In this document: positions 1-64,000 of the stretch, one piece after another
Numbering within the stretch: position 1 is the stretch's first letter
Layout: every line of letters begins with the position of its first letter
Sequence record: MW845759.1
Length of the DNA stretch: 64,000 nucleotides
Reading direction: 5' to 3' (one strand)
Translations under genes and position numbers: made by a program
Notes under the pieces: generated by a model
Databases searched by the model: none
Told to the model about the DNA's origin: nothing
The model's input: the letters and a program-made list of their open reading frames with translations, nothing else

Positions 1-183
1 GCGATGTTCGGTGCAGTGCGTCCGGGTATGGGGGTACAGTACAACTACGCCAACGACGGTGGGATGTTTACCAAGCACGGAACTATCATCGGGGAGATTC
101 ATCACACCGCTCTTGATGGTGGAGGAACGGCTGGTGAACAGTATGTTTCCAATGCAGAAATCTTGCTCTGGATTGCAGATTAG
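1..183 (+). CDS. 3' end of a gene entering from the left (probable virion structural protein)
   Basis: Frame 1 is open from base 1 to TAG at 181-183 (AMFGAVRPGMGVQYNYANDGG...LLWIAD). Not in the ORF track; protein-like composition. Function is a guess. Confidence 0.5.
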   Translation, partial: AMFGAVRPGMGVQYNYANDGGMFTKHGTIIGEIHHTALDGGGTAGEQYVSNAEILLWIAD

Positions 184-413
184 ATTTTTTACAACAGGCT
201 ACTTAGATATAAGTCAGCCAGGGGATACCTAGGTTTGGGAGGGGGGTTTTTAACGAGTGACGAGCGTAGCGAGACACGACCTCCTTATTCCTAAGTAATC
301 CTGTAAGGGATTACGCTTAAGTAAGCTCTCCCTCCGGGGAGAGTCCTTATTTCTTTTTACGTTATTTTCTAATGGTATGTTACCCAAAACCCATTTAATA
401 AGGAATTATCCGA

Positions 414-1169
414 ATGAGCGTTACTACAGATATCGTTCTCTATAAACTCTCTGCTGACCTCATCAAGAAGATTGATGAATTCGAAAAGGCAACGTTCGGT
501 AAAAACGCCAGCAAGCTCTGGGACCGTATGCTGAAAGTTCTGCCGCAGAATGCCGCGGAGTTAGAGATTCTCGGTGTGCAGGCAACCAACCGTGACAGCA
601 CTATTGTTATCCTGTATAAGGCTGACGGTGTGGAAGGCGGTAAGACCTTGCAAATCGCGGACACGGGTACCGTCGGCAATATGCTGTTCCTGCACGCAGT
701 GGCGTTTGCCCCGGCGTATCAGGCGCTGGGTTCGATCTACGACATCGATTACATCTATCAGCTGGCCAACACCATCTCTGGACGTATCGTGCCGAACGAG
801 TTTGACAGCTATCCGCAGTACGTGAAACGTATTCGCCCAGAAGACTTTGACGACGTTGTGTCGCTGGACGTGTTCCGCTTCGAGCTGATTGGTGAAAACC
901 GCACCGATGACTTCGTGACCTACCTGAAGGCCATTGTGCGCTACCACGCTGAGATGTCAACCGAAGACATGTCGAACAACCACAACGAACTGTACCCGGT
1001 TCTGATGTACGGTAACCGTGTCGCCTTTGCGACCTACATCCCGTTCCCGGCCCGTATCGTGGCACCGTACCACGACAACACCATTCTGCCGGAACCGCTG
1101 GAACTGGGGCTGGTCTTCACCGATGCAGTGAACGCTATCAGCGAACAACGCTACCATCTGCAGCACTAA
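414..1169 (+). CDS. hypothetical protein, 251 aa
   Basis: AAGGA RBS, highly biased codons, followed by a terminator. Confidence 0.85.
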   Translation: MSVTTDIVLYKLSADLIKKIDEFEKATFGKNASKLWDRMLKVLPQNAAELEILGVQATNRDSTIVILYKADGVEGGKTLQIADTGTVGNMLFLHAVAFAPAYQALGSIYDIDYIYQLANTISGRIVPNEFDSYPQYVKRIRPEDFDDVVSLDVFRFELIGENRTDDFVTYLKAIVRYHAEMSTEDMSNNHNELYPVLMYGNRVAFATYIPFPARIVAPYHDNTILPEPLELGLVFTDAVNAISEQRYHLQH

Positions 1170-1179
1170 TAAATAAAAG

Positions 1180-1226
1180 CCGACTACTACCCCTTTTGGG
1201 GTAGTAGCGGTTATTTCCTTTTTTTC
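1180..1226 (+). terminator. intrinsic terminator
   Basis: ctactacccc-tttt-ggggtagtag stem followed by a T-rich tract. Confidence 0.8.
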
Positions 1227-1228
1227 CT

Positions 1229-1265
1229 AACGAAAAATATTTCAGATATATATTACTTTCATGAA
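1229..1265 (+). promoter_or_regulatory. putative early (virion RNAP) promoter
   Basis: aacgaaaaatatttcagatatatattactttcatgaa contains the TATATTAC core known from phiKZ early promoters; near-identical copy at 26827. Confidence 0.75.
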
Positions 1266-1311
1266 CGAGATGCATTATCTCACCTAATCTAAATACTTGT
1301 GGAGCTTTCAA

Positions 1312-1590
1312 ATGACTATTACCCGTACTCTGATTCATGTTGTTGCTGTTCTGGCTGTCGCTGTATTCTTCATCCTGTCTCCATTCGCTGTAATGGATTT
1401 ACTGGGTGGCAATGATAACGCCATCGTTGCAGGCTTAGGCGGTGCACTGTACATCGTTACTGCACTGGGCTTTGTATTCTCAGATTCACTGGAACTGAAC
1501 TTTGGTCCGTTCCGCATGTACCGCAACTTTGTAGATAACAATCGCTACGTAGCTCCAGTCTGGCGTTACGTGTTCTCTAACGAAGACTAA
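1312..1590 (+). CDS. small two-TM membrane protein (early)
   Basis: GGAG RBS before ATG 1312; two hydrophobic segments. Confidence 0.75.
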   Translation: MTITRTLIHVVAVLAVAVFFILSPFAVMDLLGGNDNAIVAGLGGALYIVTALGFVFSDSLELNFGPFRMYRNFVDNNRYVAPVWRYVFSNED

Positions 1591-1630
1591 TACCCTTACT
1601 TAACTAAAACCAACTAAAAGGATTACCGCC

Positions 1631-1804
1631 ATGAAAAATGATAACCTCGATATGCTGCTGAAACTGTCTGGTAAAGAACTCGCTGCTGTGATGGCACAGG
1701 TAAAAGCTGAGAAAGCAGCAGGCCAACGTCTTCCGGCGGTAAGTCCAGTGAAAGCATACCTCTCAACTGACTTCCGTCCTAACCGCATTCTGAATAAGGC
1801 ATAA
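1631..1804 (+). CDS. small hypothetical protein, 57 aa (not in ORF track)
   Basis: AAGGA RBS; MKNDNLDMLLKLSGKELAAV...RILNKA*; fills the gap between neighbours. Confidence 0.65.
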   Translation: MKNDNLDMLLKLSGKELAAVMAQVKAEKAAGQRLPAVSPVKAYLSTDFRPNRILNKA

Positions 1805-1808
1805 TCAC

Positions 1809-2258
1809 ATGTACTTCTTAAACGACAAAGGTGCAGCTCGCCTCGCTGAGCTGAAAGTAGGTGCAGGCGTTGAGCTGACTCTGCAGGCCGGCAAACAGAT
1901 TATCGACCGTGGCGGTAATCTGGTACGCAAGTTTAAACTGACTAACCACGGAAAAGTACATCACGTCGAATTGGCTATGGACGAGTACAGTCTGGTACAC
2001 CCAGCGGAAGTCCAACCCATTGTACTCGATGAAGAAGAGCCACTGGTGTTCGAGAAGATGAACAACTGTACCCGGGGTGCCCGCTACAAAGTAGAGCTGT
2101 GTCGTGACGGCGGTCGGGCCTACGTCAAAGTGAAAACACTCTCTGGTGTGAACCCGTCTGACTTCAGCTTTGCTATTAATCACATCATCCAAGACTTGCT
2201 GACCAATGCCAGTCAGAACCTGCGGATGAAAATTACCACCCTCCCTCAAATTCAGTAA
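1809..2258 (+). CDS. hypothetical protein, 149 aa
   Basis: ORF in early operon orientation. Confidence 0.75.
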   Translation: MYFLNDKGAARLAELKVGAGVELTLQAGKQIIDRGGNLVRKFKLTNHGKVHHVELAMDEYSLVHPAEVQPIVLDEEEPLVFEKMNNCTRGARYKVELCRDGGRAYVKVKTLSGVNPSDFSFAINHIIQDLLTNASQNLRMKITTLPQIQ

Positions 2259-2271
2259 TAAGGATATTCCC

Positions 2272-2409
2272 ATGAAAGCATACTTCAATACCCGTGTTCT
2301 GACTGTACTGGTTGTCGCGACGCTGTTCGGCACTTTAGGTGCAAGCGTTGTTCACGGTTATGAGCAGTGCCGTGCAAACGGTCACAGCAGCATGACCTGT
2401 AATAAGTAA
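2272..2409 (+). CDS. small membrane-anchored or secreted peptide, 45 aa (not in ORF track)
   Basis: TAAGGA RBS; MKAYFNTRVLTVLVVATLFGTLGASVVHGYEQCRANGHSSMTCNK*. Confidence 0.65.
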   Translation: MKAYFNTRVLTVLVVATLFGTLGASVVHGYEQCRANGHSSMTCNK

Positions 2410-2473
2410 TCGCTGTTGCAGTACCTGTAGTAAACCTTCTAACAAAACCCATTGAAAATACTTGGAGCTAATC

Positions 2474-2914
2474 ATGAACGCAATCAACACCCTGAAACCA
2501 TCCACTATCTCTACCGAAGTTAAAGCATTCGTTCGTAACCACCCTGTCGCACTGCTGTGCTTAACCAATTTCATCTACAGTGGCCGGGACTTAAAAGACC
2601 TGACCGTTGAAGAACTGCAGCGTGTTCACGACGAATCCCTTGAGAAAGGTAAATCGTTTGTACTGGAAGTGCCTGACGCTGACCAGCCGCAGGAAGTCTT
2701 AAACGCGTACTACCACAACGCCATCGCCAAAGAACTGATGTCGGCTGAAACCAACGAACCGCTGGTAGCCGAATCCGTATCGGGCATGATTGACGAACTG
2801 GTGGAGCGTGTGAAGAACAGTCCACGCGTTGGGCAGTATTATGCCATCCTCGAAAAGTCTGACCCTAATCAGGCCCAGTTCTTCGATGACATGAAAGCGT
2901 TGATTCAAGAGTAA
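2474..2914 (+). CDS. hypothetical protein
   Basis: tggagctaatcATG start; terminator downstream. Confidence 0.8.
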   Translation: MNAINTLKPSTISTEVKAFVRNHPVALLCLTNFIYSGRDLKDLTVEELQRVHDESLEKGKSFVLEVPDADQPQEVLNAYYHNAIAKELMSAETNEPLVAESVSGMIDELVERVKNSPRVGQYYAILEKSDPNQAQFFDDMKALIQE

Positions 2915-2922
2915 TACCAAAC

Positions 2923-2957
2923 GGGGAACTTCGGTTCCCCATTCACTTTATTTTTTC
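2923..2957 (+). terminator. intrinsic terminator (UUCG loop)
   Basis: ggggaac-ttcg-gttcccc plus T tract. Confidence 0.8.
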
Positions 2958-2972
2958 CTGAGGAGTAATCTA

Positions 2973-3551
2973 ATGACTGTTGACTTTGGCCGCCAGAATA
3001 AAATCCCTGTTATCAACGCAAAGGGCGTGGCAGCACATCCATACGCACCGCTCGAAGTGGGGATGCTCGTACACCAGCGTAGTCGGGGTCTGATGTCCCA
3101 GCCGGAAGAGAATCGTAAAGCCGCATTTGTGTTCAACTGGGAACGTGCGTTTTTCTTCATTCATCTTGAAGAAGACATGATTGATTGGGTCAACCATTCG
3201 CCGTGGTTGACCAAACCTATCTTGATGTTCCAGATGTCTGCACCCGATTTCGGCCAACCGTTGTTTTATAACGCGATGCCGGGTGTACCGATTCAACACA
3301 CGATTCGTCGTTGTGAGGGGTATGCGGGTATGGTTTATACGCTGGAAGATTTTGGCGACATCCAAGCTAACTTCCGCGAAAGCCTCACCATGAGCCGCGC
3401 TAATTTCCTTAACAAGCTTAAGGAAAACATTCCCGACTTCCAGTTCCCAAGCGAGAACTACGTCAGTCCAACCACGTGGCGTGAATCTTCCCACCATATC
3501 GTCGACATCGACGGTTACGTGGTGTCTATCACTCACCGCGGAAAGCCATAG
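2973..3551 (+). CDS. hypothetical protein, 192 aa
   Basis: GAGGAG RBS. Confidence 0.8.
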   Translation: MTVDFGRQNKIPVINAKGVAAHPYAPLEVGMLVHQRSRGLMSQPEENRKAAFVFNWERAFFFIHLEEDMIDWVNHSPWLTKPILMFQMSAPDFGQPLFYNAMPGVPIQHTIRRCEGYAGMVYTLEDFGDIQANFRESLTMSRANFLNKLKENIPDFQFPSENYVSPTTWRESSHHIVDIDGYVVSITHRGKP

Positions 3552-3564
3552 ACATAAAAGCCTA

Positions 3565-3620
3565 CCCCTCTACCCATCGGGTAGAGGGGCTATAAACCTG
3601 AGCGGTTTATTTTTTTTTTG
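3565..3620. terminator. terminator between convergent genes
   Basis: cccctctaccc-atc-gggtagagggg hairpin with a downstream T run. Confidence 0.7.
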
Positions 3621-3621
3621 T

Positions 3622-5163
3622 TTAGAACAGGTCGCCGGACATGCCGCCGGTGAATTTATTAATGGAGTTCGCAGTAACTTCGAATTCTTTATCTACATCC
3701 CATGGTAGGATGCAATGGTCTTCAAACGGAATAACCGTGTAGTGGTGTTTTTCTGGCGTGTCGATAATTGTACGGTGCTTACCACGCTGCACTTCTAAAT
3801 AACTGCGCCCTTCAATCACACGCTTGTTGAAGAACATCTCGCCGTCGGCTTCGTTATCCAGAGAGGAGCAGGTGTCGTATAAGCCACGTCCCGGTAACGA
3901 TTTAACGAAAGCCGATTCATCAATCGCTTTCAGGCGTTTACCTTCCGGGCTAATCTGGTGCGGGCCTAACAGGAACCCACGGTTGCGCACTACCTGAATG
4001 TTACGGGCAATACGGTAAATCTCTTTAATGTCGGAACCGGCAATCCCGTTCCCGTGACCGGCTTTGTTGATGGTACCAAAGTAGTCAGCACGAATCCCCA
4101 CGACATGATAGCCACGACGTTTGGCATCGCTGATAAGGTCGTTGAGGTAATGCACTTTAAAATCGGAGTTAGTATGTTTCTGGAACTCATAGTTCCAACC
4201 GTTACGGTTCAGTTTCGAACACACGTAATCGGCCATAACCGAAACATCCTGATTGACCATGTCGGCTTTGGTGCCCTCGAAGTGGCCGTACAGCATCTGG
4301 TATGCGGTCGCGATGTTGATATCGAGTTCGTTCTCCAGAGACAGGTCAAGTATCATCGGCTGCAAATCACCTTTGATATCTTTCATCACGTACTCCGGTG
4401 TGTTGAACACCGGAACCGAAATAGCCATACACAAACTGAACAGTGATTTACAGTTGAACGGCAGAGCCGGCATCAGCCACATCTCTTCGGTAATCCCGCC
4501 GTTGCAACCCATCATGCGGTTCATGGACTGCCAGCCAGTACGTAAACCGTGTCCGGCAGCTTTATCTTTGATAGAACTGAACACCTTCGCAAACGGGGCG
4601 GCGTTCGCGGTGTTCAAAGTGTTAACCAAAGATGGAATCTTATTATGACTACGTTCAGTGAACGTAGAGATGGAATCACGAAGGTTCCCTAATGCGGTGC
4701 TGAGGTCAATACGGGTCTCCGTACCGTTCAGCGCACCAAAGGCTTGGCCCAGTGTCTTACGTAACGTAACGGCATTGAGCGCCTGACGCAATTGGAAGTA
4801 ATGGCGTGATACCATCTTATTGAGGTACGCTACGCGCTCCTCAGGCTTTGTGTCATCCGGTACTTCATCGCCTGCGATAAATTCTACTACGGTATCGTAT
4901 AGGGGGCGATTCTGCGTTGTTGCCAATTTCAATTGGCGCATAGCGGCATCGTGGTCGTATGGAACCTGCCCATCAATAATGGGTTCGATGATAGCTTTGA
5001 TTTCGGTGAGGGCGAGACGTTCGTCATCCTCATCGACATAATCCGGAAGACGAGATTCCGCTAATACCTTTCTTATGACCTCATGATCTGTTTGAGGCTC
5101 GGATAAAAGGCTTTCCGCGTGCAAAGTGGCTAGTGCGGTAATCAACATCGTCTTAATATTCAT
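3622..5163 (-). CDS. dnaB: DnaB-like replicative helicase (phiKZ gp118-like)
   Basis: GLRTGWQSMNRMMG motif, variant Walker A (ALPFNCKS), DYFG, HQIS and QRGKHR motifs; position upstream of the capsid gene as in phiKZ-like phages. Confidence 0.8.
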   Translation of the reverse strand: MNIKTMLITALATLHAESLLSEPQTDHEVIRKVLAESRLPDYVDEDDERLALTEIKAIIEPIIDGQVPYDHDAAMRQLKLATTQNRPLYDTVVEFIAGDEVPDDTKPEERVAYLNKMVSRHYFQLRQALNAVTLRKTLGQAFGALNGTETRIDLSTALGNLRDSISTFTERSHNKIPSLVNTLNTANAAPFAKVFSSIKDKAAGHGLRTGWQSMNRMMGCNGGITEEMWLMPALPFNCKSLFSLCMAISVPVFNTPEYVMKDIKGDLQPMILDLSLENELDINIATAYQMLYGHFEGTKADMVNQDVSVMADYVCSKLNRNGWNYEFQKHTNSDFKVHYLNDLISDAKRRGYHVVGIRADYFGTINKAGHGNGIAGSDIKEIYRIARNIQVVRNRGFLLGPHQISPEGKRLKAIDESAFVKSLPGRGLYDTCSSLDNEADGEMFFNKRVIEGRSYLEVQRGKHRTIIDTPEKHHYTVIPFEDHCILPWDVDKEFEVTANSINKFTGGMSGDLF

Positions 5164-5174
5164 GGAGCAACCTT

Positions 5175-5717
5175 ATGCTAATTCGTTTTAGTCCGCCGTG
5201 GGAAGATGGTCCTGACATAGATAAAGGTGCTAGTGTAAAAAAGTTAGCAGACCTGCAGGCACATTTCTTTAACTGGCTCTATGATTGCCCGCAAGGCTTC
5301 AGCTCGAAGACCCTGCCCGAGCAGTCCCCTCTTTATCTGTTTGACATCGTCATGGCACGTCCTGACTGTCCGAACAGTTATTATGACTACGTACTCAACA
5401 TAGTTGAACGTGGCGATAAAGTGACTCTGCCTGATTTATATGGGATAGAGTTTCCTGAAAGTCGACTCCGTTGGAAGTTTAAACTCCAGGACGACAAAAC
5501 GGTTGTGGCAACATTGGTTAGCGAGTCAAGCCCATCATGTGGGTTTGAAGCCACTGACGAATGTACTGCAAAAAAGATGTTCTGCGCAGAACTTTTTAAA
5601 TTCATGCGTCCGAAGACTCGCGTCGTCGACGACACGTACAGCACTTCTACGCAATTCGCGCAAAACGAAGTGTTAACGGCGTTATACGCATGTCATCTCA
5701 CTGAAAGGGTATCTTAA
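5175..5717 (+). CDS. hypothetical protein, 180 aa
   Basis: GGAG RBS; ends 1 nt before the capsid gene start. Confidence 0.75.
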   Translation: MLIRFSPPWEDGPDIDKGASVKKLADLQAHFFNWLYDCPQGFSSKTLPEQSPLYLFDIVMARPDCPNSYYDYVLNIVERGDKVTLPDLYGIEFPESRLRWKFKLQDDKTVVATLVSESSPSCGFEATDECTAKKMFCAELFKFMRPKTRVVDDTYSTSTQFAQNEVLTALYACHLTERVS

Positions 5718-5718
5718 G

Positions 5719-7974
5719 ATGAAAGAAAGTCGTATCATTAAACTGGAGTCGCTGATTGACGTTGGCCAAAAAATGGTTGACAACGCTAAACTCAGCGGTA
5801 ACTCCGAGCAACTGTGGAAAACCATGGTCGGGCGCGAGTCTATCAAAGGTAGTCGTGATCTGATGCGTTCTCAGTCTGAGAATGCCGTTGCTGGTTATCA
5901 GGAAGTTACTTCCAACAAACTGGGTGTAGCTGCACAGCGCGCTTCCAACATGATCCTGGCCGCGGCCCACAACCCGCTGGCGTTTGTGACCACTGTGGCG
6001 CAAGAATCCCTGAAGTCTGATTACGACAAGTATCAGTCTGCTTCCTTCGCCGGTGCAACCGACGTGGACTACGGCAAAAACTTCGTTGGTGCCGAATACT
6101 ACTCCGACAAAGACCTGGACAAAAACCTGGGCCTGAGCTGGACTCTGAACGTACGTGCTCTGGAAACTCAGTCTCGCTTTGCCGAAACTCTGTATCCGAC
6201 CATCACCGTTGACAGCAACGACGTTGGTATCACGATCCGTACTAAAATCACCACCGTTACCCGCGGCGTGATGAACGCACTGCTGGCGAAAGACAGCGTT
6301 GAAGATAACCGCCGTCCGCTGCACGATGCGCTGACCGACCACCGTGTTCTGCAGGATGATGCAATCCGCATCGTTCCGTACATCATGGAAGACGGTAAAA
6401 ACTCTGAATTCTTCGTTGATCCAGCGATCATCGAAAACACCACTGTGCAGCTGGGCCGTGTGCCGGCGTACCCAACTAACTACCTGAACTTCGAGCAAAC
6501 CCAGCTGAACCTGTTCCGCCTGGCCGCTCACCCGGGTATCGTTAGCGAAGGCTACGACGAAACCGATGAAATCGCACCGGGCGCCGCGCTGGGTGAGATT
6601 CTGCTGTCCGTGCGTAAGAAAGGCGAAGCCCTGGCTGACGGCGCGCTGTTCAAAATCAACACCCGCGACATGCAATACTCTACTTTCCAGCGTCCTGCTG
6701 AAGGTGGTGGTCGTGAGCTGCTGCTGAACTTCCGCGCAACTGTGTTTACCATCAACGGTAAATCCAAAGACTGGAAAGGCAACGAAATGCCTGCCCTGGA
6801 CGCGCTGAAAGCGAACGGCTATAGCCTGCGCTTCGTGATTTCTGTGAACATGAGCATGCACACCACTGGCGATCGCTCTGGCTTCGTAGACATCACCGGT
6901 AAGTCTCTGCGTATCGACTCCGTGGTAACTGCTGACGGTACTAAACTGCCGATCAACGAAGGCTCCGTGAAAACCATCCTGGAAAACATCCAGCTGGAAC
7001 TCTACGGCTGGCGCTTCGATGGTACTCGTACCAACGAAAACCGTCGTACTCAGGGCCTGATGCTTGACCCGATCTGGGAACAGGAAAACTACAAACTGCA
7101 ATACGGTTCTCCGCTGCTGACCAAATCTCCGATTGGTGGCGAGTACGACGATGCAGAGCGTCTGGACGACCTGATCTCCGCGGTTAACATCCGTAACGAA
7201 TCCCTGGCCGTTAGCCAGACTCTGAACTACACCGAACAGCTGCGCGAAGTTGTTGCTGCTAAAGTTACGGCGTACGACAAAGCTGCTATCCGTGGTCTGG
7301 GCCGTCACTGGGTGTCTGCATGGTTCGAAGAGCTGGAATTCGATGTGTCTAAACACATCCAGACCTCCGATACCAAAGATGCGCTGGTCAACGCCCGTCA
7401 GGGTCTGCTGAACCGTCTGGGTGATCAGGTTACCCGTGCAATTCAGGAATCTCGCTACATGCCGGCACTGCGCCTGCTGACTGCGAACCCTGACGCACGT
7501 CCGGTAGTTGTGATTGCAACTGACGAACCAACCGCGTCTATGCTGCTCCTGCAGCAGGGTGAAACCCGTATTCTGGGTGACCGTTACCAGTACGAAGTCG
7601 TTACCACTAACGATGACCGCTGGCGTGTGAAAGACACGGATTACAACTCTGTAGTTCGTCGTCTGCAATGGGTGCTGCGTGTTGACCAGGAGAACGATGG
7701 TTCTTACTGCGTCCTGAACTGGGGTAACCACTTCTGGTCTCCGGTGATGGTAACCAACATCAACATCCAGCGTAACGGTGGTGTGTCTAAAGAGCTGGCC
7801 GTTCAGCCTCGTAACGCACACATCAACCACTGTCCGGTAGCCGGCGTAATCCTGATCAAAGGTATCACCGAGTTCGTTGCGAAGAAACTGGCTTACTATG
7901 TCGAGCTGGCTAACGCACCGACCGACGACACCAATCTGGGTCCGGTTGACGGCTCTGCTGGTACTGGCTCCTAA
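5719..7974 (+). CDS. major capsid protein (phiKZ gp120-like)
   Basis: 751 aa with extreme high-expression codon bias; Q..FAETLYPTI, PRN.HI..CP and propeptide AQE-S motifs; synteny with DnaB and the RNAP subunit. Confidence 0.85.
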   Translation: MKESRIIKLESLIDVGQKMVDNAKLSGNSEQLWKTMVGRESIKGSRDLMRSQSENAVAGYQEVTSNKLGVAAQRASNMILAAAHNPLAFVTTVAQESLKSDYDKYQSASFAGATDVDYGKNFVGAEYYSDKDLDKNLGLSWTLNVRALETQSRFAETLYPTITVDSNDVGITIRTKITTVTRGVMNALLAKDSVEDNRRPLHDALTDHRVLQDDAIRIVPYIMEDGKNSEFFVDPAIIENTTVQLGRVPAYPTNYLNFEQTQLNLFRLAAHPGIVSEGYDETDEIAPGAALGEILLSVRKKGEALADGALFKINTRDMQYSTFQRPAEGGGRELLLNFRATVFTINGKSKDWKGNEMPALDALKANGYSLRFVISVNMSMHTTGDRSGFVDITGKSLRIDSVVTADGTKLPINEGSVKTILENIQLELYGWRFDGTRTNENRRTQGLMLDPIWEQENYKLQYGSPLLTKSPIGGEYDDAERLDDLISAVNIRNESLAVSQTLNYTEQLREVVAAKVTAYDKAAIRGLGRHWVSAWFEELEFDVSKHIQTSDTKDALVNARQGLLNRLGDQVTRAIQESRYMPALRLLTANPDARPVVVIATDEPTASMLLLQQGETRILGDRYQYEVVTTNDDRWRVKDTDYNSVVRRLQWVLRVDQENDGSYCVLNWGNHFWSPVMVTNINIQRNGGVSKELAVQPRNAHINHCPVAGVILIKGITEFVAKKLAYYVELANAPTDDTNLGPVDGSAGTGS

Positions 7975-8030
7975 GCATTTATGCTGACAAGCTGGTAAAA
8001 AATACGTCAAGGATCTGATGTATGATATTC

Positions 8031-8068
8031 GGGAGTCCCTTCGGGGACTCCTGTTTATTTTTATTTTT
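8031..8068 (+). terminator. intrinsic terminator after capsid gene (UUCG loop)
   Basis: ggagtccc-ttcg-gggactcc plus T tract. Confidence 0.85.
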
Positions 8069-8108
8069 TACGTGTGAAGTATGTCTTATGCAAGAGAGGA
8101 CGTAGTGT

Positions 8109-8140
8109 AAAAAAACATAGACATATGTTATTTTCGTGAC
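8109..8140 (+). promoter_or_regulatory. degenerate early-type promoter
   Basis: aaaaaaacatagacatatgttattttcgtgac aligns with the cagatatatattac motif. Confidence 0.4.
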
Positions 8141-8166
8141 ATCCTGCAATAAAAGAGGTCAACGTT

Positions 8167-9174
8167 GTGAACTTCCAGCAACAACGGCCCTCTGCATCTA
8201 CGACGATATTACCGTCTTACCAACCGTTCACCCGAACGGTGGTCTATGAGAATCGGACAGGTTTTCCGATTACTGCCAGTCAGGCTCATGGTGAGTACGT
8301 GGTTATTCAACCGTTGAATGAACAAGTGCCCAAGATGGAGTTTAGCGTCTATGTACACTACCATGCGAGAACAGAAGCAAATCTCGCAGGGTTAAAGGGG
8401 GCCTTAACCGATACTGAGTATAGTTTGGTTAGGGACGGAATCGTAGAACGAGGTTATGCCACGTTGAAGTATAGCGTGACTGATTTCTCTGCCTTCGCTT
8501 CGGAAGAGGGTATTCATCTTCCAGCAATTGGGGTGGCATTGGTAAAAGGGGTGATGACAAATCACGTCTTTCCAAAGGACAAACCAAATGTGAGCGAAAC
8601 GTCAGGCAGTTCCCATTTACAGATTGCAGTAAGTGTGGTAACTGACCAAGCTCTACGGACAGAACGAAAGTACATTCGATTTCTCTCTAGCGTGATTGAG
8701 GTACAACCTCAGGTGAGTTCAGTTTACGAACCGGGTGTGTACATCATGATTAATCCTAACGGGCCCAAGCCCATTATGGAGTTCTTTGCACTTGGGGACA
8801 AGCGTTGTCCATTCCAAGTGTTCCCTAGCCGAGCACAGGCCGAAGCATTTGAGTGGGCTGACAGTTCACCTGAATACCTTGGCATGTTAAAAGAGCAAAT
8901 CGCTCGGGATAGGATACTGTTAGATAAGGAGGCTAATGAGAAACGCAACGAGTTGGAAATCGCACATAGAGCACAACTCGATGACCTTGCGCTAAAGAAA
9001 GAAGAGATGAGCATGGAACGTAAGGAGCGTGAGTACGAATTCAAAACGCGCCTAGAACAACAGAAGGCGTATTACGAAGAACGTTCATACGCACGAAAGG
9101 ACTCTTCAGAGCTGCTGAAGTGGCTACCTGCATTAATAACAGGAGCGGCAGCATTGTTTGGATTTTTAGCTTAG
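8167..9174 (+). CDS. conserved hypothetical protein with C-terminal coiled coil and hydrophobic tail
   Basis: GTG start after AGAGG; E/K/R-rich helix followed by LLKWLPALITGAAALFGFLA. Confidence 0.8.
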   Translation: MNFQQQRPSASTTILPSYQPFTRTVVYENRTGFPITASQAHGEYVVIQPLNEQVPKMEFSVYVHYHARTEANLAGLKGALTDTEYSLVRDGIVERGYATLKYSVTDFSAFASEEGIHLPAIGVALVKGVMTNHVFPKDKPNVSETSGSSHLQIAVSVVTDQALRTERKYIRFLSSVIEVQPQVSSVYEPGVYIMINPNGPKPIMEFFALGDKRCPFQVFPSRAQAEAFEWADSSPEYLGMLKEQIARDRILLDKEANEKRNELEIAHRAQLDDLALKKEEMSMERKEREYEFKTRLEQQKAYYEERSYARKDSSELLKWLPALITGAAALFGFLA

Positions 9175-9184
9175 CGAGGCAATA

Positions 9185-10960
9185 ATGTTTAAGGACGCAA
9201 TCGACTTGTTGGTGTCCTCGGGGGACGTTCCTAAGTTTAATAAAGCAATTGCGGAAGGCGTAGGCTTTACGCAAGCTAAGGACGGTATCCATAAACGAGT
9301 ACACTCAATCCTTAAGCGAGAGCTCGTCCACAGCAGTGATAACCCCAAACTTCCCGAGGGTTTGGAGTACGTAGGGCTACGACATATGTCGCCGCTGGAA
9401 ACCTACGTCTTTAGCCTGAAAGATGACAGTAATAAGAAGTCGCGTCGACGCGGTGTTGCCATCTCCCCATCGGATAAATACATGGTGGCGTTGGAATTTA
9501 AAGTGCCGGGTGTCGGACAGTCGGTGTGGCGTCAGTTGTTCTTACCGTTCATCCGCCGTGGCGGTTTTATGAATTCATGGGGTACGCTGTATCACGTGGC
9601 ACCGGTTATCCATACGCCGGGTATCTGTCGTGAGCACGGTGGGCTGTTCATTAACTTTGACTTCACTCGTAAGGTGACATTGCAGTTCTGTGACCGAACC
9701 GTAAAAGTGCTGGTCAATGGGCGTGAAGAGCAACTATTCATTCCTGGATCTTCTACCATCTACGGAGGTAAAGGGGCAGGGGGTGCAGAGAACGGTCCGA
9801 AAGCATTGCCGTATTGGATCTTTGGTAAGTACGGATTTACCGAAGGCATCAAACGCATGACGGGCGCAAACGTATTCATCTATCCAGCGCATCGTGTACA
9901 CGAGTTGGATTTGACGAAATACGTGGTGATTCAGTCTGGTGAGCGTACGCACTCACGTGACATTCAGTACGTGTTGGTTACGGATGCAGCCACTATGCCA
10001 TCGTCGACACGTGGCGGTTGGACTGAAGAAGAACACGTTCTACTGGTAATGTGCGCCGCATTCTTCCGGGCAGCACACTTCTATGCCGGTAAGCGTATCG
10101 GACGACGTGGAGGCGGTCGTGAATTGGCACCATTATTCACACGCTTAGAAATCGAAGCCGAAGCAGAAGATTTGGCGAACTTAGACGCTCCGGATACATG
10201 GAAGGAGATTCTGGGACGTAGCCTGCTGGGGAATAAACCGACGGACATCGATGTGCTCCGCAGTATGGAGACCCACTTCTCCGAATGTGAACGTTATTTG
10301 ACATCGCAGTTCCGCGGTGAGCTGATGATTACCGACCCGGAGATTAAGCCGGACATTGACTTCTTCGAATTCTTGTTCTACATCGTGAAGTTAATGACGC
10401 GTACTCGTCTGACCCGCCAACGTGATATCTCGTCAATGTATGGTAAGCGACTGACAGTGACGGATTATCTGTTGTTGGGGAACAATGGATTTACTGCAAC
10501 CATTTCGAAGCTGCGTTGGCGTCTCGAAGGGTTGGATAAATTCAACAGTAATGGTGAACGTGCAAACCTCGGTAAAGTGATTACCGACCAGTTGAACCGG
10601 AACATTATCGCTAATCTCGTTCAGCGTGCTGAGTCGAGCAATGGTGGTATCAGTACCTTCAACGCGTCCACCGAGTCGTTAGTGTTGGCAATTTCCACGC
10701 ATGCTATCTCGCAAACGGAAACGGATGTGAAGAAAGGCGGGAGTGGTAAGTCAGTTAACTTGAGCGACAAAACGAAACAAGTAAGTGCGTCCATGGCGGA
10801 ATGCGGTAACGTGTATTACGTACCGAAGTCTGCACCGTTTAAGTACAACATGCTGAACACTTACATGAAAACCACACCTACGCTGGTGATGGTGCCTAAC
10901 CCGAAACTGCGTCCAGTAATTTCGGCAATTGAAAACGATTTGGCCAAAATCGGTAATTAA
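9185..10960 (+). CDS. non-virion RNA polymerase beta-like subunit (phiKZ gp123-like)
   Basis: GLEYVGLRHMSP, LFLPF, YHVAPV and SSMYGKRL motifs recalled from phiKZ-like nvRNAP beta N-half; synteny with the capsid gene. Confidence 0.75.
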   Translation: MFKDAIDLLVSSGDVPKFNKAIAEGVGFTQAKDGIHKRVHSILKRELVHSSDNPKLPEGLEYVGLRHMSPLETYVFSLKDDSNKKSRRRGVAISPSDKYMVALEFKVPGVGQSVWRQLFLPFIRRGGFMNSWGTLYHVAPVIHTPGICREHGGLFINFDFTRKVTLQFCDRTVKVLVNGREEQLFIPGSSTIYGGKGAGGAENGPKALPYWIFGKYGFTEGIKRMTGANVFIYPAHRVHELDLTKYVVIQSGERTHSRDIQYVLVTDAATMPSSTRGGWTEEEHVLLVMCAAFFRAAHFYAGKRIGRRGGGRELAPLFTRLEIEAEAEDLANLDAPDTWKEILGRSLLGNKPTDIDVLRSMETHFSECERYLTSQFRGELMITDPEIKPDIDFFEFLFYIVKLMTRTRLTRQRDISSMYGKRLTVTDYLLLGNNGFTATISKLRWRLEGLDKFNSNGERANLGKVITDQLNRNIIANLVQRAESSNGGISTFNASTESLVLAISTHAISQTETDVKKGGSGKSVNLSDKTKQVSASMAECGNVYYVPKSAPFKYNMLNTYMKTTPTLVMVPNPKLRPVISAIENDLAKIGN

Positions 10961-10990
10961 TACACAAAAACATAATGGAGTAATCAAGAC

Positions 10991-12538
10991 ATGTCTACTA
11001 TTACAGCTCAGAACCTGAAAGAACTGCTTGGCGCTGCACAGAACGGTAACCCGCGTCTGAAAACAATTATCGAAGGTGCTAACGCAAAAGGCGTTAACAT
11101 GGATAATGCAGCCAAAGCAGCCATCATTGTTGCGAACTTAATGTTTGCACAGAACAGTCCAGCGAACGTCGTATCTGCTGCTACAGTGCGTACCTTCGAA
11201 GCCGTACTGTATCTTGACCTGTCTCAGGCAAGTGGTGTGCAGTTAGATGCAGCGACTCATAACGAGCTGGTCAACAACCGTCAGCAAGCGTTGGACTTTG
11301 TGCAGAAGCAACAAAACGGTGGGGGTAATCCGTTCACGTCTGGCGGTGGGAACAGTTCAAACAACCCGTTCCTGAGCAATAACAGTAATGCCGGCAACAG
11401 CAACAATCCGTTCCTGTCTAACAACAATGCTAGTCAGGGCAGCACCAACGATAACCCATTCTTGGGCACCACGTCTACCTCGGTCGCCTCTGAAGGGGAA
11501 AACATCTTTACCTCCGCGCCAACGGCACCTGCTCAGCCTGCGGCACCTGCAAAACCTGCCGAGCCTGTTGTTGCTCAGCCGGTGAACCTCAAATCACTTA
11601 AGGCGGCATCCTCAATGGAAACGTATCAGGACCACGAGCTTACGGTCGATTATACTTCCGTAGCACAACCTCCGCGTAAGACCAACGAAACCCTGAAACA
11701 GTTTAAGCTGACAGGTGACTGGGCTACGCGTGTAACTGAAGCGCTGGACGACGGCAAAGTCATTATCAACTTTGACGATGCAGAAGTGCTGGGCAAGCTG
11801 ATGGTTGAGCGTCGTACCTTTAGCGGCTTCAACGACCAGACCAAATCAGAGTTCGACAACTGGTTGGTTAAACACGGCCAGCAGATTTCCGATCTCGAAG
11901 GGCTGCAGGAAGAAGATGACATTCAGGTTATCATGAAGAAAGTCAACGGCACCGTTGCTGCTCTGCGTGATAATGCGATGGCATACTTCCGCCACGTTGA
12001 AGAAGCCGGCGTGCCGTCTACCGTGAAGATGGATGTCTCCGCGTTGATCGCAAGCTACCTGAATCGTCTGGAAGAGCTGGTGCTGTCTGGTTTCCGTATT
12101 GGCTCCAACCAATGCCAGACCCCTGACGGTCGCAGCTTCAGCATTAAGAACACGATCGCTGACCTGGCTGACTTTGCCGACAGTGTGTTTAACCACTACT
12201 GCGACAATAACGGCGTGTGCTTAGAACCGGATTACTTCCGTGAGCTGTTCCTGAGCGTTGCTGCCCAGCTGAAGAAACTGCGCCTGAAAGTGCAGGACGG
12301 CGGTGAGGTAGATGTCGAATTCGTTACCTTCGAAATCGTTACTGCCGGTAACTACACCAACTACGATAAAGAAAACGTCGTAACTGTGAACTCCTTCGGC
12401 CCGCTGGCAGAAGTATTAAGTTCCATCTACGAAGTCATCGCAGAAAAGATCCCGTATGCGTCTGTTACGGTACAACTGCCAACCGGTAACATCGAGCTGC
12501 TCCAGTCTCTGGACTTGGGTGCGCCGATTCGTTACTAA
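10991..12538 (+). CDS. hypothetical protein with N/S/G-rich NPF-repeat disordered linker
   Basis: 515 aa; four NPF motifs and a P/A-rich linker; GGAG RBS. Confidence 0.85.
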   Translation: MSTITAQNLKELLGAAQNGNPRLKTIIEGANAKGVNMDNAAKAAIIVANLMFAQNSPANVVSAATVRTFEAVLYLDLSQASGVQLDAATHNELVNNRQQALDFVQKQQNGGGNPFTSGGGNSSNNPFLSNNSNAGNSNNPFLSNNNASQGSTNDNPFLGTTSTSVASEGENIFTSAPTAPAQPAAPAKPAEPVVAQPVNLKSLKAASSMETYQDHELTVDYTSVAQPPRKTNETLKQFKLTGDWATRVTEALDDGKVIINFDDAEVLGKLMVERRTFSGFNDQTKSEFDNWLVKHGQQISDLEGLQEEDDIQVIMKKVNGTVAALRDNAMAYFRHVEEAGVPSTVKMDVSALIASYLNRLEELVLSGFRIGSNQCQTPDGRSFSIKNTIADLADFADSVFNHYCDNNGVCLEPDYFRELFLSVAAQLKKLRLKVQDGGEVDVEFVTFEIVTAGNYTNYDKENVVTVNSFGPLAEVLSSIYEVIAEKIPYASVTVQLPTGNIELLQSLDLGAPIRY

Positions 12539-12556
12539 TTAATCGTAGTGAAATGG

Positions 12557-12591
12557 CCCCACTGTCTTCGGACGGTGGGGTTTTATTTTTT
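12557..12591 (+). terminator. intrinsic terminator (UUCG loop)
   Basis: ccccactgtc-ttcg-gacggtgggg plus T tract. Confidence 0.8.
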
Positions 12592-12606
12592 GAGTGGAGT
12601 AGACAA

Positions 12607-12873
12607 ATGTTTGAAGTAAATATTTACAGTCGTGAAGGAAAAAATGTACTGAACGTCAGCCTTACTGTGGGTGCAGATGCAACTCGTGAAGTGGTCAAAG
12701 CTTTCAATAAATCGAAGGTATACCACATGTACAATAAGCAGAAAACTATTCGCTTTACTTACGTGAAACAGGAACTGCTCGCGGCCGTGAAAGATTCCCT
12801 TATCGGCGACATGTATCCGGTTATTGAAGCTTTAGATGAAGACGAAAACTTCATTGGCTGCGATTACCTGTAG
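12607..12873 (+). CDS. hypothetical protein
   Basis: GGAG RBS before ATG 12607. Confidence 0.7.
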   Translation: MFEVNIYSREGKNVLNVSLTVGADATREVVKAFNKSKVYHMYNKQKTIRFTYVKQELLAAVKDSLIGDMYPVIEALDEDENFIGCDYL

Positions 12874-12874
12874 C

Positions 12875-12926
12875 AAAAAAAGATAAAGAGATACACCCCC
12901 TTATCGGAGGTGTATTCTTTTTTTTG
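12875..12926. terminator. bidirectional terminator
   Basis: A tract - agatacacc...ggtgtattct - T tract between convergent genes. Confidence 0.7.
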
Positions 12927-12933
12927 TTTCGGA

Positions 12934-15675
12934 TTAGAATTTCAGGTCTGGGTCAGTCACATCATCTTCCCCATCGCCGCCTGTTCCATCTCCACCTGCA
13001 CCGTCGCCACCGCCCGCATTATCATCAACGTTGTCAGCGTTGTCGTCTAATGAGTTATCATCGGCGTTGTCGTCCATGTTATCATCCGTATTATCGTCGA
13101 GATTCAGGTCATCGTCCCCACCGGCGTTCAAGTCGTCATCACCGCCCGCGTTGTCATCAAGACCTGCGTCGTCTGAACCACCACTGTTGTCACCAAAGCC
13201 CATGCCGTCACCCCCGTTCTGGTCGGTACCTGCTGCTTTCGCAACAGTCTCAACCTTCCCGCTTGCTTTCTTAGCGACGCTAAGGAAGAACTGGGCCACT
13301 TTCTGAGTCTCATCAGTAATGGTCTTAACCACATCTGCACGCTGCTCTTCATCGAACAAGTCAAAGAATTCAGATTCAATACCGTTGTTCTTCAGCCAGT
13401 TACGCAGGTAGTAGTTCTTCACCATTGCCTTGAGATCGTCAGGCTGCATGACGATGTTGTTTTCTGACAGCAATGCCGACAAGTCTTCAGACATCACCGT
13501 ATCTGCAATCTTCTCAATGAACTCGACACGTTTGTCGAACTGCTCCATCTGAGAGGATGCCGCAGAAGTATCCGGTGGCGGTAGAGTTACCACAAGACCC
13601 TCAGTGAAGCGGCGAACCATTTCACTAATCTCAGGCATCAATTTCTCGATGTCCATGTCTTGCTTCTGAGCCTTGTAGAACTCGACAACTTCCTGCAACA
13701 AATCCGCCTGCAGTTTTGGCGACGCGGTAATCATCGTCTGACAATACTGAGTGATAGGCTTAGAAAGCTGTTCCTGCTTCTTGGTCACCTGCTGGGTAGT
13801 AATCAGGGACTTCGAATAAATCTGACTGGCGAACTCGAGGTTCTCAGGCGTCAATACGAGGTCTGGGTCAACGCCGGCAATCGCACACGTACGACGTAAC
13901 AGCTTATCATCCAGCTCTGCATCGGGCTCTTTATAGTCCGGGGTGTTATCCGACACTGACACTTTGTGAGAGGCGTAGTGGTCGTTACCTTCAACGTTGA
14001 ACGAGATACCGGCGTTCGTGGCGTTAGAGAAGGTGTCGTTCATGTCACCCCACATCGGCATACGACGGGCGTAGGAGTTAATGATATCCGATTTAATACG
14101 GTCTACTGACTCCTGCGGGTTCATGTCGTCCGGAGACAACTGAATGTCGTACTGCAGATGACGCGCTGAGTTCAGGATAGCGGTGTTCATACCTGCAAAC
14201 AGCAAGGACATGCGAATAGTCGAAATAACGAAAGAACGCTCAGTAATGGAAACACCAATACCGTCTTCGTTAAAGTCGGTTGCAAAGTACGGCATGTTCT
14301 CAAACGGAACGTACAGTACCTGTGTGTGCTCTTTCGCCAAATGGCGGCCCAGCATCACACGCCCGAAGTCTTCACTGACATTGACGGATACATCACCACC
14401 ACCCAATGCCACGGAAATCATCCGTGACATCTGGTCTTCTGCCAGTTCACCGTAGCGGGCAATCAGTTTGTTTGCAATGTCCGGAGACACGCTGCCCTGA
14501 TTACCTAAATTAAGGCTTGCACGGTTCACAATCGAGTCCACCTGACCGTCGTTGGTCAGATAGTTCATAAAGGTGGCGTCGCCGTAGATAGAAGACTTGG
14601 AGCTAACGAAGTTACCGATATCATCCAGAATCAACAACCAACCAATTGGATTTCTTACGTCGCCGGCCAATACTACGGGCAACGCACACTCAGGCGGAAC
14701 GCGACGGCGAATAGGCTCAAGGCGGTTTTTCTGCCCGAACGTAATCAGTGGCGCTTCTTTATAAGTGTTGATATCAAACTGACGATCGTATTTCGGGTTT
14801 AAATCCGCACCAGAGATGAGTTTCTTTTCATCCGCCTGGCCTTGCAGGAGATTACCGCCGCTTGGTTCGTTCAGCGTGCCTGCCGCACCATTATATGACG
14901 GCACGCCCATCTGCTTGCGCATCGCGCCACGGGCGCTCTCTGTTGCTAAACGGCGACGGAAGGCAGCAAGCTGAGTAATTTGCGGGTTGTCCGTAATCGT
15001 TATTTTTTGGGTCGCCAGTTCATCTTTGAACAGCGAATCCAGTTTCAGATTAAACTCCTGTGGTGCATTCGACGCGGCAGTCACGTTGAGAATGGACTCC
15101 AGGCCAACCAGCTTTTTGTCTGGGTTAATGTTGCGAAGGATACCGAGTTGTCCTTCGAACGTACCTTTAAGTTTGTTGCGGAAGGATTCCTGTGCCACCT
15201 GCTCGCTGAGGTTAAACATCTCATCGAAGCCGGAGTCAGATGTAATCAGAATCGGAGTGGCTCCTTTAGAACGCTGTGCGTCATAAAGCCACTCGTACAG
15301 ATTACGGGGAAGTCCGTCCACATCATTAAAGAAGTCACGCGCGACGCGAGTCATCGCGGTACGTAAATCAAGCGGTACTTCATCGTCAACACAATCGTAC
15401 ACCAGTGACGTGGTCACGAGGTCTTTGGTTGACAAGAGTGACGAGGTGGAGATAGTTACAATGGTCTCCAGCTCAGGCAAGGCGTCGAATATCTTTTCGG
15501 CATTACGAATGGCGCGAATACGCGAGCCTGCCAAACTCACCAACTCACCACGGGTCGGCGTTACGCCACCCTGGTCACGTTGGCCACGTCGCTGTTGCGG
15601 CGCTGGGCTCGTAGTCTTTCTCAGTATAGCGCTCATCGATTCGTCTTGCGCTGTTAATTTCTTTAAATCGTCCAT
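12934..15675 (-). CDS. portal protein (phiKZ gp129-like) with acidic C-terminal tail
   Basis: About 913 aa from MDDLKK (RBS TGGAG); P.LE.....SS.LS.KDL, P.E..LPV and P.PD motifs recalled from phiKZ-like portals; minus-strand position divergent from a gp128-like gene. Confidence 0.75.
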   Translation of the reverse strand: MDDLKKLTAQDESMSAILRKTTSPAPQQRRGQRDQGGVTPTRGELVSLAGSRIRAIRNAEKIFDALPELETIVTISTSSLLSTKDLVTTSLVYDCVDDEVPLDLRTAMTRVARDFFNDVDGLPRNLYEWLYDAQRSKGATPILITSDSGFDEMFNLSEQVAQESFRNKLKGTFEGQLGILRNINPDKKLVGLESILNVTAASNAPQEFNLKLDSLFKDELATQKITITDNPQITQLAAFRRRLATESARGAMRKQMGVPSYNGAAGTLNEPSGGNLLQGQADEKKLISGADLNPKYDRQFDINTYKEAPLITFGQKNRLEPIRRRVPPECALPVVLAGDVRNPIGWLLILDDIGNFVSSKSSIYGDATFMNYLTNDGQVDSIVNRASLNLGNQGSVSPDIANKLIARYGELAEDQMSRMISVALGGGDVSVNVSEDFGRVMLGRHLAKEHTQVLYVPFENMPYFATDFNEDGIGVSITERSFVISTIRMSLLFAGMNTAILNSARHLQYDIQLSPDDMNPQESVDRIKSDIINSYARRMPMWGDMNDTFSNATNAGISFNVEGNDHYASHKVSVSDNTPDYKEPDAELDDKLLRRTCAIAGVDPDLVLTPENLEFASQIYSKSLITTQQVTKKQEQLSKPITQYCQTMITASPKLQADLLQEVVEFYKAQKQDMDIEKLMPEISEMVRRFTEGLVVTLPPPDTSAASSQMEQFDKRVEFIEKIADTVMSEDLSALLSENNIVMQPDDLKAMVKNYYLRNWLKNNGIESEFFDLFDEEQRADVVKTITDETQKVAQFFLSVAKKASGKVETVAKAAGTDQNGGDGMGFGDNSGGSDDAGLDDNAGGDDDLNAGGDDDLNLDDNTDDNMDDNADDNSLDDNADNVDDNAGGGDGAGGDGTGGDGEDDVTDPDLKF

Positions 15676-15690
15676 CCGGAGTTGTCTCCA

Positions 15691-17862
15691 ATGCAAAGAT
15701 ACAATATATTCGTTGGGCAATGTATTGACTTGGCAGACTCAATGATTATTAAATCAGAGGCAATTGCCGATGCCATGAACAGGCCCCTAGTGGAGGCGGG
15801 TAAACCCGTCCCCGTGGACAAGTCTCAATGGCGTTATTATCAACATCTTGCCGGTCAGCGGTTGAACACCGACAGTCCGGTGATGATAACGTCACTGGAT
15901 GATCAGAAGTCAATTGAGTTAACGGTTGAGAACCTTGCTCGCCATAAGAAGACTTCTAATGTGTATCGCGCCAATCCAAGCTACATCACGGCCTTGGTGT
16001 CTGATTACCCTGACATGATTGTCTATATTCGGGCGTGCTTTAATCCGATTCCGTTAGCGGAGTCATTGGCCGCACCTGATTGTACCGTTATGCGGTACTC
16101 CACCAAGTTAATCGAAGAGCAAGAGCAGTCGATTATCAGTGACCTGCAGTTGTGGATTCTGGCCGCCCATCGTCGGTGGATGGCAGAAGGCTGGAAAATC
16201 CATAACGATGCCTTTGAAGCAGCGTTCTATGCTCAGCTGTTCCCTCAGCTGCCCGGGAAGATTATGGAACTGCGCATGGCGCGTTGCCACACCCCGGAAG
16301 TGCATAGCTACCATGTCGAAGAGTTCCTGGCCTCGCACCAGAAGCTCAATGAATTCCTCCCGTACCTGACGCCAGCCCAGAAGTTCACGTTGTACCGCAA
16401 CATCCGTTACTGGGAACGTAACACCGGCAAGCACGATAACTTTACGTGGTTGGTTGACGTGTTCCTGACAGGCTGGAACATGCCGACGGTGGCGTATGAC
16501 GTAGGCCAGCAGATTCACGATGCGTCTGATGACGATAACCTGCGTCCACTGCCGGTAGGCTACAAGGTTCCGTTGAACTTCGACGATATTCAAGGGGGTC
16601 GTGACCTGCAACTGGTGTCGACCACGGAGATTATCAATAAAGAGTACGCACTCGCTGATGAGAACTACCTCTATCAAGAGGAGATGCTCAATGAGTTAAA
16701 CGAGAACCTTTCGTTAACCCAGTACCCTGACCAGCCGACCAAGCTGGTTGAGATTACGGCGATTGACCCGGAAGCGATTGAACGTGACCAGTTGGACATG
16801 ACGCTCTTTAATGAGCTGCTCCATCTGGCGTGCTTAGGCCGTTACAACATCCAACACGAAATCATTAACCCGACCACCGGCGACACCATGCGCATGTCAA
16901 CCAAAGAGTTGATTGCTTTGTTCTTGTTCTCCGCGTTCAAAGGTTACTCCGGCATTGAGCTGGAACATATCCCGATTATGAACTGTCAGGGTGTGTTGAT
17001 TAAGCGCTGGGTGACGGTGGATGAACTGATGGCGTTCTTGCCCGAGTCGTACCCAGGGCGTTGGACACCGACGGTAAACTATTACGTCGATACCCATCAG
17101 GAGATTTACAGTAATCTGTTGAGTGCCGATGAGTTTTATGAAGCGGCGAGCAACATTCTTGCAATGAAGCGCAATCGCTGGAAGTACACGCACAACCGCC
17201 GCCGTGACACGGATACTATCGCAGCACAGCTGCTGTATCAGTATTACTATCGCAGCTACAAGTGCGACTTAAAACTCAACTACGAGGATTACACGCAGTT
17301 CTTTGCGAAGTTTGCAATGGACTACGAAATCATCTCGTCAGAGTCGTGGGCGGATATCGCAGTGGATGCGTTCAACATCCTGACTGCGTATGAAACCAAC
17401 ACATCAGTGACCCAAAGTGAAATCCAGCGTGCGATGGTCCGTCTGTTAACCATGCTGTCGTCGTACACGGTTCACTTTGCCACTCGAATGGCATCTGACT
17501 CCTTTATTGTAACGGAACCCGTTGTAATCAAGCCTGACGAAACCATGATGTCAGCTTCTTTGGGTGAAATTATCATTCAGGAAGCGCTTGAGCCGATTGA
17601 GCGCAACATAAAGGCTCGTGGGAATATTGAAGTCGATTCGCCGATGCCTGACGTGGTCGAGGTGAACATTCCCCAGAACTTTAACTTCTTCTTTAACATG
17701 CGTCCCCGTATCGAGATTGTCGTCGACGCCAAACTGGATGTCGTCATTGAACATCCGTTGGTGCATGCTGACATTACGGAGATTGAGCGTATCTCGTGGG
17801 ATGATAGGCTTCTCGTGGACCGCGTGCTTATAAGAGATAATGGGCCGTACACCGTGCCGTAA
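15691..17862 (+). CDS. virion structural protein (phiKZ gp128-like, probable baseplate)
   Basis: About 723 aa; HSYHVEEFLASH, LYRNIRYWERNTGK and MLSSYTV motifs; synteny with the portal. Confidence 0.7.
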   Translation: MQRYNIFVGQCIDLADSMIIKSEAIADAMNRPLVEAGKPVPVDKSQWRYYQHLAGQRLNTDSPVMITSLDDQKSIELTVENLARHKKTSNVYRANPSYITALVSDYPDMIVYIRACFNPIPLAESLAAPDCTVMRYSTKLIEEQEQSIISDLQLWILAAHRRWMAEGWKIHNDAFEAAFYAQLFPQLPGKIMELRMARCHTPEVHSYHVEEFLASHQKLNEFLPYLTPAQKFTLYRNIRYWERNTGKHDNFTWLVDVFLTGWNMPTVAYDVGQQIHDASDDDNLRPLPVGYKVPLNFDDIQGGRDLQLVSTTEIINKEYALADENYLYQEEMLNELNENLSLTQYPDQPTKLVEITAIDPEAIERDQLDMTLFNELLHLACLGRYNIQHEIINPTTGDTMRMSTKELIALFLFSAFKGYSGIELEHIPIMNCQGVLIKRWVTVDELMAFLPESYPGRWTPTVNYYVDTHQEIYSNLLSADEFYEAASNILAMKRNRWKYTHNRRRDTDTIAAQLLYQYYYRSYKCDLKLNYEDYTQFFAKFAMDYEIISSESWADIAVDAFNILTAYETNTSVTQSEIQRAMVRLLTMLSSYTVHFATRMASDSFIVTEPVVIKPDETMMSASLGEIIIQEALEPIERNIKARGNIEVDSPMPDVVEVNIPQNFNFFFNMRPRIEIVVDAKLDVVIEHPLVHADITEIERISWDDRLLVDRVLIRDNGPYTVP

Positions 17863-17886
17863 CGGTCTAGATTATTGGAGGATTCA

Positions 17887-18402
17887 ATGAGTTACCGCCT
17901 TGACATGACCTTACGTCCTGAGGTCATTCTCCGTTCGTTAGTTAACTATCGCAATAATACTAATTACAAAGAGAACCAACTAATATGGCACCCTAGCGGT
18001 GCTCGCGAATTGGATAAGAAGCGACGTGACACGCTGGTACCCCGCTGTGACACCTACGCCTTAGCTAACTTCGCTCATGGATACATTGGCTCGCGTAACT
18101 TCACTTATCTGCGTGTTGACCTCACGGAAATGTTTGACGGGCAGGTGGCTTATGCCCCTGCTAATGAACACACGGAAACCGACGAGCTTCTGCCGTACAT
18201 CCTTGCTGACCTTGGTGTCAGCTTAACCCGTAAAGACATTGTTCCTCTGCTGATTCCTGAAGACGCAGAAGAAGTAGAAGTCCTGATTGCCCCGCGTCAT
18301 TTGACGTACAAAGGGAAGATTATGGTTTCGTTAACGGGTGGGAAAAAGCGTCTGGTAGAACGCGTATTAATTACTGACGTGGGTGCTTACCCAACTGCTT
18401 AA
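17887..18402 (+). CDS. virion structural protein (putative)
   Basis: GGAGG RBS; RNFTYLRVDL...ILADLGVSL resembles the N-terminal module of the tail paralogs at 52.7-62 kb. Confidence 0.6.
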   Translation: MSYRLDMTLRPEVILRSLVNYRNNTNYKENQLIWHPSGARELDKKRRDTLVPRCDTYALANFAHGYIGSRNFTYLRVDLTEMFDGQVAYAPANEHTETDELLPYILADLGVSLTRKDIVPLLIPEDAEEVEVLIAPRHLTYKGKIMVSLTGGKKRLVERVLITDVGAYPTA

Positions 18403-18413
18403 TGGAGCAATAA

Positions 18414-19295
18414 ATGTCTAAGGTCTATGATGGGAAACTCTCGACGCCAACCCTTAGCGCCATGCGTTTAGCAATGGCGTTGATGACCGGCTCGCTGATT
18501 AAGTACCCTGAAAAGTCAACCCTCAACGAGCACTTCAACCTGCTGACCAACCGTATCCCCGATGGAACGGAACGTGCCACGATGAAGTACATGTGTATCG
18601 GTAACCGCGGGCACATTGCCAAAGTGGAAACCGATGGCTTCACGGACTTCGTGCCGGTCGGTAAAGTGGCAAACGCCTCAGGCATGTTTAATGCCGTCCC
18701 GTTTGTCCTGCGTGAAATGGATAATGACCTGAGCGATGCACAGCGTAAAAACTACGCATTCCGTACTCAGGTGACCATTGCTGGCCGCAACTACTGGGCG
18801 TACTACCTCAAGCGTATCGATATGCGCACCGTGGAAACCAACGACTACCTGATTACCAAGCAAGGCTCAGTGCAGACGGTGGTTGACCATGTGTACACCG
18901 ATAACGAGCTCTTCCCGAAACCGATTGAGCTGCCGGACTATGATTACGACGACGATAATCGCGTTGAAATCCCGGATGGGAAGTACGTGACCTCGAATGC
19001 GGACATTAAGATTCTGTTCGATGAGTTCGATGTGCAGGAGTACATGAACGTCACCGCAATTATGCGTGGCTCTTCACGTTCTTCTGTTATCTCTGAAATC
19101 GCACTGTGTTCCGGTCTCGACGGTACCGCCACGGGCGAGTCTACCACTGGCTCCCCGTTCCCGTACGACGAAGCGCTGGGTGTGCAGGTGCTGTACTACA
19201 TCACGTTGTATAGCAACCTTGCCATCACCAACGAAAACCTGAACATGACGGTCAAAATTGGTCAGTCGTCTCCATTCTTTATCGGAGCTGTCTGA
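18414..19295 (+). CDS. virion structural protein (putative baseplate)
   Basis: MKYMCIGNRGH, PFVLR...NDL, YWAYYLKRID and ISEIALCSG motifs typical of a phiKZ-like structural family. Confidence 0.65.
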   Translation: MSKVYDGKLSTPTLSAMRLAMALMTGSLIKYPEKSTLNEHFNLLTNRIPDGTERATMKYMCIGNRGHIAKVETDGFTDFVPVGKVANASGMFNAVPFVLREMDNDLSDAQRKNYAFRTQVTIAGRNYWAYYLKRIDMRTVETNDYLITKQGSVQTVVDHVYTDNELFPKPIELPDYDYDDDNRVEIPDGKYVTSNADIKILFDEFDVQEYMNVTAIMRGSSRSSVISEIALCSGLDGTATGESTTGSPFPYDEALGVQVLYYITLYSNLAITNENLNMTVKIGQSSPFFIGAV

Positions 19296-19960
19296 TGCTA
19301 ATCCCCGCTCCACGCAAACCAGATACCATGGTGCGTATTGTTGGGGTTGACCCCGGCACCTCACACCTTGGCCTTGCTGTTCTGGACTGGGAGTGGGGTA
19401 CCGACCAAGCCGAAGTGGTTTGGGCCAGTACGGTTCATGTGAAAGATGCCACCCACGAATCCGACTTCACTGAAAGTTGTGGGAAACGTGATAAACGGAT
19501 GGAGCAGTTGGAGGCAGCGTGGGAGGAGTTCTTAGAGCTCGTCGGCGGTACGTTCTTCATTACTGAAACCCCGTTTATGTTGCGCAGTAAGTTAAGCGCT
19601 TATGAGTCCGGAGTCGAGTTACAGAAAATGCTTAGGACGGGACTGTGGAAGAAACATCCGCAGAAAGTCCTGCACGGCATTAACCCGATAATGGTCAAGT
19701 CTTTTGTAGGTGTAGTGGCAAAAGGGACAACCAAAGAAGACATGGCAGCAGCTGTACAAAAGCTGTACGCCAATCACACTTTGATTGACCTCTCAGTATT
19801 GGACGAACACTCGATAGATGGCATAGCAGTGGCGAACTACTTTATTCGTTCCTCACTGCTCAATCTGAACACCCTCCTACCGCCAAAGGAAAAGAAACCG
19901 GACAGCGGAGTAGGCGGGAAAAAGAAACGCTTTAAACGTTTCAGGAGAAAGAAAAAATGA
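19295..19960 (+). CDS. ruvC: Holliday junction resolvase RuvC-like
   Basis: IVGVDPGTSHLG (motif I), ITETPF, and DEHSIDGIAVA (C-terminal acidic residues). Confidence 0.85.
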   Translation: MLIPAPRKPDTMVRIVGVDPGTSHLGLAVLDWEWGTDQAEVVWASTVHVKDATHESDFTESCGKRDKRMEQLEAAWEEFLELVGGTFFITETPFMLRSKLSAYESGVELQKMLRTGLWKKHPQKVLHGINPIMVKSFVGVVAKGTTKEDMAAAVQKLYANHTLIDLSVLDEHSIDGIAVANYFIRSSLLNLNTLLPPKEKKPDSGVGGKKKRFKRFRRKKK

Positions 19961-20544
19961 GTGCAGCAGCTGAGGCCGTGAAGACTGTAAGTGCTCCCTC
20001 TGCCCACGACGTCGTCGGGCCGATTTTGGATATTCTGATTCAGGCAGGGTCTGCAAAGATTGCTAACGATGAAGATGCCAAAAAAGTGCTGGACGCGGCA
20101 AAGGAATCGCTCGGCGTAACGGTCGACATTAACCAGCCGGCGGATATTATCCTCGGTAGTCTACGCCCGATGATTGTGGGCACGGTTGGACAGATGTCCG
20201 ACGTGTTTGCAAACAAGGCTGCGACCGCCGTGGATAACCTCAACGAAATCTACGGCAAGGAAACCCTGCTGACGATTTACCCGACGCTCCAGTTCGCGCA
20301 GAAGCTGCTGATTTGGCTGTTCTTCTTAGTGAGCTGTGGTGTATCGGCAGCGTTGACGCTGGACTTTCTCAAGGCACCTGCTTACGATTACTTCGACCTT
20401 ATCTTTGCTGCAGGTTGGCCGGTACTTGCCGGGTTCGCGTTCTGTACGTGGCCTATCAAATCACTGGCATTAACCTCGCTGCAGATTGGTTCGAAAGCGT
20501 TGGCGGTGAAACTCGAGCGCAGTGCTAAAAAGACCAAGGTCTAA
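19957..20544 (+). CDS. membrane protein with two C-terminal TM helices
   Basis: Two hydrophobic segments near the C-terminus; start overlaps the ruvC stop. Confidence 0.75.
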   Translation: MSAAAEAVKTVSAPSAHDVVGPILDILIQAGSAKIANDEDAKKVLDAAKESLGVTVDINQPADIILGSLRPMIVGTVGQMSDVFANKAATAVDNLNEIYGKETLLTIYPTLQFAQKLLIWLFFLVSCGVSAALTLDFLKAPAYDYFDLIFAAGWPVLAGFAFCTWPIKSLALTSLQIGSKALAVKLERSAKKTKV

Positions 20545-20550
20545 TAAGTC

Positions 20551-20585
20551 GGTCAGTCACTTCGGTGGCTGGCCCTTTTATTTTT
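20551..20585 (+). terminator. intrinsic terminator (UUCG loop)
   Basis: ggtcagtcac-ttcg-gtggctggcc plus T tract. Confidence 0.8.
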
Positions 20586-20628
20586 AAACATCATTGTGCA
20601 TTTATGTGTAAAATTAATGAGGTGAACT

Positions 20629-21225
20629 ATGGACATTCGTATTGTTTATCGGGATATTCTGATTCCTGTGCGCGGCTTAAAGAAGTCGATTCCTACCGGG
20701 CGCAAGTACCGTATCACTGAAGAAAAAAAAGAAGAAATTATTCTGGCCGCGTTTCGCGATTGGTTCACCATTAAACGACGCTGCCAGCATGCTGACGAAC
20801 CGAGTAACCCATTACCGACGAGCATGCTCAATGTCGTGCTGGGTCATCTGCCGTACACCGCAGAAGAACGGAAATACATTGAGGGACAACTCCCTATCGA
20901 GATTGAGAAAATCCTCAACAGTATGCACATGGAAACTGTTGACTTCGGTGGCGGCTTTACCTGTGCCTTCTGGGGCGAGAACGCCTACTCCTTACGCTTC
21001 ACCCGCAACTGTGTCGTCTTCCGCTTCCCTCGCGTGTATCGCGATTATAAACTGATGACCGCAAATGCCTATATTGATGAATGTATCAAACGGGTGTCGC
21101 TGCGCTTGAAAATGTCGGATATGTTTATCCGCAAAGAGACTGCTAATCTGACGTGTACCGATTTACTCAAACCGGATACGGTGGACATGCTTACCACGCT
21201 ACTTCGTGAGCGCTTCGATAAATAA
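20629..21225 (+). CDS. hypothetical protein, 198 aa
   Basis: GAGGTG RBS. Confidence 0.8.
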   Translation: MDIRIVYRDILIPVRGLKKSIPTGRKYRITEEKKEEIILAAFRDWFTIKRRCQHADEPSNPLPTSMLNVVLGHLPYTAEERKYIEGQLPIEIEKILNSMHMETVDFGGGFTCAFWGENAYSLRFTRNCVVFRFPRVYRDYKLMTANAYIDECIKRVSLRLKMSDMFIRKETANLTCTDLLKPDTVDMLTTLLRERFDK

Positions 21226-21233
21226 GGGCCATC

Positions 21234-21710
21234 ATGTACCTGATAGATGTAGAACGCGATAAAATCCCAGCGGGAATCTTCCCCGGTTTGAACGAATGGC
21301 TCGATGATACCAACTCAGTGCGCACAAACCCGGTAACGTTTACGTTGGCGGTGGAAGATGATGTCGCGGTGGGTGTCTGCATTCACGAGCCCGGCCATCT
21401 GTTGTATCTGGCGATTGCCAAGGATGAACGCCGTCAGGGTTACGGCACGAAATTATTGAAGAATGCGTTGGGCACATTTAACGGCCCTACATGGCTTCGT
21501 ATCGACCCCAAAAATACCGAAGGGGTTTGCTTCTTCTCATCTCATGGCGCTATTATAGACCGTGTACACGTCGCAGAAGAAGGTGCTGTGTATCATCGTA
21601 TGGTACTTGGTACCAAATCGAAACGTGTAATCCCGCCAGAGGAGACTTCTTTACTTCATTATTTAGCTAACACACCTGTGTTCGTTTCGGTGGCGGGTAA
21701 GATCGTATAA
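21234..21710 (+). CDS. GNAT family N-acetyltransferase
   Basis: Acetyl-CoA motif A IAKDERRQGYGTKLL and motif B NTEGVCFFSSHG. Confidence 0.75.
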   Translation: MYLIDVERDKIPAGIFPGLNEWLDDTNSVRTNPVTFTLAVEDDVAVGVCIHEPGHLLYLAIAKDERRQGYGTKLLKNALGTFNGPTWLRIDPKNTEGVCFFSSHGAIIDRVHVAEEGAVYHRMVLGTKSKRVIPPEETSLLHYLANTPVFVSVAGKIV

Positions 21711-21734
21711 TTTACCCCTGGGAGCGATGTAACT

Positions 21735-22259
21735 ATGAAACGTGTTGTCTATGAAAAATGGATTTCAAGCGAAGACGGGCCGAAAAAAGTCCGTAGTGTG
21801 GATGTAGTCCCGACTTACGAAGTCAATGAGGCGGCATCTACCCTACGCGGGTCGACTGTGCTATTTCTAAGCGTGCGGAGTGTTGAACTGAAGTTGCCTC
21901 AACAACCACGTTCAACCGCCAAATACTCAGGGCCACAGTTTGAACCTTTGCGACAGCACCTTTACCGGCATTATCGGAGGTCTTCTTGGCGCGCATGTGT
22001 TGAGTTACTTATCGATGAGCTAATAGTTGATTTGGAGTGGGACAGAGTCGTCGCCCAAGCAGGTTACGACCAGATCCCATTTTCAATTCGCTGGAATAAA
22101 TTTAAGGAGACCTACTACAAGGAATTGTACTGGTCACCGAATACTCGCAATATGATGGCCCGTTTAGAAACCATGCCTTGGCTGCAACCTTACCTTAATC
22201 AGAAAACTTGTCATAATGCGAATGTACTAATGTCAGCCCCGCCTACTGTCCCGGTTTAA
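21735..22259 (+). CDS. hypothetical protein, 174 aa
   Basis: GGGAG RBS. Confidence 0.7.
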   Translation: MKRVVYEKWISSEDGPKKVRSVDVVPTYEVNEAASTLRGSTVLFLSVRSVELKLPQQPRSTAKYSGPQFEPLRQHLYRHYRRSSWRACVELLIDELIVDLEWDRVVAQAGYDQIPFSIRWNKFKETYYKELYWSPNTRNMMARLETMPWLQPYLNQKTCHNANVLMSAPPTVPV

Positions 22260-22282
22260 TATGACCGTCGTTTACCGGGAGA

Positions 22283-22963
22283 ATGGTTATGTCAAAAGAG
22301 CTCTACACTCTCATTCAAGAACGAATGAAGAAAGACCTCGTCTACACCGCGAAAGTTGACGGTGTATGGGGTGGCGGAAGTGAACGCGCTTTTGCAGCGG
22401 GTCTCGCACGGGGTATCGATTATGCCGATGGTCTGTTTGACATCGCGTGGTCGGCAAAAGTATCCCCTGAGTTTGTCCGCAAAGTAAAAGGGATTGCACA
22501 ACAGCTACAACTTACTAAAAAGGGTCCGGACGAGATGATGGGCTGCATGGCGTTCGAAACCGGTGAGACATTTAGTCCTACCATTCGAAACGGTGCAGGC
22601 GCGCCGTATTACGGTATCATTCAGTTCGGCGAAGACGCGGCGAAAGATGCAGGTACCACGTTATCTGCTCTGCTGAAGATGTCCGCTGAAGAACAGCTCG
22701 ACTACGTGTACCGTTTCTTTAAACCGTACACCGGTAAGCTGCACGACATCAGCGACATCTACATGCGTATTCTGTGGCCAGCGGCCGTCGGTAAGCCGAT
22801 TAACTCTACCCTTTGGGATCAGAAGACTCGACCTACCACGTACGCACAGAACAAAGGTCTTGACTTGAACTTCGATAAAGTCATTACCAAAGCTGAAGCC
22901 ACTGCCAAAGTGCAAGAGAAACTTAATCGCGGGATGTCTCCGCTTTTTCGTCGGCCGTTATAA
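22283..22963 (+). CDS. endolysin (lysozyme-like/SLT fold) with a short N-terminal PG-binding-like segment
   Basis: VDGVWGGGS; catalytic Glu in MAFETGETFSP; GIIQFG; SAEEQLDYV. Confidence 0.8.
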   Translation: MVMSKELYTLIQERMKKDLVYTAKVDGVWGGGSERAFAAGLARGIDYADGLFDIAWSAKVSPEFVRKVKGIAQQLQLTKKGPDEMMGCMAFETGETFSPTIRNGAGAPYYGIIQFGEDAAKDAGTTLSALLKMSAEEQLDYVYRFFKPYTGKLHDISDIYMRILWPAAVGKPINSTLWDQKTRPTTYAQNKGLDLNFDKVITKAEATAKVQEKLNRGMSPLFRRPL

Positions 22964-22971
22964 GCGTTTTA

Positions 22972-23000
22972 ATAAGGGGGCTTCGGCCCCCTTATTTTTT
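22972..23000 (+). terminator. intrinsic terminator (UUCG loop)
   Basis: ataaggggg-cttcgg-cccccttat plus T tract. Confidence 0.8.
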
Positions 23001-23037
23001 CGTCTCAATTACTATGTAGGGGCGAAGGAGCACAAAG

Positions 23038-23568
23038 ATGAGTTACGTTATTAATTTTGCAACAATGCACGACACGTCGCTCTTAGAGAAAATCAATGAT
23101 ATCAACGCCGCCAGCGTAGGCCGAAAGCTGAAAGTGGAAGATATCGAAATCGTCGAATTAAGCAAACTGCCTTCCGGGGCGTTTAGCGTAGAGTTAATCA
23201 ACCGCGAAGACTTAACGGATACCGTGGTCGTCTCGCATGAGAAACTTGACTTGGCCGATTTTCTCAAGCACGAGCTTGCAGATTTGACCTGGTGGAATCC
23301 TGACAACTTTGATGCAGCGCGCGATACCGCAGCCGCGTCGTTGATGTTTAATAATGCACTTATTAAAGCTGGCATTATTGCAGCGAAAGCGTGGGAAGTC
23401 GGTAGTGGACAAATGAGTATTGTCTACGACGCACCCACTGCACAGTACACCATGGTCTTTACCTGCACTTCACATGTGTGGAAAGAGTACCGCTTTGATT
23501 TACCACGCAGCTTTGCAAGCGTCTTTAATCAGCAAATCCTGCCCGGTTTCACTGCGGCGAACGTGTAA
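23038..23568 (+). CDS. hypothetical protein (possibly virion)
   Basis: AAGGAG RBS; a TATG late-promoter candidate at 23013. Confidence 0.75.
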   Translation: MSYVINFATMHDTSLLEKINDINAASVGRKLKVEDIEIVELSKLPSGAFSVELINREDLTDTVVVSHEKLDLADFLKHELADLTWWNPDNFDAARDTAAASLMFNNALIKAGIIAAKAWEVGSGQMSIVYDAPTAQYTMVFTCTSHVWKEYRFDLPRSFASVFNQQILPGFTAANV

Positions 23569-23574
23569 GAATTG

Positions 23575-23614
23575 AGAGAGTATCTTCGGATACTCTCTTT
23601 TTCTTTTATTTTTT
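23575..23614 (+). terminator. intrinsic terminator (UUCG loop)
   Basis: agagagtatc-ttcg-gatactctct plus T tract. Confidence 0.8.
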
Positions 23615-23643
23615 ACAACAGATACGCTTGATATAGACGAGCA

Positions 23644-24255
23644 ATGAGGGAAGGTCCAATGGGAGCCGCAATCCGGATAGCTATTATAGGTTCAAGAAAA
23701 ACTGACGGGGAAACCATGTCAGTAATGGGGAAGGTCATGGCGGCGATGATTCGTAAAGCCGTCAGTATGGAGATACCCATTGAAATCGTATCCGGAGCTT
23801 GTGCGGAAGGACCTGACCAAGTACAACTCATGTTATCGCGCATATTCGACGACGAGTTAGTTACGTTCACTGCTTATCTACCAGACGATAAAAAGCTTTG
23901 GCTTTCTAAAGTCTATCCAAGGGTTAAGTTTGTCGTGGGAACTGATGATGAGCACCACCGTGCGATAGTCGCAGAACTACATCCAGCCCCAGACAACTTA
24001 AAAGAGTATGCTTACAAACTACACGGGAGGAACTTAGAAATAATAGCCGGCGAGTGTTTAGGGGACCTTGTCGATGCGGTATATTTTTCAGCGCCTGAGA
24101 ACCAGAAGGGACTTGTTTCGGGCGGCACAGCAATGGGGGTATCGTACGCGCGTCAGCGTGACGTCCCTACATTCAATGCATCAACACCTGACGGAACTGA
24201 TGCTTTTATTAGACATGTGCGTACTCTCCTCCGTAATTACTCACGGAAAGAGTGA
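23644..24255 (+). CDS. SLOG/DprA-Smf-like Rossmann-fold protein
   Basis: IAIIGSRK, IVSGACAEGPD, HGRN and SGGTAMGVSYA motifs. Confidence 0.7.
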   Translation: MREGPMGAAIRIAIIGSRKTDGETMSVMGKVMAAMIRKAVSMEIPIEIVSGACAEGPDQVQLMLSRIFDDELVTFTAYLPDDKKLWLSKVYPRVKFVVGTDDEHHRAIVAELHPAPDNLKEYAYKLHGRNLEIIAGECLGDLVDAVYFSAPENQKGLVSGGTAMGVSYARQRDVPTFNASTPDGTDAFIRHVRTLLRNYSRKE

Positions 24256-24314
24256 TTGTCAGAACGGAGTTACGGTAGGTTGAGTTAGCAGTAAAAAACC
24301 CACTGGGGGTTACT

Positions 24315-25562
24315 ATGCTTTCCATCAGCAACGCGAATCTGGAGATGATTCGTCGCTTTTGTACTGTAGAGACAGCAATACACACGTGCCCTGACACGGT
24401 ATTAGACCTCGATAAAAACGTGGTCTTAGAGATGCTTGCCACTAACGAGATTTCTAAGGAAGTGGCATTGCGTGCAGCGTATGTTTTAGGATGCACTTTG
24501 GGAACGGTTCGGGACATGACTCTGTTGGAGCGTATTGCTTCGCTAAGTAACCCCGCCTACGCAAAGAGCTGGTATAGCATGAGGGACTACTGGTCCAGAC
24601 TGCTTTATTGTAACCCAGAAAATTCCGACCTATTGTCTGTAGTGTTGCGTCACCTGAGTCCCGATGACATCAGGCGGCACGATTACAGCCAAGAACGTTA
24701 TTTGGCAGCGAAGGTTCCCTTTATCGGTGAAATTGCCGAAGCACCTTCCAGTGTGCAGACCCGCTATGCTCAACCCCGATTTGAACCTAATGATCCGGTG
24801 TTGGCAGAATGGCGTCGTCGACTCACTCCTGCTATGGCCACTAAATTGTTTGAAAGTACCGGCTGGGATATCTTTAACCCGGTGTCGGACGATTACATCA
24901 TGGTGCAAACCACTGATGAACAAACAGAGCTGCTGTTAGACTCTGATAAACCTCTGCCCGTGGTGGTATCACGTGGACGCTGGACCCGAGGTAACATTGA
25001 ACGCATCTTGACTCGAATTGAAGAGTCGCCTGCGCGAGATGGGTTAATGATTATCCTTTACGAACGCGTCTGTGAACTTTGGGGAGACACTTCTGTATTG
25101 TCGAAACTGGTCCGCGACCACCTTCGGTACGCTGCCATTATGGACGCTGATCATGTACAGAAGATTTACACCACCGACTGGCATTGTTGTGTGCCGCCGA
25201 TCCATTACTACTTGGTGAATGCCAACTATTTGGACTTGCGTCGCTTGATTGAAACCAACTTCAATGCCCGGGTAACCATTTTTGACATCATCAGGCACGC
25301 CACTCCCGAAGCGATTCGCGCTATCAGTGTAGAAGCTGTGCGTTGGCTTGCGGAGTACCACCCGCACGATTACAAAGGCATGCGGAATGTTCTGAATGTC
25401 ATTGCGAACCATACAACTTCTGTTGCATGGGACAGCGATACAGCAGAAATCGTCATGCGCGGTATGCGGCGTACCTACACGAAGAAACTGATTCTCCAGT
25501 TTATTCTGATGTCCACCTTCCCACACGAGCTGAAAGACGAACTCGTAAAATTACCATGTTAA
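24315..25562 (+). CDS. hypothetical protein, 415 aa
   Basis: Long ORF, helical composition, no recognised motif. Confidence 0.8.
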   Translation: MLSISNANLEMIRRFCTVETAIHTCPDTVLDLDKNVVLEMLATNEISKEVALRAAYVLGCTLGTVRDMTLLERIASLSNPAYAKSWYSMRDYWSRLLYCNPENSDLLSVVLRHLSPDDIRRHDYSQERYLAAKVPFIGEIAEAPSSVQTRYAQPRFEPNDPVLAEWRRRLTPAMATKLFESTGWDIFNPVSDDYIMVQTTDEQTELLLDSDKPLPVVVSRGRWTRGNIERILTRIEESPARDGLMIILYERVCELWGDTSVLSKLVRDHLRYAAIMDADHVQKIYTTDWHCCVPPIHYYLVNANYLDLRRLIETNFNARVTIFDIIRHATPEAIRAISVEAVRWLAEYHPHDYKGMRNVLNVIANHTTSVAWDSDTAEIVMRGMRRTYTKKLILQFILMSTFPHELKDELVKLPC

Positions 25563-25607
25563 CAAACTTTCCTCTTGGTATGGTTAAATCGCCTAGGAGA
25601 GAAAGGT

Positions 25608-25880
25608 ATGAAAGCTTCACTGGTTAATGTGGGTCTGGCAGTGCTTAAGCTGCTATCATTAGTAAAGCGTCCCAAACCCGTGGCCCGTCATGCGCCGTGG
25701 GAGGGTTCTGAGGAAGACTTCTTTGACAAAATGCTCAATGAAGGTACGTACGCGGTTACCGACAACACTGCACGCGCGGTGGTTACCACGTATCACGACA
25801 AAGAGACTCACGAACAGCTGGGAATGGCTATTCGCTGGCCTAACCGTCATCTCTACTTCGAAACTATCCGGAAGGGATGA
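25608..25880 (+). CDS. hypothetical protein
   Basis: AGGAG/AAGG RBS before ATG 25608. Confidence 0.65.
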   Translation: MKASLVNVGLAVLKLLSLVKRPKPVARHAPWEGSEEDFFDKMLNEGTYAVTDNTARAVVTTYHDKETHEQLGMAIRWPNRHLYFETIRKG

Positions 25881-26022
25881 GGTAATGGCACCCAAGGCCC
25901 CGTATTAACATGACGTTAGTGCGGGGCTTTATCCTAAAACAACTTATCTCCCTTATTGTGAGCAGTACAAATCTCTCTTACCGTCGGTAAGATATTTTGA
26001 CTACAACAGTAAGGTGCGTGCT

Positions 26023-26778
26023 ATGGGACGTGAAAAGCAACAACGTGCAGGTCGTAAGAACCGTCAGCCTTCTGCCAAAGGTCAGGTGATTCAATTCCCT
26101 GAGCAAGAGCTTGATGAATCTTTGCCACAGTCAAAACGCGATACCAGTCCGATCGAGCCACGCAATCAGAGTCAGCAGCTCTACGCGCTCGCTCTGGAAA
26201 CCAAGCAACTTATCTTCTCCACAGGGGAAGCCGGGTGCGGCAAGACATTCATGGGCACCGCCTTCGCAGTAGAACGCTTACTGGCCAAAGATGTCGACCG
26301 TATCATCATCACTCGCCCCGTCCTCTCCGCAGACGAAGACCTAGGCTTCCTGCCGGGTGATGTGTCCGAGAAGTTCGCACCATACTTCCGTCCTGTGTAC
26401 GACGTGCTCTTAAAACGTCTGGGCAGCCGTTACTTACAATACTGCCTCAAACCGGGTATAGACAAGGTCGAGATAGCTCCCTTCGCCTATATGCGTGGCC
26501 GCAACTTTGAGAACGCGGTCGTTATTTTAGATGAAGCTCAGAACACCACTGCTCAGCAGATGAAGCTCTTCCTGACCCGTATTGGGGAGAACTGTATCGT
26601 TATCGTTAACGGTGACGTCACTCAGTGCGACTTACCTCATGGGGTGAAGTCAGGACTGGCCGACGCATTAACCCGTTTCGAAGAAGACGACTTAGTAGGC
26701 ATCGTTCGTTTTACGAAAGATGACTGTGTGCGCTCTGCGCTTTGTCAACGTGCGTTGTATGCGTACGGTGATGAGTAA
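26023..26778 (+). CDS. phoH: PhoH-like ATPase
   Basis: GEAGCGKT Walker A, LGFLPG, AYMRGR, ILDEAQN and GDVTQCDL motifs. Confidence 0.95.
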   Translation: MGREKQQRAGRKNRQPSAKGQVIQFPEQELDESLPQSKRDTSPIEPRNQSQQLYALALETKQLIFSTGEAGCGKTFMGTAFAVERLLAKDVDRIIITRPVLSADEDLGFLPGDVSEKFAPYFRPVYDVLLKRLGSRYLQYCLKPGIDKVEIAPFAYMRGRNFENAVVILDEAQNTTAQQMKLFLTRIGENCIVIVNGDVTQCDLPHGVKSGLADALTRFEEDDLVGIVRFTKDDCVRSALCQRALYAYGDE

Positions 26779-26781
26779 GAA

Positions 26782-26815
26782 GCAGGGGGCAAATAGCCCC
26801 CTGCCCTTTTATTTT
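26782..26815 (+). terminator. intrinsic terminator
   Basis: gcaggggg-caaatag-ccccctgc plus T tract. Confidence 0.8.
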
Positions 26816-26826
26816 GTCAGTTTGCG

Positions 26827-26863
26827 AACGAAAATAATCTCAGATATATATTACTTTAGTGAA
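26827..26863 (+). promoter_or_regulatory. putative early (virion RNAP) promoter
   Basis: aacgaaaataatctcagatatatattactttagtgaa; an 18-nt core (tcagatatatattacttt) identical to the 1229 copy. Confidence 0.75.
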
Positions 26864-26908
26864 TGACAACGGTTATTCATTCTATTATCTATCGTGGAGA
26901 TTTCAATT

Positions 26909-27385
26909 ATGTTCAGCATTCAATCCTTTGACTTCGCTTCTGTTTGTGACATCATCCGTAACGACGGCTTCTATGCCAAGCAATCTGATGGGCTGCCAAA
27001 GAACATGTCTTTGCTGGAGAAAGCAACTCCTCAGCAGCTGACTTCCTTTGCAGTCTATCGCACCGGTATCAAAGAAGAACTCACCCCGTTCATGCCAGCC
27101 ATGAACATTATCCCATCGCCACTGAAAAAGTATCAGGCGCTGGTTGTGGTTGACCGCGGCGATAAAACCTTCATCGAAACAATGGATGGTTTTAAAGTGG
27201 CCAAGGTTTCTCGTACTGAGCACGGTACCAATGAGCCCGTTCTGAATCACGGTAAAAGCATCATCATCAACCTTTCTGAACACAGCATCACGCTGAACTT
27301 CTTCGCCATGTTCTTTATGGCTTTCTGGGCCGCCTATCAGGAAAACAAAAAGAACGCGATGCTGAAACGCCTGTTCCGTAAGTAG
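26909..27385 (+). CDS. hypothetical early protein
   Basis: GGAG RBS; directly downstream of the early promoter. Confidence 0.8.
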   Translation: MFSIQSFDFASVCDIIRNDGFYAKQSDGLPKNMSLLEKATPQQLTSFAVYRTGIKEELTPFMPAMNIIPSPLKKYQALVVVDRGDKTFIETMDGFKVAKVSRTEHGTNEPVLNHGKSIIINLSEHSITLNFFAMFFMAFWAAYQENKKNAMLKRLFRK

Positions 27386-27438
27386 TCGTACCTGTAGTAA
27401 ACCGTTGTAAAACAATTTAAATAAATCTGGAGCTAATC

Positions 27439-27870
27439 ATGGAATACACTTTTGAAAATGTCACAACCCGTCGTTACACCGTTGGCGTTTGCACTATCAC
27501 CTGGGTGGATAACGGGAATCAGCGCAAAGCTTGGCTGGAGCTAAACGGTAAAGAAATGTGCAAATGGGAAGAGAACGAAGACGGTCGCTGGATTGTATCC
27601 GCTGCTATCGAGTTCATGAGCCGCTTGAAGAAGCGTACCTTCTCCAAAGAAAACACCTTCTGCATCTACGCCTGTATCGGTCGGATGATTGAAGCCCCAC
27701 ACGCTGGTCTGCATTGGCAAGACCACCATCGTCCGGGTACGGTCGGTTCCGCTATCGTACACGCACAAGCACAGTGCGGTCTGATTTTCCGCGTGAACAG
27801 CAAATACCAAACGCCGACCACCCGCTCGAGCAAAAACACCGCAGATGTGAGCCGCGCTCACCTGCATTGA
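27439..27870 (+). CDS. hypothetical early protein, 143 aa
   Basis: tggagctaatcATG start. Confidence 0.8.
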   Translation: MEYTFENVTTRRYTVGVCTITWVDNGNQRKAWLELNGKEMCKWEENEDGRWIVSAAIEFMSRLKKRTFSKENTFCIYACIGRMIEAPHAGLHWQDHHRPGTVGSAIVHAQAQCGLIFRVNSKYQTPTTRSSKNTADVSRAHLH

Positions 27871-27892
27871 TTTCTGTAGTAGTCGACGATTA

Positions 27893-27919
27893 ACCCCTAC
27901 TTCGGTAGGGGTATTTTTT
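27893..27919 (+). terminator. intrinsic terminator (UUCG loop)
   Basis: acccctac-ttcg-gtaggggt plus T tract. Confidence 0.8.
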
Positions 27920-27953
27920 CATTTCTATCTATCAAATACACTTGGAGCTAATC

Positions 27954-28763
27954 ATGTTTAAATTCGAAGCTATTGACATCCTGAACAATATCGACACTAA
28001 CGCACTGGAAAACAACTACGCGGTTAACTGGGGAGCACTCAACGCTGCCGGGTTCCGCTTTGACGCTTACCACGGTGAGAAGGACGCCACCGAATACCTG
28101 CTGATTGTTGCGGGTCGTAACGTCGGTATGATTACCCGCACCAAAGGCATTGTTGAGGCTGTCCGTGTGGCCGACGATGCACAGAACCGCCATGCATTGG
28201 AAACCCTGATTGAGAAGAACCTCGACTGGCGTTTCTACGAGAACGGTAGCCTGAGCTACACCGTTCAAAAACCACGCGCTTTCTTGGCCCGCCTGTTCGG
28301 TAAGAAAGCAACCAACATCGGTGCTCTGAAAGAAGAGGTAAAAGCGCAATTGAAAAATGCACAAGAGAAACTCGCCAAAGCCAAAGAAGAGCTGGCGAAA
28401 GAAGGCACCCCTGAAGCGGTAGTGGCGGGTGCAATGGTGGATGAGTTAACCCAAGTCGTTCAGGCAATGAGCGACGATGTTAACTCGCCGGAAGTCTTGG
28501 CTGAAGAAACCAAAAGCGAAACCAAGCGTACACTCGGCATGGCTGTCGCGGCCATCAATCATAACGGCATGACTTCCCGCGAACGCATCCTAGCGATGCG
28601 TGCCCTGCTGGAACTCGAAGAGTATGCAGATGACCCACAGATGAATACTCTGCGTGCAAACCTCGCAATGCCACCGGTGGTACGTCCGGAGCCGCCGGTT
28701 GAAGTTACGGTGGTTGTAGTTGAAGCTGCTGCACCGGCCGCTGAGGCTGAAGTGCAGAATTAA
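27954..28763 (+). CDS. hypothetical protein with coiled coil
   Basis: tggagctaatcATG start; LKEEVKAQLKNAQEKLAKAKEELAK. Confidence 0.8.
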   Translation: MFKFEAIDILNNIDTNALENNYAVNWGALNAAGFRFDAYHGEKDATEYLLIVAGRNVGMITRTKGIVEAVRVADDAQNRHALETLIEKNLDWRFYENGSLSYTVQKPRAFLARLFGKKATNIGALKEEVKAQLKNAQEKLAKAKEELAKEGTPEAVVAGAMVDELTQVVQAMSDDVNSPEVLAEETKSETKRTLGMAVAAINHNGMTSRERILAMRALLELEEYADDPQMNTLRANLAMPPVVRPEPPVEVTVVVVEAAAPAAEAEVQN

Positions 28764-28767
28764 GAAT

Positions 28768-28796
28768 AAGGGGTCACGGGCCCCTTTTCTTTTTTT
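28768..28796 (+). terminator. intrinsic terminator
   Basis: aagggg-tcacggg-cccctt plus T tract. Confidence 0.7.
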
Positions 28797-28834
28797 GCCC
28801 TTTGATATGTATTCCTTAACCTCCGAGACAGACT

Positions 28835-29887
28835 ATGGACAATTTAGACCATGACCTGGACAAAGATTTCGCCACACTGTCGGAAGACTTCGAAACAGTT
28901 CTGGCGCTTGAGTCCTTAGGCGTTAAACCAAATGATGTCGCTATGCTAACCATCGCCAAACGTTGGGTAGCGCATGAGTATTTCGGCGAAGGTGGTGTGG
29001 AGTTAGGTAAACGCGTAACTAAAGACACAGCGAAACTGGCTTTACGCGGGGCGGTATCTGGCACCAAGAAACTCTCATCACATTTGGCCAATACTTTTAT
29101 GGAGTGGGCAAAAGCACGAGATGGGCAAATTCGTGCCAAGCTTTCTGACGCTACCTCGAAAGGGGAGATGTTGAAGAAGCGTGCCCAGAAACTCCAATCC
29201 GTGGTGCTCGGGATGAAGTCGGTTGAGAAACACGACATCAAAACCGGGAGCTGGACTTCAAAAGTTTGTCAGGAAGATAAAGTCAATGTACAAGCATGCA
29301 TTCAGCTGGCTCAGGGCCATGCTAATCTCGACGATATTGTGGAAGCCTACACCGTATACACCAAGTCCATTCTGGATGGGCCGGCCAAGCGTAAAGGTGA
29401 TCAGCTCGAGAAACTCGGCCATTCCTCCGCTAGCGCTGTAAAACGGGCGGCAGGTATTCTGGGCATCGTTCAGACCAAGGCGGTGTCGGCATACCCCCTG
29501 CCCGGCAATGTTATCGTGGTTGTCTCTAACCCAGAGACCCACACTGAACGTGTCCAGTTCGCTGTAGCACGTGACGGTGAGTACGGGGAGACTATTCCCT
29601 CGCTTTCAGTGCAGCAGTGTAAAAAAGCACTGAACGCCGCTGAAGCATTAAGTAAAGCCGTCTATCAGCGCGGAACAAAACGCGGTGTCTTCTCGTACAG
29701 CGGTATATACGACAATATCCAATCTCTTGAGGGTCAATTAGACCGTGACGATTTGTCTAACCGTGAAATACACGAGATTACCCAACGTTATAAAAACGCC
29801 ATTGAAGTAGAAGACGCCATTACTACTGCATTGGTTCGTGTCGCAGAAGGGCTGTTGGATTATGTCCAGCACTCAGCGAAATCTTAA
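28835..29887 (+). CDS. internal head (ejection-type) protein with propeptide
   Basis: Acidic N-terminus ending in LALE-SLG, matching the A-X-E prohead protease site of phiKZ/SPN3US-like phages; TATG late-promoter candidate at 28806. Confidence 0.65.
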   Translation: MDNLDHDLDKDFATLSEDFETVLALESLGVKPNDVAMLTIAKRWVAHEYFGEGGVELGKRVTKDTAKLALRGAVSGTKKLSSHLANTFMEWAKARDGQIRAKLSDATSKGEMLKKRAQKLQSVVLGMKSVEKHDIKTGSWTSKVCQEDKVNVQACIQLAQGHANLDDIVEAYTVYTKSILDGPAKRKGDQLEKLGHSSASAVKRAAGILGIVQTKAVSAYPLPGNVIVVVSNPETHTERVQFAVARDGEYGETIPSLSVQQCKKALNAAEALSKAVYQRGTKRGVFSYSGIYDNIQSLEGQLDRDDLSNREIHEITQRYKNAIEVEDAITTALVRVAEGLLDYVQHSAKS

Positions 29888-29889
29888 TT

Positions 29890-29917
29890 AGAGGGGCTTC
29901 GGCCCCTCTATTTTTTT
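29890..29917 (+). terminator. intrinsic terminator (UUCG loop)
   Basis: agagggg-cttcgg-cccctct plus T tract. Confidence 0.8.
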
Positions 29918-29938
29918 AATACGTAAGGATGTCCTAAT

Positions 29939-30415
29939 ATGGGCGAAATACGCGATGTTGAATTCGTGGTGTTTACGGATATGGACAGTGGTCTATATCG
30001 CCAACTGGAACCACAGCTGCTGGCATTACAGGCAGAGTTAACCAAACAAGAGCTGGCATCAGTTTTTGCGGCGATGGGGATTGAACCGAGAGATATTCCA
30101 CTGCCGCCGGCGAAACCGGATTGGTGGAAAGGTTCTTTATTGGTCGCGTATAACGCCGATCGTGTTCATGGGTTTGTCAGCCTTCGCAAGGACAGTGTGG
30201 AGACACAAGCGAAGATTAACAACCTCATTGTACACCAAGAGTCTCGTGGGTTTGGGATAGCGTCTGAGTTAATGGCTCGGGCGACTGAACAAGCACAAGG
30301 CGAAGGCTACACCAGCATAGTTTTAGAAGTGATGCACGATAATCCTGCGGCAGAAGCATTATACCGGAAACTCGGTTTCGTTTTCCTGACCAAAAAGATG
30401 TGCAAACTATTCTAA
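29939..30415 (+). CDS. GNAT family N-acetyltransferase (RimI-like)
   Basis: LIVHQESRGFGIASELM (motif A) and NPAAEALYRKLGF (motif B). Confidence 0.9.
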   Translation: MGEIRDVEFVVFTDMDSGLYRQLEPQLLALQAELTKQELASVFAAMGIEPRDIPLPPAKPDWWKGSLLVAYNADRVHGFVSLRKDSVETQAKINNLIVHQESRGFGIASELMARATEQAQGEGYTSIVLEVMHDNPAAEALYRKLGFVFLTKKMCKLF

Positions 30416-30474
30416 AATACAATTAAAACAATTACTTACCGTAGTATGGATACTCGAGCATAGGAGTTTTTGGT

Positions 30475-31107
30475 ATGACAACTATTAAAAACGCCGTTGC
30501 TGGCGAAGGACGTCGCTACACCTTTAAAGTTAAGCGTTATTCGCTACCGGTTCATCTAGGCTGGTCGGCAGTCCGCATGTGGGGGCGTATTTGGAATCTT
30601 CCGCCCGGACTGACTCGACACCTTGAAGTGGAGTACATCGACCGTATTTTCCGGGACGGTGAATCTCCACAACTTCGGAACTTCATCAGCGTTTGTGCTC
30701 TGCGCCCGACCGGCCAGTCAACAGATGCAACGAAGCCCGGTGTATATTGGGATGGTGCCAATCTTTTCCATGTTGGCCAGAAATGCTCTAAACCCCGTGT
30801 GACAGAAGTCTATGTTGAGACAGCAAAGCAACGCTTCATTGGCATCGAGATCGCTCTCGAGAAAGATGGGCAGGAGTTCTGCTATCAACTACTTACGGAT
30901 AAGGACGTGGATATTCGTACCTTCTACAAATATCTTTTATTTCAGAAGCACCGTATTTCGGTGCGCGGCGTAGCGGGTGCTTTCGGTCACTTTGCCTCGT
31001 TACGTTTTGGACGTGACAAACGTTTGGAGGATGAATGTATTACCACGAAATTAGACGGCTCACTGCTGCACTCTCCGCAGCAAGAACGGCAAAAGATAAC
31101 AGCTTAG
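30475..31107 (+). CDS. hypothetical protein, 210 aa
   Basis: AGGAG RBS. Confidence 0.75.
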   Translation: MTTIKNAVAGEGRRYTFKVKRYSLPVHLGWSAVRMWGRIWNLPPGLTRHLEVEYIDRIFRDGESPQLRNFISVCALRPTGQSTDATKPGVYWDGANLFHVGQKCSKPRVTEVYVETAKQRFIGIEIALEKDGQEFCYQLLTDKDVDIRTFYKYLLFQKHRISVRGVAGAFGHFASLRFGRDKRLEDECITTKLDGSLLHSPQQERQKITA

Positions 31108-31406
31108 CCGATGTCAAGTCCGCGCTAGAAGCGATTGAGAACCCGCCGCTTGTGATTCTGCAAGAACGCAAAGTCGGTCGGTCTACTCAGGCGCATCTGC
31201 GGGTAGCCATCGGTAACGACTGTTTCCACTTGCGTTGCGTTATCAGTGAACTTGCGTTTGCTGTGATGCGCTCCAGTGTGAGCATTGACGGTACGAGAAA
31301 AGAGTGGTGCTGGAATAACAAACCAGCGGATTTTAAATTCGATGCGACAGAAGACGAACGTCAAACGATGCACGAGTTTATCACCGCAATCATTAACGCG
31401 TTATAG
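31035..31406 (+). CDS. hypothetical protein, 123 aa
   Basis: GGAGG RBS; overlaps the 3' end of the upstream gene. Confidence 0.65.
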   Translation: MYYHEIRRLTAALSAARTAKDNSLADVKSALEAIENPPLVILQERKVGRSTQAHLRVAIGNDCFHLRCVISELAFAVMRSSVSIDGTRKEWCWNNKPADFKFDATEDERQTMHEFITAIINAL

Positions 31407-31414
31407 GTGTTGTT

Positions 31415-32017
31415 ATGATTTTAGAATCTCTTTTGCGAATTACTAGTTCACGGTTCAGGAAAAACGGAAAGTTACCCCCGCACGTAACTATCCGCCGACA
31501 CGGATTTGAGCGCAAGTACCATCTGCAAACTATCGTGGCGATTGCTTCCCGTTTAGCGGGTAAGAAACGTACCATCGGTATCAGTAACGAAGAGAACGCA
31601 GCCTGCATGGTGCGTATCGCTAGCCGTGAGATTTACAAGTACCGTAAACAGTCACCGGTTGCGTGCTGGGCATTACGTGATGTTGAGAAGACACCACTAC
31701 CTGCCACCGCTCGGGTGGTTGACTTGCGTGAACAGCATTACAATGTTGATGGGCTGGTGCTTGATCGTTTGCTGCGTGTTTTAAGTGGCGACCAATCAGG
31801 CGACTGTTCTCAACAGCACGGTGTCGCTACAGTACAGAAGCTGCTGGAAACCGACATCATCATTGTTAACACGCCGTTAGAATCTGCACGTATGCAAGAC
31901 TACCTTGCGCGCCGTGTACTCAAACCGGTTGTGGTAACAGGGGAAGAAATCGCGGGTTACTACGACGCACCGGTCACAGCGGGTGAGTGGGGTAAGCCGA
32001 CAGTGGCGTACGGTTAA
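31415..32017 (+). CDS. hypothetical protein, 200 aa
   Basis: ORF in operon context. Confidence 0.7.
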   Translation: MILESLLRITSSRFRKNGKLPPHVTIRRHGFERKYHLQTIVAIASRLAGKKRTIGISNEENAACMVRIASREIYKYRKQSPVACWALRDVEKTPLPATARVVDLREQHYNVDGLVLDRLLRVLSGDQSGDCSQQHGVATVQKLLETDIIIVNTPLESARMQDYLARRVLKPVVVTGEEIAGYYDAPVTAGEWGKPTVAYG

Positions 32018-32021
32018 TCAA

Positions 32022-32669
32022 ATGCAGAAACCTTTTGTAATTGCGATTGGTGGTCCCGACTATGGCGGGAAATCCACGTTTTGCAAGAAGTCCACAGAGC
32101 TGTTAGCGGCAGCTGGGTATAAGGCAGTTACTATCGGCTTTCCCAGCACCACTGAATTAGGTTTAGCAGCTCGTGCGTCTATTCGCGCAGGTGAACCTCC
32201 TGAAGTACAGGCAGCGAAACTGATTGCGGACTTCAAGCATCATTTAAATACGTTTGGGCAAAGCGATGCAGATGTGATTTTTCTTGACCATTTCGTCATC
32301 TCGACGATTATGCATCAAGGCGAAGCAGGAAAAGCTGCAGTCTTTAATAGCGCGATACTGCGTCACAACTACGCCCCCTCGGTCTTCGTGGAAATCACGT
32401 GTGACTACGAAACAATGCTGGCTCGGGCTAAGCAACGTTTCGAAGAGAAGGGTGAAACGTGGGACGATGTGTTGACCGCGAAATATACCTCTACTCCGGA
32501 GAACTGGGAAGCATTAGTGCAGCGAAGTGAATTCGCCCACCGGATTGTTACTGACTCAGGCGAACGTCGGGATTGGATTCGTTTAAATCCTCACTGGCAA
32601 ACCAGCGATGTGATGCAGCTGGTCCTGAAGTTGGTCAATACGTTTGAGCACGAACGCCAGCCGGCTTAA
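32022..32669 (+). CDS. tmk: thymidylate kinase-like NMP kinase
   Basis: P-loop IAIGGPDYGGKST; VTIGFPS; D-H-F in place of the D-R-X motif; start at ATG 32022. Confidence 0.75.
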   Translation: MQKPFVIAIGGPDYGGKSTFCKKSTELLAAAGYKAVTIGFPSTTELGLAARASIRAGEPPEVQAAKLIADFKHHLNTFGQSDADVIFLDHFVISTIMHQGEAGKAAVFNSAILRHNYAPSVFVEITCDYETMLARAKQRFEEKGETWDDVLTAKYTSTPENWEALVQRSEFAHRIVTDSGERRDWIRLNPHWQTSDVMQLVLKLVNTFEHERQPA

Positions 32670-32705
32670 GATGCGCGTCCTGACTTCGGTCAGGACGACA
32701 TCAAT

Positions 32706-32736
32706 TATTTTTTCAGATATATTTTATTCTGATGAA
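32706..32736 (+). promoter_or_regulatory. putative early promoter upstream of the GNAT trio
   Basis: ttttttcagatatattttattctgatgaa matches the cagatata-tattac...tgaa family. Confidence 0.55.
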
Positions 32737-32784
32737 AATAACATGACAAAGTTATGCTATGCCGAAGAACCGTGGAGTAATAAA

Positions 32785-33642
32785 ATGAAGACCGTGGAAT
32801 TAACCTTGTCACATTTACATCGCAGCGAATGGATTAAACAGCTGAATGCGATGTCAGAGCATTACCCTGTCCGCAAGACGTTGCTGGACATGAAAAAGAA
32901 AGACGTCAAGATTGCTATTCAGGTGAACGATGATAATAAACTGATGGCTTTTCTTGCGTTGATTCCAACCGGTGTCCCGGGCGATTGCATGGGCCTGTGC
33001 TTTGGTAATGCACCGGGCGCTGCACCCAGCTTCGCAGAAGAGGCCATGCGTCTGTTCGACTTCAAAGTCCTGCGTATGCAAGTGCCGCAGAAACATTTCC
33101 ATCCCGAGGCTGAGCGCCTTGGTATCATGAAGAATTTCAATCTGCTCCATCGTCGTCTTCCGCCAGTAGGGGAAGCGCCAGAAGGGACAGAGCTGATTAG
33201 CGGTGAAGTCTTCCAAACCTTATCAGGTGAAGACATCGTTGCTGTACGTGACCTCCTTACCTACGCTGTGGGCGTGGAGGAGAAGTTTGACAAATTAGGC
33301 CGTGACCATCTGCGCCACTATAATAGCCAGCATGTCTTAAACCGCATGGACGACTTAGGCTTCTTTGCGCTGGTCTACCGTGTCGAGGGTAAAGTGTCGG
33401 GGCTGATTACCGCCCAAGCTGGTTGTGAATGGGTCGAGATAAACGGCCTAGCAGTTGCGCAGGAGCATCAGCGTAAAGGTATTGGCAGTAAATTAGTAAA
33501 CGGACTGATTCATCTGGTCAAAGAGTATTACGACCAGCATGCAGCCATGGTGTTCACCAACAACCTCCCGTCGTTGGCGTTATTCGAAAAACTAGGATTC
33601 GTTGAAGAGTCCGCACTATTCATGAAAATCGTTGAGGATTAA
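32785..33642 (+). CDS. tandem-domain GNAT acetyltransferase 1
   Basis: GGAG RBS before ATG 32785; C-terminal VAQEHQRKGIGSKL and NLPSLALFEKLGF; N-half looks like a degenerate GNAT (EAERLG). Confidence 0.85.
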   Translation: MKTVELTLSHLHRSEWIKQLNAMSEHYPVRKTLLDMKKKDVKIAIQVNDDNKLMAFLALIPTGVPGDCMGLCFGNAPGAAPSFAEEAMRLFDFKVLRMQVPQKHFHPEAERLGIMKNFNLLHRRLPPVGEAPEGTELISGEVFQTLSGEDIVAVRDLLTYAVGVEEKFDKLGRDHLRHYNSQHVLNRMDDLGFFALVYRVEGKVSGLITAQAGCEWVEINGLAVAQEHQRKGIGSKLVNGLIHLVKEYYDQHAAMVFTNNLPSLALFEKLGFVEESALFMKIVED

Positions 33643-33645
33643 TAG

Positions 33646-34515
33646 ATGGAATATGTACAGTTAGATGTTACGAGCGAAGCACCAATGCCCCTGTTCTCAG
33701 AAGAGATGCAGCATCTCATCTATGGCATGACTATGCAGGGTGGTTTGGTGTTCTTTGCACGTGATGAAGAAGCCGAAGAAGTTAAAGGCGTTCTTGGCGT
33801 GTTTCAATCACACATTCCGGGTGTGGTTGAAGTGGGCATGATGTACACATTCGGTGATAATGTGGACGGCGTCATTACGCGTGACTTTATTGACTTTATC
33901 ATGAAAGCCACCGATGCGAAAGTGATGCGTTGCCAGCTCAGCGACGACCCAAGTCGTGAAATGGTGGCGGAGCTGGGCTTTACTCACGAATCGACCATTC
34001 AGGGTATTGATTTGGGTGAGCCGGTGGAACAGGCGACGGAAGGGGTTATCAGTATCGCCGGTAAAGGCTTTGATTACCTCAATATCGAACAACGTAATCA
34101 GCTCCGTCAACTGATTCGTCTGGGCGCAGAGGAAGAGTCGAGCTATACGCCGAACCTTCACATTCCAAGCGACAACGACATCGATACTATCTTCGCGGAC
34201 ATTGCCGAGTCGAAGTATGACGTGTACGTGCGCCTGGAAGACGGTGCGGTTATCGCTCTACTGATGATCGACCCGACCAACCCGCAGTCTGCCGTTATCG
34301 GTTCGGTGGTGGTGCACCCTGACCACCGCTTAAAGGGCATCGGTCGTCTGCTGGTCGCACAGGCTGTCTCTGACTACGGCGATGCCGAGCGTTTAGTGCT
34401 GGCGGTGACGTTACAGTCTACGCCGCATCTGCGTGAGTTCTTCGGTAACTGTGGATTGATTCCAGTTGCCACCGTTCACAAATTTGCCTCAGCCGAGGCG
34501 CAGGAGGTCGCATGA
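33646..34515 (+). CDS. tandem-domain GNAT acetyltransferase 2
   Basis: VVHPDHRLKGIGRLLV motif A; N-half ends MVAELGF; same architecture as the upstream gene. Confidence 0.85.
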   Translation: MEYVQLDVTSEAPMPLFSEEMQHLIYGMTMQGGLVFFARDEEAEEVKGVLGVFQSHIPGVVEVGMMYTFGDNVDGVITRDFIDFIMKATDAKVMRCQLSDDPSREMVAELGFTHESTIQGIDLGEPVEQATEGVISIAGKGFDYLNIEQRNQLRQLIRLGAEEESSYTPNLHIPSDNDIDTIFADIAESKYDVYVRLEDGAVIALLMIDPTNPQSAVIGSVVVHPDHRLKGIGRLLVAQAVSDYGDAERLVLAVTLQSTPHLREFFGNCGLIPVATVHKFASAEAQEVA

Positions 34516-35402
34516 TTGTAGCCGGGCATAAATCCGATATTCCTGCCGTCGTGTGGGAAAGTGCTATCAAAAAGATGCCGGACGAAATTGTTCGGCAGTC
34601 TCGTCACGCGAACATCAAGTTCATTATCGAAACTGACGACGACGGTGAAGTAACTGCCTTTGGCGTGGGTGAAACCATGACGGTGTATTATGTCATGGCG
34701 GGGATTTACACTGTTAACGACAGCCCGAGCCCGAACTTCATGGCGGAAGGTATGCGTCAACTGGGGTTAAAGGTTGCCACCCTGTCCGTGGAATCTGACG
34801 ATGAAGTGTTTAAAGAGATAGGCTTTGTTGTCGCCAATCGTCTTTACGCTTCCACGCCAGAAGTACCGCTTGATACACCGCCCTTTGTTACCAGCATGGA
34901 TCTCGTGCCAGAGTGTGATTGGCCGAAATACGAAATGCTGATGGCGATGGACTTAGAAGTTCATAAACCGACAGAAGACGGTCGGGGGTACGAAGCGCCG
35001 TGTCGTGAATTGTTTAAGAAAATCAAAACCAACCCTGAATTGGCAGTGGTGAAACTGAAAGACGGACGACTGCATGGCATCATGATGATGATGAAGTCAT
35101 TGATGCGTCCTGACGACTGTACACCGCTGTTGCAGGCCGACCTGTACGTCCCGCAGGCATTGTTAGCTTTACCGGGTGAACCCGGCGAGTTAACCGTTCC
35201 TGATGAACTGTTACATTACGCTACCCGACTGTTAGAGTCGCAAAATAAGCGTATGGTCATCCAGTCTGAAAGGAACGACGGTGAAATTTATTTACGAGAT
35301 GTGCTGAAATACCAATATATTTACAGCACGTGCCAGTATTACGTCCAAGAAGAGGACGAACTGGTTGAAGCAACCGCAGATGCTATGGACGACCCATCCT
35401 GA
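34512..35402 (+). CDS. degenerate tandem GNAT-like protein 3
   Basis: Similar size and N-half pattern (VFKEIGF) to the two upstream genes; motif A not recognisable. Confidence 0.5.
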   Translation: MIVAGHKSDIPAVVWESAIKKMPDEIVRQSRHANIKFIIETDDDGEVTAFGVGETMTVYYVMAGIYTVNDSPSPNFMAEGMRQLGLKVATLSVESDDEVFKEIGFVVANRLYASTPEVPLDTPPFVTSMDLVPECDWPKYEMLMAMDLEVHKPTEDGRGYEAPCRELFKKIKTNPELAVVKLKDGRLHGIMMMMKSLMRPDDCTPLLQADLYVPQALLALPGEPGELTVPDELLHYATRLLESQNKRMVIQSERNDGEIYLRDVLKYQYIYSTCQYYVQEEDELVEATADAMDDPS

Positions 35403-35481
35403 GCACTTCCGTTTAACGTAGCGGAACTGTGAGGAATTAATTCCTTCAAGCTATGCGCAATAATCCCATTATGGAGTAACC

Positions 35482-35745
35482 ATGAGTCAGAATATTAACC
35501 GCAAAGTCAGTGCCAAGAAAGATGTGTACTATGCCGTGGGTGAGGTCGTCCGCGGGGTGATTGACAAGACTGGTGTTTTACACCTCGCTGTGGCCACCGA
35601 AGTGACACGCGGCGACCGCCGTATGTTAGATCAGCTGGTCATTAAGGCAAAACGTCGCGACGGTGTTCGTAGCGTCAAGGAAATCCCGGGGACCACAATG
35701 GAATTGGTCGAAGGTGAAATCCATGTTCGGCGCATCGCTGCGTGA
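35482..35745 (+). CDS. hypothetical protein, 87 aa
   Basis: GGAG RBS. Confidence 0.75.
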   Translation: MSQNINRKVSAKKDVYYAVGEVVRGVIDKTGVLHLAVATEVTRGDRRMLDQLVIKAKRRDGVRSVKEIPGTTMELVEGEIHVRRIAA

Positions 35746-36137
35746 CGACGTCTAAGTTCGATCTTAAAGTACACCCAAACCGGACACACCGTTGTGATGA
35801 GAACATTGCAAACCTGTCCACAATGATCGAGTTGAAGGGCCCCCGTTCTCCAGAGGGCCTGATACGTATTCGTCGAAAGTTAATGCTCGTCCATTCGTAC
35901 ATCTATTATAAGGTGGGGGTGAGTGCTATCTCAGATGATCTGTGGCAGCGTTGGGCCTATGACCTAGTGGTGCTACAAGACAGTTTCCCAGACTTGTGCA
36001 ACATCGATTATTACGACGATGCATTTGTAGATTGGGACGGTTCTACCGGGATGGACCTTCCGTACGACGACACTATCGTGGCTGAGGCTGTGAAGCTGTA
36101 TCGTATGTACACTGGTCAAGTTTTGGACGTCGTTTAA
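35742..36137 (+). CDS. stand-alone NAD-dependent DNA ligase domain Ia-like protein
   Basis: RRKLMLVHSYIYYKVGVSAISDDLWQRW...LVVLQ resembles the LigA N-terminal H..YY....P.ISD.EYD.L..EL..LE motif. Confidence 0.55.
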   Translation: MTTSKFDLKVHPNRTHRCDENIANLSTMIELKGPRSPEGLIRIRRKLMLVHSYIYYKVGVSAISDDLWQRWAYDLVVLQDSFPDLCNIDYYDDAFVDWDGSTGMDLPYDDTIVAEAVKLYRMYTGQVLDVV

Positions 36138-36179
36138 CGAACGCCGAGGACGAAACTATCGTCACTCAAGGGGGTTCGT

Positions 36180-36335
36180 ATGTCTGTAGCTATCCTGACG
36201 GGTGCATTAATCTCCGCGTTCGTATGGGAGTGCCTGTCCTGGTTTTTTCGACTAGGCGGCATTCCTGTACTTCAGCGCGTGGGTATGATGGGGGTCTGGG
36301 TCGGTTTCTATTACGCCCTGTTCCACATCGATTAA
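36180..36335 (+). CDS. small two-TM membrane protein, 51 aa (not in ORF track)
   Basis: AAGGGGG RBS; MSVAILTGALISAFVWECLSWFFRLGG...FYYALFHID*. Confidence 0.6.
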   Translation: MSVAILTGALISAFVWECLSWFFRLGGIPVLQRVGMMGVWVGFYYALFHID

Positions 36336-36365
36336 AAAAGCTGATTCCTCTGGGAGTGAAGAATC

Positions 36366-36551
36366 ATGTATAGCGTAGCAATTGTACCACAACGTAAATT
36401 TGGCGCGGCACGGCGAGTTAGTGCTGTCCAGCTTTACGCACAGCGCAACAATCTCGACTACAACGTAGCAGCAAGTCAGCTGGCGGACACGCCTCTCAAC
36501 GATATCCTTCGTGAGCTCGGTCTTTTACCGAAAGAAGAAGCTGCAGTTTGA
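36366..36551 (+). CDS. hypothetical protein, 61 aa
   Basis: GGGAG RBS; terminator-like hairpin at 36562-36598. Confidence 0.7.
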   Translation: MYSVAIVPQRKFGAARRVSAVQLYAQRNNLDYNVAASQLADTPLNDILRELGLLPKEEAAV

Positions 36552-36612
36552 TTTAAGTGGGCGTCCTCCTCGGGGGACGTCATTTTATCTTTTTTATTTG
36601 GAGTAATCAGAA

Positions 36613-37053
36613 ATGTTAAGAAGCGTATATTTGGAAGACCAGTTAATGGCACACGGCGCACAAGGTCATCAGGTTGATGACTTCCTGAAGAAAGCCCACA
36701 TCATTTATCGTAAGAATAAGCGTAAACAGTCCGCTGCTACTCACGTGAACTGCGAATGGCAGTGGGATGTTAAAATCGGCCACGGGAAGAATACCATCGC
36801 TTACCGTTTACTGGACATCGGCGTGCTGTTACGCGGCACCACTATCGTCATGTCTCGAGATGCCACCTTCGATTCATTCGATGCGATTCAGTTAGTGATT
36901 CGCAATACCACCTTGCGCGACGTTGACCAGCTGAATATTTACCCACCGCGTTATGACGCCAAGCGTAAACAGTATTACATTCGTGTTTCGGCAAGACCGA
37001 ACTCTTTCGTTTATAAAAGCGGCGCTCGTTTGTACTTGCGGTTCAGCAAATAA
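36613..37053 (+). CDS. hypothetical protein, 146 aa
   Basis: GGAG RBS; hairpin at 37063-37086 downstream. Confidence 0.7.
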   Translation: MLRSVYLEDQLMAHGAQGHQVDDFLKKAHIIYRKNKRKQSAATHVNCEWQWDVKIGHGKNTIAYRLLDIGVLLRGTTIVMSRDATFDSFDAIQLVIRNTTLRDVDQLNIYPPRYDAKRKQYYIRVSARPNSFVYKSGARLYLRFSK

Positions 37054-37114
37054 AAAATACATTAGTGCGCAAACTTATGCGCACTAAACACTTTATTTTT
37101 TTGTGGAGTAACTC

Positions 37115-37537
37115 ATGAATATCGAACAGTTTGTCGTTCGTGCCCGTCAGGCCGATAATAACGAACCGAATAAAACCACGGCCCGAAAACTGGCGTTAGA
37201 ATTTGCAGCTCACGTTAACTTTATTACCACGACCGATTACAGTCGTACTCGTGCGACTGAACACGCAGAAGCTGCCCTGCGCATCGCTATCATGCTCGGC
37301 ATTCGTTTAGGACTGACGGATGACGATTTAGAGCATGGGTTGTACAACCCGGTTACCGGTGACGTCGTGCTCGTGCAAGCAGGATTCAGTAGCGTCGCCG
37401 CCGCCCTCGACGCTGTGGTGGGGCATCAAGAGCCGTTGCGTTGTTGGCTACATGCCATCGGCGCTTTCAAAGCAGTATTGGCTATTCGTAATATCGACTT
37501 CAATAAGACGCTGACCGACTTTCTTATTCCCGCTTAA
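37115..37537 (+). CDS. hypothetical protein, 140 aa
   Basis: GGAG RBS. Confidence 0.75.
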   Translation: MNIEQFVVRARQADNNEPNKTTARKLALEFAAHVNFITTTDYSRTRATEHAEAALRIAIMLGIRLGLTDDDLEHGLYNPVTGDVVLVQAGFSSVAAALDAVVGHQEPLRCWLHAIGAFKAVLAIRNIDFNKTLTDFLIPA

Positions 37538-37546
37538 GGAGCAATC

Positions 37547-38587
37547 ATGAAACAGTATCAAGATTTAATGGCTCGCGTAATGAGCGAAGGTGTACCGAAG
37601 AAAGACCGTACAGGTACAGGCACACTTTCTATCTTTGGGCATCAGATGCGTTTCAACCTGCAAGAAGGTTTCCCACTGGTGACCACGAAGCGTTGCCACT
37701 TGCGCTCGATTATCCATGAACTGCTCTGGTTCCTGCAGGGTGATACCAACACCAAATACTTAGAAGATAATGGTGTCACTATTTGGCGAGAGTGGGCTGA
37801 CGAAAATGGTAACCTTGGCCCGGTCTACGGAAAGCAGTGGCGTGCATGGCCGCATCACAAAGTTATTGTAGCGGATGATAAAGAAGGGTTGAGTAAAGCA
37901 ACCTCGAAAGGAGGTGAATGGGTTGCGGGTGGTGACGATTTAATGAACGGGTCTGCCACGCCGTATGTGTACCGTTTTGAAACTGACCAGATTGCTAAAG
38001 TCATGGACCAGTTAAAGAACGACCCGGATAACCGCCGTATCATTGTTAGTGCATGGAACGTAGCTGACCTTGACGATATGGCCTTAGCGCCGTGCCACGC
38101 GTTCTTCCAGTTTTATACCCGTGAGTTGGATTTTGATGAGCGCTTGCGTTGGTTAGAAGTAAATAACTTCACGCAATATTGCAAACCGACATTTAGCAAT
38201 GACTCCGTAGATGATCTGGATAAACTTCACTCTCGACTCGACGAGTTTGATGTTCCACGTCGTTCATTATCCTGTCAGCTCTATCAGCGTAGTGCCGATG
38301 TGTTCTTAGGCGTACCGTTCAACATCGCATCTTACGCATTACTGATTCACATGTTTGCACAGCAAGCGAATATGGCAGTCGGTGACTTCGTTTGGACTGG
38401 CGGCGATGTGCATCTGTACTCCAACCATCTCGAACAGGCGCGCACTCAGTTAGGCCGTAGTCCTCGTCCGCTGCCTAAGTTGATTATCAAACGTAAGCCG
38501 GACTCTATCTTCGATTATAAGTTCGAAGACTTCGAGATTGAAGATTACGACCCGTATCCCGCAATCAAAGCGCCGGTCGCGATATGA
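37547..38587 (+). CDS. thyA: thymidylate synthase with two insertions
   Basis: [49 protein letters not shown] and IKAPVAI C-terminus. Confidence 0.97.
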
Positions 38588-38847
38588 GAAAGAAAAAGCC
38601 GCCAGTTGAGCGCACCAATCTCACAGTACGTTTGGCAAAAAAAGCCGACATGTCAAAAAGCGAGATTTTTTCAGCGGAGCAGTGGGAAGAGTTAAAAAAG
38701 CTTCGTCCGGATATTCCGGGTTCTATTTTAGTGCAGCATGCCCTCCTTCATTACGCAAAAACGTTACCGTCACTGCTGATTGAAGAACACGAAAAAGAGC
38801 TGGAAAGACTGCATCAGGTTAAATATAAACTGACTAATCTGGAGTAA
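38584..38847 (+). CDS. hypothetical protein, 87 aa
   Basis: Start overlaps the thyA stop (ATGA). Confidence 0.7.
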
Positions 38848-38849
38848 CG

Positions 38850-39029
38850 ATGGCTAGTGATAGACCGCCGCAAGAGATTCTAAATGAAATCCTTGCAGAT
38901 TATAATGAGCGCGGACTTGAGCAAATCACATTGCACAGCACAGGCGAGTTTATTCACGTCTCTGCTGTCGATGTGAAGCGTAAGCGTGTCATTAATACTC
39001 ACGCCCGAACGGAGCCTAAACGCCGATGA
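38850..39029 (+). CDS. small hypothetical protein, 59 aa (not in ORF track)
   Basis: GGAG RBS; MASDRPPQEILNEILADYNERG...; stop overlaps the next ATG. Confidence 0.6.
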   Translation: MASDRPPQEILNEILADYNERGLEQITLHSTGEFIHVSAVDVKRKRVINTHARTEPKRR

Positions 39030-39742
39030 AGCGCATTCCGCAGATGGACCATAATGGTAAGTTATATTACCCGATTACCCTGATTGACAGTGACGGGTAT
39101 TTCGTCATCAACCGCATCAATTACCGTTTGGACTTAAAACGGCTGAAAGAATTTCCCACGTTTCGTCGCAGGTCACTGCGGGTAGAGCGCGACCACCCTA
39201 CAGGTGGTTTGATTAACGAGCATCGTTTCAAATGTATCGAAATCGAACGTGTCGTTGGTAACTTGGATAACCTCACCATAGTTGGCGATAGTAACCGCGC
39301 GTTCACGGTTAAGGCAGATTTCTACCCGAATCCTAAGATGTCCCCAACAGACCTGCGGATGTTTGAAGAAGGTCAGACTGACTTAGCGGTGCGGGCTATT
39401 GTTGACGCTGCGGGTAATATCGATGAAATCATTACATGGGATTTACTTCCTGTAGGGGAACCGATATTTCCGCCGCGAGTAGGTGAACGTCCTCCGATTG
39501 ACAAAGTCGTCTTCGTTAGTTCGAATAAAGGATTTACGTGGTTCCCCGCGAAGTTTCTCTGGGTAGGTGAAAAAACATTTGTGTGGCGTAATATGTTACC
39601 GGGTGCCGCAGCCGACGGTGAAAACACAAATAACAATCACCACACGTATTTCCTTTGGGCCGAGGCTATCCCTGAACTCGAATTGAAAACGTATTCCGGT
39701 AAAGACCGACCGGATTATTTGCTTAGCAGGAGCGTTAAATAA
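39026..39742 (+). CDS. hypothetical protein, 238 aa
   Basis: Translationally coupled ORF. Confidence 0.75.
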   Translation: MKRIPQMDHNGKLYYPITLIDSDGYFVINRINYRLDLKRLKEFPTFRRRSLRVERDHPTGGLINEHRFKCIEIERVVGNLDNLTIVGDSNRAFTVKADFYPNPKMSPTDLRMFEEGQTDLAVRAIVDAAGNIDEIITWDLLPVGEPIFPPRVGERPPIDKVVFVSSNKGFTWFPAKFLWVGEKTFVWRNMLPGAAADGENTNNNHHTYFLWAEAIPELELKTYSGKDRPDYLLSRSVK

Positions 39743-40230
39743 TGCTAATTAAAGAACTCGATGACCGTATCAACTTTATCGACAAGAACGATAACTTTGT
39801 TGGTATCGAGCATCAGAAACAGCACCACGGTCTGTGTACGTTCGACTGGTGGTTCACCGATGATGAACGCGAGATTGGTACGCTGAAACCACGCGAAGAC
39901 CGTCTCATGCTTCGCGACGGTAGTACGGTTGATGTTAACGAGTTGGTATTCGATACTCGCTCGGATATCTTCCAAGGTAAACTGGTGCTGAAAGGCGTCA
40001 GTAACAAAAACCCGATGATGGGTGAACGTGAAGAGCTTGAAACCAAGCACTACATCATTGCCGTTAAGGTGCGTGACCAGTACGATATTGAGCACTGGCT
40101 GGTCATGACCAACAACCATAACGGTTGGTACAGTCTCGGCTGGAAATCCAATCTGATTCCGGGTGATGTTAACATTGACGACAGCAACTTCTATCAGGAA
40201 GATTGCGACGGTAATACGTTGGGGATTTAA
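39742..40230 (+). CDS. hypothetical protein, 162 aa
   Basis: TAATG coupling with the upstream gene. Confidence 0.75.
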   Translation: MLIKELDDRINFIDKNDNFVGIEHQKQHHGLCTFDWWFTDDEREIGTLKPREDRLMLRDGSTVDVNELVFDTRSDIFQGKLVLKGVSNKNPMMGEREELETKHYIIAVKVRDQYDIEHWLVMTNNHNGWYSLGWKSNLIPGDVNIDDSNFYQEDCDGNTLGI

Positions 40231-40764
40231 ATGAGTGATAAAATTGTACCGTTTGCCCCACGTCCTGCGAACGGGGCAGTAGCAGACAAACCAGCAGTCG
40301 AAGGTGATGGGGTAGTGGCCGAGTTTAAAGACTACGACACTGGCCGTATTGAGGTGCCTCAACCTGACGGGTCAACCAAGTCGATTATCTTCAGTATCGA
40401 TATGGTCGATTGGTGGATGGCGTTGTCTGAGCGGTTCATCGCTACCATGCCTGAAGGCCCGTACGGACGAGCCTTCGTTGGTTTGAACAAACTCGAGCAT
40501 GCTTGCACGGATGTCTTTACGAACCGTAAGCGGCATCTCGAAATGGAAATCACCCGCCAGCAGTTTGAACAGTTCGTTCAGGCGGTGCCGTGTCAACTGA
40601 TGGAAACAGAACACCGTACCTGTCAGTTGAGTGTGGCCGAGTTTGCGGTTAAGTACGCAGAAGACACCGTCTGCGCTAAAAACATTCCGGCAGACCTCGT
40701 GTCAGCCATTTTCCTCTATCAAGTGGATGGGGAACGTTTTCGTATCCACTACGTCGAACAGTAA
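40231..40764 (+). CDS. hypothetical protein, 177 aa
   Basis: Abuts the upstream stop. Confidence 0.75.
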   Translation: MSDKIVPFAPRPANGAVADKPAVEGDGVVAEFKDYDTGRIEVPQPDGSTKSIIFSIDMVDWWMALSERFIATMPEGPYGRAFVGLNKLEHACTDVFTNRKRHLEMEITRQQFEQFVQAVPCQLMETEHRTCQLSVAEFAVKYAEDTVCAKNIPADLVSAIFLYQVDGERFRIHYVEQ

Positions 40765-40773
40765 GGGTTTATA

Positions 40774-41022
40774 ATGTCAGAACTGAATGCACAACAAGCA
40801 GTCGATGGTATCAAGCAAGATATCATTAAGTCTTACGAAGGTCGCGCCACGTCCCTGACCGGTGACCCAGTTGATTTAGGTCGTGGCCAAACGACGCAGT
40901 TCCAACATGCAGACGACTCCGGTTTCTCTATTCCGGGTCTTGACCCTGATGCTGTTGCGCCGGACGGAGTTGACGCCGGTGCAGACGATGAAGGCTGCGA
41001 GGGCGGCGCATGCAAGATTTAA
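40774..41022 (+). CDS. 82-aa acidic protein ending in an NrdA-like redox tail (DDEGCEGGACKI)
   Basis: AAGGG RBS; C-terminus resembles the E. coli RNR alpha C-terminus (DDGCESGACKI). Confidence 0.75.
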   Translation: MSELNAQQAVDGIKQDIIKSYEGRATSLTGDPVDLGRGQTTQFQHADDSGFSIPGLDPDAVAPDGVDAGADDEGCEGGACKI

Positions 41023-41486
41023 AAGCGCATCAACTAACGGCTCAACACTTCGCGGAAAAACTGGGTATGGTATACCGGCCAGATATTAGCCAAGGTACGA
41101 CTTATTATAACCATAACCGTGAACCTATTCCGTTCGAAGAGGCCCGTAAACTGTCTCCACTGTGCTGGCAGCATGTAAGTGATAGCGTGTTTACCCAGCG
41201 CCGTATCGTGTGTGCTGCTTTACGCTTCCCAGAACTGGATTTAATTATTCCCGGCGCCCGTCACTACAGTGCGGATATCCACGCACTGATGGACCGTTTA
41301 CAAGCGTTAGGTGCATTACCGCCTAAGAAGCAGCAAGCGGTTGGCGATAACCAAGGTTTCCTCGACAACTTTGGCGGCTACTGGAACCGCGAAGATGCGC
41401 TGTTGATTGCCCGTTCTGCTCATCAGTTAGATGGTAAAGAGAAATGTGGTAGTGAGCGCGAACTCTTTTCTGAAGACCTGTATTAA
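41010..41486 (+). CDS. conserved phage hypothetical protein
   Basis: IVCAA..GARH..QGFLDNFG.YWNREDA pattern recalled from a widespread phage family. Confidence 0.7.
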   Translation: MQDLKAHQLTAQHFAEKLGMVYRPDISQGTTYYNHNREPIPFEEARKLSPLCWQHVSDSVFTQRRIVCAALRFPELDLIIPGARHYSADIHALMDRLQALGALPPKKQQAVGDNQGFLDNFGGYWNREDALLIARSAHQLDGKEKCGSERELFSEDLY

Positions 41487-41492
41487 TCTCTC

Positions 41493-41512
41493 CCCCGCTT
41501 CGGCGGGGTTTT
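41493..41512 (+). terminator. intrinsic terminator (UUCG loop)
   Basis: ccccgc-ttcg-gcgggg-tttt. Confidence 0.75.
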
Positions 41513-41520
41513 ACTTATAA

Positions 41521-42420
41521 ATGGAAATAACGAAAATGACCCGTCAAACGTTTCAAGTGCCCGTAGCGTATACCATCATCAAACCGACCGATGGCGTAAT
41601 GGGCGATCTTATCCCTTCCATCAACAAATGGTCAGCGCAGAAGACCGCACATCTTGCAGGACCCGGCGTAAAACTGGAAGCGCTGAAAGAGATCGCCATT
41701 AACAACGAAACTAAACAATGGCGCATTACTGGTCGCGAAGCTATTAACGGCGACGTGTGGTTCTGGATGCCGCCGACGGCGTTGGTGTTTGACCATGAAG
41801 TCGTGGGTCAGACTACCTACCCGCGCGATGTCCCACTGTTCACCATTGCAGAGTGCGTCGATAACGTAGTTGGCTGGTCTACCGCACGCGGCATTCTGGA
41901 AAACGGACGCTGGGCTACACAGGTCACCAAGTTCTATGAAGAAGACGGTGAGGCAGCAACCGGTATCAGCAAAACCAAACGTCAGTACATCATGGACGGC
42001 ATTGGTGACGCGCTGGTTGTGATGGTAAACGTCATCAGTCTGGCGGGCGGTAATGCGAAAGCGATCGCGCTGGAAGTAGAACGTCTGCCTGAGCGCCTGC
42101 TGCCGTATCCGTCCGGTGATGCTCACCGCCTGTTCCACAAAATGCGTCTGTACTCAACCCTGATGCACGAAGCACTGTACATCGGTTGTGACCTGCTCGG
42201 TCAACACGACGGTAAAGGCTATCAGCTGGACACCCGTCAGGATGACATCTACCGCGAGTTTGAGAAAAACATGCGTGAAGCCATCTGCTATGCAAATGCA
42301 CTGGCTAATGCGTACGACATGACGCTGGAGCAATGCTTCTCGCTGGCGTGGGACGAAATCAAAGACCGTAAAGGTTTTCTGAACGCTGACGGTATCTTCA
42401 TCAAAGAAGCCGATGCGTAA
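41521..42420 (+). CDS. MazG-like nucleotide pyrophosphohydrolase with extra N-terminal domain
   Basis: KFYEEDGE, MDGIGDALVV and LEQCFSLAWDEIKDRKG (all-alpha NTP-PPase motifs). Confidence 0.75.
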   Translation: MEITKMTRQTFQVPVAYTIIKPTDGVMGDLIPSINKWSAQKTAHLAGPGVKLEALKEIAINNETKQWRITGREAINGDVWFWMPPTALVFDHEVVGQTTYPRDVPLFTIAECVDNVVGWSTARGILENGRWATQVTKFYEEDGEAATGISKTKRQYIMDGIGDALVVMVNVISLAGGNAKAIALEVERLPERLLPYPSGDAHRLFHKMRLYSTLMHEALYIGCDLLGQHDGKGYQLDTRQDDIYREFEKNMREAICYANALANAYDMTLEQCFSLAWDEIKDRKGFLNADGIFIKEADA

Positions 42421-42486
42421 AAAACAACAATAACAACTGGGCGATGCGTTATGTGTCGCCCCTTTTATTTTTTTGAGGATTCAACG

Positions 42487-43935
42487 ATGAATATCATCAT
42501 GGAGTGGTATAACCTCCTGACCGACTCGATGAAAGCATACCCTGCCCTACAAGCAGCTTTCTTAACGGTGATGTCGGGTGGTGTAATGGCAGCAGTGGGG
42601 TTTGCTTTAGTGCGCCTACCTCGCTCAGTCGCCACCTTCTTTCGTAATCAGTGCCTCACCTCTTTAGTCTTCAACACAGCGTCTTCCGGTTGGTCGGACT
42701 ACAACCAGATGCAATACGTGGCCTTCATTAAGTGGTTCTCGAAGAATCGCTGGTTTGGCTGGTCGCGTACTATTACTTTTGATTCAGATGGTCGCAAAGA
42801 TGGCGATGGGGTCGGGCCGGGTTTAGGTCGCCACTTCTTCTTCCATAACTGGCGTCTGTTTATCTTTGCCATTCACGAGATGGACTCGCAGGGCACGAAC
42901 AGCCAGAAATATAAAGTTAGCCTGTCTTGTGTGGGCCGCTCGAAGAAACCGATTTACGCGGTAATGGAAGAGTTCATGGTCAAACCTGACCGTGAGAACC
43001 GTATCGGGGTTTACCGGAACGGTACGGATGGGTGGAACTGGGTCACCTACGCGAACAAACGTTCTCTGCGCTCGGTGATTATGTCACCGGAGCTGGAAGA
43101 AGATTTAGTCGGTTCCATGACGAACTTCATTAATAACGAAGCGTGGTATCGTGAACGCGGCCTGAACTACAAACTGACCTATCTGCTCTACGGTCCTCCG
43201 GGCACCGGTAAAAGCTCACTGGGTCGTGCGCTGGCTTCCCACTTTAACCGTGACCTGTATATCCTCAGTCTGTCCGAGTCCTCAGACCTGCTCACTTTGT
43301 TGCAAAACGCCAAAGGTGGAATGGTGCTGATTGAAGATATCGACGGATTCAGTGCGGCGCGTAAACGTTCCTCGAAGAAGAACCAAGTCGAGTCTTTGAA
43401 CTCTCCGAAGTCATCTGTACAACCGATGAAATTCGACGGTAATGGCGAACAGATTGCAGAGTCTCAGTCGCCGTCTAAGAACCTCGAAGACATCATGGCT
43501 GAATGGGGTGGGATGAACACGTCAGCGCTGCTGAATGCGTTAGACGGCGTTGTAGGGTTGGATGACGTGATTATCCTCCTGTCAACTAACCATCCGGAGA
43601 AACTCGACCCTGCTCTCATTCGTGACGGTCGTGTGGACATCCGTGTGGAAGTTGGTTTCCTGCGTTCTGCTGAGATTCGCCGCTACATTAATCTGTTCTT
43701 CCCAGACTACGTAATCCCCGAAGGGATGACCTTTGCCGATATGCCGGGTTGTACAGTTCAGCGTCACTTCATGGAGAACAAAAACAACCCTGAAGGTTTT
43801 GTGCAGGCGTTGTTGGATGCATCAGACGGCGGTAATTTCACGACCAGTCCGATTCGCCCAGAACTTGCTTTCAGTGAAGCAAACAACCGTTATCTGGTCG
43901 ACCCGGCTGCGCCTAAGGAGGCCGTCAATGCTTAA
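42487..43935 (+). CDS. BCS1-like membrane-anchored AAA+ ATPase
   Basis: N-terminal TM; GPGLGRHFFF; WYRERGLNYKLTYLLYGPPGTGKSS; LIEDID; LLNALDG; TNHPEKLDPALIRDGRVD. Confidence 0.85.
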   Translation: MNIIMEWYNLLTDSMKAYPALQAAFLTVMSGGVMAAVGFALVRLPRSVATFFRNQCLTSLVFNTASSGWSDYNQMQYVAFIKWFSKNRWFGWSRTITFDSDGRKDGDGVGPGLGRHFFFHNWRLFIFAIHEMDSQGTNSQKYKVSLSCVGRSKKPIYAVMEEFMVKPDRENRIGVYRNGTDGWNWVTYANKRSLRSVIMSPELEEDLVGSMTNFINNEAWYRERGLNYKLTYLLYGPPGTGKSSLGRALASHFNRDLYILSLSESSDLLTLLQNAKGGMVLIEDIDGFSAARKRSSKKNQVESLNSPKSSVQPMKFDGNGEQIAESQSPSKNLEDIMAEWGGMNTSALLNALDGVVGLDDVIILLSTNHPEKLDPALIRDGRVDIRVEVGFLRSAEIRRYINLFFPDYVIPEGMTFADMPGCTVQRHFMENKNNPEGFVQALLDASDGGNFTTSPIRPELAFSEANNRYLVDPAAPKEAVNA

Positions 43936-44152
43936 ATACTTAAGCTGGGCTTTGCTTGAACTCTTCATGTTTGTATTGGTGGGTGCCGGTATGGTTCTGT
44001 CGATTCTACCGGCGCTTTGTTTCATGATTGGGTTCGCTGGTCAAGAGCGTGCTGAGTTCGAACGTGTTAAGCTGCGCTCTGAATTAGGCATCCGCTGGCG
44101 CGAGCGTAATCGGGCAGCTGCACAACGGGAGTGTGGTAAACGTCCGAATTAA
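43928..44152 (+). CDS. small membrane protein, 74 aa
   Basis: AAGGAGG RBS inside the AAA gene; long hydrophobic N-half and basic C-half. Confidence 0.7.
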   Translation: MLKYLSWALLELFMFVLVGAGMVLSILPALCFMIGFAGQERAEFERVKLRSELGIRWRERNRAAAQRECGKRPN

Positions 44153-44200
44153 GCCTACCTTATGAGGCCACAACCGTGGTGCCTATTAGAGGAATCTCCA

Positions 44201-44689
44201 ATGGATAATATCGACTTGACTCAACTCGAGTCACACGACTACGACCTCGGAGTTCGACATGAGTCTGGTGCGACGGCAGATGTGTTGCTGGCGCGTTACC
44301 ATGAACTCTTTACTGGTACCGACGGTGGTGACCAAGTATTGACGAACTTCGAAAAGTTGTTAATTGCACTGGTTCGCAGCGACGGTGAAAACTCCGCTAT
44401 GCTGACCGAGCTGGGCTTTGGTGACATCTACGCATCAGACCTTCAGGCAATCCTGCAGCAGTCCATCGTCCCCACTGATGAGATTCAGGATAAGGCAATG
44501 ATGTTGCGTGGGCAGCTCGAAGAGTTGGCTGATGAGTATGTTGAGCATCTCAGCGGGTTAAACACCCACGGCCCACGTGGGGAACAACTACCCAGTGAAG
44601 AACAGACTGCCGCGTACAAACGCCGCTTAGCGCTGTACGTTGTGGCCTCTTTGCTGACGGCCATTCCTGAAGACAAGGATGATGCGTAA
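44201..44689 (+). CDS. hypothetical acidic protein
   Basis: GAGGA RBS before ATG 44201. Confidence 0.75.
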   Translation: MDNIDLTQLESHDYDLGVRHESGATADVLLARYHELFTGTDGGDQVLTNFEKLLIALVRSDGENSAMLTELGFGDIYASDLQAILQQSIVPTDEIQDKAMMLRGQLEELADEYVEHLSGLNTHGPRGEQLPSEEQTAAYKRRLALYVVASLLTAIPEDKDDA

Positions 44690-44720
44690 AATTTTTACAG
44701 ATAGATATTATCTGTATGAA
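44687..44720 (+). promoter_or_regulatory. putative early promoter
   Basis: aaaatttttacagatagatattatctgtatgaa matches the early motif family. Confidence 0.6.
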
Positions 44721-44755
44721 CCAAACACATAAACCTTTTAAATGGAGTATTTCAG

Positions 44756-45088
44756 ATGCAAGAACTGATTAAGATTGTTGGCCTGCTTCCGGTTAAAGAT
44801 GGTAAATCTGAACTGCGCGTTCTGGCAGTGAAAGGTAGTGAGTTTACTATTGCTGCTGACCCGAAAGGGGAAGTGGGTGGGCTGACCGGTATTCGTGAGT
44901 TTACCATCGAATCGCCAACTCTGAAAAAGCTGGGTATTAAGGCCAACGAATCTGCGTATCTGGTTGCAGACGAATCGGCTATCGATAACGCCTACGATCT
45001 CGAATACACTGCGCCGGCTAAAAAGGTTGCATCTGAATCTGTCGGTAAAGGCCGCGGTGCGACCCCGAACTTCAGCATTCAGCGCTAA
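44756..45088 (+). CDS. hypothetical early protein, 110 aa
   Basis: GGAG RBS; monocistronic between a promoter and a terminator; biased codons. Confidence 0.8.
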   Translation: MQELIKIVGLLPVKDGKSELRVLAVKGSEFTIAADPKGEVGGLTGIREFTIESPTLKKLGIKANESAYLVADESAIDNAYDLEYTAPAKKVASESVGKGRGATPNFSIQR

Positions 45089-45096
45089 GCAGTAAA

Positions 45097-45136
45097 TAGG
45101 TAGTCCTTCGGGGCTACCTAGCTCTTTATTATTTTT
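45097..45136 (+). terminator. intrinsic terminator (UUCG loop)
   Basis: taggtagtcc-ttcg-gggctaccta plus T tract. Confidence 0.8.
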
Positions 45137-45152
45137 TCGTGGAGTATTCAGA

Positions 45153-45656
45153 ATGACAACGGTATTCGTTTGTAATGACTTTATCGTCGCTGACCGTGTG
45201 TTGACTCGGGGCGATGAAACCATTCACACCGACTTTCAAAAGCTACATGTGAATCGGGACAAAACTATTGCGATTGCTGTCGTGGGTAACGTGAACTTCC
45301 GTAACCACCACAAGACGGCTGCCGACCATTTCTTTAAGGTGGTAGAGCAACGCTACATCGGTATCCCCGAACCAATGCTGTCTAAGAATGATGTCGCGGT
45401 ATTGGGTGACCTGCAACTCTATGTGCTTACCGCGCTGGATGTGTTCGTCATTACCCGTGACCAGAACGTACAGTGGGTCGCAGACGGTCAGGTCGAAGGT
45501 GCTGGTACCGGCTTCCCGTTAGCGTGCGCCGCTTACTCATTAGGCGCAAAGCCCGAGCACATCATCCCCTTAACGGCGAAGATTGACCCGATGTCTTCCC
45601 GGATGTTTAATATCGTGTACCGTAGTGAACTCAAACGTATTGCACTGAGGAAGTAA
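45153..45656 (+). CDS. HslV-like Ntn-hydrolase peptidase
   Basis: MTT N-terminus, VADR, QKL, AVVG and GAGTG (GSG-like) motifs. Confidence 0.65.
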   Translation: MTTVFVCNDFIVADRVLTRGDETIHTDFQKLHVNRDKTIAIAVVGNVNFRNHHKTAADHFFKVVEQRYIGIPEPMLSKNDVAVLGDLQLYVLTALDVFVITRDQNVQWVADGQVEGAGTGFPLACAAYSLGAKPEHIIPLTAKIDPMSSRMFNIVYRSELKRIALRK

Positions 45657-45658
45657 CC

Positions 45659-46207
45659 ATGGATATCGCAGCGATTATCACCAAGAAAGAACTCTTTATC
45701 CGCAGCGTCCACTGGGCAGCAGGATTACCGCAACCGCTGAATATGGATGTTTGTTATACCCCGTACGGGTTTATTTTCCCGAGCAATAATTTCCAGCCTA
45801 TCATCGACGCAATAAATACAAAACAGGTTGATGCTATGTCGGAGTCGTTATACCGCTGGGTCGTGTTGACTCACGATAACGAACTGCGCTTTGGCCGCAT
45901 CGGTCAAAACTTCTGGACACTGAATACGGTGTCCAAAGACCAACGTTTTTATTGCTTTGCAGATGAGGCCGAGTCGCATTACTTGGCGGCCATGATTCAT
46001 CTGATGTCGAGTAACGTGATTGAAGAAGAGATGCAGTTAAAAGACACTGCCCCTCAACTTATCCGTCGTCTGACAAAACACTGGCCATTGGTTGGTGACT
46101 ACCTGAAATTTAACCGCAGTGAAATCATTGCAGAACTGAACAAACGTTATCCTAATCCTGAAGAGCTTCTTTTCCATTCCCAATTCACACGAGTAATCAA
46201 AGACTAA
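45659..46207 (+). CDS. hypothetical protein, 182 aa
   Basis: GAGG RBS; 2 nt after the HslV-like gene. Confidence 0.75.
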   Translation: MDIAAIITKKELFIRSVHWAAGLPQPLNMDVCYTPYGFIFPSNNFQPIIDAINTKQVDAMSESLYRWVVLTHDNELRFGRIGQNFWTLNTVSKDQRFYCFADEAESHYLAAMIHLMSSNVIEEEMQLKDTAPQLIRRLTKHWPLVGDYLKFNRSEIIAELNKRYPNPEELLFHSQFTRVIKD

Positions 46208-46208
46208 T

Positions 46209-46958
46209 ATGGCTAACAACAAATCGACCCGCAAAAAGAAACCTACCAACGGTAAGAACCGTGCAGCACATCACATGGTTCTGGCTATCAAAGCGGCTTA
46301 CAACAAGCTGTTCTTCATGGGCTCTTCTAATTGCCCGATTACCGCGTTCCGGGCTAACACGCTCCGTGCGCACCTGAAACCTGCCGATGTTGAGCTGGCG
46401 ATTCCTACCCTGCTCGATGAACTGCGCTTCTTCCCCCGTGACTGGAACCTGTGGGTGGGTGTCTTCTGTGAGAAAGACGGTGAGCAGTATGTTGAAACCT
46501 CCGTCAGTAAGATGCCCCAGTTTGTTATTAGCGACTTCTCCGATAACGCTGAGCAGATTGTTCGCGGGGTGATGGATGAAGATCATCTGGAGTACATGGT
46601 TGGGTATGCGTATATGGTTGCGCCAAACGACTACTACGACATGGCGACAATGTCCGATGAGCTGTGTGACAAATGGGTGGAGGCGAAAATCTTTGATAAG
46701 TCCACACACCTGTCGGCAGACCTGCTCAAACTGCGTGAGAATGATATCGCTGCGGCGTTCATGGGTCTACCGGGTTATGTCATGCAGTCCCGTGACCGTA
46801 TCGTACAGAAGACCGTAGAGCGCTTAGAAGCTAAGGGCATCAAAGTCACTAACGACTTCGTTAATTCCCACTTCGACCAGAAAGAGATTGTTGAAGCGTT
46901 AACACCGGGCGGGGTACAACGTAACCCGTTCAATGTTGACGATGGCGAAAAGCTCTAA
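46209..46958 (+). CDS. hypothetical protein, 249 aa, basic N-terminus
   Basis: MANNKSTRKKKPTNGKNR; 1 nt after the upstream stop. Confidence 0.8.
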   Translation: MANNKSTRKKKPTNGKNRAAHHMVLAIKAAYNKLFFMGSSNCPITAFRANTLRAHLKPADVELAIPTLLDELRFFPRDWNLWVGVFCEKDGEQYVETSVSKMPQFVISDFSDNAEQIVRGVMDEDHLEYMVGYAYMVAPNDYYDMATMSDELCDKWVEAKIFDKSTHLSADLLKLRENDIAAAFMGLPGYVMQSRDRIVQKTVERLEAKGIKVTNDFVNSHFDQKEIVEALTPGGVQRNPFNVDDGEKL

Positions 46959-47037
46959 AAATTTACATTTACACCCCTTACTTTGTGTAAGGGGTTATTA
47001 CTGTTTTGCATGCAATAATAAAAATGTAGAGGATACA

Positions 47038-47358
47038 ATGAAAAAGAAACTGCTGCTACTTCTGCCGCTGATTGCGCTGGCAGGGTGCGATACTGCTCCA
47101 ACGAACACGTATCAGGATCAAGCGTTACGTCGCGACATTTTCAAAGAGTGCTTAGCGTCGATTCCAAAAGGTCCGGAAAAGATTGACAACTCGAACGACT
47201 GGCAAGAAGTGGTTGAAGAGTGTGGTGACCAAGCAAAGAGTATGTCTTCTTTTAACGTGGAGATTCCGGGTAACACTGGTGGTCAAACCTATTACTACAA
47301 CCAGAACATTAAAAGCGGCGAAGAAAAGCCACGGGAAAGCTGGAAAGCACAACCATGA
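47038..47358 (+). CDS. lipoprotein 1
   Basis: MKKKLLLLLPLIALAG-C lipobox; GAGG RBS. Confidence 0.85.
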   Translation: MKKKLLLLLPLIALAGCDTAPTNTYQDQALRRDIFKECLASIPKGPEKIDNSNDWQEVVEECGDQAKSMSSFNVEIPGNTGGQTYYYNQNIKSGEEKPRESWKAQP

Positions 47359-47612
47359 AAACAACCTTACTCGCTGTCTCCATCGCAGTAATGACGCTCA
47401 CTGCATGTGACCAGAATAAACCGCAGGCTGTCTATCAGACCGATGAGTCTAAAGAAGAACGGCTGTATCTGGCGTGTCTGGAAGCCGTAAAAGTGAAAGT
47501 AAAGGCAGGTGAAGACAATCTTGAAGATGCTATCACCTCGTGCCGTACTAACGCGAACGTCCTTTCCTCTAAACTGGTCTATACCCATGCGAATGGTAAA
47601 GCTGCTCATTAA
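47355..47612 (+). CDS. lipoprotein 2
   Basis: MKTTLLAVSIAVMTLTA-C lipobox; start overlaps the lipoprotein 1 stop. Confidence 0.85.
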   Translation: MKTTLLAVSIAVMTLTACDQNKPQAVYQTDESKEERLYLACLEAVKVKVKAGEDNLEDAITSCRTNANVLSSKLVYTHANGKAAH

Positions 47613-47700
47613 GGCAGGCGCTTACACTGTCGGCTCTGCTGCCGTGGCTGTAGGGTCCGCATTTTGCGTGTACCTGCTCTCGTATTACGTCATCGTTTAA
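47587..47700 (+). CDS. possible small membrane peptide
   Basis: MRMVKLLIKAGAYTVGSAAVAVGSAFCVYLLSYYVIV; weak RBS. Confidence 0.35.
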   Translation: MRMVKLLIKAGAYTVGSAAVAVGSAFCVYLLSYYVIV

Positions 47701-47746
47701 ACTGTCACCTGCCTACTTCTCGTGGGCGGGTACTTAAGGAAAAAGT

Positions 47747-49801
47747 ATGAAAGGCAAAAACGGCATTATGTCACCTATCGAAATGGTATCCGTTTTCGAT
47801 AAGTCTGTTCGCGGTCAGGAAGAAGCGAAGCGTCAGCTTTCTATTGCGCTCTTTAACCGCCACCGTCGTGCAAAGCTCCCTGCCGACGACCGCAAGTTTG
47901 TTAAGAAGCAGAACATCCTTATCGAAGGACCAACCGGGTCGGGTAAGACTGCGTTAATGCGAGTGCTGCGCGAAGACTTCGGTCTGCCGGTACTGGAAGT
48001 GGATATCACGGAATACAGTGAAGCAGGTTATCACGGCAAGTCTGTCGATGACATGATTAAAGAGCTGCAGGAAATCGATATCCGCGTACCGAAGTGGTTC
48101 AACGAAAAGCCGGAAGTGAAGAAAGGGGATAAACCTAAAGTCACCGACCTGACGCCGGTGGACAACGTAAAGCGCGATGCCGATTCTGCAAAACGCATGT
48201 TAACCACACTGCGTATTTTAGCGGTCGGTTCAGTGGGTGGACGACTTTACGGAATGCATATCTTCCGTGATATGGATGCGGCCTCTCGCTTATATTCAAC
48301 CGTTGAGCAGTACGTTGCCGAGGAAGCGAATTTCTTAATCGAGTTCTTTAACCGTGGGGTTGATATTGTAGAAAACCAATCCATCGGGTTGCAAGACAAA
48401 CACAATGTCTTTGCGAACGATTGTGAATCGGTATTTGCCCCGATCGTCGGCGAAACGGGCACTGTGTCACTAGAGATGTCGAGCGCGTTCAAAGACAAAT
48501 ACGGTTTAGGTGACTATACTGCCCAGCGGCTGTTGGAAGAGCTGAGTGGTTATGACGTGTCCGACTTTGGCGCGCTGTGGGATATCAAAACCACCATCGG
48601 CGAGATTAAAGAATGGCCATCGAATGATATTGCCGCCGAGAAAAGCGGGTTCTATCGTGAACGCTTAAAGGCGACGTTGGTCGGGTATTTCTTCCGTTCG
48701 TTGATTGCAGGTCTGATTAAGACCGGCGACAGCAAGGTAGAAGACCATGCCAGCAAAACCATGGCGATGCAGAGGTACAACGGTAAAGACATGGCGAAAG
48801 AAGTAGCGTCTATGTTTGGTCTGGGTATGGATGCGGGGGCACAGTCGCAGGAGAAGTTAAAGGAGTATCTCCGGGCTGGCATGCCGTGTATGGCGCAGGA
48901 ACGTGTGTTGCAGTTAGGCCGCAGTTTCCGGTCGTGGACTAATCAGCTGGCTAAGCTCAAACGGGTTGATGGATCAAAGGTTATTTTCCCGCCTAAGATG
49001 ACTTCAGCGTGGGAAGAGCTGAAAGACATGTCGTTCGACGAATTCTGGAAGCAGGCTACTGCAGAAATTAGCAAACGTAGCGTTAAACAAATCCGCGAGG
49101 ATGTGCAACACGCCCCGTTAATTTTCGCACCGGTTGGGGATGCACCTGACTTCGGTAGCATGACCTTCCGGCCGGGTCGTCCTGACTTCCCAATGGGCGG
49201 TATGGGTGGGTTGTTCGGTATGATGCGTGGTGGTCCACGTGTGGGTGGTGACAGCAAAGAGTTCCTTGAGAACTTTGCTGTTATCTTCATTGACGAAATC
49301 GACAAACTGATTCAGGAACCGGGTCGTTCAGGCGATGTCTCTCGCATGGGCGTACAACGTGGCCTGCTGAAGTTAGTAGAAGGCGGCGTCTATAACGGCA
49401 TCGACACCTCTAACATTCTGTTTGTGGGTGCTGGTGCGTTCTCGGGCACCTCCCCTGCGAAACTGCTACCTGAACTGGTCGGACGTTTCCCTATCCGAGC
49501 TCGTCTTAAAGCACTGAACAACGACGACTATGTCGCCATCTGTAAACTGGAACGTTCCCCGTTCAACATGTACATCAAAATGTTGGGCACGGACGACGTG
49601 AAGGTTAAGTTCGACGAAGATACTTACGTATACATTGCTCAATTGACTGAGCTTGAGAATCAAGAGTTCAATCTGGGCGCTCGCCGTATCGAAGGCATCA
49701 TCGAGCGTGTTTTTGCACCGGCCATGTTCGAGCCGGAGAAATACTTAGAACACGGGTTCGACATCCGTGGTGAAACACTCCGTAAAACCTTAAGAGGCTA
49801 A
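47747..49801 (+). CDS. hslU: HslU-like Clp/Hsp100 AAA+ ATPase with enlarged I-domain
   Basis: GQEEAK, NILIEGPTGSGKT, GYHG pore loop, IFIDEIDK, VQRGLLKLVEG, ILFVGAGAF, PELVGRFP and GARR motifs. Confidence 0.85.
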   Translation: MKGKNGIMSPIEMVSVFDKSVRGQEEAKRQLSIALFNRHRRAKLPADDRKFVKKQNILIEGPTGSGKTALMRVLREDFGLPVLEVDITEYSEAGYHGKSVDDMIKELQEIDIRVPKWFNEKPEVKKGDKPKVTDLTPVDNVKRDADSAKRMLTTLRILAVGSVGGRLYGMHIFRDMDAASRLYSTVEQYVAEEANFLIEFFNRGVDIVENQSIGLQDKHNVFANDCESVFAPIVGETGTVSLEMSSAFKDKYGLGDYTAQRLLEELSGYDVSDFGALWDIKTTIGEIKEWPSNDIAAEKSGFYRERLKATLVGYFFRSLIAGLIKTGDSKVEDHASKTMAMQRYNGKDMAKEVASMFGLGMDAGAQSQEKLKEYLRAGMPCMAQERVLQLGRSFRSWTNQLAKLKRVDGSKVIFPPKMTSAWEELKDMSFDEFWKQATAEISKRSVKQIREDVQHAPLIFAPVGDAPDFGSMTFRPGRPDFPMGGMGGLFGMMRGGPRVGGDSKEFLENFAVIFIDEIDKLIQEPGRSGDVSRMGVQRGLLKLVEGGVYNGIDTSNILFVGAGAFSGTSPAKLLPELVGRFPIRARLKALNNDDYVAICKLERSPFNMYIKMLGTDDVKVKFDEDTYVYIAQLTELENQEFNLGARRIEGIIERVFAPAMFEPEKYLEHGFDIRGETLRKTLRG

Positions 49802-49806
49802 GCATC

Positions 49807-50847
49807 ATGCAACTTTCTACTGTCGAAGAACTGCAAACCTTTCTGGCGAGTTCTTCTATAAACGAGCGCATGAACTGGGCCAGAGAAACCCTGATCAATA
49901 ATGACGGTTGGTTGACCTTTACGGTTCCCAACCTTATTGATATCGGTGACGACCTTGTAGCGGCGAATTGCCGCTCTTGGGGCAGTAAGCAGAAGCGCAG
50001 CGCGCGCCTCACGTTTACCCGTCATGACAGTTTTCTCTGGAGCGACATCGTTTATAATCGAGCACTCCGTCAGACTTCCGATTCTTACTTTTCCTCGATG
50101 TATCGCAATGCATCCGAGTCTTTCCGTCATGCGACCGACGCCTCCATCATTGAGATTGTGTATGCTATCTCGCGTAAGCTGATGGATGCGAAGGATGAGT
50201 ACAACACAGTGTATGAATTCCGCGATTGTGCGGATAAGTTGTTCGAGCACTTTGAATTGCCTCGCAAACCTGACCAGCGCCGTAGTATTCAGGCAATTCT
50301 TTTATTAGCACGTATGTTCCCCGGCCGTGAAATTAAGGTCGGGGACTTCGAATGGCAGAAACAATTCTCTGAATTACTCCCGGCAGACAGTTCGCCGGCG
50401 AAGTTGTTACGCACGCAAATGGAAGACGGTATTGCATGGCAGCAAACCGGCAGTTCCCACAACGAGGGTGGCTTAAGTCACAGCTACACCACGTTGGGGC
50501 TTTCTGCCGGTAACCGTTCTGAAATTCGCATTGTGTTTGAAAACTGCAACCTTGCTCATGCGGACGCTATGTCGAATATACTTGAATCCGGCGTTGCCAT
50601 CCAACGTGAGCTGTTAGCAGGTATCTCGGACATCCTGAAACGTGAGTGCATCTATTACGGTGTAGATGTGCAAAACGTGCAACGGGACATCCGTTTGTAT
50701 CTGCGTGAAAAAGGCTACAAAATGGACGTGGGGACGTCCCTGTCAATGCATATGCCATTAGCAGGTTCGGTGTTCCCGCAGTCCGTGCAGGTGTTCAAGG
50801 TAGACCTTACCCATGAAAGCCTACACAATCAGCCTGTCGAAGCATAG
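49807..50847 (+). CDS. hypothetical protein, 346 aa
   Basis: Long ORF following hslU. Confidence 0.8.
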   Translation: MQLSTVEELQTFLASSSINERMNWARETLINNDGWLTFTVPNLIDIGDDLVAANCRSWGSKQKRSARLTFTRHDSFLWSDIVYNRALRQTSDSYFSSMYRNASESFRHATDASIIEIVYAISRKLMDAKDEYNTVYEFRDCADKLFEHFELPRKPDQRRSIQAILLLARMFPGREIKVGDFEWQKQFSELLPADSSPAKLLRTQMEDGIAWQQTGSSHNEGGLSHSYTTLGLSAGNRSEIRIVFENCNLAHADAMSNILESGVAIQRELLAGISDILKRECIYYGVDVQNVQRDIRLYLREKGYKMDVGTSLSMHMPLAGSVFPQSVQVFKVDLTHESLHNQPVEA

Positions 50848-51196
50848 AGTCGCCAAGGGGAAAGGAATCCCCTTAGTTGACATCACCGTAAAGTCTGGTA
50901 TCAAGGAATTCGCCCCCGATTGGGATTTCTTGATGGAGTACAAAAAGTCAAATCAGGACGCTGAAGCTCAGGCAGCTTACACCCGAAAATATTACGCCAA
51001 ACTGAATACGGTATGGCAACACAAACCCGAGTTGTTCCTGAAGTTGTTTGAGGAATACGACGAGGTTGCCTTCGCGTGTTACTGTCCTGAGAACGCCTGC
51101 TTCTGTCATCGTTTTCTGTTCGTCGATGGGTTAGAGAAGATGGCAATAAAACTCACGCTCCCATTCGAACGGGGAGGTGAACTAACAAGCAATTAA
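50813..51196 (+). CDS. DUF488-like protein
   Basis: FAPDWDFL...YTRKY...ACYCPENACFCHR pattern resembles DUF488/YeaO (AP...L...CHR). Confidence 0.55.
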   Translation: MKAYTISLSKHRVAKGKGIPLVDITVKSGIKEFAPDWDFLMEYKKSNQDAEAQAAYTRKYYAKLNTVWQHKPELFLKLFEEYDEVAFACYCPENACFCHRFLFVDGLEKMAIKLTLPFERGGELTSN

Positions 51197-51213
51197 ACTG
51201 TGGAGCATTTCTA

Positions 51214-51732
51214 ATGGAATTAAACTTTTACACACCGCGCGAGAAAGCTTACCTGAACGGTCAAATTCAGGCGGGAAAAGCAAACATTAATATTGAGCCC
51301 CTGAAAGAAATTGTGGCTCGTAAGTTTCCTGATGAAAACTGGGACCGTATCTACTTTGTCGCAAAAGCCGTCGGCAATGCGCTGGTTGAGCTTAGCAAGA
51401 TGAACACCTGCCATCGCGAAGGGTGGGAATGGTTTGTACCGAAAACGCCATCCGCAATTCGTATTGACGGGTTCGAGCATCGCATCTACACGGTGGCGCA
51501 CAACAAAGCTGCCAGCGATTTGCTTAAAGTAATATGGGACCGTCCTCGTCGTGAAGTCGTCATGGCGATTGAAGTATTGAAAGAAGCCGGGCACGAGGGG
51601 TTGGTAAGTGTCGACCTCGAAGAAGAAGACGACAAAAGCGAATACCTCACCCTACAGTGGCACGGTACGCACATTCCATCCACTCGTAACATGATCTACT
51701 TGTACAAAGGCAGTCAGGGCCGTCCAAACTAA
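51214..51732 (+). CDS. hypothetical protein, 172 aa
   Basis: GGAG RBS. Confidence 0.75.
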   Translation: MELNFYTPREKAYLNGQIQAGKANINIEPLKEIVARKFPDENWDRIYFVAKAVGNALVELSKMNTCHREGWEWFVPKTPSAIRIDGFEHRIYTVAHNKAASDLLKVIWDRPRREVVMAIEVLKEAGHEGLVSVDLEEEDDKSEYLTLQWHGTHIPSTRNMIYLYKGSQGRPN

Positions 51733-51763
51733 AACGTGGCGGTCACGGCTGACAGGTGACCGT

Positions 51764-51973
51764 ATGTTCTCACGTTTGTTTTGGTTCCTCGTTCCATTAG
51801 TCAATAAGCGTAATGCTGAGCTAATGAAACGTAACAATCAACTGACTGCGCTGCTCAATGCAGAGAAGCTTGCGCACGTCCAAACAAAAGATGATGTAAT
51901 GGGACTCAAAGTGATTATTGCCCGACACGAGGTGGGGATGGCGGATTTGTTAAGGAAGCTCGACCATGTGTGA
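51764..51973 (+). CDS. small hypothetical protein
   Basis: AGGTG RBS; hydrophobic N-terminus and coiled coil. Confidence 0.6.
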   Translation: MFSRLFWFLVPLVNKRNAELMKRNNQLTALLNAEKLAHVQTKDDVMGLKVIIARHEVGMADLLRKLDHV

Positions 51974-52310
51974 CCTGTGCAACTTTTTAGATGACGATGT
52001 GATGAACCGTTTGAAAACGTCGTTAGTCGTGATTCAAATGTTGCCACAGAAAGGTTTCCGTCAGCGTCGGTTGTCTGGCAACATTATGACGCTTGTGGCG
52101 CGTTATAACGCCATCAAAGACACTATGGTAGACAGACTCGAAGATGACTACCAAAAGACGCTGGAGCGGTTTAAGCGCGACCCTACAACACGTAACGAGT
52201 TGTTCTTGCGAGAACTGCAACGTGCCCGGTCGCAAGTTCTGATAAACGTTAACGAGGTGAAGAAACTGCTCACCAGTGCAGAACCGTGGTTATCGGTTAT
52301 GGAGGCGTAA
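51966..52310 (+). CDS. hypothetical protein, 114 aa
   Basis: Overlapping coupling with neighbours. Confidence 0.65.
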   Translation: MCDLCNFLDDDVMNRLKTSLVVIQMLPQKGFRQRRLSGNIMTLVARYNAIKDTMVDRLEDDYQKTLERFKRDPTTRNELFLRELQRARSQVLINVNEVKKLLTSAEPWLSVMEA

Positions 52311-52594
52311 TGGTTGATGGTCGTCAATTGTTAAGTGACGTCATGCACGGGAAGAAAATTGAAGACACGTACGATAATGCTGATGCGTTACTTCAGATGT
52401 TTATTCCCCTGACGTCTGAACATTACGAGATTTTCCCGGCCGGGCAAGAATATATTGTCCGTTCCCGCAACAAAAAATTTGAAGCGGCCCGCTACCCGCG
52501 TACGTTGGGTGGCGTGATTGTGCTGCAAGGGCAGTTCGAAGGGGCGATAGCGAGAATCCTCGTTTATTACGCCACCGGTGGTCAAGGGTTTTAA
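52310..52594 (+). CDS. hypothetical protein
   Basis: GGAGG RBS, TAATG coupling. Confidence 0.65.
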   Translation: MVDGRQLLSDVMHGKKIEDTYDNADALLQMFIPLTSEHYEIFPAGQEYIVRSRNKKFEAARYPRTLGGVIVLQGQFEGAIARILVYYATGGQGF

Positions 52595-52703
52595 TCGTAG
52601 GAGCCTCCGGGCTCCTCGCCCTTTATTTTTTTTGTCTCACTATGTGGGCCTAATCGTATGTATCCACGAGTTACTTTTTAACTTTGTCATAAGGCGCTTC
52701 AAG

Positions 52704-53504
52704 ATGAGGTCAGGCACATTAGAGAATTTAATCTCACTAATTAATTCCGCTAACTCAGCTGAAACACCCATCGCACTTGAAGATGTCGACGTTTCAGTAC
52801 CGTATGCGGTTAACAAAGACGGTTGCAACACCGAGGTGGAAGTCACCATCAAACCGACTTATTTCCCGTTACGAGGGAAGCAGACTTTTCGCTACAATCG
52901 CCTCCCCATTGACACAGTGGTAAAAGGTGATTTGGAGCTGTACATGGACCCGGAGATGCGGAACAGTTACGACATGATTCCGTACCTTAACCAACAGCTC
53001 AATATCGAACTGACTGAAAACGACGTCATTAACGACCCGGTCATCGGACAGCAGCACACTTTCCGTGCCGCCTCCACTTCCTATCAATGGAAAGACTTGG
53101 CGTTGGTGTTGTTAAAGCAAGCGACGCCATTAGATGAGGTTATCCTCACGACAGCGCTTGACGGTTTAAAATACCCTGACACGCAAGACCCGAAAGGACA
53201 AGCGTCAGTTTACTCCTACGGGATTGACTGTTCGCGCATCGCTCCGTTCCTTTGGGTTATGGATGCCGGGGTGGACTTTGACGACACGGCATTAGCCGTT
53301 GAGTTCAATAAAACCGTACCTGAACTTTGGGTCTCTGTACCGGAAGCGGCTCCTTGGAACCTGCGTGACTCGCAATGTGTCTACGAAGGGTTAACCACGG
53401 GACTGCCGGGTAGCAACACTATGTTCAAACGCGTGGTGTCAATCGAACTGGGCCCGCTCTGCAGTAATTTTGCAGGCACCCTTAACTTGCACTACAATCC
53501 GTGA
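52704..53504 (+). CDS. tail/baseplate-associated paralog 1
   Basis: Shared NT..Y.RL module, L.GL.YP linker and C-terminal LNLHYN. Confidence 0.75.
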   Translation: MRSGTLENLISLINSANSAETPIALEDVDVSVPYAVNKDGCNTEVEVTIKPTYFPLRGKQTFRYNRLPIDTVVKGDLELYMDPEMRNSYDMIPYLNQQLNIELTENDVINDPVIGQQHTFRAASTSYQWKDLALVLLKQATPLDEVILTTALDGLKYPDTQDPKGQASVYSYGIDCSRIAPFLWVMDAGVDFDDTALAVEFNKTVPELWVSVPEAAPWNLRDSQCVYEGLTTGLPGSNTMFKRVVSIELGPLCSNFAGTLNLHYNP

Positions 53505-53513
53505 GGTTAAAGG

Positions 53514-54356
53514 ATGGCTAAGTACACTAAAACCTCCAACGAGATGTTGCTCGATGCGATTAACATCGAAAACAACTTGCAGAATGACCCGCTGACGTGG
53601 AATCAGATTGCAGCCGGCTTTCCAGAGAAGGTAACGACTCCGGGTGCCGACCGTAACACTCGTTTGCTTATTTACGGACTGAAACAAGGCGGCTATAAAG
53701 GTACGGTAACGTTACAGTACGACCGTATCTCGCTGCCGGCTATTTTCCGTAATGTAACCCCGGTGGTAGTGACCAACCCTGTGCAGCTGCTGAGCCAACT
53801 GCTACCGCAACTCAACAAAGCGTATGGGCTGTCGTTGGACAAAGACGATATCCTTGAGCAATCGGTTGCGGACTTGGGGGAAGACTTCCTGATTAACGTC
53901 CAGCTGCGTCCTGGCTGTTTGGCGTGGGAAGGCGATTTTGAGTTACGCTTTACCAAGTACCGTCCGAAACTGAAAGACATGATAGCCGATGCTGTGCTGG
54001 ATGTCATCGTAGCACCGTTCCCTATTGGAACGAAGCCCCGTGCTGAGTATGTGACCTATGGGTACGACTACTCCACGATGGGAGAAACGTTTAAAACGTG
54101 GGCCATCAATCGGACATTAACGCAGGACGATATCGACGAACTGAACGAAACCGTGCAGGGGCTGAAGCTGGTGAATAAAACCGGTGCCAATGCCTCCACT
54201 GGTGAGATTGCGTTATCGGGGGCGAAAGTCACCTCGATTAACAACGTCACTGACGGCAGTTTGTTTAACGTGCTGTACGAAAAGGCAATCGTGATTACGC
54301 TGGCGACCACCAGTAACTACGAGGGTCAGCTTATCCTTCACTACTCTGCGCTTTAA
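53514..54356 (+). CDS. tail/baseplate-associated paralog 2
   Basis: RNTRL..G..Y.R..L; LNKAYGL; LILHYS. Confidence 0.75.
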   Translation: MAKYTKTSNEMLLDAINIENNLQNDPLTWNQIAAGFPEKVTTPGADRNTRLLIYGLKQGGYKGTVTLQYDRISLPAIFRNVTPVVVTNPVQLLSQLLPQLNKAYGLSLDKDDILEQSVADLGEDFLINVQLRPGCLAWEGDFELRFTKYRPKLKDMIADAVLDVIVAPFPIGTKPRAEYVTYGYDYSTMGETFKTWAINRTLTQDDIDELNETVQGLKLVNKTGANASTGEIALSGAKVTSINNVTDGSLFNVLYEKAIVITLATTSNYEGQLILHYSAL

Positions 54357-54364
54357 GGACTGCT

Positions 54365-55210
54365 ATGCCTATCTTAAAACGTCCTGAGCAGTTAATTGTC
54401 GATCGTATTAACCTTGAGAATAAGACCGACCTGAAGCTTACCGACGTGACCTTGTTTACGCCGCGTGTGCCGACAACTGCTGAAGAGATTCAAAACGCTC
54501 AAGGTCGTAACTCGTTCGTGCGTATTGCCGCGACTCCGCTGGCCAACGCGACGGGTGCGACATTCGTTTACTATAACCGTCTCGATTTCACGGCGATGTT
54601 TACCGACGAGACGGGAATTCAACCGTTGGTCGTGCCGGTCGATTTCGATACCGTGTTTACCGCATGGGATGTCGTGCCGTTCATTAACCAGTATTACGGG
54701 CTGATGCTCGAACCGAAAGACGTGCTGGAAGAAACCATTAACCGTGGTGACTGGACGGTGCAGCTGAAAGCCCACCCTGACTCCCTCGGTTGGGTGGGTG
54801 AAGTACCGGTACAACTGGTACGCGGTGATGCGTTGGTGCCAACGAACTTCACGGATGTGAAGATTGCGCCGTATGCGTATCCGTACTTCAACACGAAAGT
54901 CGGGCAGGGTGCTATTTATTCCTACCCGTGGCGCTTCGATAATTTTGCGGCGGAGCTGCAGGGCATGGGAACCACCACCAATGAAACGCGGTTAGCGCAG
55001 ATTCTCAAGTCTGTGACTGCGGATAACTGGATGGTGTACCGTAGTCCGGTGGACTTCAACCTCAAAGAAGCCACGGTGGTATATAACGGCAAGAACAGCC
55101 GTGACCTCCCCACTAACCCCTCGGTTGACAACGTGATGGTTATCGAGTTGTCGCTGTATTGTCTCAACTTTGGCGGGCGCTTGTACCTGCATTACAATGA
55201 CCCTGAATAA
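54365..55210 (+). CDS. tail/baseplate-associated paralog 3
   Basis: RNSFV..YYNRLDF; INQYYGL; LYLHYN. Confidence 0.75.
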   Translation: MPILKRPEQLIVDRINLENKTDLKLTDVTLFTPRVPTTAEEIQNAQGRNSFVRIAATPLANATGATFVYYNRLDFTAMFTDETGIQPLVVPVDFDTVFTAWDVVPFINQYYGLMLEPKDVLEETINRGDWTVQLKAHPDSLGWVGEVPVQLVRGDALVPTNFTDVKIAPYAYPYFNTKVGQGAIYSYPWRFDNFAAELQGMGTTTNETRLAQILKSVTADNWMVYRSPVDFNLKEATVVYNGKNSRDLPTNPSVDNVMVIELSLYCLNFGGRLYLHYNDPE

Positions 55211-55223
55211 GGAATAACGTTAA

Positions 55224-56144
55224 ATGAAACCGTTAAACAAAACCTCCGATTTGCTGGTACTGGATCTCATCAACGAAGCGAACGTCGATGCCGACCTCGA
55301 CCTGACCAAAGTCATCCTGCTGCCGCCTGTCGATAACGACGAAGAAGGCGCTGACCGCAACTCCAAGCTGACCGTGAAGGCGCGTAAGAACTCCGGCTTC
55401 ATTAAGACGCAGGATGTGACTTACGACCGCCTGCAGGGTGAAGCATTGTTCCGCAACATCGCCGCGTATCTCGACGTTAAACTGCCGACCTCTTCTACTG
55501 ACCTGCTGGACCAGCTGAACAAACAGTACGGTCTGAAGATTCAGGCAGAAGATATCGTTCCGGCCGCGATCGCGCCGGATACCAACCCGCCACTGACCGA
55601 CCCGGAAGCGGATGCACCGCCTGCTGTGCAACACGTCATTACCTTTAAAGACGACTGCTATGCGTTTAAAGGTGCTATCAACGTACTTATCGGTGAGCGA
55701 CCACAGGTTGGTGAGCGTCTGTCTCTGGTTATTACCAAAACCAAACTGGACGGTCTGCAGTACCCTGATGGCAAAACTGACGAGAAAGGTCAGGCGTACA
55801 TCTACTCTTACGGCACCGACTGCACCGCGATCATGGGCTTCCTCAGCAAGCTGGCTGTAGGGACTCCGCTGGACGACACCGCGACTGCAACCGAGCTGAA
55901 CAAAGTGTTCCCGGAAGAGTGGGTAGCGGTGGCCGGTACTGCCGACTACAACCTGACCGATGCTGATGTGATCTACGCGGGCTCTACTACCGAAACGGTA
56001 CAAGACCCGAACGACCCACAGAAAACCATCACTCAGGATGTCCCGGGTGCGGACATGTCCTTCAACTCCATCGTGAAGCTGAAACTGTCTGACTCTGCGT
56101 GCGCTAACTTCCAGGGCGAGCTGTTCTTGCATTACAACGCATAA
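55224..56144 (+). CDS. tail/baseplate-associated paralog 4
   Basis: RNSKL..YDRL; LNKQYGL; LDGLQYP; LFLHYN. Confidence 0.75.
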   Translation: MKPLNKTSDLLVLDLINEANVDADLDLTKVILLPPVDNDEEGADRNSKLTVKARKNSGFIKTQDVTYDRLQGEALFRNIAAYLDVKLPTSSTDLLDQLNKQYGLKIQAEDIVPAAIAPDTNPPLTDPEADAPPAVQHVITFKDDCYAFKGAINVLIGERPQVGERLSLVITKTKLDGLQYPDGKTDEKGQAYIYSYGTDCTAIMGFLSKLAVGTPLDDTATATELNKVFPEEWVAVAGTADYNLTDADVIYAGSTTETVQDPNDPQKTITQDVPGADMSFNSIVKLKLSDSACANFQGELFLHYNA

Positions 56145-56151
56145 TGCTACT

Positions 56152-56190
56152 CCGGGGGAGATTTCTCCCCCGGTTCATCTGCTATTTTTG
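56152..56190 (+). terminator. hairpin/terminator inside the paralog array
   Basis: ccggggga-gattt-ctcccccgg with a downstream T-rich tract. Confidence 0.6.
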
Positions 56191-56207
56191 ATTAGAAGGA
56201 TGGTATT

Positions 56208-57209
56208 ATGCCAAGCCCATATGCCAAGTCCTCACAGCAACTGTTCTGGGACTTGGTAAATGCATCAAACCCACAGTTGAAGATTCCCTTGTCGGACGCT
56301 AACTGTGTTATTTACGGCTACCCGCAAGCAGTCACCTCAAATGCGGCATCGGGTTATCGCAATACCAAGATTCGTTTGTATGCGAAAATAGGGATGGGTT
56401 ATAAAGGTGAGGTTACTGTCTACTATAACCGCCTGAACATTGCCAGCTTCTTCGTAGGCATCACCCCAACCGTTACCCATTACACCGCAAGCAACCCCGG
56501 GCTGGTAATGGACGTGTTTAATGCGACGTATGGGCTGCAGCTGACGTACGCTAACCGTTATTGGACAGATAGCGTTCCTGCGTGGTCGTTAGGGATGACA
56601 ATTCCAGATATCATGCAGTATGCGAACTCGTACCAAACCGGGTCAGCTGGCGGGGATAACACCAAACGCTATACAACCGCAAACGAGTCACTATGTTGGG
56701 TAGGCGGAACCAACTTCGACATTAATCGTGTTCGTGGCAACCCTGACTACGGTACGTTGATTACGAAGCCTGAGATTGTGACCATGCGTAAAGTGCCGGT
56801 GCAAACGCCTAACACGTACAATACCGCTTTACTGACGTGGGGTTACGATTTCACTGATAAGCAAACCACCATCGCTAACTTCTTATCCTCGCCATCAAAC
56901 CGATCGTACCAGCTGGCATTAGCACAAATGCTGGCAGACGTGACTGGTCTTCCTTTTGCATGGGGGAACGGCGGCGCGGCCGGGGCTTTAGATTTGCAAG
57001 GCTTTACACAGCAGTTGGTGCAGCTGGCCCTCGGAACGCGTTATCACACCAATACAGACGATTTTAACCGCTGTTTAATGTTGTATCGTGACACCACGCC
57101 TTTAGGCGCGGGATGGTCTACCGACGGTTGGCAGGGGTTGAACGGTGATCAGGACGACGTCGACAATACCGTGTTCCGTCACATGGTCTTTATGCACTAC
57201 AACGCTTAA
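56208..57209 (+). CDS. tail/baseplate-associated paralog 5 (divergent)
   Basis: RNTKI..YYNRLNI; FNATYGL; FMHYN; extra W/Y-rich segments. Confidence 0.75.
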   Translation: MPSPYAKSSQQLFWDLVNASNPQLKIPLSDANCVIYGYPQAVTSNAASGYRNTKIRLYAKIGMGYKGEVTVYYNRLNIASFFVGITPTVTHYTASNPGLVMDVFNATYGLQLTYANRYWTDSVPAWSLGMTIPDIMQYANSYQTGSAGGDNTKRYTTANESLCWVGGTNFDINRVRGNPDYGTLITKPEIVTMRKVPVQTPNTYNTALLTWGYDFTDKQTTIANFLSSPSNRSYQLALAQMLADVTGLPFAWGNGGAAGALDLQGFTQQLVQLALGTRYHTNTDDFNRCLMLYRDTTPLGAGWSTDGWQGLNGDQDDVDNTVFRHMVFMHYNA

Positions 57210-57221
57210 CCGGAGTAAGAA

Positions 57222-58112
57222 ATGTCGCGCAATCTTTTTTATTACACCGGTTTAGAGCGAGTGATGCGGGCGATAACATTGGCCAACGGGTTAACTAACC
57301 TGACGACGTCAAACTGCGTTATCTCCAAACCGGCCCCGATTTCAGGCAGTTGGAAAGAGAACACCACCACCAAAAACACGGTTGTGAAAATTTCTCAGAC
57401 TATCCCGGCTGTTACGTACAACGGTAAAAACTGGGTCACGTATGACCGTGTTCCTATAGCGTCAATGCTCAACCTGCTGCCCAACGCCGCTACTCTCAAA
57501 GTGGATTACCCGACAAACGTATACGCGTTGCTGAGAGCGATTAACCGTCGCTGGGGTATCGGGTTGGGGGAAGCGGATGTTATCAACGATCCAATTACAC
57601 TTGATGGGGATGGTAAAGGGACAGTGACAATGATGATTCACCCGGACAGTTATCTGTATACCGGGAGCTTCACGTTTAACATTATCCCAGGCGATGCCAA
57701 CTTGGACGAGAATGTCACAGTGACCACGTTGTCGGGTATGAACTACCCAGACGGTAGCACGACTGCGTTGGCCGGTAGTAAAGGTTATGCCCAACCGTAC
57801 AGCTACAGTTTTGACTTCACGTTGAAAGAAGCCGAGCTGCGTACGCTGAAAGTGGGGACAGACCTTGGTACACTGGCGGATATCCTGACGTACATCACGA
57901 AAACCACGTGGACGAACGGGGCATCGGATGCGGATAACGCTTATACCCTGCTCGGGTCGGAAATCCTGTATAACGGTTTGAACTCGTCCAGTTATCCGAC
58001 CAGTTCCGCCTTTAAGTATCTGGTGATTGTGAAGATGGGTCCACGCTGTAAACTGCAAGGGAACATGTACCTGCAGTTCAACGATAAGGACGACCCGAAC
58101 TCCCCTAACTAA
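57222..58112 (+). CDS. tail/baseplate-associated paralog 6
   Basis: KNTVV..YDRV; INRRWGI; LSGMNYP; MYLQFND. Confidence 0.75.
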   Translation: MSRNLFYYTGLERVMRAITLANGLTNLTTSNCVISKPAPISGSWKENTTTKNTVVKISQTIPAVTYNGKNWVTYDRVPIASMLNLLPNAATLKVDYPTNVYALLRAINRRWGIGLGEADVINDPITLDGDGKGTVTMMIHPDSYLYTGSFTFNIIPGDANLDENVTVTTLSGMNYPDGSTTALAGSKGYAQPYSYSFDFTLKEAELRTLKVGTDLGTLADILTYITKTTWTNGASDADNAYTLLGSEILYNGLNSSSYPTSSAFKYLVIVKMGPRCKLQGNMYLQFNDKDDPNSPN

Positions 58113-58123
58113 CGGAGGCTGCT

Positions 58124-58942
58124 ATGGCGTTGTATAGCCAGTCTCAGCAACAGTACATGGTGGATGCCATTAACGCCCGTAACCCGGGCGCTATCAGTTT
58201 ACTGACCTTGAAGAATTGCTTCATCAGTAAACCGAAGGCTATCACCCCAAAACTACCGGGCGACCCCAACACCGAAATTGTGGTGCGTGGCCGTCCGGGA
58301 AGTGGGTACATCGGTTCGCAAACGTTCCAATATACTCGCTTGTCGCTGAGTGATTTGTTTAAGAACTTCACCCCTGTGATTACGATGCCGGCCATCGGCG
58401 TCACTCAACAGGCGGTAGCCAACATTAACGGGCGTTACGGGTTGAACCTTGTGCCTGAAGATGTGGTGTCGTATTACCTGTACCGTAACTCGTTAAGCCC
58501 CCTGCGGGTGTATGGCACGAGCCTGCAGTACGTGGGTAGCGTGAACATCAAATACGTACCGGGTCCGTACAGTCTGGAAGAACTGGTGGTCAACAACATC
58601 TTAAATGAGATGAACCACCCGATTGACCCGGACGACGGGAAACTCTGCGGTACCATGCTGGCCTACGGTGTGGACTTTACTGATGAGTACCAGTTACTCG
58701 GCTCCTTCGCAACAGGTGCTATGGGCACGGGGTCGAACTTCACCTCGGGGCGCAGTGATTCATTGGTTGACATGATGGAAGCCCGTGGCCTTCCGCGTTG
58801 GGACTTTACCGGCGCGCGAGCGCAGGTTAAAACCACTACCAACGAACCGCGCGCAAATAAAAAGTTCGACCGTGTTCTCGTGATTACGTTAGTCAACGAC
58901 CCTCACGTGGCTGGCGATTGGTTACTCCACTACAATATTTAG
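58124..58942 (+). CDS. tail/baseplate-associated paralog 7
   Basis: PNTEI..YTRLSL; INGRYGL; WLLHYN. Confidence 0.75.
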   Translation: MALYSQSQQQYMVDAINARNPGAISLLTLKNCFISKPKAITPKLPGDPNTEIVVRGRPGSGYIGSQTFQYTRLSLSDLFKNFTPVITMPAIGVTQQAVANINGRYGLNLVPEDVVSYYLYRNSLSPLRVYGTSLQYVGSVNIKYVPGPYSLEELVVNNILNEMNHPIDPDDGKLCGTMLAYGVDFTDEYQLLGSFATGAMGTGSNFTSGRSDSLVDMMEARGLPRWDFTGARAQVKTTTNEPRANKKFDRVLVITLVNDPHVAGDWLLHYNI

Positions 58943-58954
58943 TAGGAAACGAAA

Positions 58955-59833
58955 ATGGCAATTTATCAACCATCGAAAGATGTGCTGTTGGCAGCCGTTA
59001 ATTCGCAGAACTCCCTGACGATTAAACTGACCGACATTACCTACAGCGCACCGAAGGACATTCGTGGAACAGACCAAGAGTCTACCACCCAGCGTAACAC
59101 ACTGGTGAAAATCACGGCAACTCCAACCGGCTCGTGGACAGGCAAAAAGAACCTGTTCTATAACCGTTTGAAAGTTGAAGATATCCAGACCCTGATTGGC
59201 GACACGTTGCAAGTGGGTAGTGTTACGCATCTGCACGATGCGTTAATCGGCCTGAATAACCGTTACGGGTTTGCGTTTGAAACCGCGGATGTGGAAAACA
59301 CAGAACTGGAATGGGAGCCAGATGGTCTGACTGGTTTTCTGGATATCACTGCCAAAACTGACTCACTGGGTTGGATTGGTAGTGCCCGCTTTAAACTGGC
59401 GAAAGGCGATGAGTCACTGCAGTCTGCCGTTACGACCACTACCCTGAACGGTCTGAAGTACCCGAACGGTGACATGGGTTCTGTTGCGCAGACAGCGGTT
59501 ATCGCGGAAATCTATTCTTATCCGTTTGACCATACCGCGAACCGTGATGCGTTGCTGACATACCGGACGGGTGTTTTGGCTGCAGGCGCTGACCTGAACA
59601 ACCTCGTTACGCTGCTGAACGGTATCACGGGTACAACATGGGTAGCAACCAACGCTGCCTCATGGGGCCTGCTGGGTGCAGAAATCACCTATAACGGACT
59701 CAACAAAGCTGAGTTCCCAACTAACACCAAGTACAAGTACGCGATGGCTATCAAGCTGCCTGCGACGACCACGAACATCAAGGGCACCCTGTACGTCCAG
59801 TATAGCGACCCTGACGACCCGAACGAGGTGTAA
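58955..59833 (+). CDS. tail/baseplate-associated paralog 8
   Basis: RNTLV..YNRL; LNNRYGF; LNGLKYP; LYVQYSD. Confidence 0.75.
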   Translation: MAIYQPSKDVLLAAVNSQNSLTIKLTDITYSAPKDIRGTDQESTTQRNTLVKITATPTGSWTGKKNLFYNRLKVEDIQTLIGDTLQVGSVTHLHDALIGLNNRYGFAFETADVENTELEWEPDGLTGFLDITAKTDSLGWIGSARFKLAKGDESLQSAVTTTTLNGLKYPNGDMGSVAQTAVIAEIYSYPFDHTANRDALLTYRTGVLAAGADLNNLVTLLNGITGTTWVATNAASWGLLGAEITYNGLNKAEFPTNTKYKYAMAIKLPATTTNIKGTLYVQYSDPDDPNEV

Positions 59834-59836
59834 TCT

Positions 59837-60664
59837 ATGTTGTCCTACAAAAAGCCCTCTAACGAGCTGGTATACGACCTGATTAACCTCGCCAACCCTG
59901 ACCTGCCGGTTCCGGTTTCTGCTGCTAACGTTATCATCGAGAAAATCACGGAAGTGACGGTGAACGCGGCATCTAACCAACGTAACACTTCGGCCCGTTT
60001 ACGTGGTGTTCAGGGCGCAGGGTATACTGACTCAGTAATCCTGTACTACGACCGCATTAACTTAGCAACCATCATCCCGGTGTACAATCAGTCGAAGGCG
60101 GGGTTCACCACGTTTACGGCGACAAACGTACACGGTGCGCTGGCGGCTATCGAAGAAGCATTCGGTGTCAAGCTCGGTACGATGGATGTGGTGAACACTG
60201 GTTTAGCGGGTGCAAACTCGCCAGACTATTCTTCGCAGTTTACGTTAAGTGCCCAGCCTAACTCCCCGGCTTATCGGGGTTCGCAGGGTGTGCGTTACTA
60301 CCGTGGTAAGCCGGTTCTTGATACGTCCATTACCAAAGATGTGTTGAGTGCGCTGACACATCCTATCGATGAAACTCTCAACAAGAAGTGCGTTGACTTG
60401 TTGACGTATGGTATCGACTTCACGGCGTACAAAAACCTGTTGAACGTTACAGCGGCGGGCCTACCTAACTGGGCAGGTCTGCGTACCGTGCTAGATCAGC
60501 TGGGTATTCCGCAGTACGCGGGCCCCCTGAACTCTAACACTGTGCAGGATGTTGCGACCACCACCATGCCAACGGCGAATAAGAACTTCGACCGTGTTGT
60601 GGTACAGACCGGTATCGACGATGTCGGTGTGAAAGGCGTGGCGTACTACCACTACAACAGTTAA
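59837..60664 (+). CDS. tail/baseplate-associated paralog 9
   Basis: RNTSA..YYDRINL; AYYHYN. Confidence 0.75.
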   Translation: MLSYKKPSNELVYDLINLANPDLPVPVSAANVIIEKITEVTVNAASNQRNTSARLRGVQGAGYTDSVILYYDRINLATIIPVYNQSKAGFTTFTATNVHGALAAIEEAFGVKLGTMDVVNTGLAGANSPDYSSQFTLSAQPNSPAYRGSQGVRYYRGKPVLDTSITKDVLSALTHPIDETLNKKCVDLLTYGIDFTAYKNLLNVTAAGLPNWAGLRTVLDQLGIPQYAGPLNSNTVQDVATTTMPTANKNFDRVVVQTGIDDVGVKGVAYYHYNS

Positions 60665-60668
60665 ACCG

Positions 60669-60695
60669 TGGCCCTTCGGGGCCATTTCTTTTTTT
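60669..60695 (+). terminator. intrinsic terminator (UUCG loop)
   Basis: tggccc-ttcg-gggcca plus T tract. Confidence 0.75.
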
Positions 60696-60705
60696 GGGAG
60701 GCGTT

Positions 60706-62088
60706 ATGGGCCTTTATGGTAAGGCGGCGTTGGATATCCTCGGCGCACTTATTAACCGAGACAACCCGAGTCTAAAAACTCAGTTGAACTCGAGTAATAT
60801 TGTGTTGCTCGGAGGCCCTTACACCACCGGACTAGGAACAAGTGGTCGAAACACCCGTGTTGTGATTAACGGCAAAACCGGGTCGGGCGTGACAGGGAAA
60901 AAAGAATTCTTTTACGACCGATTAAACCTCGGAGATTTGTTTAAGAATTTAACTGTCGTATTTCAAGGTGATAATAAGGTTGTCACTGTCGGGGATTTAT
61001 TACCGGCACTGAATCAACAGTACGGTATTTATTTGACCGCGGACGAAGTGACAAATGCCGGTACGAACTTAGGCTACGGGTACGTCCCAACGGCAGTCAC
61101 CTTCAACATTGCAACCACCAGTCTGGTTTACCGCGGTACCCTGTCAGCGACGTGGACCCGTAAAGCGGCAGGTCTTTACCCTGACTCGGGTCCGGGTTCG
61201 AAAACCATGCTAATGGGCGATATGACCGCCGGCTATTTCGGAACAGTGTCACAAGACGAGATGTTTAACTCGTCCGAAGTGATGCAAGAAATGTTTGCGG
61301 GGAGCCTACCTGCTGGTGTTTCTATTGTGGTTGACCCCGCAATGCTGTGGATAAAGTTCGCGATTGACAACGAAATCGTTTATTTCCCAACGAAGAATAT
61401 TGCCTCCGGTATCAGCTGGAACACGTTGGATACTGCAGGCGCTGTACTCGGTAACCGTAACGTCCCGCTGCTGCTCGAGAAAAACGAGATGCAGTTGTTC
61501 CTACCGCGCATGCCTAAGATGGGTGAGGCTGATCCTATTGAGCCTGTTCGCGGCGACCTAACGTCGGATGCAGCGAGACTGTTCAATAAGGTTCACAACA
61601 GTTCATACGGGACAGCAGTCTGGGACGTTATCTCCACCTTAGACCAGTCACCGTTCTGGTGGAAAAACTCCCGCGTCGGCTTTGAGACATCCGCCTTTGT
61701 AGCGGGTGCGAACCAAGCGAGCATAAACAGCACGGCTAAAACCGGCAACAGCAGCTGGCGACCTCTGTTAAAACTGGTTGACGGTAAAGACTACGTTCTG
61801 CCAATGCGGAACGTGCAGGGCGTGGCGGTAATGCCTGTGCAACGTATCGATTTCTTTATCGATAGTGCGCGTGACCCGAACATGCTGCTGCCTATGGAGA
61901 ACGTTGAAGGTAACCTATACCTGAAATTCCCAGCGCCCGTTAGTTCTGCCCCGGTTTACGACACGATTGCGGCAGTGCCAAACCTGTCAGGGACTAAACC
62001 TATCCAATCTATCGTTGCTAACTTCACAGCGACGTACGATACCCGTTTCAATTTATCAACCGCCAACGCAGAGCTTGACGGCTTTTAA
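60706..62088 (+). CDS. chimeric tail-associated protein (paralog N-module plus GYFG...W.KF domain)
   Basis: RNTRV..YDRLNL..LNQQYGI N-module followed by GPGSKTMLMGDMTAGYFG..WIKF. Confidence 0.75.
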   Translation: MGLYGKAALDILGALINRDNPSLKTQLNSSNIVLLGGPYTTGLGTSGRNTRVVINGKTGSGVTGKKEFFYDRLNLGDLFKNLTVVFQGDNKVVTVGDLLPALNQQYGIYLTADEVTNAGTNLGYGYVPTAVTFNIATTSLVYRGTLSATWTRKAAGLYPDSGPGSKTMLMGDMTAGYFGTVSQDEMFNSSEVMQEMFAGSLPAGVSIVVDPAMLWIKFAIDNEIVYFPTKNIASGISWNTLDTAGAVLGNRNVPLLLEKNEMQLFLPRMPKMGEADPIEPVRGDLTSDAARLFNKVHNSSYGTAVWDVISTLDQSPFWWKNSRVGFETSAFVAGANQASINSTAKTGNSSWRPLLKLVDGKDYVLPMRNVQGVAVMPVQRIDFFIDSARDPNMLLPMENVEGNLYLKFPAPVSSAPVYDTIAAVPNLSGTKPIQSIVANFTATYDTRFNLSTANAELDGF

Positions 62089-62099
62089 AGGATACCGTT

Positions 62100-63116
62100 A
62101 TGGCATTAAAACTTTCATGGGCGAATCCTAACAAGGCCGCCACAGCGATTCGTATTTATCGCAAAGATACCGATTTCGACAGCAGCACTTTGCCTGCGCC
62201 GTTGACCTCAATCGGGCCAACAGAAACCACCTACATCGACACTACCGCAGTCGAAGGTAAAACGTATTACTACGTAGTGGGTACGGTTAGCGCTGTCGAT
62301 GAAGTCTTTACCGCGAGTCAGCGCATTACCGTCACTGATAACCGCGGCGTTGGGCCGGGTGTGTTGGTGGGCGGTGACAACCTCTTAGGCTACTTCGGTC
62401 AAATCCCTACTGAAGACTTTGTTAACAGCAGCGTGCTGTTGGCGGCCGCCGCCAGTGTCACGGGTATCCCTAACGCCCTCCAGACGCCGGCATGGCATAA
62501 GTTCATTCGTAACGGGAAAATCCTTTATTTACCTGACCAGGTTATGGGTAGTACGGATTGGCGCTATTTGTATCAGGCTGGGTTCGTGTTCGGTGTCGAT
62601 GCTAACGGCCCTCCCGGAGCTGTGCTCACCGGTGTAACCCCCACGAATCAGTTGCGTACGTTTGTCTTTAAAGGAAAAACGTATAAGATTCGGCTACTGC
62701 GGGGTTGGGGCGACGGTCCGGAGACAGACATTACTGCTTATAACGGCGGGGCGGGTAACCACGACAATATCGCGAATACTAAGGATAATGAGTTCAACGA
62801 TTTGGTGTATGCATTAAACATGTATACGCCGAACAAGCAGCGCACGCCGAACTTCCTTAACTTAGCGTGGGAAAAATGGATGGGTCAGCCGACCACCAAC
62901 TGGAGCGATACAGCTAGCCTGAACGCGATGATTGCGGCTTATCGTATCACCTGTCAAGAACGTTGGCCTAATGGTAACGTACTGTCTCGTGGCCAACGCG
63001 AGGTTACTTGGGGACCGACTGCCTCACCACACACTCGTGCGCACGTCTCCAACGCTGCAGCTGCCGCCTACACCCAGTCAATGTACTGGTTGCCAGTTTT
63101 AGAACTTGTTGATTAA
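62100..63116 (+). CDS. FN3/Ig-like N-terminal domain virion protein
   Basis: LKLSW.N...IRIYRK...YIDTTA...TYYYVV (FN3 pattern) followed by GPG..GGDNLLGYFG..WHKF. Confidence 0.75.
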   Translation: MALKLSWANPNKAATAIRIYRKDTDFDSSTLPAPLTSIGPTETTYIDTTAVEGKTYYYVVGTVSAVDEVFTASQRITVTDNRGVGPGVLVGGDNLLGYFGQIPTEDFVNSSVLLAAAASVTGIPNALQTPAWHKFIRNGKILYLPDQVMGSTDWRYLYQAGFVFGVDANGPPGAVLTGVTPTNQLRTFVFKGKTYKIRLLRGWGDGPETDITAYNGGAGNHDNIANTKDNEFNDLVYALNMYTPNKQRTPNFLNLAWEKWMGQPTTNWSDTASLNAMIAAYRITCQERWPNGNVLSRGQREVTWGPTASPHTRAHVSNAAAAAYTQSMYWLPVLELVD

Positions 63117-63125
63117 GGGATCAAA

Positions 63126-64000
63126 ATGGGCATTAAATTAAATTGGGTAGACCAGTCTGCCCAAAATCTCGACGCGATTGAGATTTACCGCAGTACCTCG
63201 CCTATCGATTCAGATAACCCCGGTAATCCGATTGCGACCCTACCCGGCAATGCAACCGGTTTTGACGATACGACCGTAAAAAATAAAAATGTTTATTATT
63301 ATCGTGTCGTCGCGAAGAAAGGGGTCGACCGCAGCTGGGGGCCGAACCAATTCACGGGCTATTTCGCGGAAACGGGACCGGGTCGTCCTACGCCGCTGCG
63401 TGGCGATTGGAACGCTGCGCTGATGGATCTCATCGCCCCTGCAGATTTTATTACCAACGTGGCGTTGCGTGCGAAGGTGCCGAGCCTAGCCGCGCTACAG
63501 GCGGGGTCAGAACCCACAGTCTGGTTTAAGATGTTTTCGAAGGGTAAAGTTTTCTTTGTACCTAACGCTAACATCGTTACCGCTTCGTGGGCACAACTTT
63601 ATAACGCTGGGCTCGTATATGGGGTCGACGGTGTCGGTGAACGTCCCGCGACGATTGGTGCCGGCGTTGTGAATCAAAAGGTCACCGTGGATATTGGCGG
63701 TCGCCGTTATTTGATTCGCTGCCCGCGACTCTCTCCGTTGCCGGAAACCTCCTTTGCGGCAGCACAGGCGGATACTATCGGTTCGGAATGGCGCACGACG
63801 ATGGGTCGTATGGTGCGAGAAACAGTAGACCCTCAACCGGGTAGCCTGACGCGACTGTACGACAACACGTCATTGCCAAACTTCTTCGGTACGCATTACG
63901 CGTCCGTTGGTAATATCGTTTCTGTAACCGGGACAAAGCCCGAAACCTACGCCACGACCCCCGGTGGGACGAACATGGCCGTGGGACTGGTATTAGAACT
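63126..64000 (+). CDS. FN3/Ig-like virion protein, paralog of the upstream gene (3' truncated by the window)
   Basis: AAGGG RBS; MGIKLNWVD..IEIYRS..FDDTTV..YYYRVV..GPG..RGDW..WFKMF; open to the window end and absent from the ORF track. Confidence 0.75.
   Translation, partial: MGIKLNWVDQSAQNLDAIEIYRSTSPIDSDNPGNPIATLPGNATGFDDTTVKNKNVYYYRVVAKKGVDRSWGPNQFTGYFAETGPGRPTPLRGDWNAALMDLIAPADFITNVALRAKVPSLAALQAGSEPTVWFKMFSKGKVFFVPNANIVTASWAQLYNAGLVYGVDGVGERPATIGAGVVNQKVTVDIGGRRYLIRCPRLSPLPETSFAAAQADTIGSEWRTTMGRMVRETVDPQPGSLTRLYDNTSLPNFFGTHYASVGNIVSVTGTKPETYATTPGGTNMAVGLVLE

Follow-up and report, generated by a model that had tools for sequence, protein, structure and literature searches.

Proteins in which two GNAT lobes share one chain of about 290–340 aa are represented among solved structures by MshD (1OZP), GlmA of Clostridium acetobutylicum (5KF1/5KGH), CBG/ORF14 (2WPW) and MAB_4324 (7Q3A), tandem GNAT enzymes encoded by single genes and belonging to cellular metabolism. 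Eis proteins also have two GNAT lobes, followed by a third C-terminal domain in a chain of about 400 aa, and are hexameric. In characterised tandem GNATs catalysis is confined to the C-terminal lobe (PMC10936415). Use of the architecture by a parasite inside its host is exemplified by the Legionella effector VipF (Lpg0103/Lha0223), whose C-lobe is catalytic and N-lobe is not, which takes its target into the inter-lobe cleft and which acetylates a host translation factor (PMC10936415). Among phages, the published functional precedent for a GNAT is Rac (gp28) of Pseudomonas phage LUZ19 (PMC7552054; PMC7824862), which requires its acetyl-CoA site to alter host proteins (PMC7552054). Two Erwinia jumbo phages, Kwan and ChrisDB, encode single-copy two-lobed GNATs (Kwan gp131, 317 aa; ChrisDB gp120, 315 aa). 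Our literature search returned no paper that pairs the term "tandem GNAT" with phage, and the literature searched does not mention the three genes described here.

These genes, referred to as g1, g2 and g3, lie in a 64,000-nucleotide stretch of record MW845759.1 (the window), which derives from Erwinia phage pEa_SNUABM_38 (genus Derbicusvirus), a phage of the nucleus-forming phiKZ-like lineage; a CR5-like phage has been described as a nucleus-forming member of the Chimalliviridae (bioRxiv 10.1101/2024.10.29.620934). Like MshD, GlmA, CBG and MAB_4324, each product is a single chain with two predicted GNAT lobes. In contrast to those single metabolic genes, the locus is a triplicated phage cassette in which one member has no acetyl-CoA motif. 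Its features, in order, are as follows.

32670–32713, + strand: intrinsic-terminator-like hairpin with a 9-bp GC-rich inner stem (32676–32697) and UUCG loop, then a U-run
32703–32740, + strand: phiKZ-type early-promoter-like motif, consisting of an AT-rich stretch, TTTCAGATATATTTTAT (core 32711–32727) and then TGATGAA
32785–33642, + strand: g1, 285-aa tandem-GNAT protein; N-lobe without motif A, C-lobe GNAT with QRKGIG
33646–34515, + strand: g2, 289-aa full-length paralog of g1, with RLKGIG in the C-lobe GNAT
34512–35402, + strand: g3, 296-aa divergent paralog with predicted GNAT-fold lobes at aa 1–113 and 126–277
35397–35435, + strand: hairpin directly after the g3 stop (inner stem 35407–35426)
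35482–36551, + strand: four small ORFs of 87, 131, 51 and 61 aa, from the ORF list
36560–36581, + strand: intrinsic-terminator-like site with a 9-bp stem that includes 6 GC pairs, then ATTTTATCTT

The first-pass annotation had described three coupled genes of about 290 aa, and this layout is indeed present as same-strand ORFs. Read from the sequence, g1 and g2 adjoin (TAA, then TAG, then the g2 ATG, with GAGGA at 33634–33638), and g2 and g3 overlap by ATGA, with AGGAGG at 34502–34507; translational coupling of the three genes is visible in the DNA itself and speaks for their co-expression. An in-frame ATG at 32743 would lengthen g1 to 299 aa. This start was rejected in favour of 32785 because the stretch separating the two candidate ATGs is 1 nt shorter in Phobos through a deletion and because the upstream ATG is replaced by ATA in L009, a metagenomic relative; a GGAG located 7 nt upstream also supports the start at 32785.

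The orthologs of g1 and g2 already carry the GenBank label "putative GCN5-related N-acetyltransferase", and both genes are assigned to PHROG 8663. Each exceeds the curated PF00583 cut-off of 20.7 bits, g1 with E 5e-14 and 53 bits (aa 201–286 of the 299-aa translation from 32743) and g2 with E 4e-10 and 40.3 bits, also in its C-lobe; g3 has no PF00583 match. Motif A (Q/R-x-x-G-x-G/A), the beta4-alpha3 loop that forms the acetyl-CoA pyrophosphate site, can be read directly as QRKGIG in g1 (33469–33486, aa 229–234) and RLKGIG in g2 (34327–34344, aa 228–233), in both cases within the PF00583 match. The corresponding position in g3 (about aa 220–230, 35169–35201) is a variable loop, so that the reported retention of the motif in the first two genes and its loss from the third hold as described. 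In g1 and g2 motif A is confined to the C-lobe, in line with the C-lobe-only catalysis of characterised tandem GNATs (PMC10936415), and a g1 profile likewise matches 152 solved GNATs in the PDB through the C-lobe only. All g1 orthologs retain the motif (as QGQGIA or QGQGIG in the P0007/L009 lineage), and in g2 its first Gly is replaced by Asp in the L009/L012 lineage. At the motif B position, which is Tyr in 3LD2 and Naa30, all g1 orthologs and most g2 orthologs have Phe. This Tyr is commonly the general acid of GNATs. The Phe at motif B and the Asp in the L009/L012 motif A make catalytic strength uncertain, above all for g2.

Family-to-family comparison places g1 and g2 as paralogs (hhalign 97.7% over 243 columns), and their two-lobed form is inferred from this full-length paralogy together with BFVD models of their orthologs, which align with the g3 model at TM 0.48–0.61. 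The relationship of g3 was less immediate. It makes up the entire PHROG 22414, matches nothing in Pfam or NCBIfam, and finds no sequence of a solved structure even at E 10. Its N-lobe is nevertheless linked to the N-lobe of g1 (hhalign 92.9%, E 3.6e-7), and its family is linked to g1 and g2 combined (hhalign 80%, E 1.4e-5, 164 colinear columns), in contrast to a comparison with g2 alone, which reaches 10%. When the g3 HMM was run against the 212 ORFs of the window, the best non-self match was g1 (E 2e-4). The C-lobe of g3 alone gives a weak link to GNAT (48.8% over 34 columns by hhalign), and an internal comparison of N-lobes with C-lobes gave nothing above 10% by hhalign. Across the three families, 17 sequences in all, only three columns never vary; one of them is the G in the N-half endings ERLG, ELGF and EIGF, which were correctly pointed out from the sequence. 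g3 also has invariant motifs of its own, such as PTExGRGYE at aa 153–161.

An AF2 model of g3 (pLDDT 86.8, pTM 0.74) shows two lobes of GNAT topology at aa 2–113 and 126–277, each in the order beta1-alpha1-alpha2-beta2-beta3-beta4-alpha3-beta5-alpha4-beta6, and ends after the second lobe; this confident model was built from a three-family alignment that included g1 and g2, which could bias the C-lobe toward the GNAT fold. A model built from the six g3 sequences alone had a pLDDT of 45 and, at that low confidence, helices and strands in roughly the same succession, with no strands called for beta5 and beta6 of the N-lobe and beta4 of the C-lobe. The top Foldseek matches of the confident model were MAB_4324, 3tt2, VipF, GlmA and MshD (E 1e-9 to 1e-11), and VIA gave Z 11.5 for MshD and Z 9.5–10.9 for single-domain GNATs on either lobe. 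Taken together, the sequence links and the model identify g3 as a divergent tandem-GNAT-fold paralog of g1 and g2, and the proposal of three paralogs with two-lobed GNAT architecture is upheld, including for the predicted fold of the third, whose best solved matches are tandem GNATs.

MshD, GlmA, CBG and MAB_4324, the top Foldseek and VIA matches, have 8–13% identity to the g3 model and a whole-chain TM of 0.32–0.41; over all solved tandem GNATs the whole-chain TM is only 0.27–0.46, meaning that the lobe arrangement differs. Higher values were obtained with two-lobed bacterial GNATs from the ESM Atlas (TM 0.58–0.63 over 213–251 residues) and with BFVD models of g2 orthologs and Kwan gp131 (TM 0.54–0.61; 0.60 for the Derbicus ortholog of g2). 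The best whole-chain TM among solved structures belongs to VipF (0.43–0.46), a single protein that differs in having no detectable sequence relationship, an N-lobe that still binds acetyl-CoA and a eukaryotic target, eIF3-K. Eis2 (6RFT) is among the fold matches with a TM of only 0.28–0.29, and Eis has a C-terminal SCP2-like domain, in contrast to g1–g3, which at 285–296 aa are without a third domain. In the NCBIfam MshD equivalog model (TIGR03448, cut-off 163.1) g1 scores 17 bits, g2 24.5, and g3 has no match. The suggested likeness to Eis- and MshD-type enzymes therefore stands for the tandem lobes, with MshD among the fold matches, and fails for membership in either family.

Upstream of g1, the hairpin at 32670–32713 (RNA fold −20.2 kcal/mol, z = −3.96) has the sequence features of a terminator that closes the preceding thymidylate-kinase (tmk) unit. 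It is followed by the element previously noted at 32706 as an early-promoter motif, an assignment supported by its match to the published phiKZ, 201phi2-1, OBP and N1M2 early-promoter consensus (PMC7058600; PMC11512511). Early promoters of this class are marked by an AT-rich stretch with TATATTAC or ATATTAT, flanking TTTCARR, a downstream GTG and a position upstream of operons, and 32703–32740 agrees with the N1M2/OBP form of the consensus at all but about 2 positions (PMC7058600). The pattern TYWCAGATAKATWTTAY occurs at four sites in the window (1240, 26838, 32711 and 44695) versus none in 100 shuffles, a count that is partly circular because the pattern was derived from the same four sites. 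All four are on the + strand in gaps between surrounding + strand ORFs, and they can be aligned with one another. The motif and the preceding hairpin are kept upstream of g1 in Derbicus, CR5, Phobos and L009, and in ChrisDB the motif directly follows tmk. By analogy with phiKZ and 201phi2-1 we infer that the promoter at 32711 fires early, with transcription probably starting about 10 nt downstream of the core. Among sequencing runs, this phage turned up only in DNA metagenomes, at a low share, and in no RNA run.

The downstream end is less sharply drawn. The 90-nt gap after g3 folds at −20.4 kcal/mol (z = −1.76), and the CCGC/GCGG stem of the hairpin at 35397–35435 is kept in CR5 and Phobos with different loop and flank sequences; this hairpin may be a weak terminator or an element with a stabilising role. 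The first strong terminator past the promoter is predicted at 36560–36581, where the transcription unit probably ends at the latest, and the pattern scan found no early-promoter motif between 32727 and 44695. The four small ORFs may thus be co-transcribed with the trio; the 131-aa ORF (35742–36137) encodes a stand-alone NAD+-ligase domain Ia (PF22745, E 2.3e-29). An operon of coupled genes was correctly recognised, and its restriction to three genes is in doubt, since the unit may extend to the terminator at 36560–36581 and take in these ORFs.

All three genes are under purifying selection. Compared with Derbicus, dN/dS is 0.014 for g1, 0.069 for g2 and 0.059 for g3, with low values for the N-lobe and the C-lobe alike in every gene; identity to CR5 is 76%, 50% and 75%, respectively. 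The trio is found with unchanged order in all six lineages identified, g3 being kept in six of six. The earlier description of the third gene as degenerate, in the sense of decaying, is contradicted by these data: the conservation of g3 is close to that of g1 and exceeds that of g2, and its strong purifying selection (dN/dS 0.06) despite the loss of motif A shows that it is not decaying. Homolog searches brought in no distant relatives: a word-index search returned only 3–5 phage-lineage proteins per gene, and an exhaustive g3 profile search across 1.84 billion representatives yielded just three clusters, each of them orthologous.

Related genera have one homologous two-lobed GNAT instead of the trio. 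Kwan gp131 and ChrisDB gp120 share true homology with g1 and g2, the hhalign match (98.4%, 206 columns) reaching into the end of the N-lobe, and ChrisDB gp120 lies downstream of tmk with the same promoter motif ahead of it, as the trio does. These phages differ in having one gene, not three, and no g3-type partner detectable by sequence. An uncharacterised 276-aa Kwan protein in the BFVD list is a lead from structure only. Kwan gp133, guessed from its length to be that protein, was rejected as a g3 counterpart, since its sequence could be linked neither to g3 nor to g1/g2.

We propose that g1 and g2 are early acetyltransferases and that g3 is a non-catalytic tandem-GNAT paralog acting as a binder or partner, a reading drawn from sequence, structural models and analogy to which we give roughly even chances. 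The virion RNA polymerase of phiKZ-like phages would read the trio promoter as infection begins. For g1 and g2, the N-lobe, which is without the acetyl-CoA motif, would help to shape an acceptor cleft in the layout of MshD, GlmA and VipF, and the C-lobe would bind acetyl-CoA via the motif A loop and move the acetyl group onto an amine of a host molecule, either a protein or a small molecule. g3 would derive from the same ancestor and have lost the acetyl-CoA loop, serving as a specificity or regulatory partner of g1 and g2 or binding the same class of ligand. It most likely acts without catalysis, because the loop is lost yet both lobes and the private motifs are under selection.

The three proteins might instead be independent small-molecule enzymes that form no complex, acting on substrates such as polyamines, amino sugars, aminoglycoside-like compounds or a host signalling amine, with g3 providing a third specificity or a ligand sponge. 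We regard this as unlikely, if the most serious of the alternatives. Among structural relatives, the closest whose substrates are known act on small molecules (MshD, the glucosamine N-acetyltransferase GlmA, and CBG of the clavulanate pathway), there is weak NCBIfam similarity to phosphinothricin, AAC(3)-I and spermidine acetyltransferases, and a single copy suffices in related genera. Every one of the NCBIfam scores is, however, far under its curated cut-off; VipF, whose fold is the same, acetylates a protein (PMC10936415), and the phage GNAT Rac targets host proteins (PMC7552054). Rac itself is a single gene from a different phage family that relies on host RNA polymerase. Tight coupling and co-retention in six lineages suit a joint function better than independent activities.

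At the other extreme, g1, g2 and g3 could form an obligate hetero-oligomeric acetyltransferase in which a dead g3 recognises the target or exerts allosteric control, the complex disabling a specific host system in the first minutes of infection, for example a protein of host defence or a component of the translation machinery. This arrangement seems doubtful to us. A complex does not appear to be obligatory, because one copy is enough in related genera. It also counts against a complex that the tandem GNATs characterised so far work as self-contained enzymes. PADLOC defence models gave no match.

A catalytic g3 is improbable in our estimation, though it can be formulated as an active GNAT-fold transferase with another donor such as aminoacyl-tRNA, in the manner of FemX, MprF, L/F-transferase or phage Mu Mom. 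A change of donor would agree with the strong conservation of other motifs alongside the loss of motif A, which binds pyrophosphate. Use of charged tRNA by a GNAT-fold enzyme of viral origin has been documented (PMC13219725), and the g3 fold matches with E about 1e-7 include FemX, the C-domain of MprF and aminoacyl-tRNA-dependent peptide synthases. These matches are weaker than those to acetyl-CoA-dependent tandem GNATs (TM 0.29–0.37 versus up to 0.46) and are to be expected from any two-lobed GNAT model, and the closest sequence relatives of g3, namely g1 and g2, carry the acetyl-CoA motif.

The genomic neighbourhood raises the possibility that the trio modifies nucleotides or DNA, for instance through acetylation of a modified base or nucleotide that bears an amino group. 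A thymidylate kinase (PF02223) is directly upstream, relatives have a gene of the thymidylate-synthase family some 2 kb downstream, the tmk-to-GNAT arrangement recurs in ChrisDB, and jumbo phages with GNAT-superfamily DNA modifiers exist (PMC7824862). Against this, a terminator and a dedicated early promoter separate tmk from the trio, no further hypermodification genes were seen in the neighbourhood, and no similarity to Mom-type GNATs was detected in Pfam or NCBIfam, making such a role highly improbable. Least credible of all is that the triplication was over-read and g3 is an unrelated gene or a decaying remnant, as its want of Pfam, NCBIfam and PDB sequence matches, its 10% hhalign value against g2 and its poor own-family model (pLDDT 45) might suggest, for these are outweighed by the N-lobe link to g1 (92.9%), the 80% match to g1 and g2 over 164 colinear columns, a dN/dS of 0.059 with 97% protein versus 92% DNA identity to Derbicus, and retention in every one of the six lineages.

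The GNAT fold, the type of protein and the general idea are already known. What the comparison adds is that g3, a "hypothetical protein" in every record, can now be labelled as a tandem-GNAT-fold paralog, and with it all of PHROG 22414. Although phage GNATs are widely annotated, a target has been assigned to only a few, Rac among them (PMC7552054). A motif-less g3 under strong selection beside the motif-bearing g1 and g2 provides a test case for the retention of pseudoenzymes in phages. The early cytoplasmic effectors of nucleus-forming jumbo phages are poorly understood, and the sequence evidence points to the trio as a conserved, probably early-expressed candidate for a host-modifying module in this group.

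The 2.9-kb stretch carrying the three genes (g1, g2 and g3) was identical (100%) to Erwinia phage pEa_SNUABM_38 (MW845759.1, whose record positions equal window positions + 62000), and shared 92% identity with EarlPhillipIV and Derbicus and 75% with Cronobacter phage CR5; all four phages are Derbicusvirus. A CR5-like phage has been assigned to Chimalliviridae, a clade of nucleus-forming phages that encode chimallin (bioRxiv 10.1101/2024.10.29.620934), and the phiKZ-like nature of the present phage is supported by an internal head protein encoded in the window. The genes concerned are:

21234-21710, + strand: single-domain GNAT gene, 158 aa, weak PF13508 match (E 3.5e-6)
28835-29887, + strand: phiKZ-like internal head protein family, 350-aa ORF, PF12699 (E 6e-11)
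29939-30415, + strand: single-domain GNAT gene, 158 aa, strong PF00583 match (E 2.8e-18); the EarlPhillipIV ortholog is annotated RimI-like
32785-33642, + strand: g1, 285-aa ORF
33646-34515, + strand: g2, 289-aa ORF
34512-35402, + strand: g3, 296-aa ORF

As described in the first-pass annotation, the trio consists of adjacent, coupled genes of about 290 codons on one strand: the g1/g2 junction reads TAA-TAG-ATG with a GAGGA Shine-Dalgarno sequence, and g2 and g3 overlap at ATGA with AGGAGG ahead. In the metagenomic contigs L009 and L012, ORF calling gives g1 and g2 a 29-nt overlap. GGAG precedes the g1 ATG at 32785. An alternative in-frame start at ATG 32743, adding 14 residues in pEa_SNUABM_38 alone (32743-32784, + strand), was rejected because it is out of frame in phage Phobos, owing to a 1-nt deletion between the two candidate ATGs, and absent in L009, which has ATA at this position; the segment is probably part of the g1 5′ leader.

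A Pfam GNAT domain was found in the C-terminal half of g1 (E 5e-14) and g2 (E 4e-10), both of which belong to PHROG 8663, and their joint profile matched 152 solved GNATs, through the C-terminal lobe in every case. GNAT/Acetyltransf_18 two-domain proteins were also indicated by a language-model feature search, as was GNAT for g1. For g3 (PHROG 22414), no GNAT domain was found in Pfam, and its profile had no match among solved-structure sequences. The proposed paralogy of the three genes was nonetheless upheld by profile-profile comparison, which gave 97.7% for g1 against g2 over 243 columns, 92.9% (E 3.6e-7) for the g1 and g3 N-lobes, and 80% (E 1.4e-5) for the g3 family against g1 and g2 over 164 colinear columns that begin in the N-lobe and reach into the C-lobe's first half. 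When the g3 HMM was searched against 212 window ORFs, g1 was the best non-self match. The three families aligned colinearly end to end in MAFFT, with a variable g3 loop at the position of motif A, the acetyl-CoA pyrophosphate-binding loop (QRKGIG in g1, RLKGIG in g2), confirming that this motif is kept in g1 and g2 and lost in g3.

AlphaFold2 modelling of g3 from its own six sequences reached a pLDDT of only 45, and from a 17-sequence alignment of the three families a pLDDT of 86.8 (pTM 0.74). The latter model folds into two lobes, aa 2-113 and 126-277, and strands and helices follow the GNAT order in both, in agreement with the fold claimed for the third gene. Concern that the paralog rows forced this fold is partly offset by the broadly similar element order of the low-confidence model, in which no strands were called at N-lobe beta5 and beta6 and C-lobe beta4. 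Tandem GNATs (MAB_4324, 3TT2, VipF, GlmA, MshD and CBG) led the Foldseek matches in the PDB (E 1e-9 to 1e-11), followed more weakly by FemX, MprF and Eis; VIA aligned MshD at Z 11.5 and single GNAT domains, on one lobe or the other, at about 10-11. Swiss-Prot model matches were nearly all MshD, and AFDB cluster matches were GNAT proteins. Whole-chain TM to solved structures did not exceed 0.46, and therefore the g3 lobe arrangement differs. Uncharacterised bacterial two-lobed GNATs modelled in the ESM Atlas gave TM 0.58-0.63, and the g2 orthologs, Kwan gp131 and the Phobos g3 ortholog, as modelled in BFVD, gave 0.54-0.61. With the two single-domain genes added to the trio, a 15-kb span of pEa_SNUABM_38 holds five or more genes of GNAT fold.

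Several uncharacterised BFVD proteins of 213-276 aa from Erwinia phages Kwan, Huxley and phiEaH2 also matched the g3 model (Foldseek E 1e-5 to 1e-11), and these jumbo phages may encode further hidden GNAT-fold proteins. Kwan gp133, picked for its 276-aa length, had no sequence link to g1-g3.

The cassette is real and conserved: the trio follows the thymidylate kinase gene (tmk) in the same order in six lineages (the SNUABM_38/EarlPhillipIV/Derbicus group, CR5, Phobos, L009 and L012), and in a 1.84-billion-protein library the g3 family was confined to these lineages. In Wellingtonvirus and Machinavirus phages the homologous two-lobed GNAT is present as one gene (Kwan gp131, ChrisDB gp120; hhalign 98.4%), and we regard the triplication as confined to the Derbicusvirus lineage. 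The description of g3 as degenerate did not hold in the sense of decay, dN/dS against Derbicus being 0.059 (g1 0.014, g2 0.069; low in both lobes). Protein identity to CR5 (76%, 50% and 75% for g1, g2 and g3) indicates that g3 is not eroding and that g2 is the fastest-evolving member. The g3 family also has private invariant motifs, such as PTExGRGYE in the C-lobe alpha1'-alpha2' loop, which commonly shapes the GNAT acceptor site. In the g2 orthologs of L009 (5953-6843) and L012 (6001-6894) the first motif A glycine is aspartate (RLKDFG/RLNDYG), a possible sign that g2 is losing catalytic function in that lineage.

The trio is flanked by the following elements:

32670-32713, upstream of g1: hairpin and U-run (fold -20.2 kcal/mol, z -3.96)
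directly downstream of g3: hairpin with conserved CCGC/GCGG stem
35742-36137, + strand: stand-alone NAD+-binding domain Ia of NAD-dependent DNA ligase, 131 aa, PF22745 (E 2.3e-29)
36560-36581: first strong predicted terminator downstream of the trio

Just after the upstream hairpin lies the early-promoter-like motif TTTCAGATATATTTTAT, which agrees, as first proposed, with the early-promoter consensus published for phiKZ (TATATTAC), 201phi2-1, OBP and N1M2 (PMC7058600); promoters of this class are linked to early genes and the virion RNA polymerase in phiKZ and 201phi2-1 (PMC11512511). The motif class occurred at four window sites (1240, 26838, 32711 and 44695) and in no shuffles, a partly circular comparison as the search pattern was built from the same four sites. 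All are on the + strand in gaps between the + strand ORFs called or annotated nearby, and point to putative early transcription units along the window. The further copies (TYWCAGATAKATWTTAY) lie at 1240-1256, 26838-26854 and 44695-44711 (+), that at 26838 directly following a terminator hairpin (26782-26804) and preceding the PhoH-family gene. The hairpin-promoter-leader block, with 92% mean column identity across four phages, is more conserved than coding DNA; it is still found in the divergent L009 and, in ChrisDB of a different genus, sits just after tmk. Since the first strong terminator comes only at 36560-36581, four small ORFs, among them that of the 131-aa ligase-domain protein, may share the trio's transcript. 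This protein, encoded two genes past g3 and before this terminator, is without an adenylation domain, making the Phobos label "putative NAD-dependent DNA ligase" overgenerous.

Characterised tandem GNATs catalyse through the C-terminal lobe only, both lobes jointly forming the substrate cleft (PMC10936415); g1 and g2, with motif A in the C-lobe, appear to fit this pattern, and the fold is common to all three proteins, with a predicted similar working mode. The suggested likeness to Eis and MshD stands for the two-lobed fold, with MshD among the best structural matches of g3, and fails for family membership: g1 and g2 score 17 and 24.5 bits against an MshD cut-off of 163, and the trio proteins lack the third domain of Eis. 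GenBank already labels g1 and g2 orthologs as putative GNATs, and jumbo-phage GNATs in general are predicted to modify host proteins, as does Rac, gp28 of Pseudomonas phage LUZ19 (PMC7824862; PMC7552054). A published description of the cassette was not found in the literature searched; what is new is the identification of g3 as a tandem-GNAT paralog that is conserved and without motif A, the extension of the two-lobed architecture to all three proteins, and the placement of the cassette behind a putative phiKZ-type early promoter.

Among other explanations, g3 could use another donor such as aminoacyl-tRNA, for which there is precedent (PMC13219725); the proteins could be independent small-molecule enzymes; or the trio could serve nucleotide or DNA modification. 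Reservations about g1 and g2 catalysis come from the altered g2 motif A in one lineage and from motif B, where aligned solved GNATs have Tyr and g1 and most g2 orthologs have Phe. By analogy with characterised tandem GNATs, g1 and g2 are best read as predicted early acetyl-CoA-dependent N-acetyltransferases, which would be produced at the start of infection, and g3, because it combines an absent acetyl-CoA loop with strong constraint, as a putative non-catalytic paralog that would act as partner or binder.

What the first reader, a model, noticed from the sequence alone, without database searches (positions are those of the whole stretch)
40774..41022. Stand-alone mimic of the ribonucleotide reductase alpha redox tail (…DDEGCEGGACKI-COOH)
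Seen in sequence: an 82-aa acidic, likely disordered protein with its own RBS whose last 12 residues are DDEGCEGGACKI. Established: E. coli class Ia NrdA ends DDGCESGACKI, and its CX4C pair (C754/C759) shuttles electrons from thioredoxin/glutaredoxin to the active-site disulfide, a step that can limit turnover. No nrdA body is present in the window, and the upstream genes are unrelated. The gene sits in a nucleotide-metabolism neighbourhood (thyA 3 kb upstream, MazG-like 0.5 kb downstream). Inference: the phage makes a diffusible RNR tail that (a) re-reduces host NrdA in trans to boost dNTP supply without encoding an RNR, (b) completes a tail-less phage NrdA encoded elsewhere (split enzyme), or (c) acts as a decoy for Trx/Grx or the RNR active site. 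I know of no described system of this kind.
Basis: partly seen in the sequence, partly recalled or inferred. Interest (0 to 1): 0.88.

Follow-up and report, generated by a model that had tools for sequence, protein, structure and literature searches.

The report
Free-standing ribonucleotide reductase tail mimic
A small, floppy phage protein ends in a near-exact copy of the electron-carrying tail of the bacterial enzyme that makes DNA building blocks, although the phage has no such enzyme; it belongs to a widespread, undescribed family found in many phages and in Neisseria-type bacteria.

Summary
Window 40774-41022 (+) encodes an 82-aa acidic protein (pI 4.05), predicted disordered, with its own ribosome-binding site. 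Its last 11 residues match the CX4C redox tail of E. coli class Ia NrdA.

A profile of this protein's relatives, searched against the whole PDB, hits only NrdA C-termini and the NrdA tail peptide.

The window is Erwinia jumbo phage pEa_SNUABM_38 (Derbicusvirus). I found no RNR of any class in its full genome, nor in Derbicus or SPN3US. This argues against the 'split phage NrdA' reading.

The gene is not a one-off. It belongs to an uncurated family:
- 85 clusters at 50% identity and at least 393 proteins, median about 48 aa.
- Members occur in several unrelated phage groups and on Neisseriaceae chromosomes.
- Both cysteines, their spacing and the C-terminal position are invariant in all three alignments; 174 of 189 retrieved proteins end in the motif.
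- dN/dS is 0.05-0.36.

The tail is a portable module. It occurs fused to a deoxyribonucleotidase and a nucleotide pyrophosphohydrolase, and it usually sits among dNTP-metabolism genes.

Best reading (inferred, about 0.45): a trans-acting dithiol tail that plugs into the host thioredoxin/glutaredoxin-to-NrdA relay. Whether it boosts, damps or tethers is open. No publication describing it was found.

The parts
40774..41022 (+). 82-aa acidic, disordered protein (stop codon included); member of phrog_24014/14561/38753
   Evidence: purifying selection
40763..40767 (+). Shine-Dalgarno AAGGG, 6 nt before the ATG; kept in Derbicus, CR5 and L011
40846..40875 (+). Conserved block 1 (residues 25-34, ATSLTGDPVD); specific to the Derbicus-like subgroup
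   Evidence: S27 L28 T29 G30 D31 P32 invariant in 13 sequences; absent from short members
40930..40974 (+). Conserved block 2 (residues 53-67, IPGLDPDA...GVD); corresponds to the family-wide hydrophobic/acidic motif and V-E-G-G-V-D
40987..41019 (+). Tail module, residues 72-82 (D-x-x-C-x-x-G-A-C-K-I-COOH), with Cys75 and Cys80; matches the class Ia NrdA redox tail
40231..40764 (+). Upstream neighbour, 177 aa, phrog_9376, function unknown; same reading frame as the tail ORF, separated by TAA plus 9 nt
   Evidence: AF2 model unusable
41010..41486 (+). Downstream neighbour, 158 aa, phrog_839 (CR5 note: 'similar to Arn.3'). Its ATG (41010) and GAGGG (40999-41003) lie inside the tail codons, which suggests translational coupling
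41521..42420 (+). MazG-like nucleotide pyrophosphohydrolase; the gene most constantly linked to the tail ORF in jumbo phages
37547..38587 (+). Thymidylate synthase ThyA, in the same terminator-bounded block (hairpins at 37062-37087 and 41493-41508)

Best explanation
The ORF encodes a translated, intrinsically disordered mini-protein. Its functional part is a detached copy of the C-terminal dithiol tail of E. coli-type class Ia ribonucleotide reductase alpha (NrdA). The phage has no RNR of its own, and the tail keeps every residue that is conserved in NrdA tails. It therefore most likely engages the partners of the host tail. The proposed cycle has three steps. Host thioredoxin or glutaredoxin reduces the tail. 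The tail then exchanges with the active-site disulfide of host NrdA. It leaves as a disulfide to be re-reduced. [quoted passage not shown] The upstream acidic/hydrophobic motifs would act as docking elements. Shown: the gene, its conservation, the purifying selection, the specific likeness to the tail, the absence of a phage RNR, and the link to dNTP-metabolism genes. Inferred: the partners, the thiol exchange, and the sign of the effect. I lean towards support of reduction rather than blockade.
For: Tail identity and specificity. A profile of 20 diverse family members searched against all PDB sequences returns 14 hits at E up to 10. All 14 are class Ia NrdA C-termini or the 25-residue NrdA tail peptide solved in complex with glutaredoxin (1qfn_B), matched end to end, E 0.0012-0.05.

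Census. In a pattern census of IMG/VR, the 80 listed loci carrying this terminal motif split into 43 NrdA genes, 36 non-NrdA ORFs that are mostly small, and 1 locus cut at its end. The unconstrained positions have the same residue spectrum in both groups.

Conservation. Both Cys, their spacing and the C-terminal position are invariant in alignments A2, A3 and A4. 174 of 189 retrieved proteins end in C..GACK[IL]. Keeping the resolving Cys as well fits a cycling dithiol better than a dead-end blocker.

Selection. dN/dS is 0.05-0.36 with saturated dS.

No phage RNR. None was found in three complete genomes from two genera, whereas the RNR beta subunit is conserved in more than half of jumbo phages (PMC13282480).

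Context. The gene sits next to ThyA and MazG-like genes in jumbo phages. Other contexts are dNMP kinase and ThyX, dCMP deaminase and ThyA, and NrdD. Natural fusions join the tail to a 5'-3' deoxyribonucleotidase and to a nucleotide pyrophosphohydrolase.

Hosts. Named hosts of the cultured jumbo phages are all Enterobacterales. The bacterial carriers are Neisseriaceae. Solved NrdA chains of both groups carry the same tail type (E. coli; 7mdi). The CX4C tail is a minority type among class I RNRs (PMC9669993).

Established mechanism of the cis tail: PMC11903788.
Against: There is no experimental or structural evidence for any partner, and the tools cannot model complexes. NrdA's own tethered tail has a large local-concentration advantage, so a free copy may add little. 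Fusion to hydrolases is not what a pure electron shuttle predicts. Neisseriaceae keep an intact NrdA tail and still carry the gene. In Neisseria and Eikenella it sits between iscS and iscU, which points to possible non-RNR clients. The nrdA of the actual host, Erwinia amylovora, was not read; E. coli served as proxy. The synteny with ThyA and MazG in jumbo phages is largely inherited, so it counts as few independent observations.
Confidence: 0.45

Rival explanations
1. Competitive blocker or decoy, working like Sml1. The mini-protein occupies the tail path or active-site entrance of host NrdA, or soaks up thioredoxin/glutaredoxin. This damps host dNTP synthesis, for instance to favour salvage of host DNA or to stay below dNTP-sensing defences.
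For: The protein is small, acidic and disordered, with extra conserved docking-like motifs. It is fused to or adjacent to enzymes that lower (d)NTP or dNMP pools: MazG-like, deoxyribonucleotidase, and a YfbR-like HD neighbour. The DRT2/4/9 defences are triggered by the dNTP rise driven by phage NrdAB (bioRxiv 10.64898/2026.10.27.754916). Sml1 competing with the R1 tail is my own recollection and was not checked here.
Against: RNR-less jumbo phages with 224-240 kb genomes should need host RNR output. A blocker does not need both cysteines, yet both are invariant. There is no homology to Sml1-type proteins; Pfam returns no family.
Confidence: 0.2
2. Docking tag or adaptor. The tail is a short linear motif that tethers phage nucleotide-pool enzymes to host NrdA or to thioredoxin. 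In the stand-alone form, the N-terminal motifs bind the phage enzyme, for example the MazG-like neighbour.
For: The module is portable. It occurs at the C-terminus of a deoxyribonucleotidase (P0161), a nucleotide pyrophosphohydrolase (P0182), a 300-aa phrog_10453 protein (L084), a zinc-ribbon protein next to NrdD (L093) and other carriers. A MazG-like gene follows the tail ORF in 17 of 20 jumbo-phage loci. The tail ORF appears translationally coupled to its neighbour.
Against: Fusions are rare: a few among 85 clusters. The MazG link is mostly inherited synteny. The MazG-like domain of P0182 is not detectably related to the window's MazG-like protein. No interaction data exist.
Confidence: 0.15
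3. A thioredoxin/glutaredoxin-reducible dithiol that serves a client other than RNR, for example persulfide or Fe-S chemistry at IscS/IscU, or phage radical-SAM/Fe-S enzymes. The NrdA-like tail would only be the handle recognised by the reductases.
For: In Neisseria and Eikenella the gene lies between iscS and iscU in the iscR-iscS-X-iscU-iscA operon. Derbicus and SPN3US each encode two radical-SAM proteins. The NrdA tail peptide alone is a glutaredoxin ligand (1qfn_B).
Against: The isc linkage is not general. In Wielerella the gene is upstream of polA, and other genomes have usp/purM or mnmG/yfbR contexts. Phage contexts and fusions point to dNTP metabolism rather than Fe-S assembly.
Confidence: 0.12
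4. The missing tail of a split phage RNR, as in genes-in-pieces NrdA of phage Aeh1 or the split NrdJa/NrdJb.
For: There is precedent. Split NrdA of phage Aeh1 is functional (PMC2988022). NrdJb carries the Cys-bearing C-terminal part as a separate chain (PMC9669993). Split NrdA ORFs were also seen in the census.
Against: No NrdA, NrdB or NrdD was found in the full genomes of pEa_SNUABM_38, Derbicus and SPN3US, and no Pfam RNR domain in the large unannotated ORFs. No NrdA/NrdB was found in any held locus with a small tail ORF. No listed contig carries both a free tail and an NrdA ending in this motif.
Confidence: 0.02
5. A decaying remnant of a lost nrdA 3' end, or a chance resemblance.
For: The DNA hit to E. 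coli nrdA is only 28/32 nt, E 0.9. A single-sequence phmmer search against the PDB misses NrdA.
Against: dN/dS is 0.05-0.36 with saturated synonymous sites. The start codon and RBS are conserved. There are 85 clusters across unrelated phages and bacteria. The pattern occurs in none of 100 shuffles.
Confidence: 0.01

Closest known systems
C-terminal redox tail of E. coli-type class Ia RNR alpha (NrdA; CX4C, the minority tail type among class I)
   Same: Same terminal motif D-D-G-C-x-x-G-A-C-K-I at the free C-terminus, on an acidic disordered stretch. The profile search returns only NrdA tails.
   Different: No catalytic barrel and no YY radical-transfer motif. It is a separate gene with its own RBS in a genome without any RNR. 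It carries extra conserved motifs (IPGLDP..., V-E-G-G-V-D) that the NrdA tails in the census lack.
Split class II RNR NrdJa/NrdJb, and genes-in-pieces NrdA of Aeromonas phage Aeh1
   Same: The RNR function is spread over separate polypeptides. In NrdJb the Cys-bearing C-terminal part is its own chain (PMC9669993; PMC2988022).
   Different: In those cases the catalytic partner is encoded alongside, and NrdJb is a folded IscU-like plus zinc-finger protein. Here there is no partner gene, and the protein is a 36-90 aa disordered peptide.
Sml1/Spd1/Hug1/Dif1-type small disordered regulators of eukaryotic RNR (own knowledge, not checked here)
   Same: Small, disordered proteins proposed to act on the large subunit. 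Sml1 is reported to compete with the R1 C-terminal tail.
   Different: No sequence relation (Pfam returns nothing). Those regulators do not copy the tail's cysteine pair. They are cellular checkpoint targets rather than viral or bacterial mini-proteins.
NrdA tail peptide in complex with glutaredoxin 1 (PDB 1qfn chain B)
   Same: A free 25-residue tail peptide is a competent glutaredoxin ligand in vitro. The family profile aligns to its last 15 residues.
   Different: That peptide is a synthetic fragment used as a tool. Here nature encodes the free tail as a gene.
Glutaredoxin domain fused to NrdB in Facklamia ignava (PMC6187632, abstract seen)
   Same: Shows that components of the RNR redox relay are evolutionarily modular.
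   Different: It is the opposite event: fusion of the reductant to RNR, rather than release of the tail from RNR.

Membership tests
Class Ia RNR alpha (NrdA) C-terminal redox tail, as a homologous or mimicking segment | Two cysteines with CX4C spacing at the extreme C-terminus | tested here: met
   Cys75 and Cys80 of 82; invariant in alignments A2, A3 and A4
Class Ia RNR alpha (NrdA) C-terminal redox tail, as a homologous or mimicking segment | Flanking consensus D-D-G-C-x-x-G-A-C-K-I-COOH shared with solved NrdA chains | tested here: met
   9 of the last 11 residues are identical to E. coli NrdA. The family profile against the PDB hits only NrdA tails, E 0.0012-0.05.
Class Ia RNR alpha subunit (NrdA) as an enzyme | Catalytic barrel (Pfam RNR large-subunit domains) and YY radical-transfer motif upstream of the tail | tested here: not met
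   No Pfam or NCBIfam family. BLASTP aligns only the last 21 residues.
Class Ia RNR alpha (NrdA) C-terminal redox tail, as a homologous or mimicking segment | Thiol-disulfide exchange with thioredoxin/glutaredoxin and with the NrdA active-site cysteines | not testable with these tools
   No complex modelling or biochemistry is available
Split RNR (NrdJa/NrdJb-like or genes-in-pieces NrdA) | A tail-less catalytic subunit encoded in the same genome | tested here: not met
   tblastn and Pfam are negative on the complete pEa_SNUABM_38 genome; tblastn and the record annotation are negative for Derbicus and SPN3US
Sml1-type disordered RNR regulators | Small, intrinsically disordered protein | tested here: met
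   pLDDT 58, pTM 0.18
Sml1-type disordered RNR regulators | Sequence membership in a known regulator family | tested here: not met
   No Pfam family at E up to 0.1
PHROG families phrog_24014, phrog_14561 and phrog_38753 (all 'unknown function') | Profile match over most of the profile length | tested here: met
   E 9e-37, 4e-10 and 2e-9
Acidic Fe-S accessory proteins of the isc operon (IscX/CyaY-like) | Profile membership, or constant isc-operon context | tested here: not met
   No Pfam or NCBIfam hit, including the Neisseria member. The isc context holds only in Neisseria and Eikenella.
Acidic DNA-mimic anti-restriction proteins (Ocr/ArdA/Arn-like) | Profile membership or a folded DNA-mimic structure | tested here: not met
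   No family hit; predicted disordered

The most novel reading that the evidence does not exclude
The NrdA tail is used as a transferable short linear motif, an 'RNR-tail tag'. Phages without an RNR, and Neisseriaceae, attach it to a bare peptide, a MazG-like pyrophosphohydrolase, a deoxyribonucleotidase or a zinc-ribbon protein. This plugs those carriers into the host class Ia RNR / thioredoxin-glutaredoxin relay. The virus would gain direct control over host dNTP output, up or down, without encoding an RNR. That would possibly avoid the dNTP surge that DRT-type defences sense when phages bring their own NrdAB.
Probability: 0.2. Interest if true: 0.9.

Novelty: new variant of a known kind. 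Interest (0 to 1): 0.76.

Why it matters
The re-reduction half-cycle of class I RNR is the least understood part of the enzyme's turnover. The tail is invisible in most structures, and its partners differ between lineages (PMC11903788). A natural, abundant, free-standing tail would be a ready-made probe of that step.

It would also be a previously unrecognised way for RNR-less viruses to reach into host dNTP supply. This would be a clear case of short-linear-motif mimicry of a host enzyme by bacteriophages.

The family is present in the Erwinia, Salmonella and Cronobacter jumbo phages that are studied for biocontrol. It also occurs as an overlooked 42-aa gene inside the isc operon of Neisseria. 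It has no curated family and no literature that I could find.

Tried and rejected
- **Single-sequence phmmer of the ORF against the PDB:** no NrdA hit because the match is too short. It was rescued by a family profile.
- **tblastn against phages:** the low-complexity filter masks residues 57-82, so it reports only residues 1-56.
- **Curated libraries:** Pfam and NCBIfam return no family.
- **Homology upstream of the tail:** the MAFFT alignment of the whole ORF to the last 99 residues of NrdA suggested similarity there, but BLASTP does not support it. I do not claim homology beyond about 21 residues.
- **NrdB-tail mimic idea:** I considered that the N-terminal acidic/hydrophobic motif mimics the NrdB C-terminal tail, which I read from L001. 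The resemblance is one of composition only, so I dropped it.
- **Thioredoxin/glutaredoxin in the phage:** a CxxC motif scan of Derbicus ORFs found no convincing redoxin. This is a weak negative.
- **Calls made by eye that did not hold:** I read a dCMP-deaminase in the ~60-kb phages, but Pfam did not confirm it. I read the N-terminus of P0182 as MazG-like; Pfam missed it, PHROG confirmed a nucleotide pyrophosphohydrolase, and it is unrelated by BLASTP to the window's MazG-like protein.
- **Identifying the ~60-kb phage group in GenBank:** megablast and tblastn found no match.
- **AF2 of the upstream neighbour:** a 5-sequence alignment gave pLDDT 36, which is unusable, so no fold search was run. 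I also ran no fold search on the tail protein, because a low-confidence model gives meaningless matches.
- **Literature:** seven searches found no description of stand-alone NrdA tails or of the Neisseria iscS-iscU small ORF.
Full report
**What is there.** Window 40774-41022 (+) is an ATG-started ORF of 82 codons ending in DDEGCEGGACKI and TAA. An AAGGG Shine-Dalgarno lies 6 nt upstream. The product has pI 4.05, with 16 acidic and 5 basic residues and exactly two cysteines, Cys75 and Cys80. AlphaFold2 on a 30-sequence alignment gives pLDDT 58 and pTM 0.18, with only a low-confidence N-terminal helix. The protein is best described as disordered. The back-translated tail pattern occurs once in the window and in none of 100 shuffles.

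**Where the window comes from.** The window is 100% identical to Erwinia phage pEa_SNUABM_38 (MW845759.1, 224,179 bp, Derbicusvirus), with window position = record position minus 62,000. Its relatives are Derbicus, EarlPhillipIV and Cronobacter phage CR5. Their annotation lists several separate 'RNA polymerase beta subunit' genes. The ORF lies in a + strand block bounded by terminator-like hairpins at 37062-37087 and 41493-41508. That block starts shortly before thyA (37547-38587) and ends with the gene at 41010-41486. A MazG-like pyrophosphohydrolase (41521-42420) forms the next unit.

**Is it really the NrdA tail?**
- I fetched E. coli nrdA from a RefSeq genome shown by a tool (L001). It ends in DDGCESGACKI.
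- BLASTP of the ORF against full-length NrdA aligns only the two extreme C-termini, 11/21 identical, pairwise E 8e-5.
- A profile of 20 diverse family members searched against all 177,635 distinct PDB sequences returns 14 hits at E up to 10. All are class Ia NrdA C-termini (E. coli; 7mdi) or the 25-residue NrdA tail peptide of the glutaredoxin complex 1qfn. All are matched end to end, with E 0.0012-0.05.
- In IMG/VR, a scan for D..C..GACKI followed by a stop gave 95 stretches. Of the 80 listed loci, 43 are NrdA genes (tblastn hit at the motif), 36 are non-NrdA ORFs that are mostly small, and 1 is cut at the locus end. The residue spectrum at the unconstrained positions is the same in both groups.
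- The likeness is therefore specific and not a matter of composition.

**It is a family, and it is under selection.**
- Orthologs in Derbicus (gp116), CR5 (CR5_113) and 11 metagenomic proteins keep three blocks: ATSLTGDPVD, IPGLDP[DE]A..GVD and the tail. Everything between them varies and carries indels.
- Shorter members of 36-62 aa in other jumbo phages keep only the last two blocks. These include SPN3US gp032, pEa_SNUABM_1, Stratton, Parshik and SPAsTU.
- Across ten jumbo-phage orthologs, the last 31 codons have saturated synonymous sites but dN of 0.04-0.48, giving dN/dS 0.05-0.36 wherever dS could be estimated.
- The ORF matches three PHROGs, all labelled 'unknown function'. It matches nothing in Pfam or NCBIfam.
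- An exhaustive HMM search of 1.84 billion representatives finds 85 clusters at E up to 0.001. Almost all are 35-120 aa, and the match ends at the C-terminus.
- Of 189 retrieved proteins, 174 end in C..GACK[IL]. Median length is 48.5 aa, and the median acidic excess in the last 45 residues is 12.
- The family-wide core reads: acidic/hydrophobic D-phi-D-x-phi-D, then V-E-G-G-V-D, then 5-8 mostly acidic residues, then C-x-G-G-A-C-K-I.

**Who carries it.**
- Several unrelated phage groups carry the gene:
  - the syntenic jumbo phages of Erwinia, Salmonella, Escherichia, Proteus, Dickeya and Cronobacter;
  - a group of ~60-kb metagenomic phages;
  - a group with a family A DNA polymerase and a 5'-3' exonuclease;
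  - a phage with a T7-type primase-helicase;
  - a phage with dCMP deaminase and ThyA.
- Unexpectedly, the family is also chromosomal in Neisseriaceae.
  - In Neisseria and Eikenella a 42-48-aa member sits between iscS and iscU.
  - In Wielerella it is upstream of polA.
  - In other genomes it lies between usp and purM, or between mnmG and a YfbR-like HD gene.
- A solved NrdA chain that aligns to the tail through its last residue (7mdi) shows that a full NrdA tail can coexist with this tail type.

**The tail is a portable module tied to dNTP metabolism.**
- In 17 of 20 jumbo-phage loci a MazG-like gene follows the tail ORF, directly or after one or two genes. ThyA lies within 4 kb in 16 loci. 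This is largely inherited synteny.
- Independent contexts add dNMP kinase and ThyX in the ~60-kb phages, dCMP deaminase and ThyA, and a zinc-ribbon-plus-tail ORF directly upstream of a class III RNR (NrdD).
- Natural fusions place the module at the C-terminus of three different carriers:
  - a 5'-3' deoxyribonucleotidase (P0161; phrog_2643, E 3e-15);
  - a nucleotide pyrophosphohydrolase (P0182; phrog_671, E 2e-30);
  - a 300-aa phrog_10453 protein, which is a separate gene two positions upstream in SPN3US-like phages (L084).

**No RNR in the phage.**
- I tiled the complete genomes of Derbicus, pEa_SNUABM_38 and SPN3US.
- tblastn with E. coli NrdA, NrdB and YfaE was run on all three, and with a phage NrdD on pEa_SNUABM_38 and SPN3US. 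Nothing approaches significance. In pEa_SNUABM_38 the sole NrdA hit, at E 0.8, is the tail ORF itself.
- Ten large unannotated ORFs of pEa_SNUABM_38 have no Pfam hit.
- None of the held loci with a small tail ORF contains NrdA or NrdB.
- No listed IMG/VR contig carries both a free tail and an NrdA ending in this motif.
- The RNR beta subunit is conserved in more than half of jumbo phages (PMC13282480), so these phages are the RNR-less minority.

**How it most likely works.**
- Established: in class I RNR the cysteine pair on the flexible alpha tail re-reduces the active-site disulfide and is itself reduced by thioredoxin-type proteins. Catalysis and re-reduction are separated across the two halves of the complex (PMC11903788).
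- Established: the CX4C form is a minority tail type typified by E. coli (PMC9669993).
- Inference: a free copy that keeps every conserved tail residue, including both the attacking and the resolving cysteine, should be recognised by the same partners. It should also be able to cycle between dithiol and disulfide.
- I therefore rank first a diffusible, trans-acting tail in the host thioredoxin/glutaredoxin-to-NrdA relay (about 0.45). I lean mildly towards supporting reduction, because these phages depend on host RNR and a mere blocker would not need both cysteines.
- The rivals are:
  - an Sml1-like blocker or decoy (0.2);
  - a docking tag that tethers nucleotide-pool enzymes to NrdA or thioredoxin (0.15), which the fusions favour;
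  - a reductase-dependent dithiol for a non-RNR client such as IscS/IscU (0.12), which the Neisseria context favours;
  - a split RNR (0.02);
  - a relic (0.01).
- None of the partner assignments is shown. The tools cannot model complexes.

**Comparison with what is known.**
- The closest relatives in kind are the cis tail of NrdA itself, the split class II NrdJa/NrdJb, and the genes-in-pieces NrdA of phage Aeh1 (PMC9669993, PMC2988022). In the split systems the RNR function is divided between chains, but the partner is encoded alongside.
- Eukaryotic disordered regulators such as Sml1 are similar in kind but unrelated in sequence.
- The synthetic tail peptide of PDB 1qfn shows that a free tail can bind glutaredoxin.
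- The ORF is not a member of the NrdA enzyme family, because it has no barrel. It is a member of three uncharacterised PHROGs.
- I found no paper describing stand-alone NrdA tails in phages or the Neisseria iscS-iscU small ORF.
- Recent work shows that DRT2/4/9 defences are triggered by the dNTP rise caused by phage NrdAB. This gives a possible selective reason for RNR-less strategies, but the link is speculation.

**Limits.**
- The nrdA of the real host, Erwinia amylovora, was not read; E. coli served as proxy.
- RNR absence was tested genome-wide in three phages only.
- Class II RNR was excluded only through Pfam on the ten large unannotated ORFs of pEa_SNUABM_38; for all other ORFs, and for Derbicus and SPN3US, it rests on the record annotation.
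- Much of the gene-context evidence in jumbo phages is not independent.
- The AF2 model of the upstream neighbour failed.
- A short-motif slip is declared under 'tried and rejected'.

**Verdict.** The feature is real, conserved and specific. It is a detached, portable copy of the class Ia RNR redox tail, carried by RNR-less jumbo phages, other phages and Neisseriaceae, and it is undescribed and of unknown mechanism. I rate it a new variant of a known kind, interest 0.76.

Noticed in passing
window 40999-41012: The start codon (41010) and a GAGGG ribosome-binding site (40999-41003) of the downstream phrog_839 gene lie inside the codons for E76-C80 of the tail. In the Derbicus group the tail DNA therefore also serves as a translation-initiation region. 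The 13-nt overlap is kept in Derbicus and CR5.
   Followed up: partly
window 40231-41022: The upstream 177-aa gene and the tail ORF are in the same reading frame, separated only by TAA plus 9 nt. The same spacing is found in Derbicus, CR5 and L011. There is no evidence of readthrough. In L084 a different upstream protein is truly fused to the tail.
   Followed up: partly
L116:8085-8210 (N. meningitidis H44/76, CP002420.1); also L120, L121, L131: A 42-48-aa family member sits between iscS and iscU in the isc operon of Neisseria and Eikenella. GenBank annotates it as a 69-aa hypothetical protein that overlaps the end of iscS, which is probably an over-extended start.
   Followed up: partly
P0161, P0182; L084:79-1146; L093:458-670: The tail module occurs fused to a 5'-3' deoxyribonucleotidase, a nucleotide pyrophosphohydrolase and a phrog_10453 protein. 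It is also fused to a zinc-ribbon protein encoded directly upstream of a class III RNR (NrdD).
   Followed up: partly
window 37547-38587: ThyA is 346 aa, and its Pfam match is split into two stretches (residues 2-193 cover profile positions 1-156 of 266). This implies an insertion of several tens of residues relative to ordinary thymidylate synthases. It is shared by Derbicus, CR5 and SPN3US-like phages (337-373 aa).
   Followed up: no
window 42451-43935: A 494-aa AAA+ ATPase with a BCS1 N-terminal domain (Pfam AAA E 8e-18, BCS1_N E 2e-9) lies just downstream of the MazG-like gene. The Derbicus and CR5 records annotate an HslV-family peptidase a few genes further on. That is an unusual pair for a phage.
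   Followed up: no
L034, L083, L046, L072, L064, L053, L061, L051, L079 (IMG/VR): Many viral NrdA ORFs that end in the tail are only 166-484 codons from stop to stop and are not cut by the locus end. This suggests frequent split or interrupted nrdA genes (genes in pieces, introns or endonuclease insertions) in T4-like phages.
   Followed up: no
L050, L040, L030, L052 (IMG/VR 'viral' contigs): Some IMG/VR contigs look like bacterial chromosome rather than virus. L050 carries an IscS-type cysteine desulfurase (Pfam Aminotran_5) directly upstream of a Neisseria-type 42-aa member. L040, L030 and L052 carry 761-aa NrdA ORFs whose last 45 residues equal the E. coli sequence.
   Followed up: no
MW845759.1 (L124-L127): Every CDS listed in the fetched parts of the GenBank record of pEa_SNUABM_38 is labelled 'hypothetical protein', including clear ThyA, MazG-like, polymerase and structural genes that are named in Derbicus.
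   Followed up: no
Derbicus 132692-134927 (L008); SPN3US 140024-142139 (L134): Both RNR-less jumbo phages encode two adjacent radical-SAM proteins of unknown role. These are potential Fe-S clients, which bears on the rival 'non-RNR client' reading.
   Followed up: no

Follow-up and report, generated by a model that had tools for sequence, protein, structure and literature searches.

The Erwinia jumbo phage pEa_SNUABM_38 (Derbicusvirus) almost certainly encodes a true Bcs1-family AAA+ ATPase, the product of a gene annotated as a hypothetical protein in its sequence record (MW845759.1; Table 1). We studied this gene within a window of 64,000 nucleotides of that record, for which an initial annotation had proposed a phage-encoded, membrane-anchored Bcs1-type ATPase coupled to a small membrane protein. 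The ATPase part of that proposal is borne out by Pfam, PDB and fold matches and by intact catalytic-site residues, while the coupling stood within one phage lineage and fell as a property of the family. The explanation that we favor overall, and regard as modestly probable, is that of an anchored, accessory Bcs1-family ATPase with a Bcs1-like action, next to which the small gene is a lineage-specific neighbor.

Table 1. Features of the ATPase locus, with positions counted from the first letter of the window.
Feature	Position	Strand	Basis
Terminator-like hairpin (10 bp stem, 6 G-C) then CTTTTATTTTTTT, directly 5' of the ATPase gene	42439..42474	+	Hairpin scan
GAGGA ribosome-binding site of the ATPase gene, 7 nt 5' of ATG 42487	42475..42479	+	Read from sequence
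Bcs1-family AAA+ ATPase gene, 482 aa (pEaSNUABM38_00119, annotated hypothetical protein; phrog_7485)	42487..43935	+	Profiles, PDB search, fold
N-terminal transmembrane anchor of the ATPase (predicted), residues 21-44	42547..42618	+	Hydropathy, AF2, homologues
Bcs1-specific middle domain, residues 57-200, beta-rich, with GPGxGxH motif	42655..43086	+	Pfam, structural alignment, conservation
AAA module, residues 201-447	43087..43827	+	Pfam, conservation in homologues, PDB and fold matches
Walker A GPPGTGKS, residues 236-243	43192-43215	+	Conserved
Walker B IEDID, E283	43333 (E283)	+	Conserved
Low-complexity Ser/Lys-rich insert, residues 293-340, between Walker B and the LLNALDG helix (pore-loop-2 position)	43363..43506	+	AF2, homologues
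Disordered C-terminal tail of the ATPase, residues 448-482; holds the ribosome site of the small gene	43828..43932	+	AF2
Local divergence hot spot	43856..44124	+	DNA identity to EarlPhillipIV 0.44-0.54
AAGGAGG ribosome-binding site of the small gene, inside the ATPase CDS, 6 nt 5' of ATG	43915..43921	+	Sequence
74-aa single-pass membrane protein gene (predicted; pEaSNUABM38_00120, phrog_24453)	43928..44152	+	PHROG, hydropathy, model, orthologues
Two more genes: 162 aa (phrog_8221), 110 aa (phrog_24003)	44201..45088	+	Before the next strong terminator-like site
Next strong terminator-like hairpin and T-run	45097..45135	+	Hairpin scan

A Bcs1-family ATPase with a predicted membrane anchor

Family membership emerged from sequence and structure searches. 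A PDB sequence search with the ATPase returned mouse and yeast Bcs1 as its best matches (E 6e-34 to 5e-31); Cdc48 followed among AAA proteins, at E 1e-18 and with only 47 residues matched. The AF2 model (pLDDT 83.8) found Bcs1 at all of ranks 1–13 in Foldseek (best E 1.4e-28), and in VIA-align its residues 2–448 superposed on Bcs1 residues 1–419 with Z scores of 22–23, e.g., with an rmsd of 3.5 Å over 333 residues for the ATP-1 state. Structural alignments covered the middle domain (model residues 56–180) with Bcs1 and YjoB chains only. Among Pfam profiles, BCS1_N (PF08740), which the initial annotation had named as a check, scored above its cut-off (38.2 vs. 28.1 bits; residues 108–197, profile positions 84–182 only) and reached 39.3 bits in a whole-genome profile search, and AAA (PF00004) scored 65.6 bits.

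The start codon of the gene is the one annotated in GenBank MW845759.1; an alternative, longer reading frame from 42451 would start within the upstream hairpin and T-run (Table 1). All of the motifs attributed earlier to the product (GPG.G.H.F, WY..RG, GPPG.GKS and a TNH-type motif) are in place, as are W220, Y221 and TNHPEKLDPALIRDGRVD. In an alignment of 63 homologues, residues G236, P238, G239, G241, K242, D284, N368 (sensor-1), R379 and R382 (the arginine fingers) are invariant and E283 is near-invariant; in the GPGLGRHF motif of the middle domain, G114 is likewise invariant, and G112 and H116 are near-invariant. The N-terminal transmembrane segment that had been claimed was also recovered: residues 21–44 are hydrophobic (Kyte–Doolittle peak 2.02), AF2 models a helix over residues 19–56, and 90 of 120 homologues carry an N-terminal hydrophobic segment. 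Charges counted on its flanks (net −1 before, +3 after) predict an N-out/C-in orientation and thus an ATPase ring on the cytoplasmic face.

In its build, the phage protein resembles mitochondrial Bcs1/BCS1L (PDB 6SH3, 6UKO, 8TP1, 9GS2) in three ways: the three-part order of membrane helix, beta-rich domain and one AAA module; the motifs GxGxH, WY..RG, an ED-type Walker B, LLNALDG and TNH..LDPALIRPGRVD; and the predicted topology, which puts the ATPase on the N side of the membrane (cytoplasm, equivalent to the matrix). On the other hand, the two share only 24–29% identity; after Walker B, the phage protein is longer by about 45 low-complexity residues, and its C-tail is disordered. The Ser/Lys-rich insert has low pLDDT in the AF2 model; the spacing from Walker B to LLNALDG is about 54–69 residues in the phage clade vs. 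16–38 in most eukaryote-type sequences. The model of the Bcs1-type lid (PF25426) stayed under its Pfam cut-off (13.1 vs. 27 bits), while the alignment of the phage model to Bcs1 runs through residue 448; precomputed Pfam lists of the closest homologues also lack PF25426. The C-terminal tail varies within the genus.

Two other AAA+ proteins were compared. Bacillus subtilis YjoB is described as a soluble chaperone-like ATPase without a membrane anchor such as that predicted for the phage protein, and so a Bcs1-like architecture is by itself no proof of translocation. Its N-domain and AAA module (PDB 7W42) align to ATPase model residues 58–447 with Z 17.8, at 17% identity—a weaker match than that to Bcs1. 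Identity with IetA, the ATPase of the IetAS defense system, was rejected: NCBIfam NF042959 gave 34 bits against a cut-off of 510, over residues 197–259 only, and the PADLOC IetA model gave 41.7 bits over residues 193–259 (about 65 of 482 residues, around the P-loop). No IetS-like protease partner of the ATPase is present.

Relatives of the ATPase in large phages

The ATPase falls in a phage clade, shared with phiKZ gp286, that extends across many jumbo and some large phages, and its gene is the orthologue of phiKZ gp286. The family profile phrog_7485 matches residues 1–458 (E 7e-171), and tblastn searches with the ATPase found matches in 162 phage records, phiKZ gp286 included; Bcs1-like ATPases number one in pEa_SNUABM_38 and zero in 14 control prokaryote genomes. 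In a rough FastTree tree, a branch with 99% local support has all eight named phage rows to one side, and named phage and eukaryote-type sequences lie on opposite sides of well-supported branches. Identity to the ATPase is 42–45% for the orthologues of AH04, pEt-SU and FBKp24, and 34%, in two blocks, for phiKZ gp286. The phiKZ protein has the same family assignment and domain order, with a post-Walker B insert about 60 residues longer; its group keeps the N-terminal anchor, and both genes are accessory genes among small genes of no assigned function. Orthologues of BCS1 in jumbo phages, and with them the translocation of folded proteins, were reported and proposed in 2021 (Iyer et al., 2021; PMC7824862). 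The point on phage homologues of Bcs1 was thus made then, and the present gene adds one further member and a lineage-specific neighbor—a confirmation rather than a discovery.

What is known of the phiKZ orthologue bears on several alternative functions. Gene 286 is non-core, and its knock-down with antisense oligonucleotides (ASO) left plaque-forming units unaffected and reduced ChmA (PMC12571901); gp286 co-fractionated with 70S ribosomes in SEC-MS and was cross-linked by XL-MS to RplL, RplK and RplJ of the L7/L12 stalk (PMC10449902). By TnSeq, the phiKZ orf184–304 region is largely non-essential, and host-interaction and defense-related functions have been proposed for the region that holds gp286. 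The ribosome contacts, together with the loss of ChmA at unchanged plaque counts, would fit a ribosome-associated AAA+ factor at the membrane, e.g., one for co-translational handling of phage proteins or for early protein production. We consider this distinctly improbable: a large membrane-protein ring may co-elute with ribosomes through its size, and the cross-links come from one study of one phage and a protein 34% identical to ours. Moreover, profile searches gave no sign of RNA or ribosome binding in the ATPase sequence, and the region upstream of the ATPase gene lacks a homologue of phiKZ gp285, a protein likewise reported with ribosomes and encoded by a gene that overlaps that of gp286.

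No more credence goes to a membrane-proximal chaperone of virion assembly, in which folded phage proteins would be bound by the ring and passed on to be packaged into the head. It was put forward in the 2021 study (Iyer et al., 2021; PMC7824862) and draws on the action of Bcs1-type rings on folded clients and on the spread of the family among phages with large, protein-filled heads. The family also occurs, however, in the 142-kb phage phiTE, and the ATPase gene sits among small, early-type genes without assigned function rather than in a structural module. The non-core status of the phiKZ orthologue and its unaltered plaque counts after knock-down argue in the same direction, and support from virion proteomes was not found.

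Very unlikely, in our judgment, is a role as extractase or counter-defense factor, by which host membrane complexes or defense effectors bound to the membrane would be removed from the bilayer, as the initial annotation had suggested. It is consistent with the dispensability of the phiKZ orthologue and the host-interaction and defense-related functions proposed for its region, with the weak local similarity to IetA, and with a divergence hot spot at the adjoining small gene, of the kind seen in arms-race genes. Yet the IetA match is confined to the residues around the P-loop and falls far below its cut-off (see above), and the commonness of mosaic hot spots along the region (see below) takes weight from the last point. 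We know of no case in which Bcs1 extracts membrane proteins, which also counts against this reading.

Finally, an HslV-family peptidase (phrog_1040, E 1e-23) is encoded at 45153–45656, 1.2 kb downstream of the ATPase, and would make the latter one half of a membrane-tethered, two-component protease. A similar proximity recurs in phiKZ, where gp289 matches phrog_1040 at 2.1 kb from gp286, and in Noxifer, where the gap is 4.4 kb. However, some 40 kb separate the two genes in Psa21, D6 and RVTF4; AH04, FBKp24 and phiTE have the ATPase and lack the peptidase; pEa_SNUABM_38 carries an HslU-like ATPase of its own at 47747–49801, with a split AAA_2 module; and a terminator-like site separates the two units. 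Bcs1 rings are heptameric and HslV rings hexameric, a further mismatch. Given the variable spacing, the absence of the peptidase from three phages and the phage's own HslU-like ATPase, we rejected the link, for which we see next to no likelihood.

A proposed Bcs1-like action at the bacterial membrane

Bcs1 uses ATP to translocate the folded Rieske protein across a membrane, and no other AAA+ machine is known to transport folded proteins across membranes. By analogy, the phage ATPase most likely would act in a manner like that of Bcs1. From the flanking charges, the short N-terminus is predicted to be periplasmic and the ring to face the cytoplasm at the host inner membrane. On that side, the ring would capture a folded or partly folded client and spend ATP to move it across the membrane or insert it there. 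A translocase or insertase mechanism of this kind is, in our estimate, a tentative proposal with less than an even claim. Enterobacterales generally lack a bc1 complex, and the bc1 Rieske protein cannot be taken as the client by default.

A bolder version, which we hold to be quite unlikely, is that phage Bcs1-like rings provide large phages with a Sec- and Tat-independent route for folded phage proteins across or into the bacterial inner membrane, with the 74-aa protein as dedicated adaptor or first client in the Derbicus-like lineage. If true, a Bcs1-type translocase would for the first time have been shown to operate in bacteria, and the relation between the phage and mitochondrial branches of Bcs1 would become a matter to explain. 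Current reviews regard Bcs1 as a mitochondrial invention (PMC13673990), and recent jumbo-phage reviews make no mention of the phage family. Judged by sequence, a large phage clade with intact catalytic sites and a predicted anchor suggests that the Bcs1 design may extend to bacterial membranes. Identification of the client of these ATPases would uncover a new stage in how jumbo phages infect, and the small gene offers a concrete and cheap first candidate for client or adaptor.

The small gene and its surroundings

The small gene is real, is co-translated with the ATPase gene, and encodes a predicted single-pass membrane protein. Its ATG lies 8 nt within the ATPase gene (ATGCTTAA), and the 74-aa frame across the ATPase stop, the AAGGAGG site, the transmembrane segment and the basic tail were all found as had been claimed. 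Equivalent ribosome sites occur in CR5, Phobos and L068, and the gene is annotated as a CDS here and in CR5, Phobos and EarlPhillipIV, with 74 codons in each. In the protein, hydrophobic residues extend from about 13 to 36 and are followed by a helical tail with 11 K/R vs. 6 D/E, which ends in a conserved CGKRPN; the model is a single helix over residues 2–68 (pLDDT 83.6). Although phrog_24453 matches it with E 1e-39, there were no matches among the family models of Pfam, NCBIfam and PADLOC, no score above 0.8 in Atlas, and, in a word search for wider homologues, no sequence other than itself and one 89% relative. As a possible holin-like protein, it has the small size, the single transmembrane helix and the basic tail; the gene is flanked by those of the ATPase and the 162-aa protein, and neither an endolysin nor a spanin was recognized next to it.

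Homologue searches place relatives of the small protein in Derbicus-like phages exclusively, where seven of eight loci have the gene: four orthologues of 74 codons, one of 64 codons, and two more distant positional analogues that lie behind an inserted reading frame. The latter are L066 and L067, in which an ORF of 89–90 aa separates the ATPase gene from the small gene; in L069 the small gene is not directly downstream of the ATPase. The small protein arose within the Derbicus-like lineage and diverges fast. Compared with EarlPhillipIV, the ATPase is 94% identical and the small protein 46%, and DNA identity is 0.82–0.98 in most flanking 90-nt windows vs. the low values of the hot spot (Table 1). 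The region has many mosaic hot spots, another being that at 42156–42326 relative to CR5.

Could the two proteins form a dedicated module, in which the small protein is an adaptor or a substrate that the ring inserts, extracts or hands over? The junction itself suggests so, with its 8-nt overlap and a strong ribosome site inside the ATPase gene, and the two genes remain tightly coupled in CR5, EarlPhillipIV, Phobos and L068. Both proteins are predicted to be N-out/C-in, so that the basic tail of the small protein would face the ATPase ring, and the conserved C-terminal motif WRE..RA..Q..CGKRP indicates selection on that tail. The C-tail of the ATPase and the small gene also diverge jointly, although this is expected of adjacent DNA. 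The overlap says little alone, since overlapping junctions are common in the pEa_SNUABM_38 genome (about 11 of 31, i.e., about a third, in the annotated stretch). Against the module stands the distribution: the small protein is limited to the Derbicus-like clade, its Atlas scores do not exceed the value given above, the order is interrupted or lost in L066, L067 and L069, and distant orthologues of the ATPase have no such neighbor. Outside the clade, two of 11 regex-identified loci had a small membrane ORF downstream of the Bcs1-like gene—a rough sample, taken from IMG/VR with a generic P-loop pattern whose hits were for the most part remote AAA genes, a number of them in giant-virus bins—against a background of 10.7% downstream of other genes, and none of four phages inspected by hand (AH04, FBKp24, phiTE and Munch) had one. 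The co-occurrence across phages that the initial annotation had put forward as a check was therefore at background level beyond the Derbicus-like phages, while its coupling of the two genes holds inside that lineage (seven of eight loci, ribosome site and overlap).

We accordingly regard a dedicated two-gene module as unlikely, and think it equally doubtful that the small protein is a functional partner of the ATPase; at best it is a lineage-specific client or adaptor, and possibly a mere neighbor. The ATPase is a stand-alone accessory gene with no neighbor kept across the phage clade. In phiKZ, AH04, FBKp24, phiTE, Noxifer and Munch its neighbors are unrelated soluble proteins, and no PHROG was common to the neighbors across five to six distant phages. 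Two candidate partners were rejected on their own account. Considered as a counterpart of the small gene, phiKZ gp286.1 is a soluble protein from another PHROG, and the MazG-like gene upstream of the ATPase has no similarity to phiKZ gp285 and is not upstream of the ATPase in L066 and L067.

The two genes that follow (Table 1) are probably in the same transcription unit as the ATPase and small genes. The motif TATATTAC, which we take to be the early-promoter word of phiKZ, had three matches, none near the ATPase gene and not above chance. Single-sequence queries with phiKZ chimallin and PicA had no match in pEa_SNUABM_38; a chimallin profile gave a weak match there. Punctuation by hairpins and T-rich runs recurs in the window, where TTTATTTTTT is found eight times.

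Source, family membership and distribution of the ATPase

The window is 100% identical to the record of Erwinia jumbo phage pEa_SNUABM_38 (MW845759.1, 224 kb, genus Derbicusvirus; record position = window position + 62000), and its DNA-level relatives are Cronobacter phage CR5 and the Erwinia phages EarlPhillipIV, Derbicus and Phobos. The frame of the Bcs1-like AAA+ protein (hereafter the ATPase) is open from 42451 to 43935; the annotated start at 42487, also taken by the initial annotation, is correct and 42451 is not, because a hairpin with CTTTTATTTTTTT and a GAGGA ribosome site precede that ATG. Given the position of the next strong terminator-like site, the transcription unit likely comprises four genes ending at 45088: the ATPase gene, the 74-aa gene overlapping its stop (the small gene), and genes 44201-44689 and 44756-45088.

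Features of the ATPase locus and its surroundings (window coordinates)
Feature	Position	Strand	Remarks
Terminator-like hairpin	42439-42474	+	10-bp G+C-rich stem, then CTTTTATTTTTTT
GAGGA ribosome site of ATPase gene	42475-42479	+	7 nt 5' of ATG 42487
ATPase gene	42487-43935	+	482 aa
AAGGAGG ribosome site of small gene	43915-43921	+	inside ATPase coding sequence
Small-gene ATG	43928	+	8 nt within ATPase gene
Next strong terminator-like site	45097-45135	+	3' of ATPase gene
HslV-family peptidase gene	45153-45656		1.2 kb downstream of ATPase gene; phrog_1040, E 1e-23
HslU-like ATPase	47747-49801		684 aa; AAA_2 module split by ~400 residues

The ATPase is a genuine Bcs1-family protein. The BCS1_N profile search, which the initial annotation had proposed as a check on this assignment, gave 38.2 bits against a cut-off of 28.1 (match restricted to the second half of the profile), alongside 65.6 bits for AAA in Pfam. 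The best five among all PDB sequences were mouse and yeast Bcs1 (E 6e-34 to 5e-31, covering ATPase residues 111-292 and 341-440), followed by Cdc48, p97 and AFG2 at only 1e-18 over 47 residues. Bcs1 also came first by fold: with the AlphaFold2 model (mean pLDDT 83.8, input 63 homologues), Foldseek ranks 1-13 were all Bcs1 (best E 1.4e-28, 469 aligned columns), Bacillus subtilis YjoB came next, and VIA-align placed model residues 2-448 on Bcs1 1-419 (Z 22-23; rmsd 3.5 Å over 333 residues for the ATP-1 state). In VIA-align the middle domain was aligned by Bcs1 and YjoB only, other AAA proteins beginning near residue 170-180. Compared with eukaryotic Bcs1, the ATPase carries a low-confidence Ser/Lys-rich insert at the pore-loop-2 position (residues 293-340; most eukaryote-type sequences have a shorter one than the phage clade) and a disordered C-terminal tail (residues 448-482).

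The active site is intact, and since Walker A (G236, P238, G239, G241, K242), Walker B (E283, D284), sensor-1 (N368) and the arginine fingers (R379, R382) are invariant or nearly so across 63 homologues, the protein should hydrolyse ATP. The proposed N-terminal transmembrane segment was recovered as a predicted anchor: residues 21-44 are hydrophobic, lie within a long modelled helix (19-56) and have an equivalent in 90 of 120 homologues. Net charges of -1 before and +3 after this segment, taken from the sequence, would under the positive-inside rule put the ATPase domain on the cytoplasmic face, the counterpart of the mitochondrial matrix.

Homologues are widespread in phages, with tblastn matches in 162 phage records that include phiKZ-type (orthologue gp286), PhiPA3-type, Noxifer, Psa21, Munch-type, FBKp24-type, AH04, pEt-SU and phiTE, a phage of 142 kb. 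The ATPase adds one member to a phage family already noted: it falls in phrog_7485 (E 7e-171), some GenBank records label the homologue "mitochondrial chaperone," and BCS1 orthologues have been reported from all three major jumbo-phage groups (Iyer et al., 2021; PMC7824862). The family is absent from the text of recent jumbo-phage reviews, and a 2026 Tat review regards Bcs1 as a mitochondrial invention (PMC13673990). BCS1_N is present in single copy in pEa_SNUABM_38, and the 14 prokaryote genomes used as controls all lack it. A quick FastTree analysis of 118 sequences put all eight named phage proteins on one side of a branch with 99% local support, and sequences with a eukaryote-type lid, named fungal ones included, on one side of another (100%). 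Because this tree has no root and consists mostly of metagenome proteins without labels, all it establishes is that the phage gene was not captured recently from a eukaryote. Bcs1-like genes in two giant-virus metagenome bins (IMG/VR; L021 and L030) are followed by very hydrophobic 55-63-aa ORFs (3941-4108 and 3786-3977, respectively), which is within background expectation.

The small membrane-protein gene and its pairing with the ATPase

The small gene is real, and its description in the initial annotation—an internal ribosome site, overlap with the ATPase stop, a membrane segment and a basic tail—holds. The product has a hydrophobic stretch and a tail with 11 K/R versus 6 D/E; its AlphaFold2 model is a single uninterrupted helix (residues 2-68, pLDDT 83.6), which predicts a single-pass protein and no hairpin. 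The 74-codon frame is kept in CR5 (92% identity), Phobos (47%) and EarlPhillipIV/Derbicus (46%), and a metagenomic relative (ATPase 78% identical) has a 64-codon version in the same start context; all these orthologues share, whole or in part, the tail motif WRE..RA..Q..CGKRP. The gene is lineage-restricted: tblastn at E up to 1 found only five Derbicusvirus phages, a word search of 5.8 billion proteins nothing but the query and one relative at 89%, and an Atlas search gave scores all below 0.8. One Derbicus-like contig (ATPase 66% identical) has a 273-aa gene in its place. In the more remote Derbicus-like metagenomic contigs L066 and L067 (ATPases 67% and 59% identical), an 89-90-aa soluble ORF that overlaps the end of the Bcs1-like gene (3852-4121 and 3849-4121) is inserted exactly where the two genes are tightly joined in the window; behind it comes a 71-72-aa membrane protein, also basic in its tail, that is perhaps a diverged homologue.

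Against EarlPhillipIV, most 90-nt windows across 41.5-45.6 kb are 0.82-0.98 identical; the stretch made up of the ATPase C-tail and the small gene, precisely 43856-44124, reaches only 0.44-0.54, and identity is back to 0.88 at 44125. The ATPase is 94% and the small protein 46% identical overall, the last ~30 ATPase residues varying along with the small gene, as if a short cassette had undergone allele replacement or diverged fast. The pattern hints at host-interaction pressure without being specific to it, since the region has comparable mosaic patches at other places (e.g., 42156-42326 versus CR5). An extractase or counter-defence factor, as the initial annotation had envisaged, is very unlikely in our judgement.

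The coupling of the two genes is not a property of the ATPase family. Downstream of the homologue lie a soluble product in phiKZ (gp286.1), soluble proteins or long gaps in AH04, Noxifer, phiTE and Munch, and a terminator plus opposite-strand gene in FBKp24; no PHROG is shared among the neighbours in the phages compared. A scripted count over all fetched loci, scoring small membrane ORFs that start -60 to +200 nt from the ATPase stop, found one at 7/7 Derbicus-like loci carrying the small gene (L069 being the exception). Outside the clade, 2 of 11 motif-picked Bcs1-like genes had one, as did none of four additional loci missed by the motif and checked by hand, against a background of 10.7% (23/215) behind other ORFs (≥150 aa). 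Overlapping junctions are also common in pEa_SNUABM_38 (~11 of 31 in the annotated stretch). The pair is accordingly explained by a single origin inside the Derbicus-like lineage. Co-occurrence across the ATPase family, which the initial annotation had proposed as a check, was not seen; the initial observation is confirmed and its interpretation supported only in part. A dedicated module of ATPase and small protein is unlikely, and the small gene is a genus-level add-on; its product is nevertheless worth testing as client or adaptor, being an inexpensive candidate to start with.

Possible roles of the ATPase and its gene neighbourhood

The ATPase would sit at the inner membrane in the orientation proposed here, assemble into a ring and act in a Bcs1-like manner on a folded client, a reading that we hold tentatively, as possible but short of probable. 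BCS1 orthologues have been proposed to translocate folded proteins in membrane-proximal assembly (Iyer et al., 2021; PMC7824862); a role as assembly chaperone seems rather improbable to us. PHIKZ286, the phiKZ orthologue, co-fractionated with 70S ribosomes and was cross-linked to RplL, RplK and RplJ in a proteomics study (PMC10449902); we give a function linked to ribosomes or translation little credence. In an antisense-oligomer screen, phiKZ 286 was classed as non-core genome, its knock-down leaving PFU/CFU unaffected with an "effective" reduction of chimallin (ChmA) level (PMC12571901, Table 1), and a phage TnSeq preprint, whose text does not mention orf286, describes ~orf184 to orf304 as largely non-essential. 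All three phiKZ data sets bear on a protein only 34% identical to the ATPase, and none of them names a client.

Service as ATPase partner of the HslV-like peptidase is extremely unlikely. The two genes are close in some phages (phiKZ gp289, which matches phrog_1040, is 2.1 kb from gp286; the Noxifer pair is 4.4 kb apart), but they lie ~40 kb apart in Psa21, D6 and RVTF4, the peptidase is absent from AH04, FBKp24 and phiTE, and pEa_SNUABM_38 has its own HslU-like ATPase; the peptidase and the Bcs1-like gene hence belong to separate modules, and a single joint module was rejected. With its P-loop near residue 55 and the remaining AAA_2 at 509-586, the 684-aa protein has the layout of an HslU whose I-domain is very large; searches of phiKZ, Noxifer, Munch, AH04 and FBKp24 yielded no homologue.

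Upstream of the ATPase gene, a MazG-like pyrophosphatase gene (41521-42420; phrog_7855, E 1e-113) is flanked by terminator-like hairpins (41493-41508 and 42439-42474) and looks like an inserted single-gene unit. It has no counterpart at phiKZ gp285 or at that position in L066 and L067, where a T4_Y16D-family gene immediately precedes the ATPase. The word TTTATTTTTT occurs eight times in the window (including 2947, 8060, 12582, 23605, 37092, 42464 and 52622), at 42464 with a G+C-rich hairpin before it and a gene start just downstream, and the related TTATTTTTTC takes the same position near 32705 and 45129; these words form a recurrent punctuation, which could act as terminator, phage promoter element or both. 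Two adjacent small genes (47035-47358 and 47355-47630) have lipoprotein-type signal starts (…LIALAGC, …VMTLTAC) and, with a short very hydrophobic ORF between them and the HslU-like gene, make up a small group of putative exported or membrane proteins. Single-sequence queries with phiKZ chimallin and PicA had no match in pEa_SNUABM_38; outside the window, phrog_4795, the profile of the phage nuclear-shell protein chimallin, weakly matched record positions 16399-16974 (E 2.3e-9, 32 bits) within a chimallin-sized 610-aa open frame, so Derbicusvirus may be a divergent nucleus-forming lineage.
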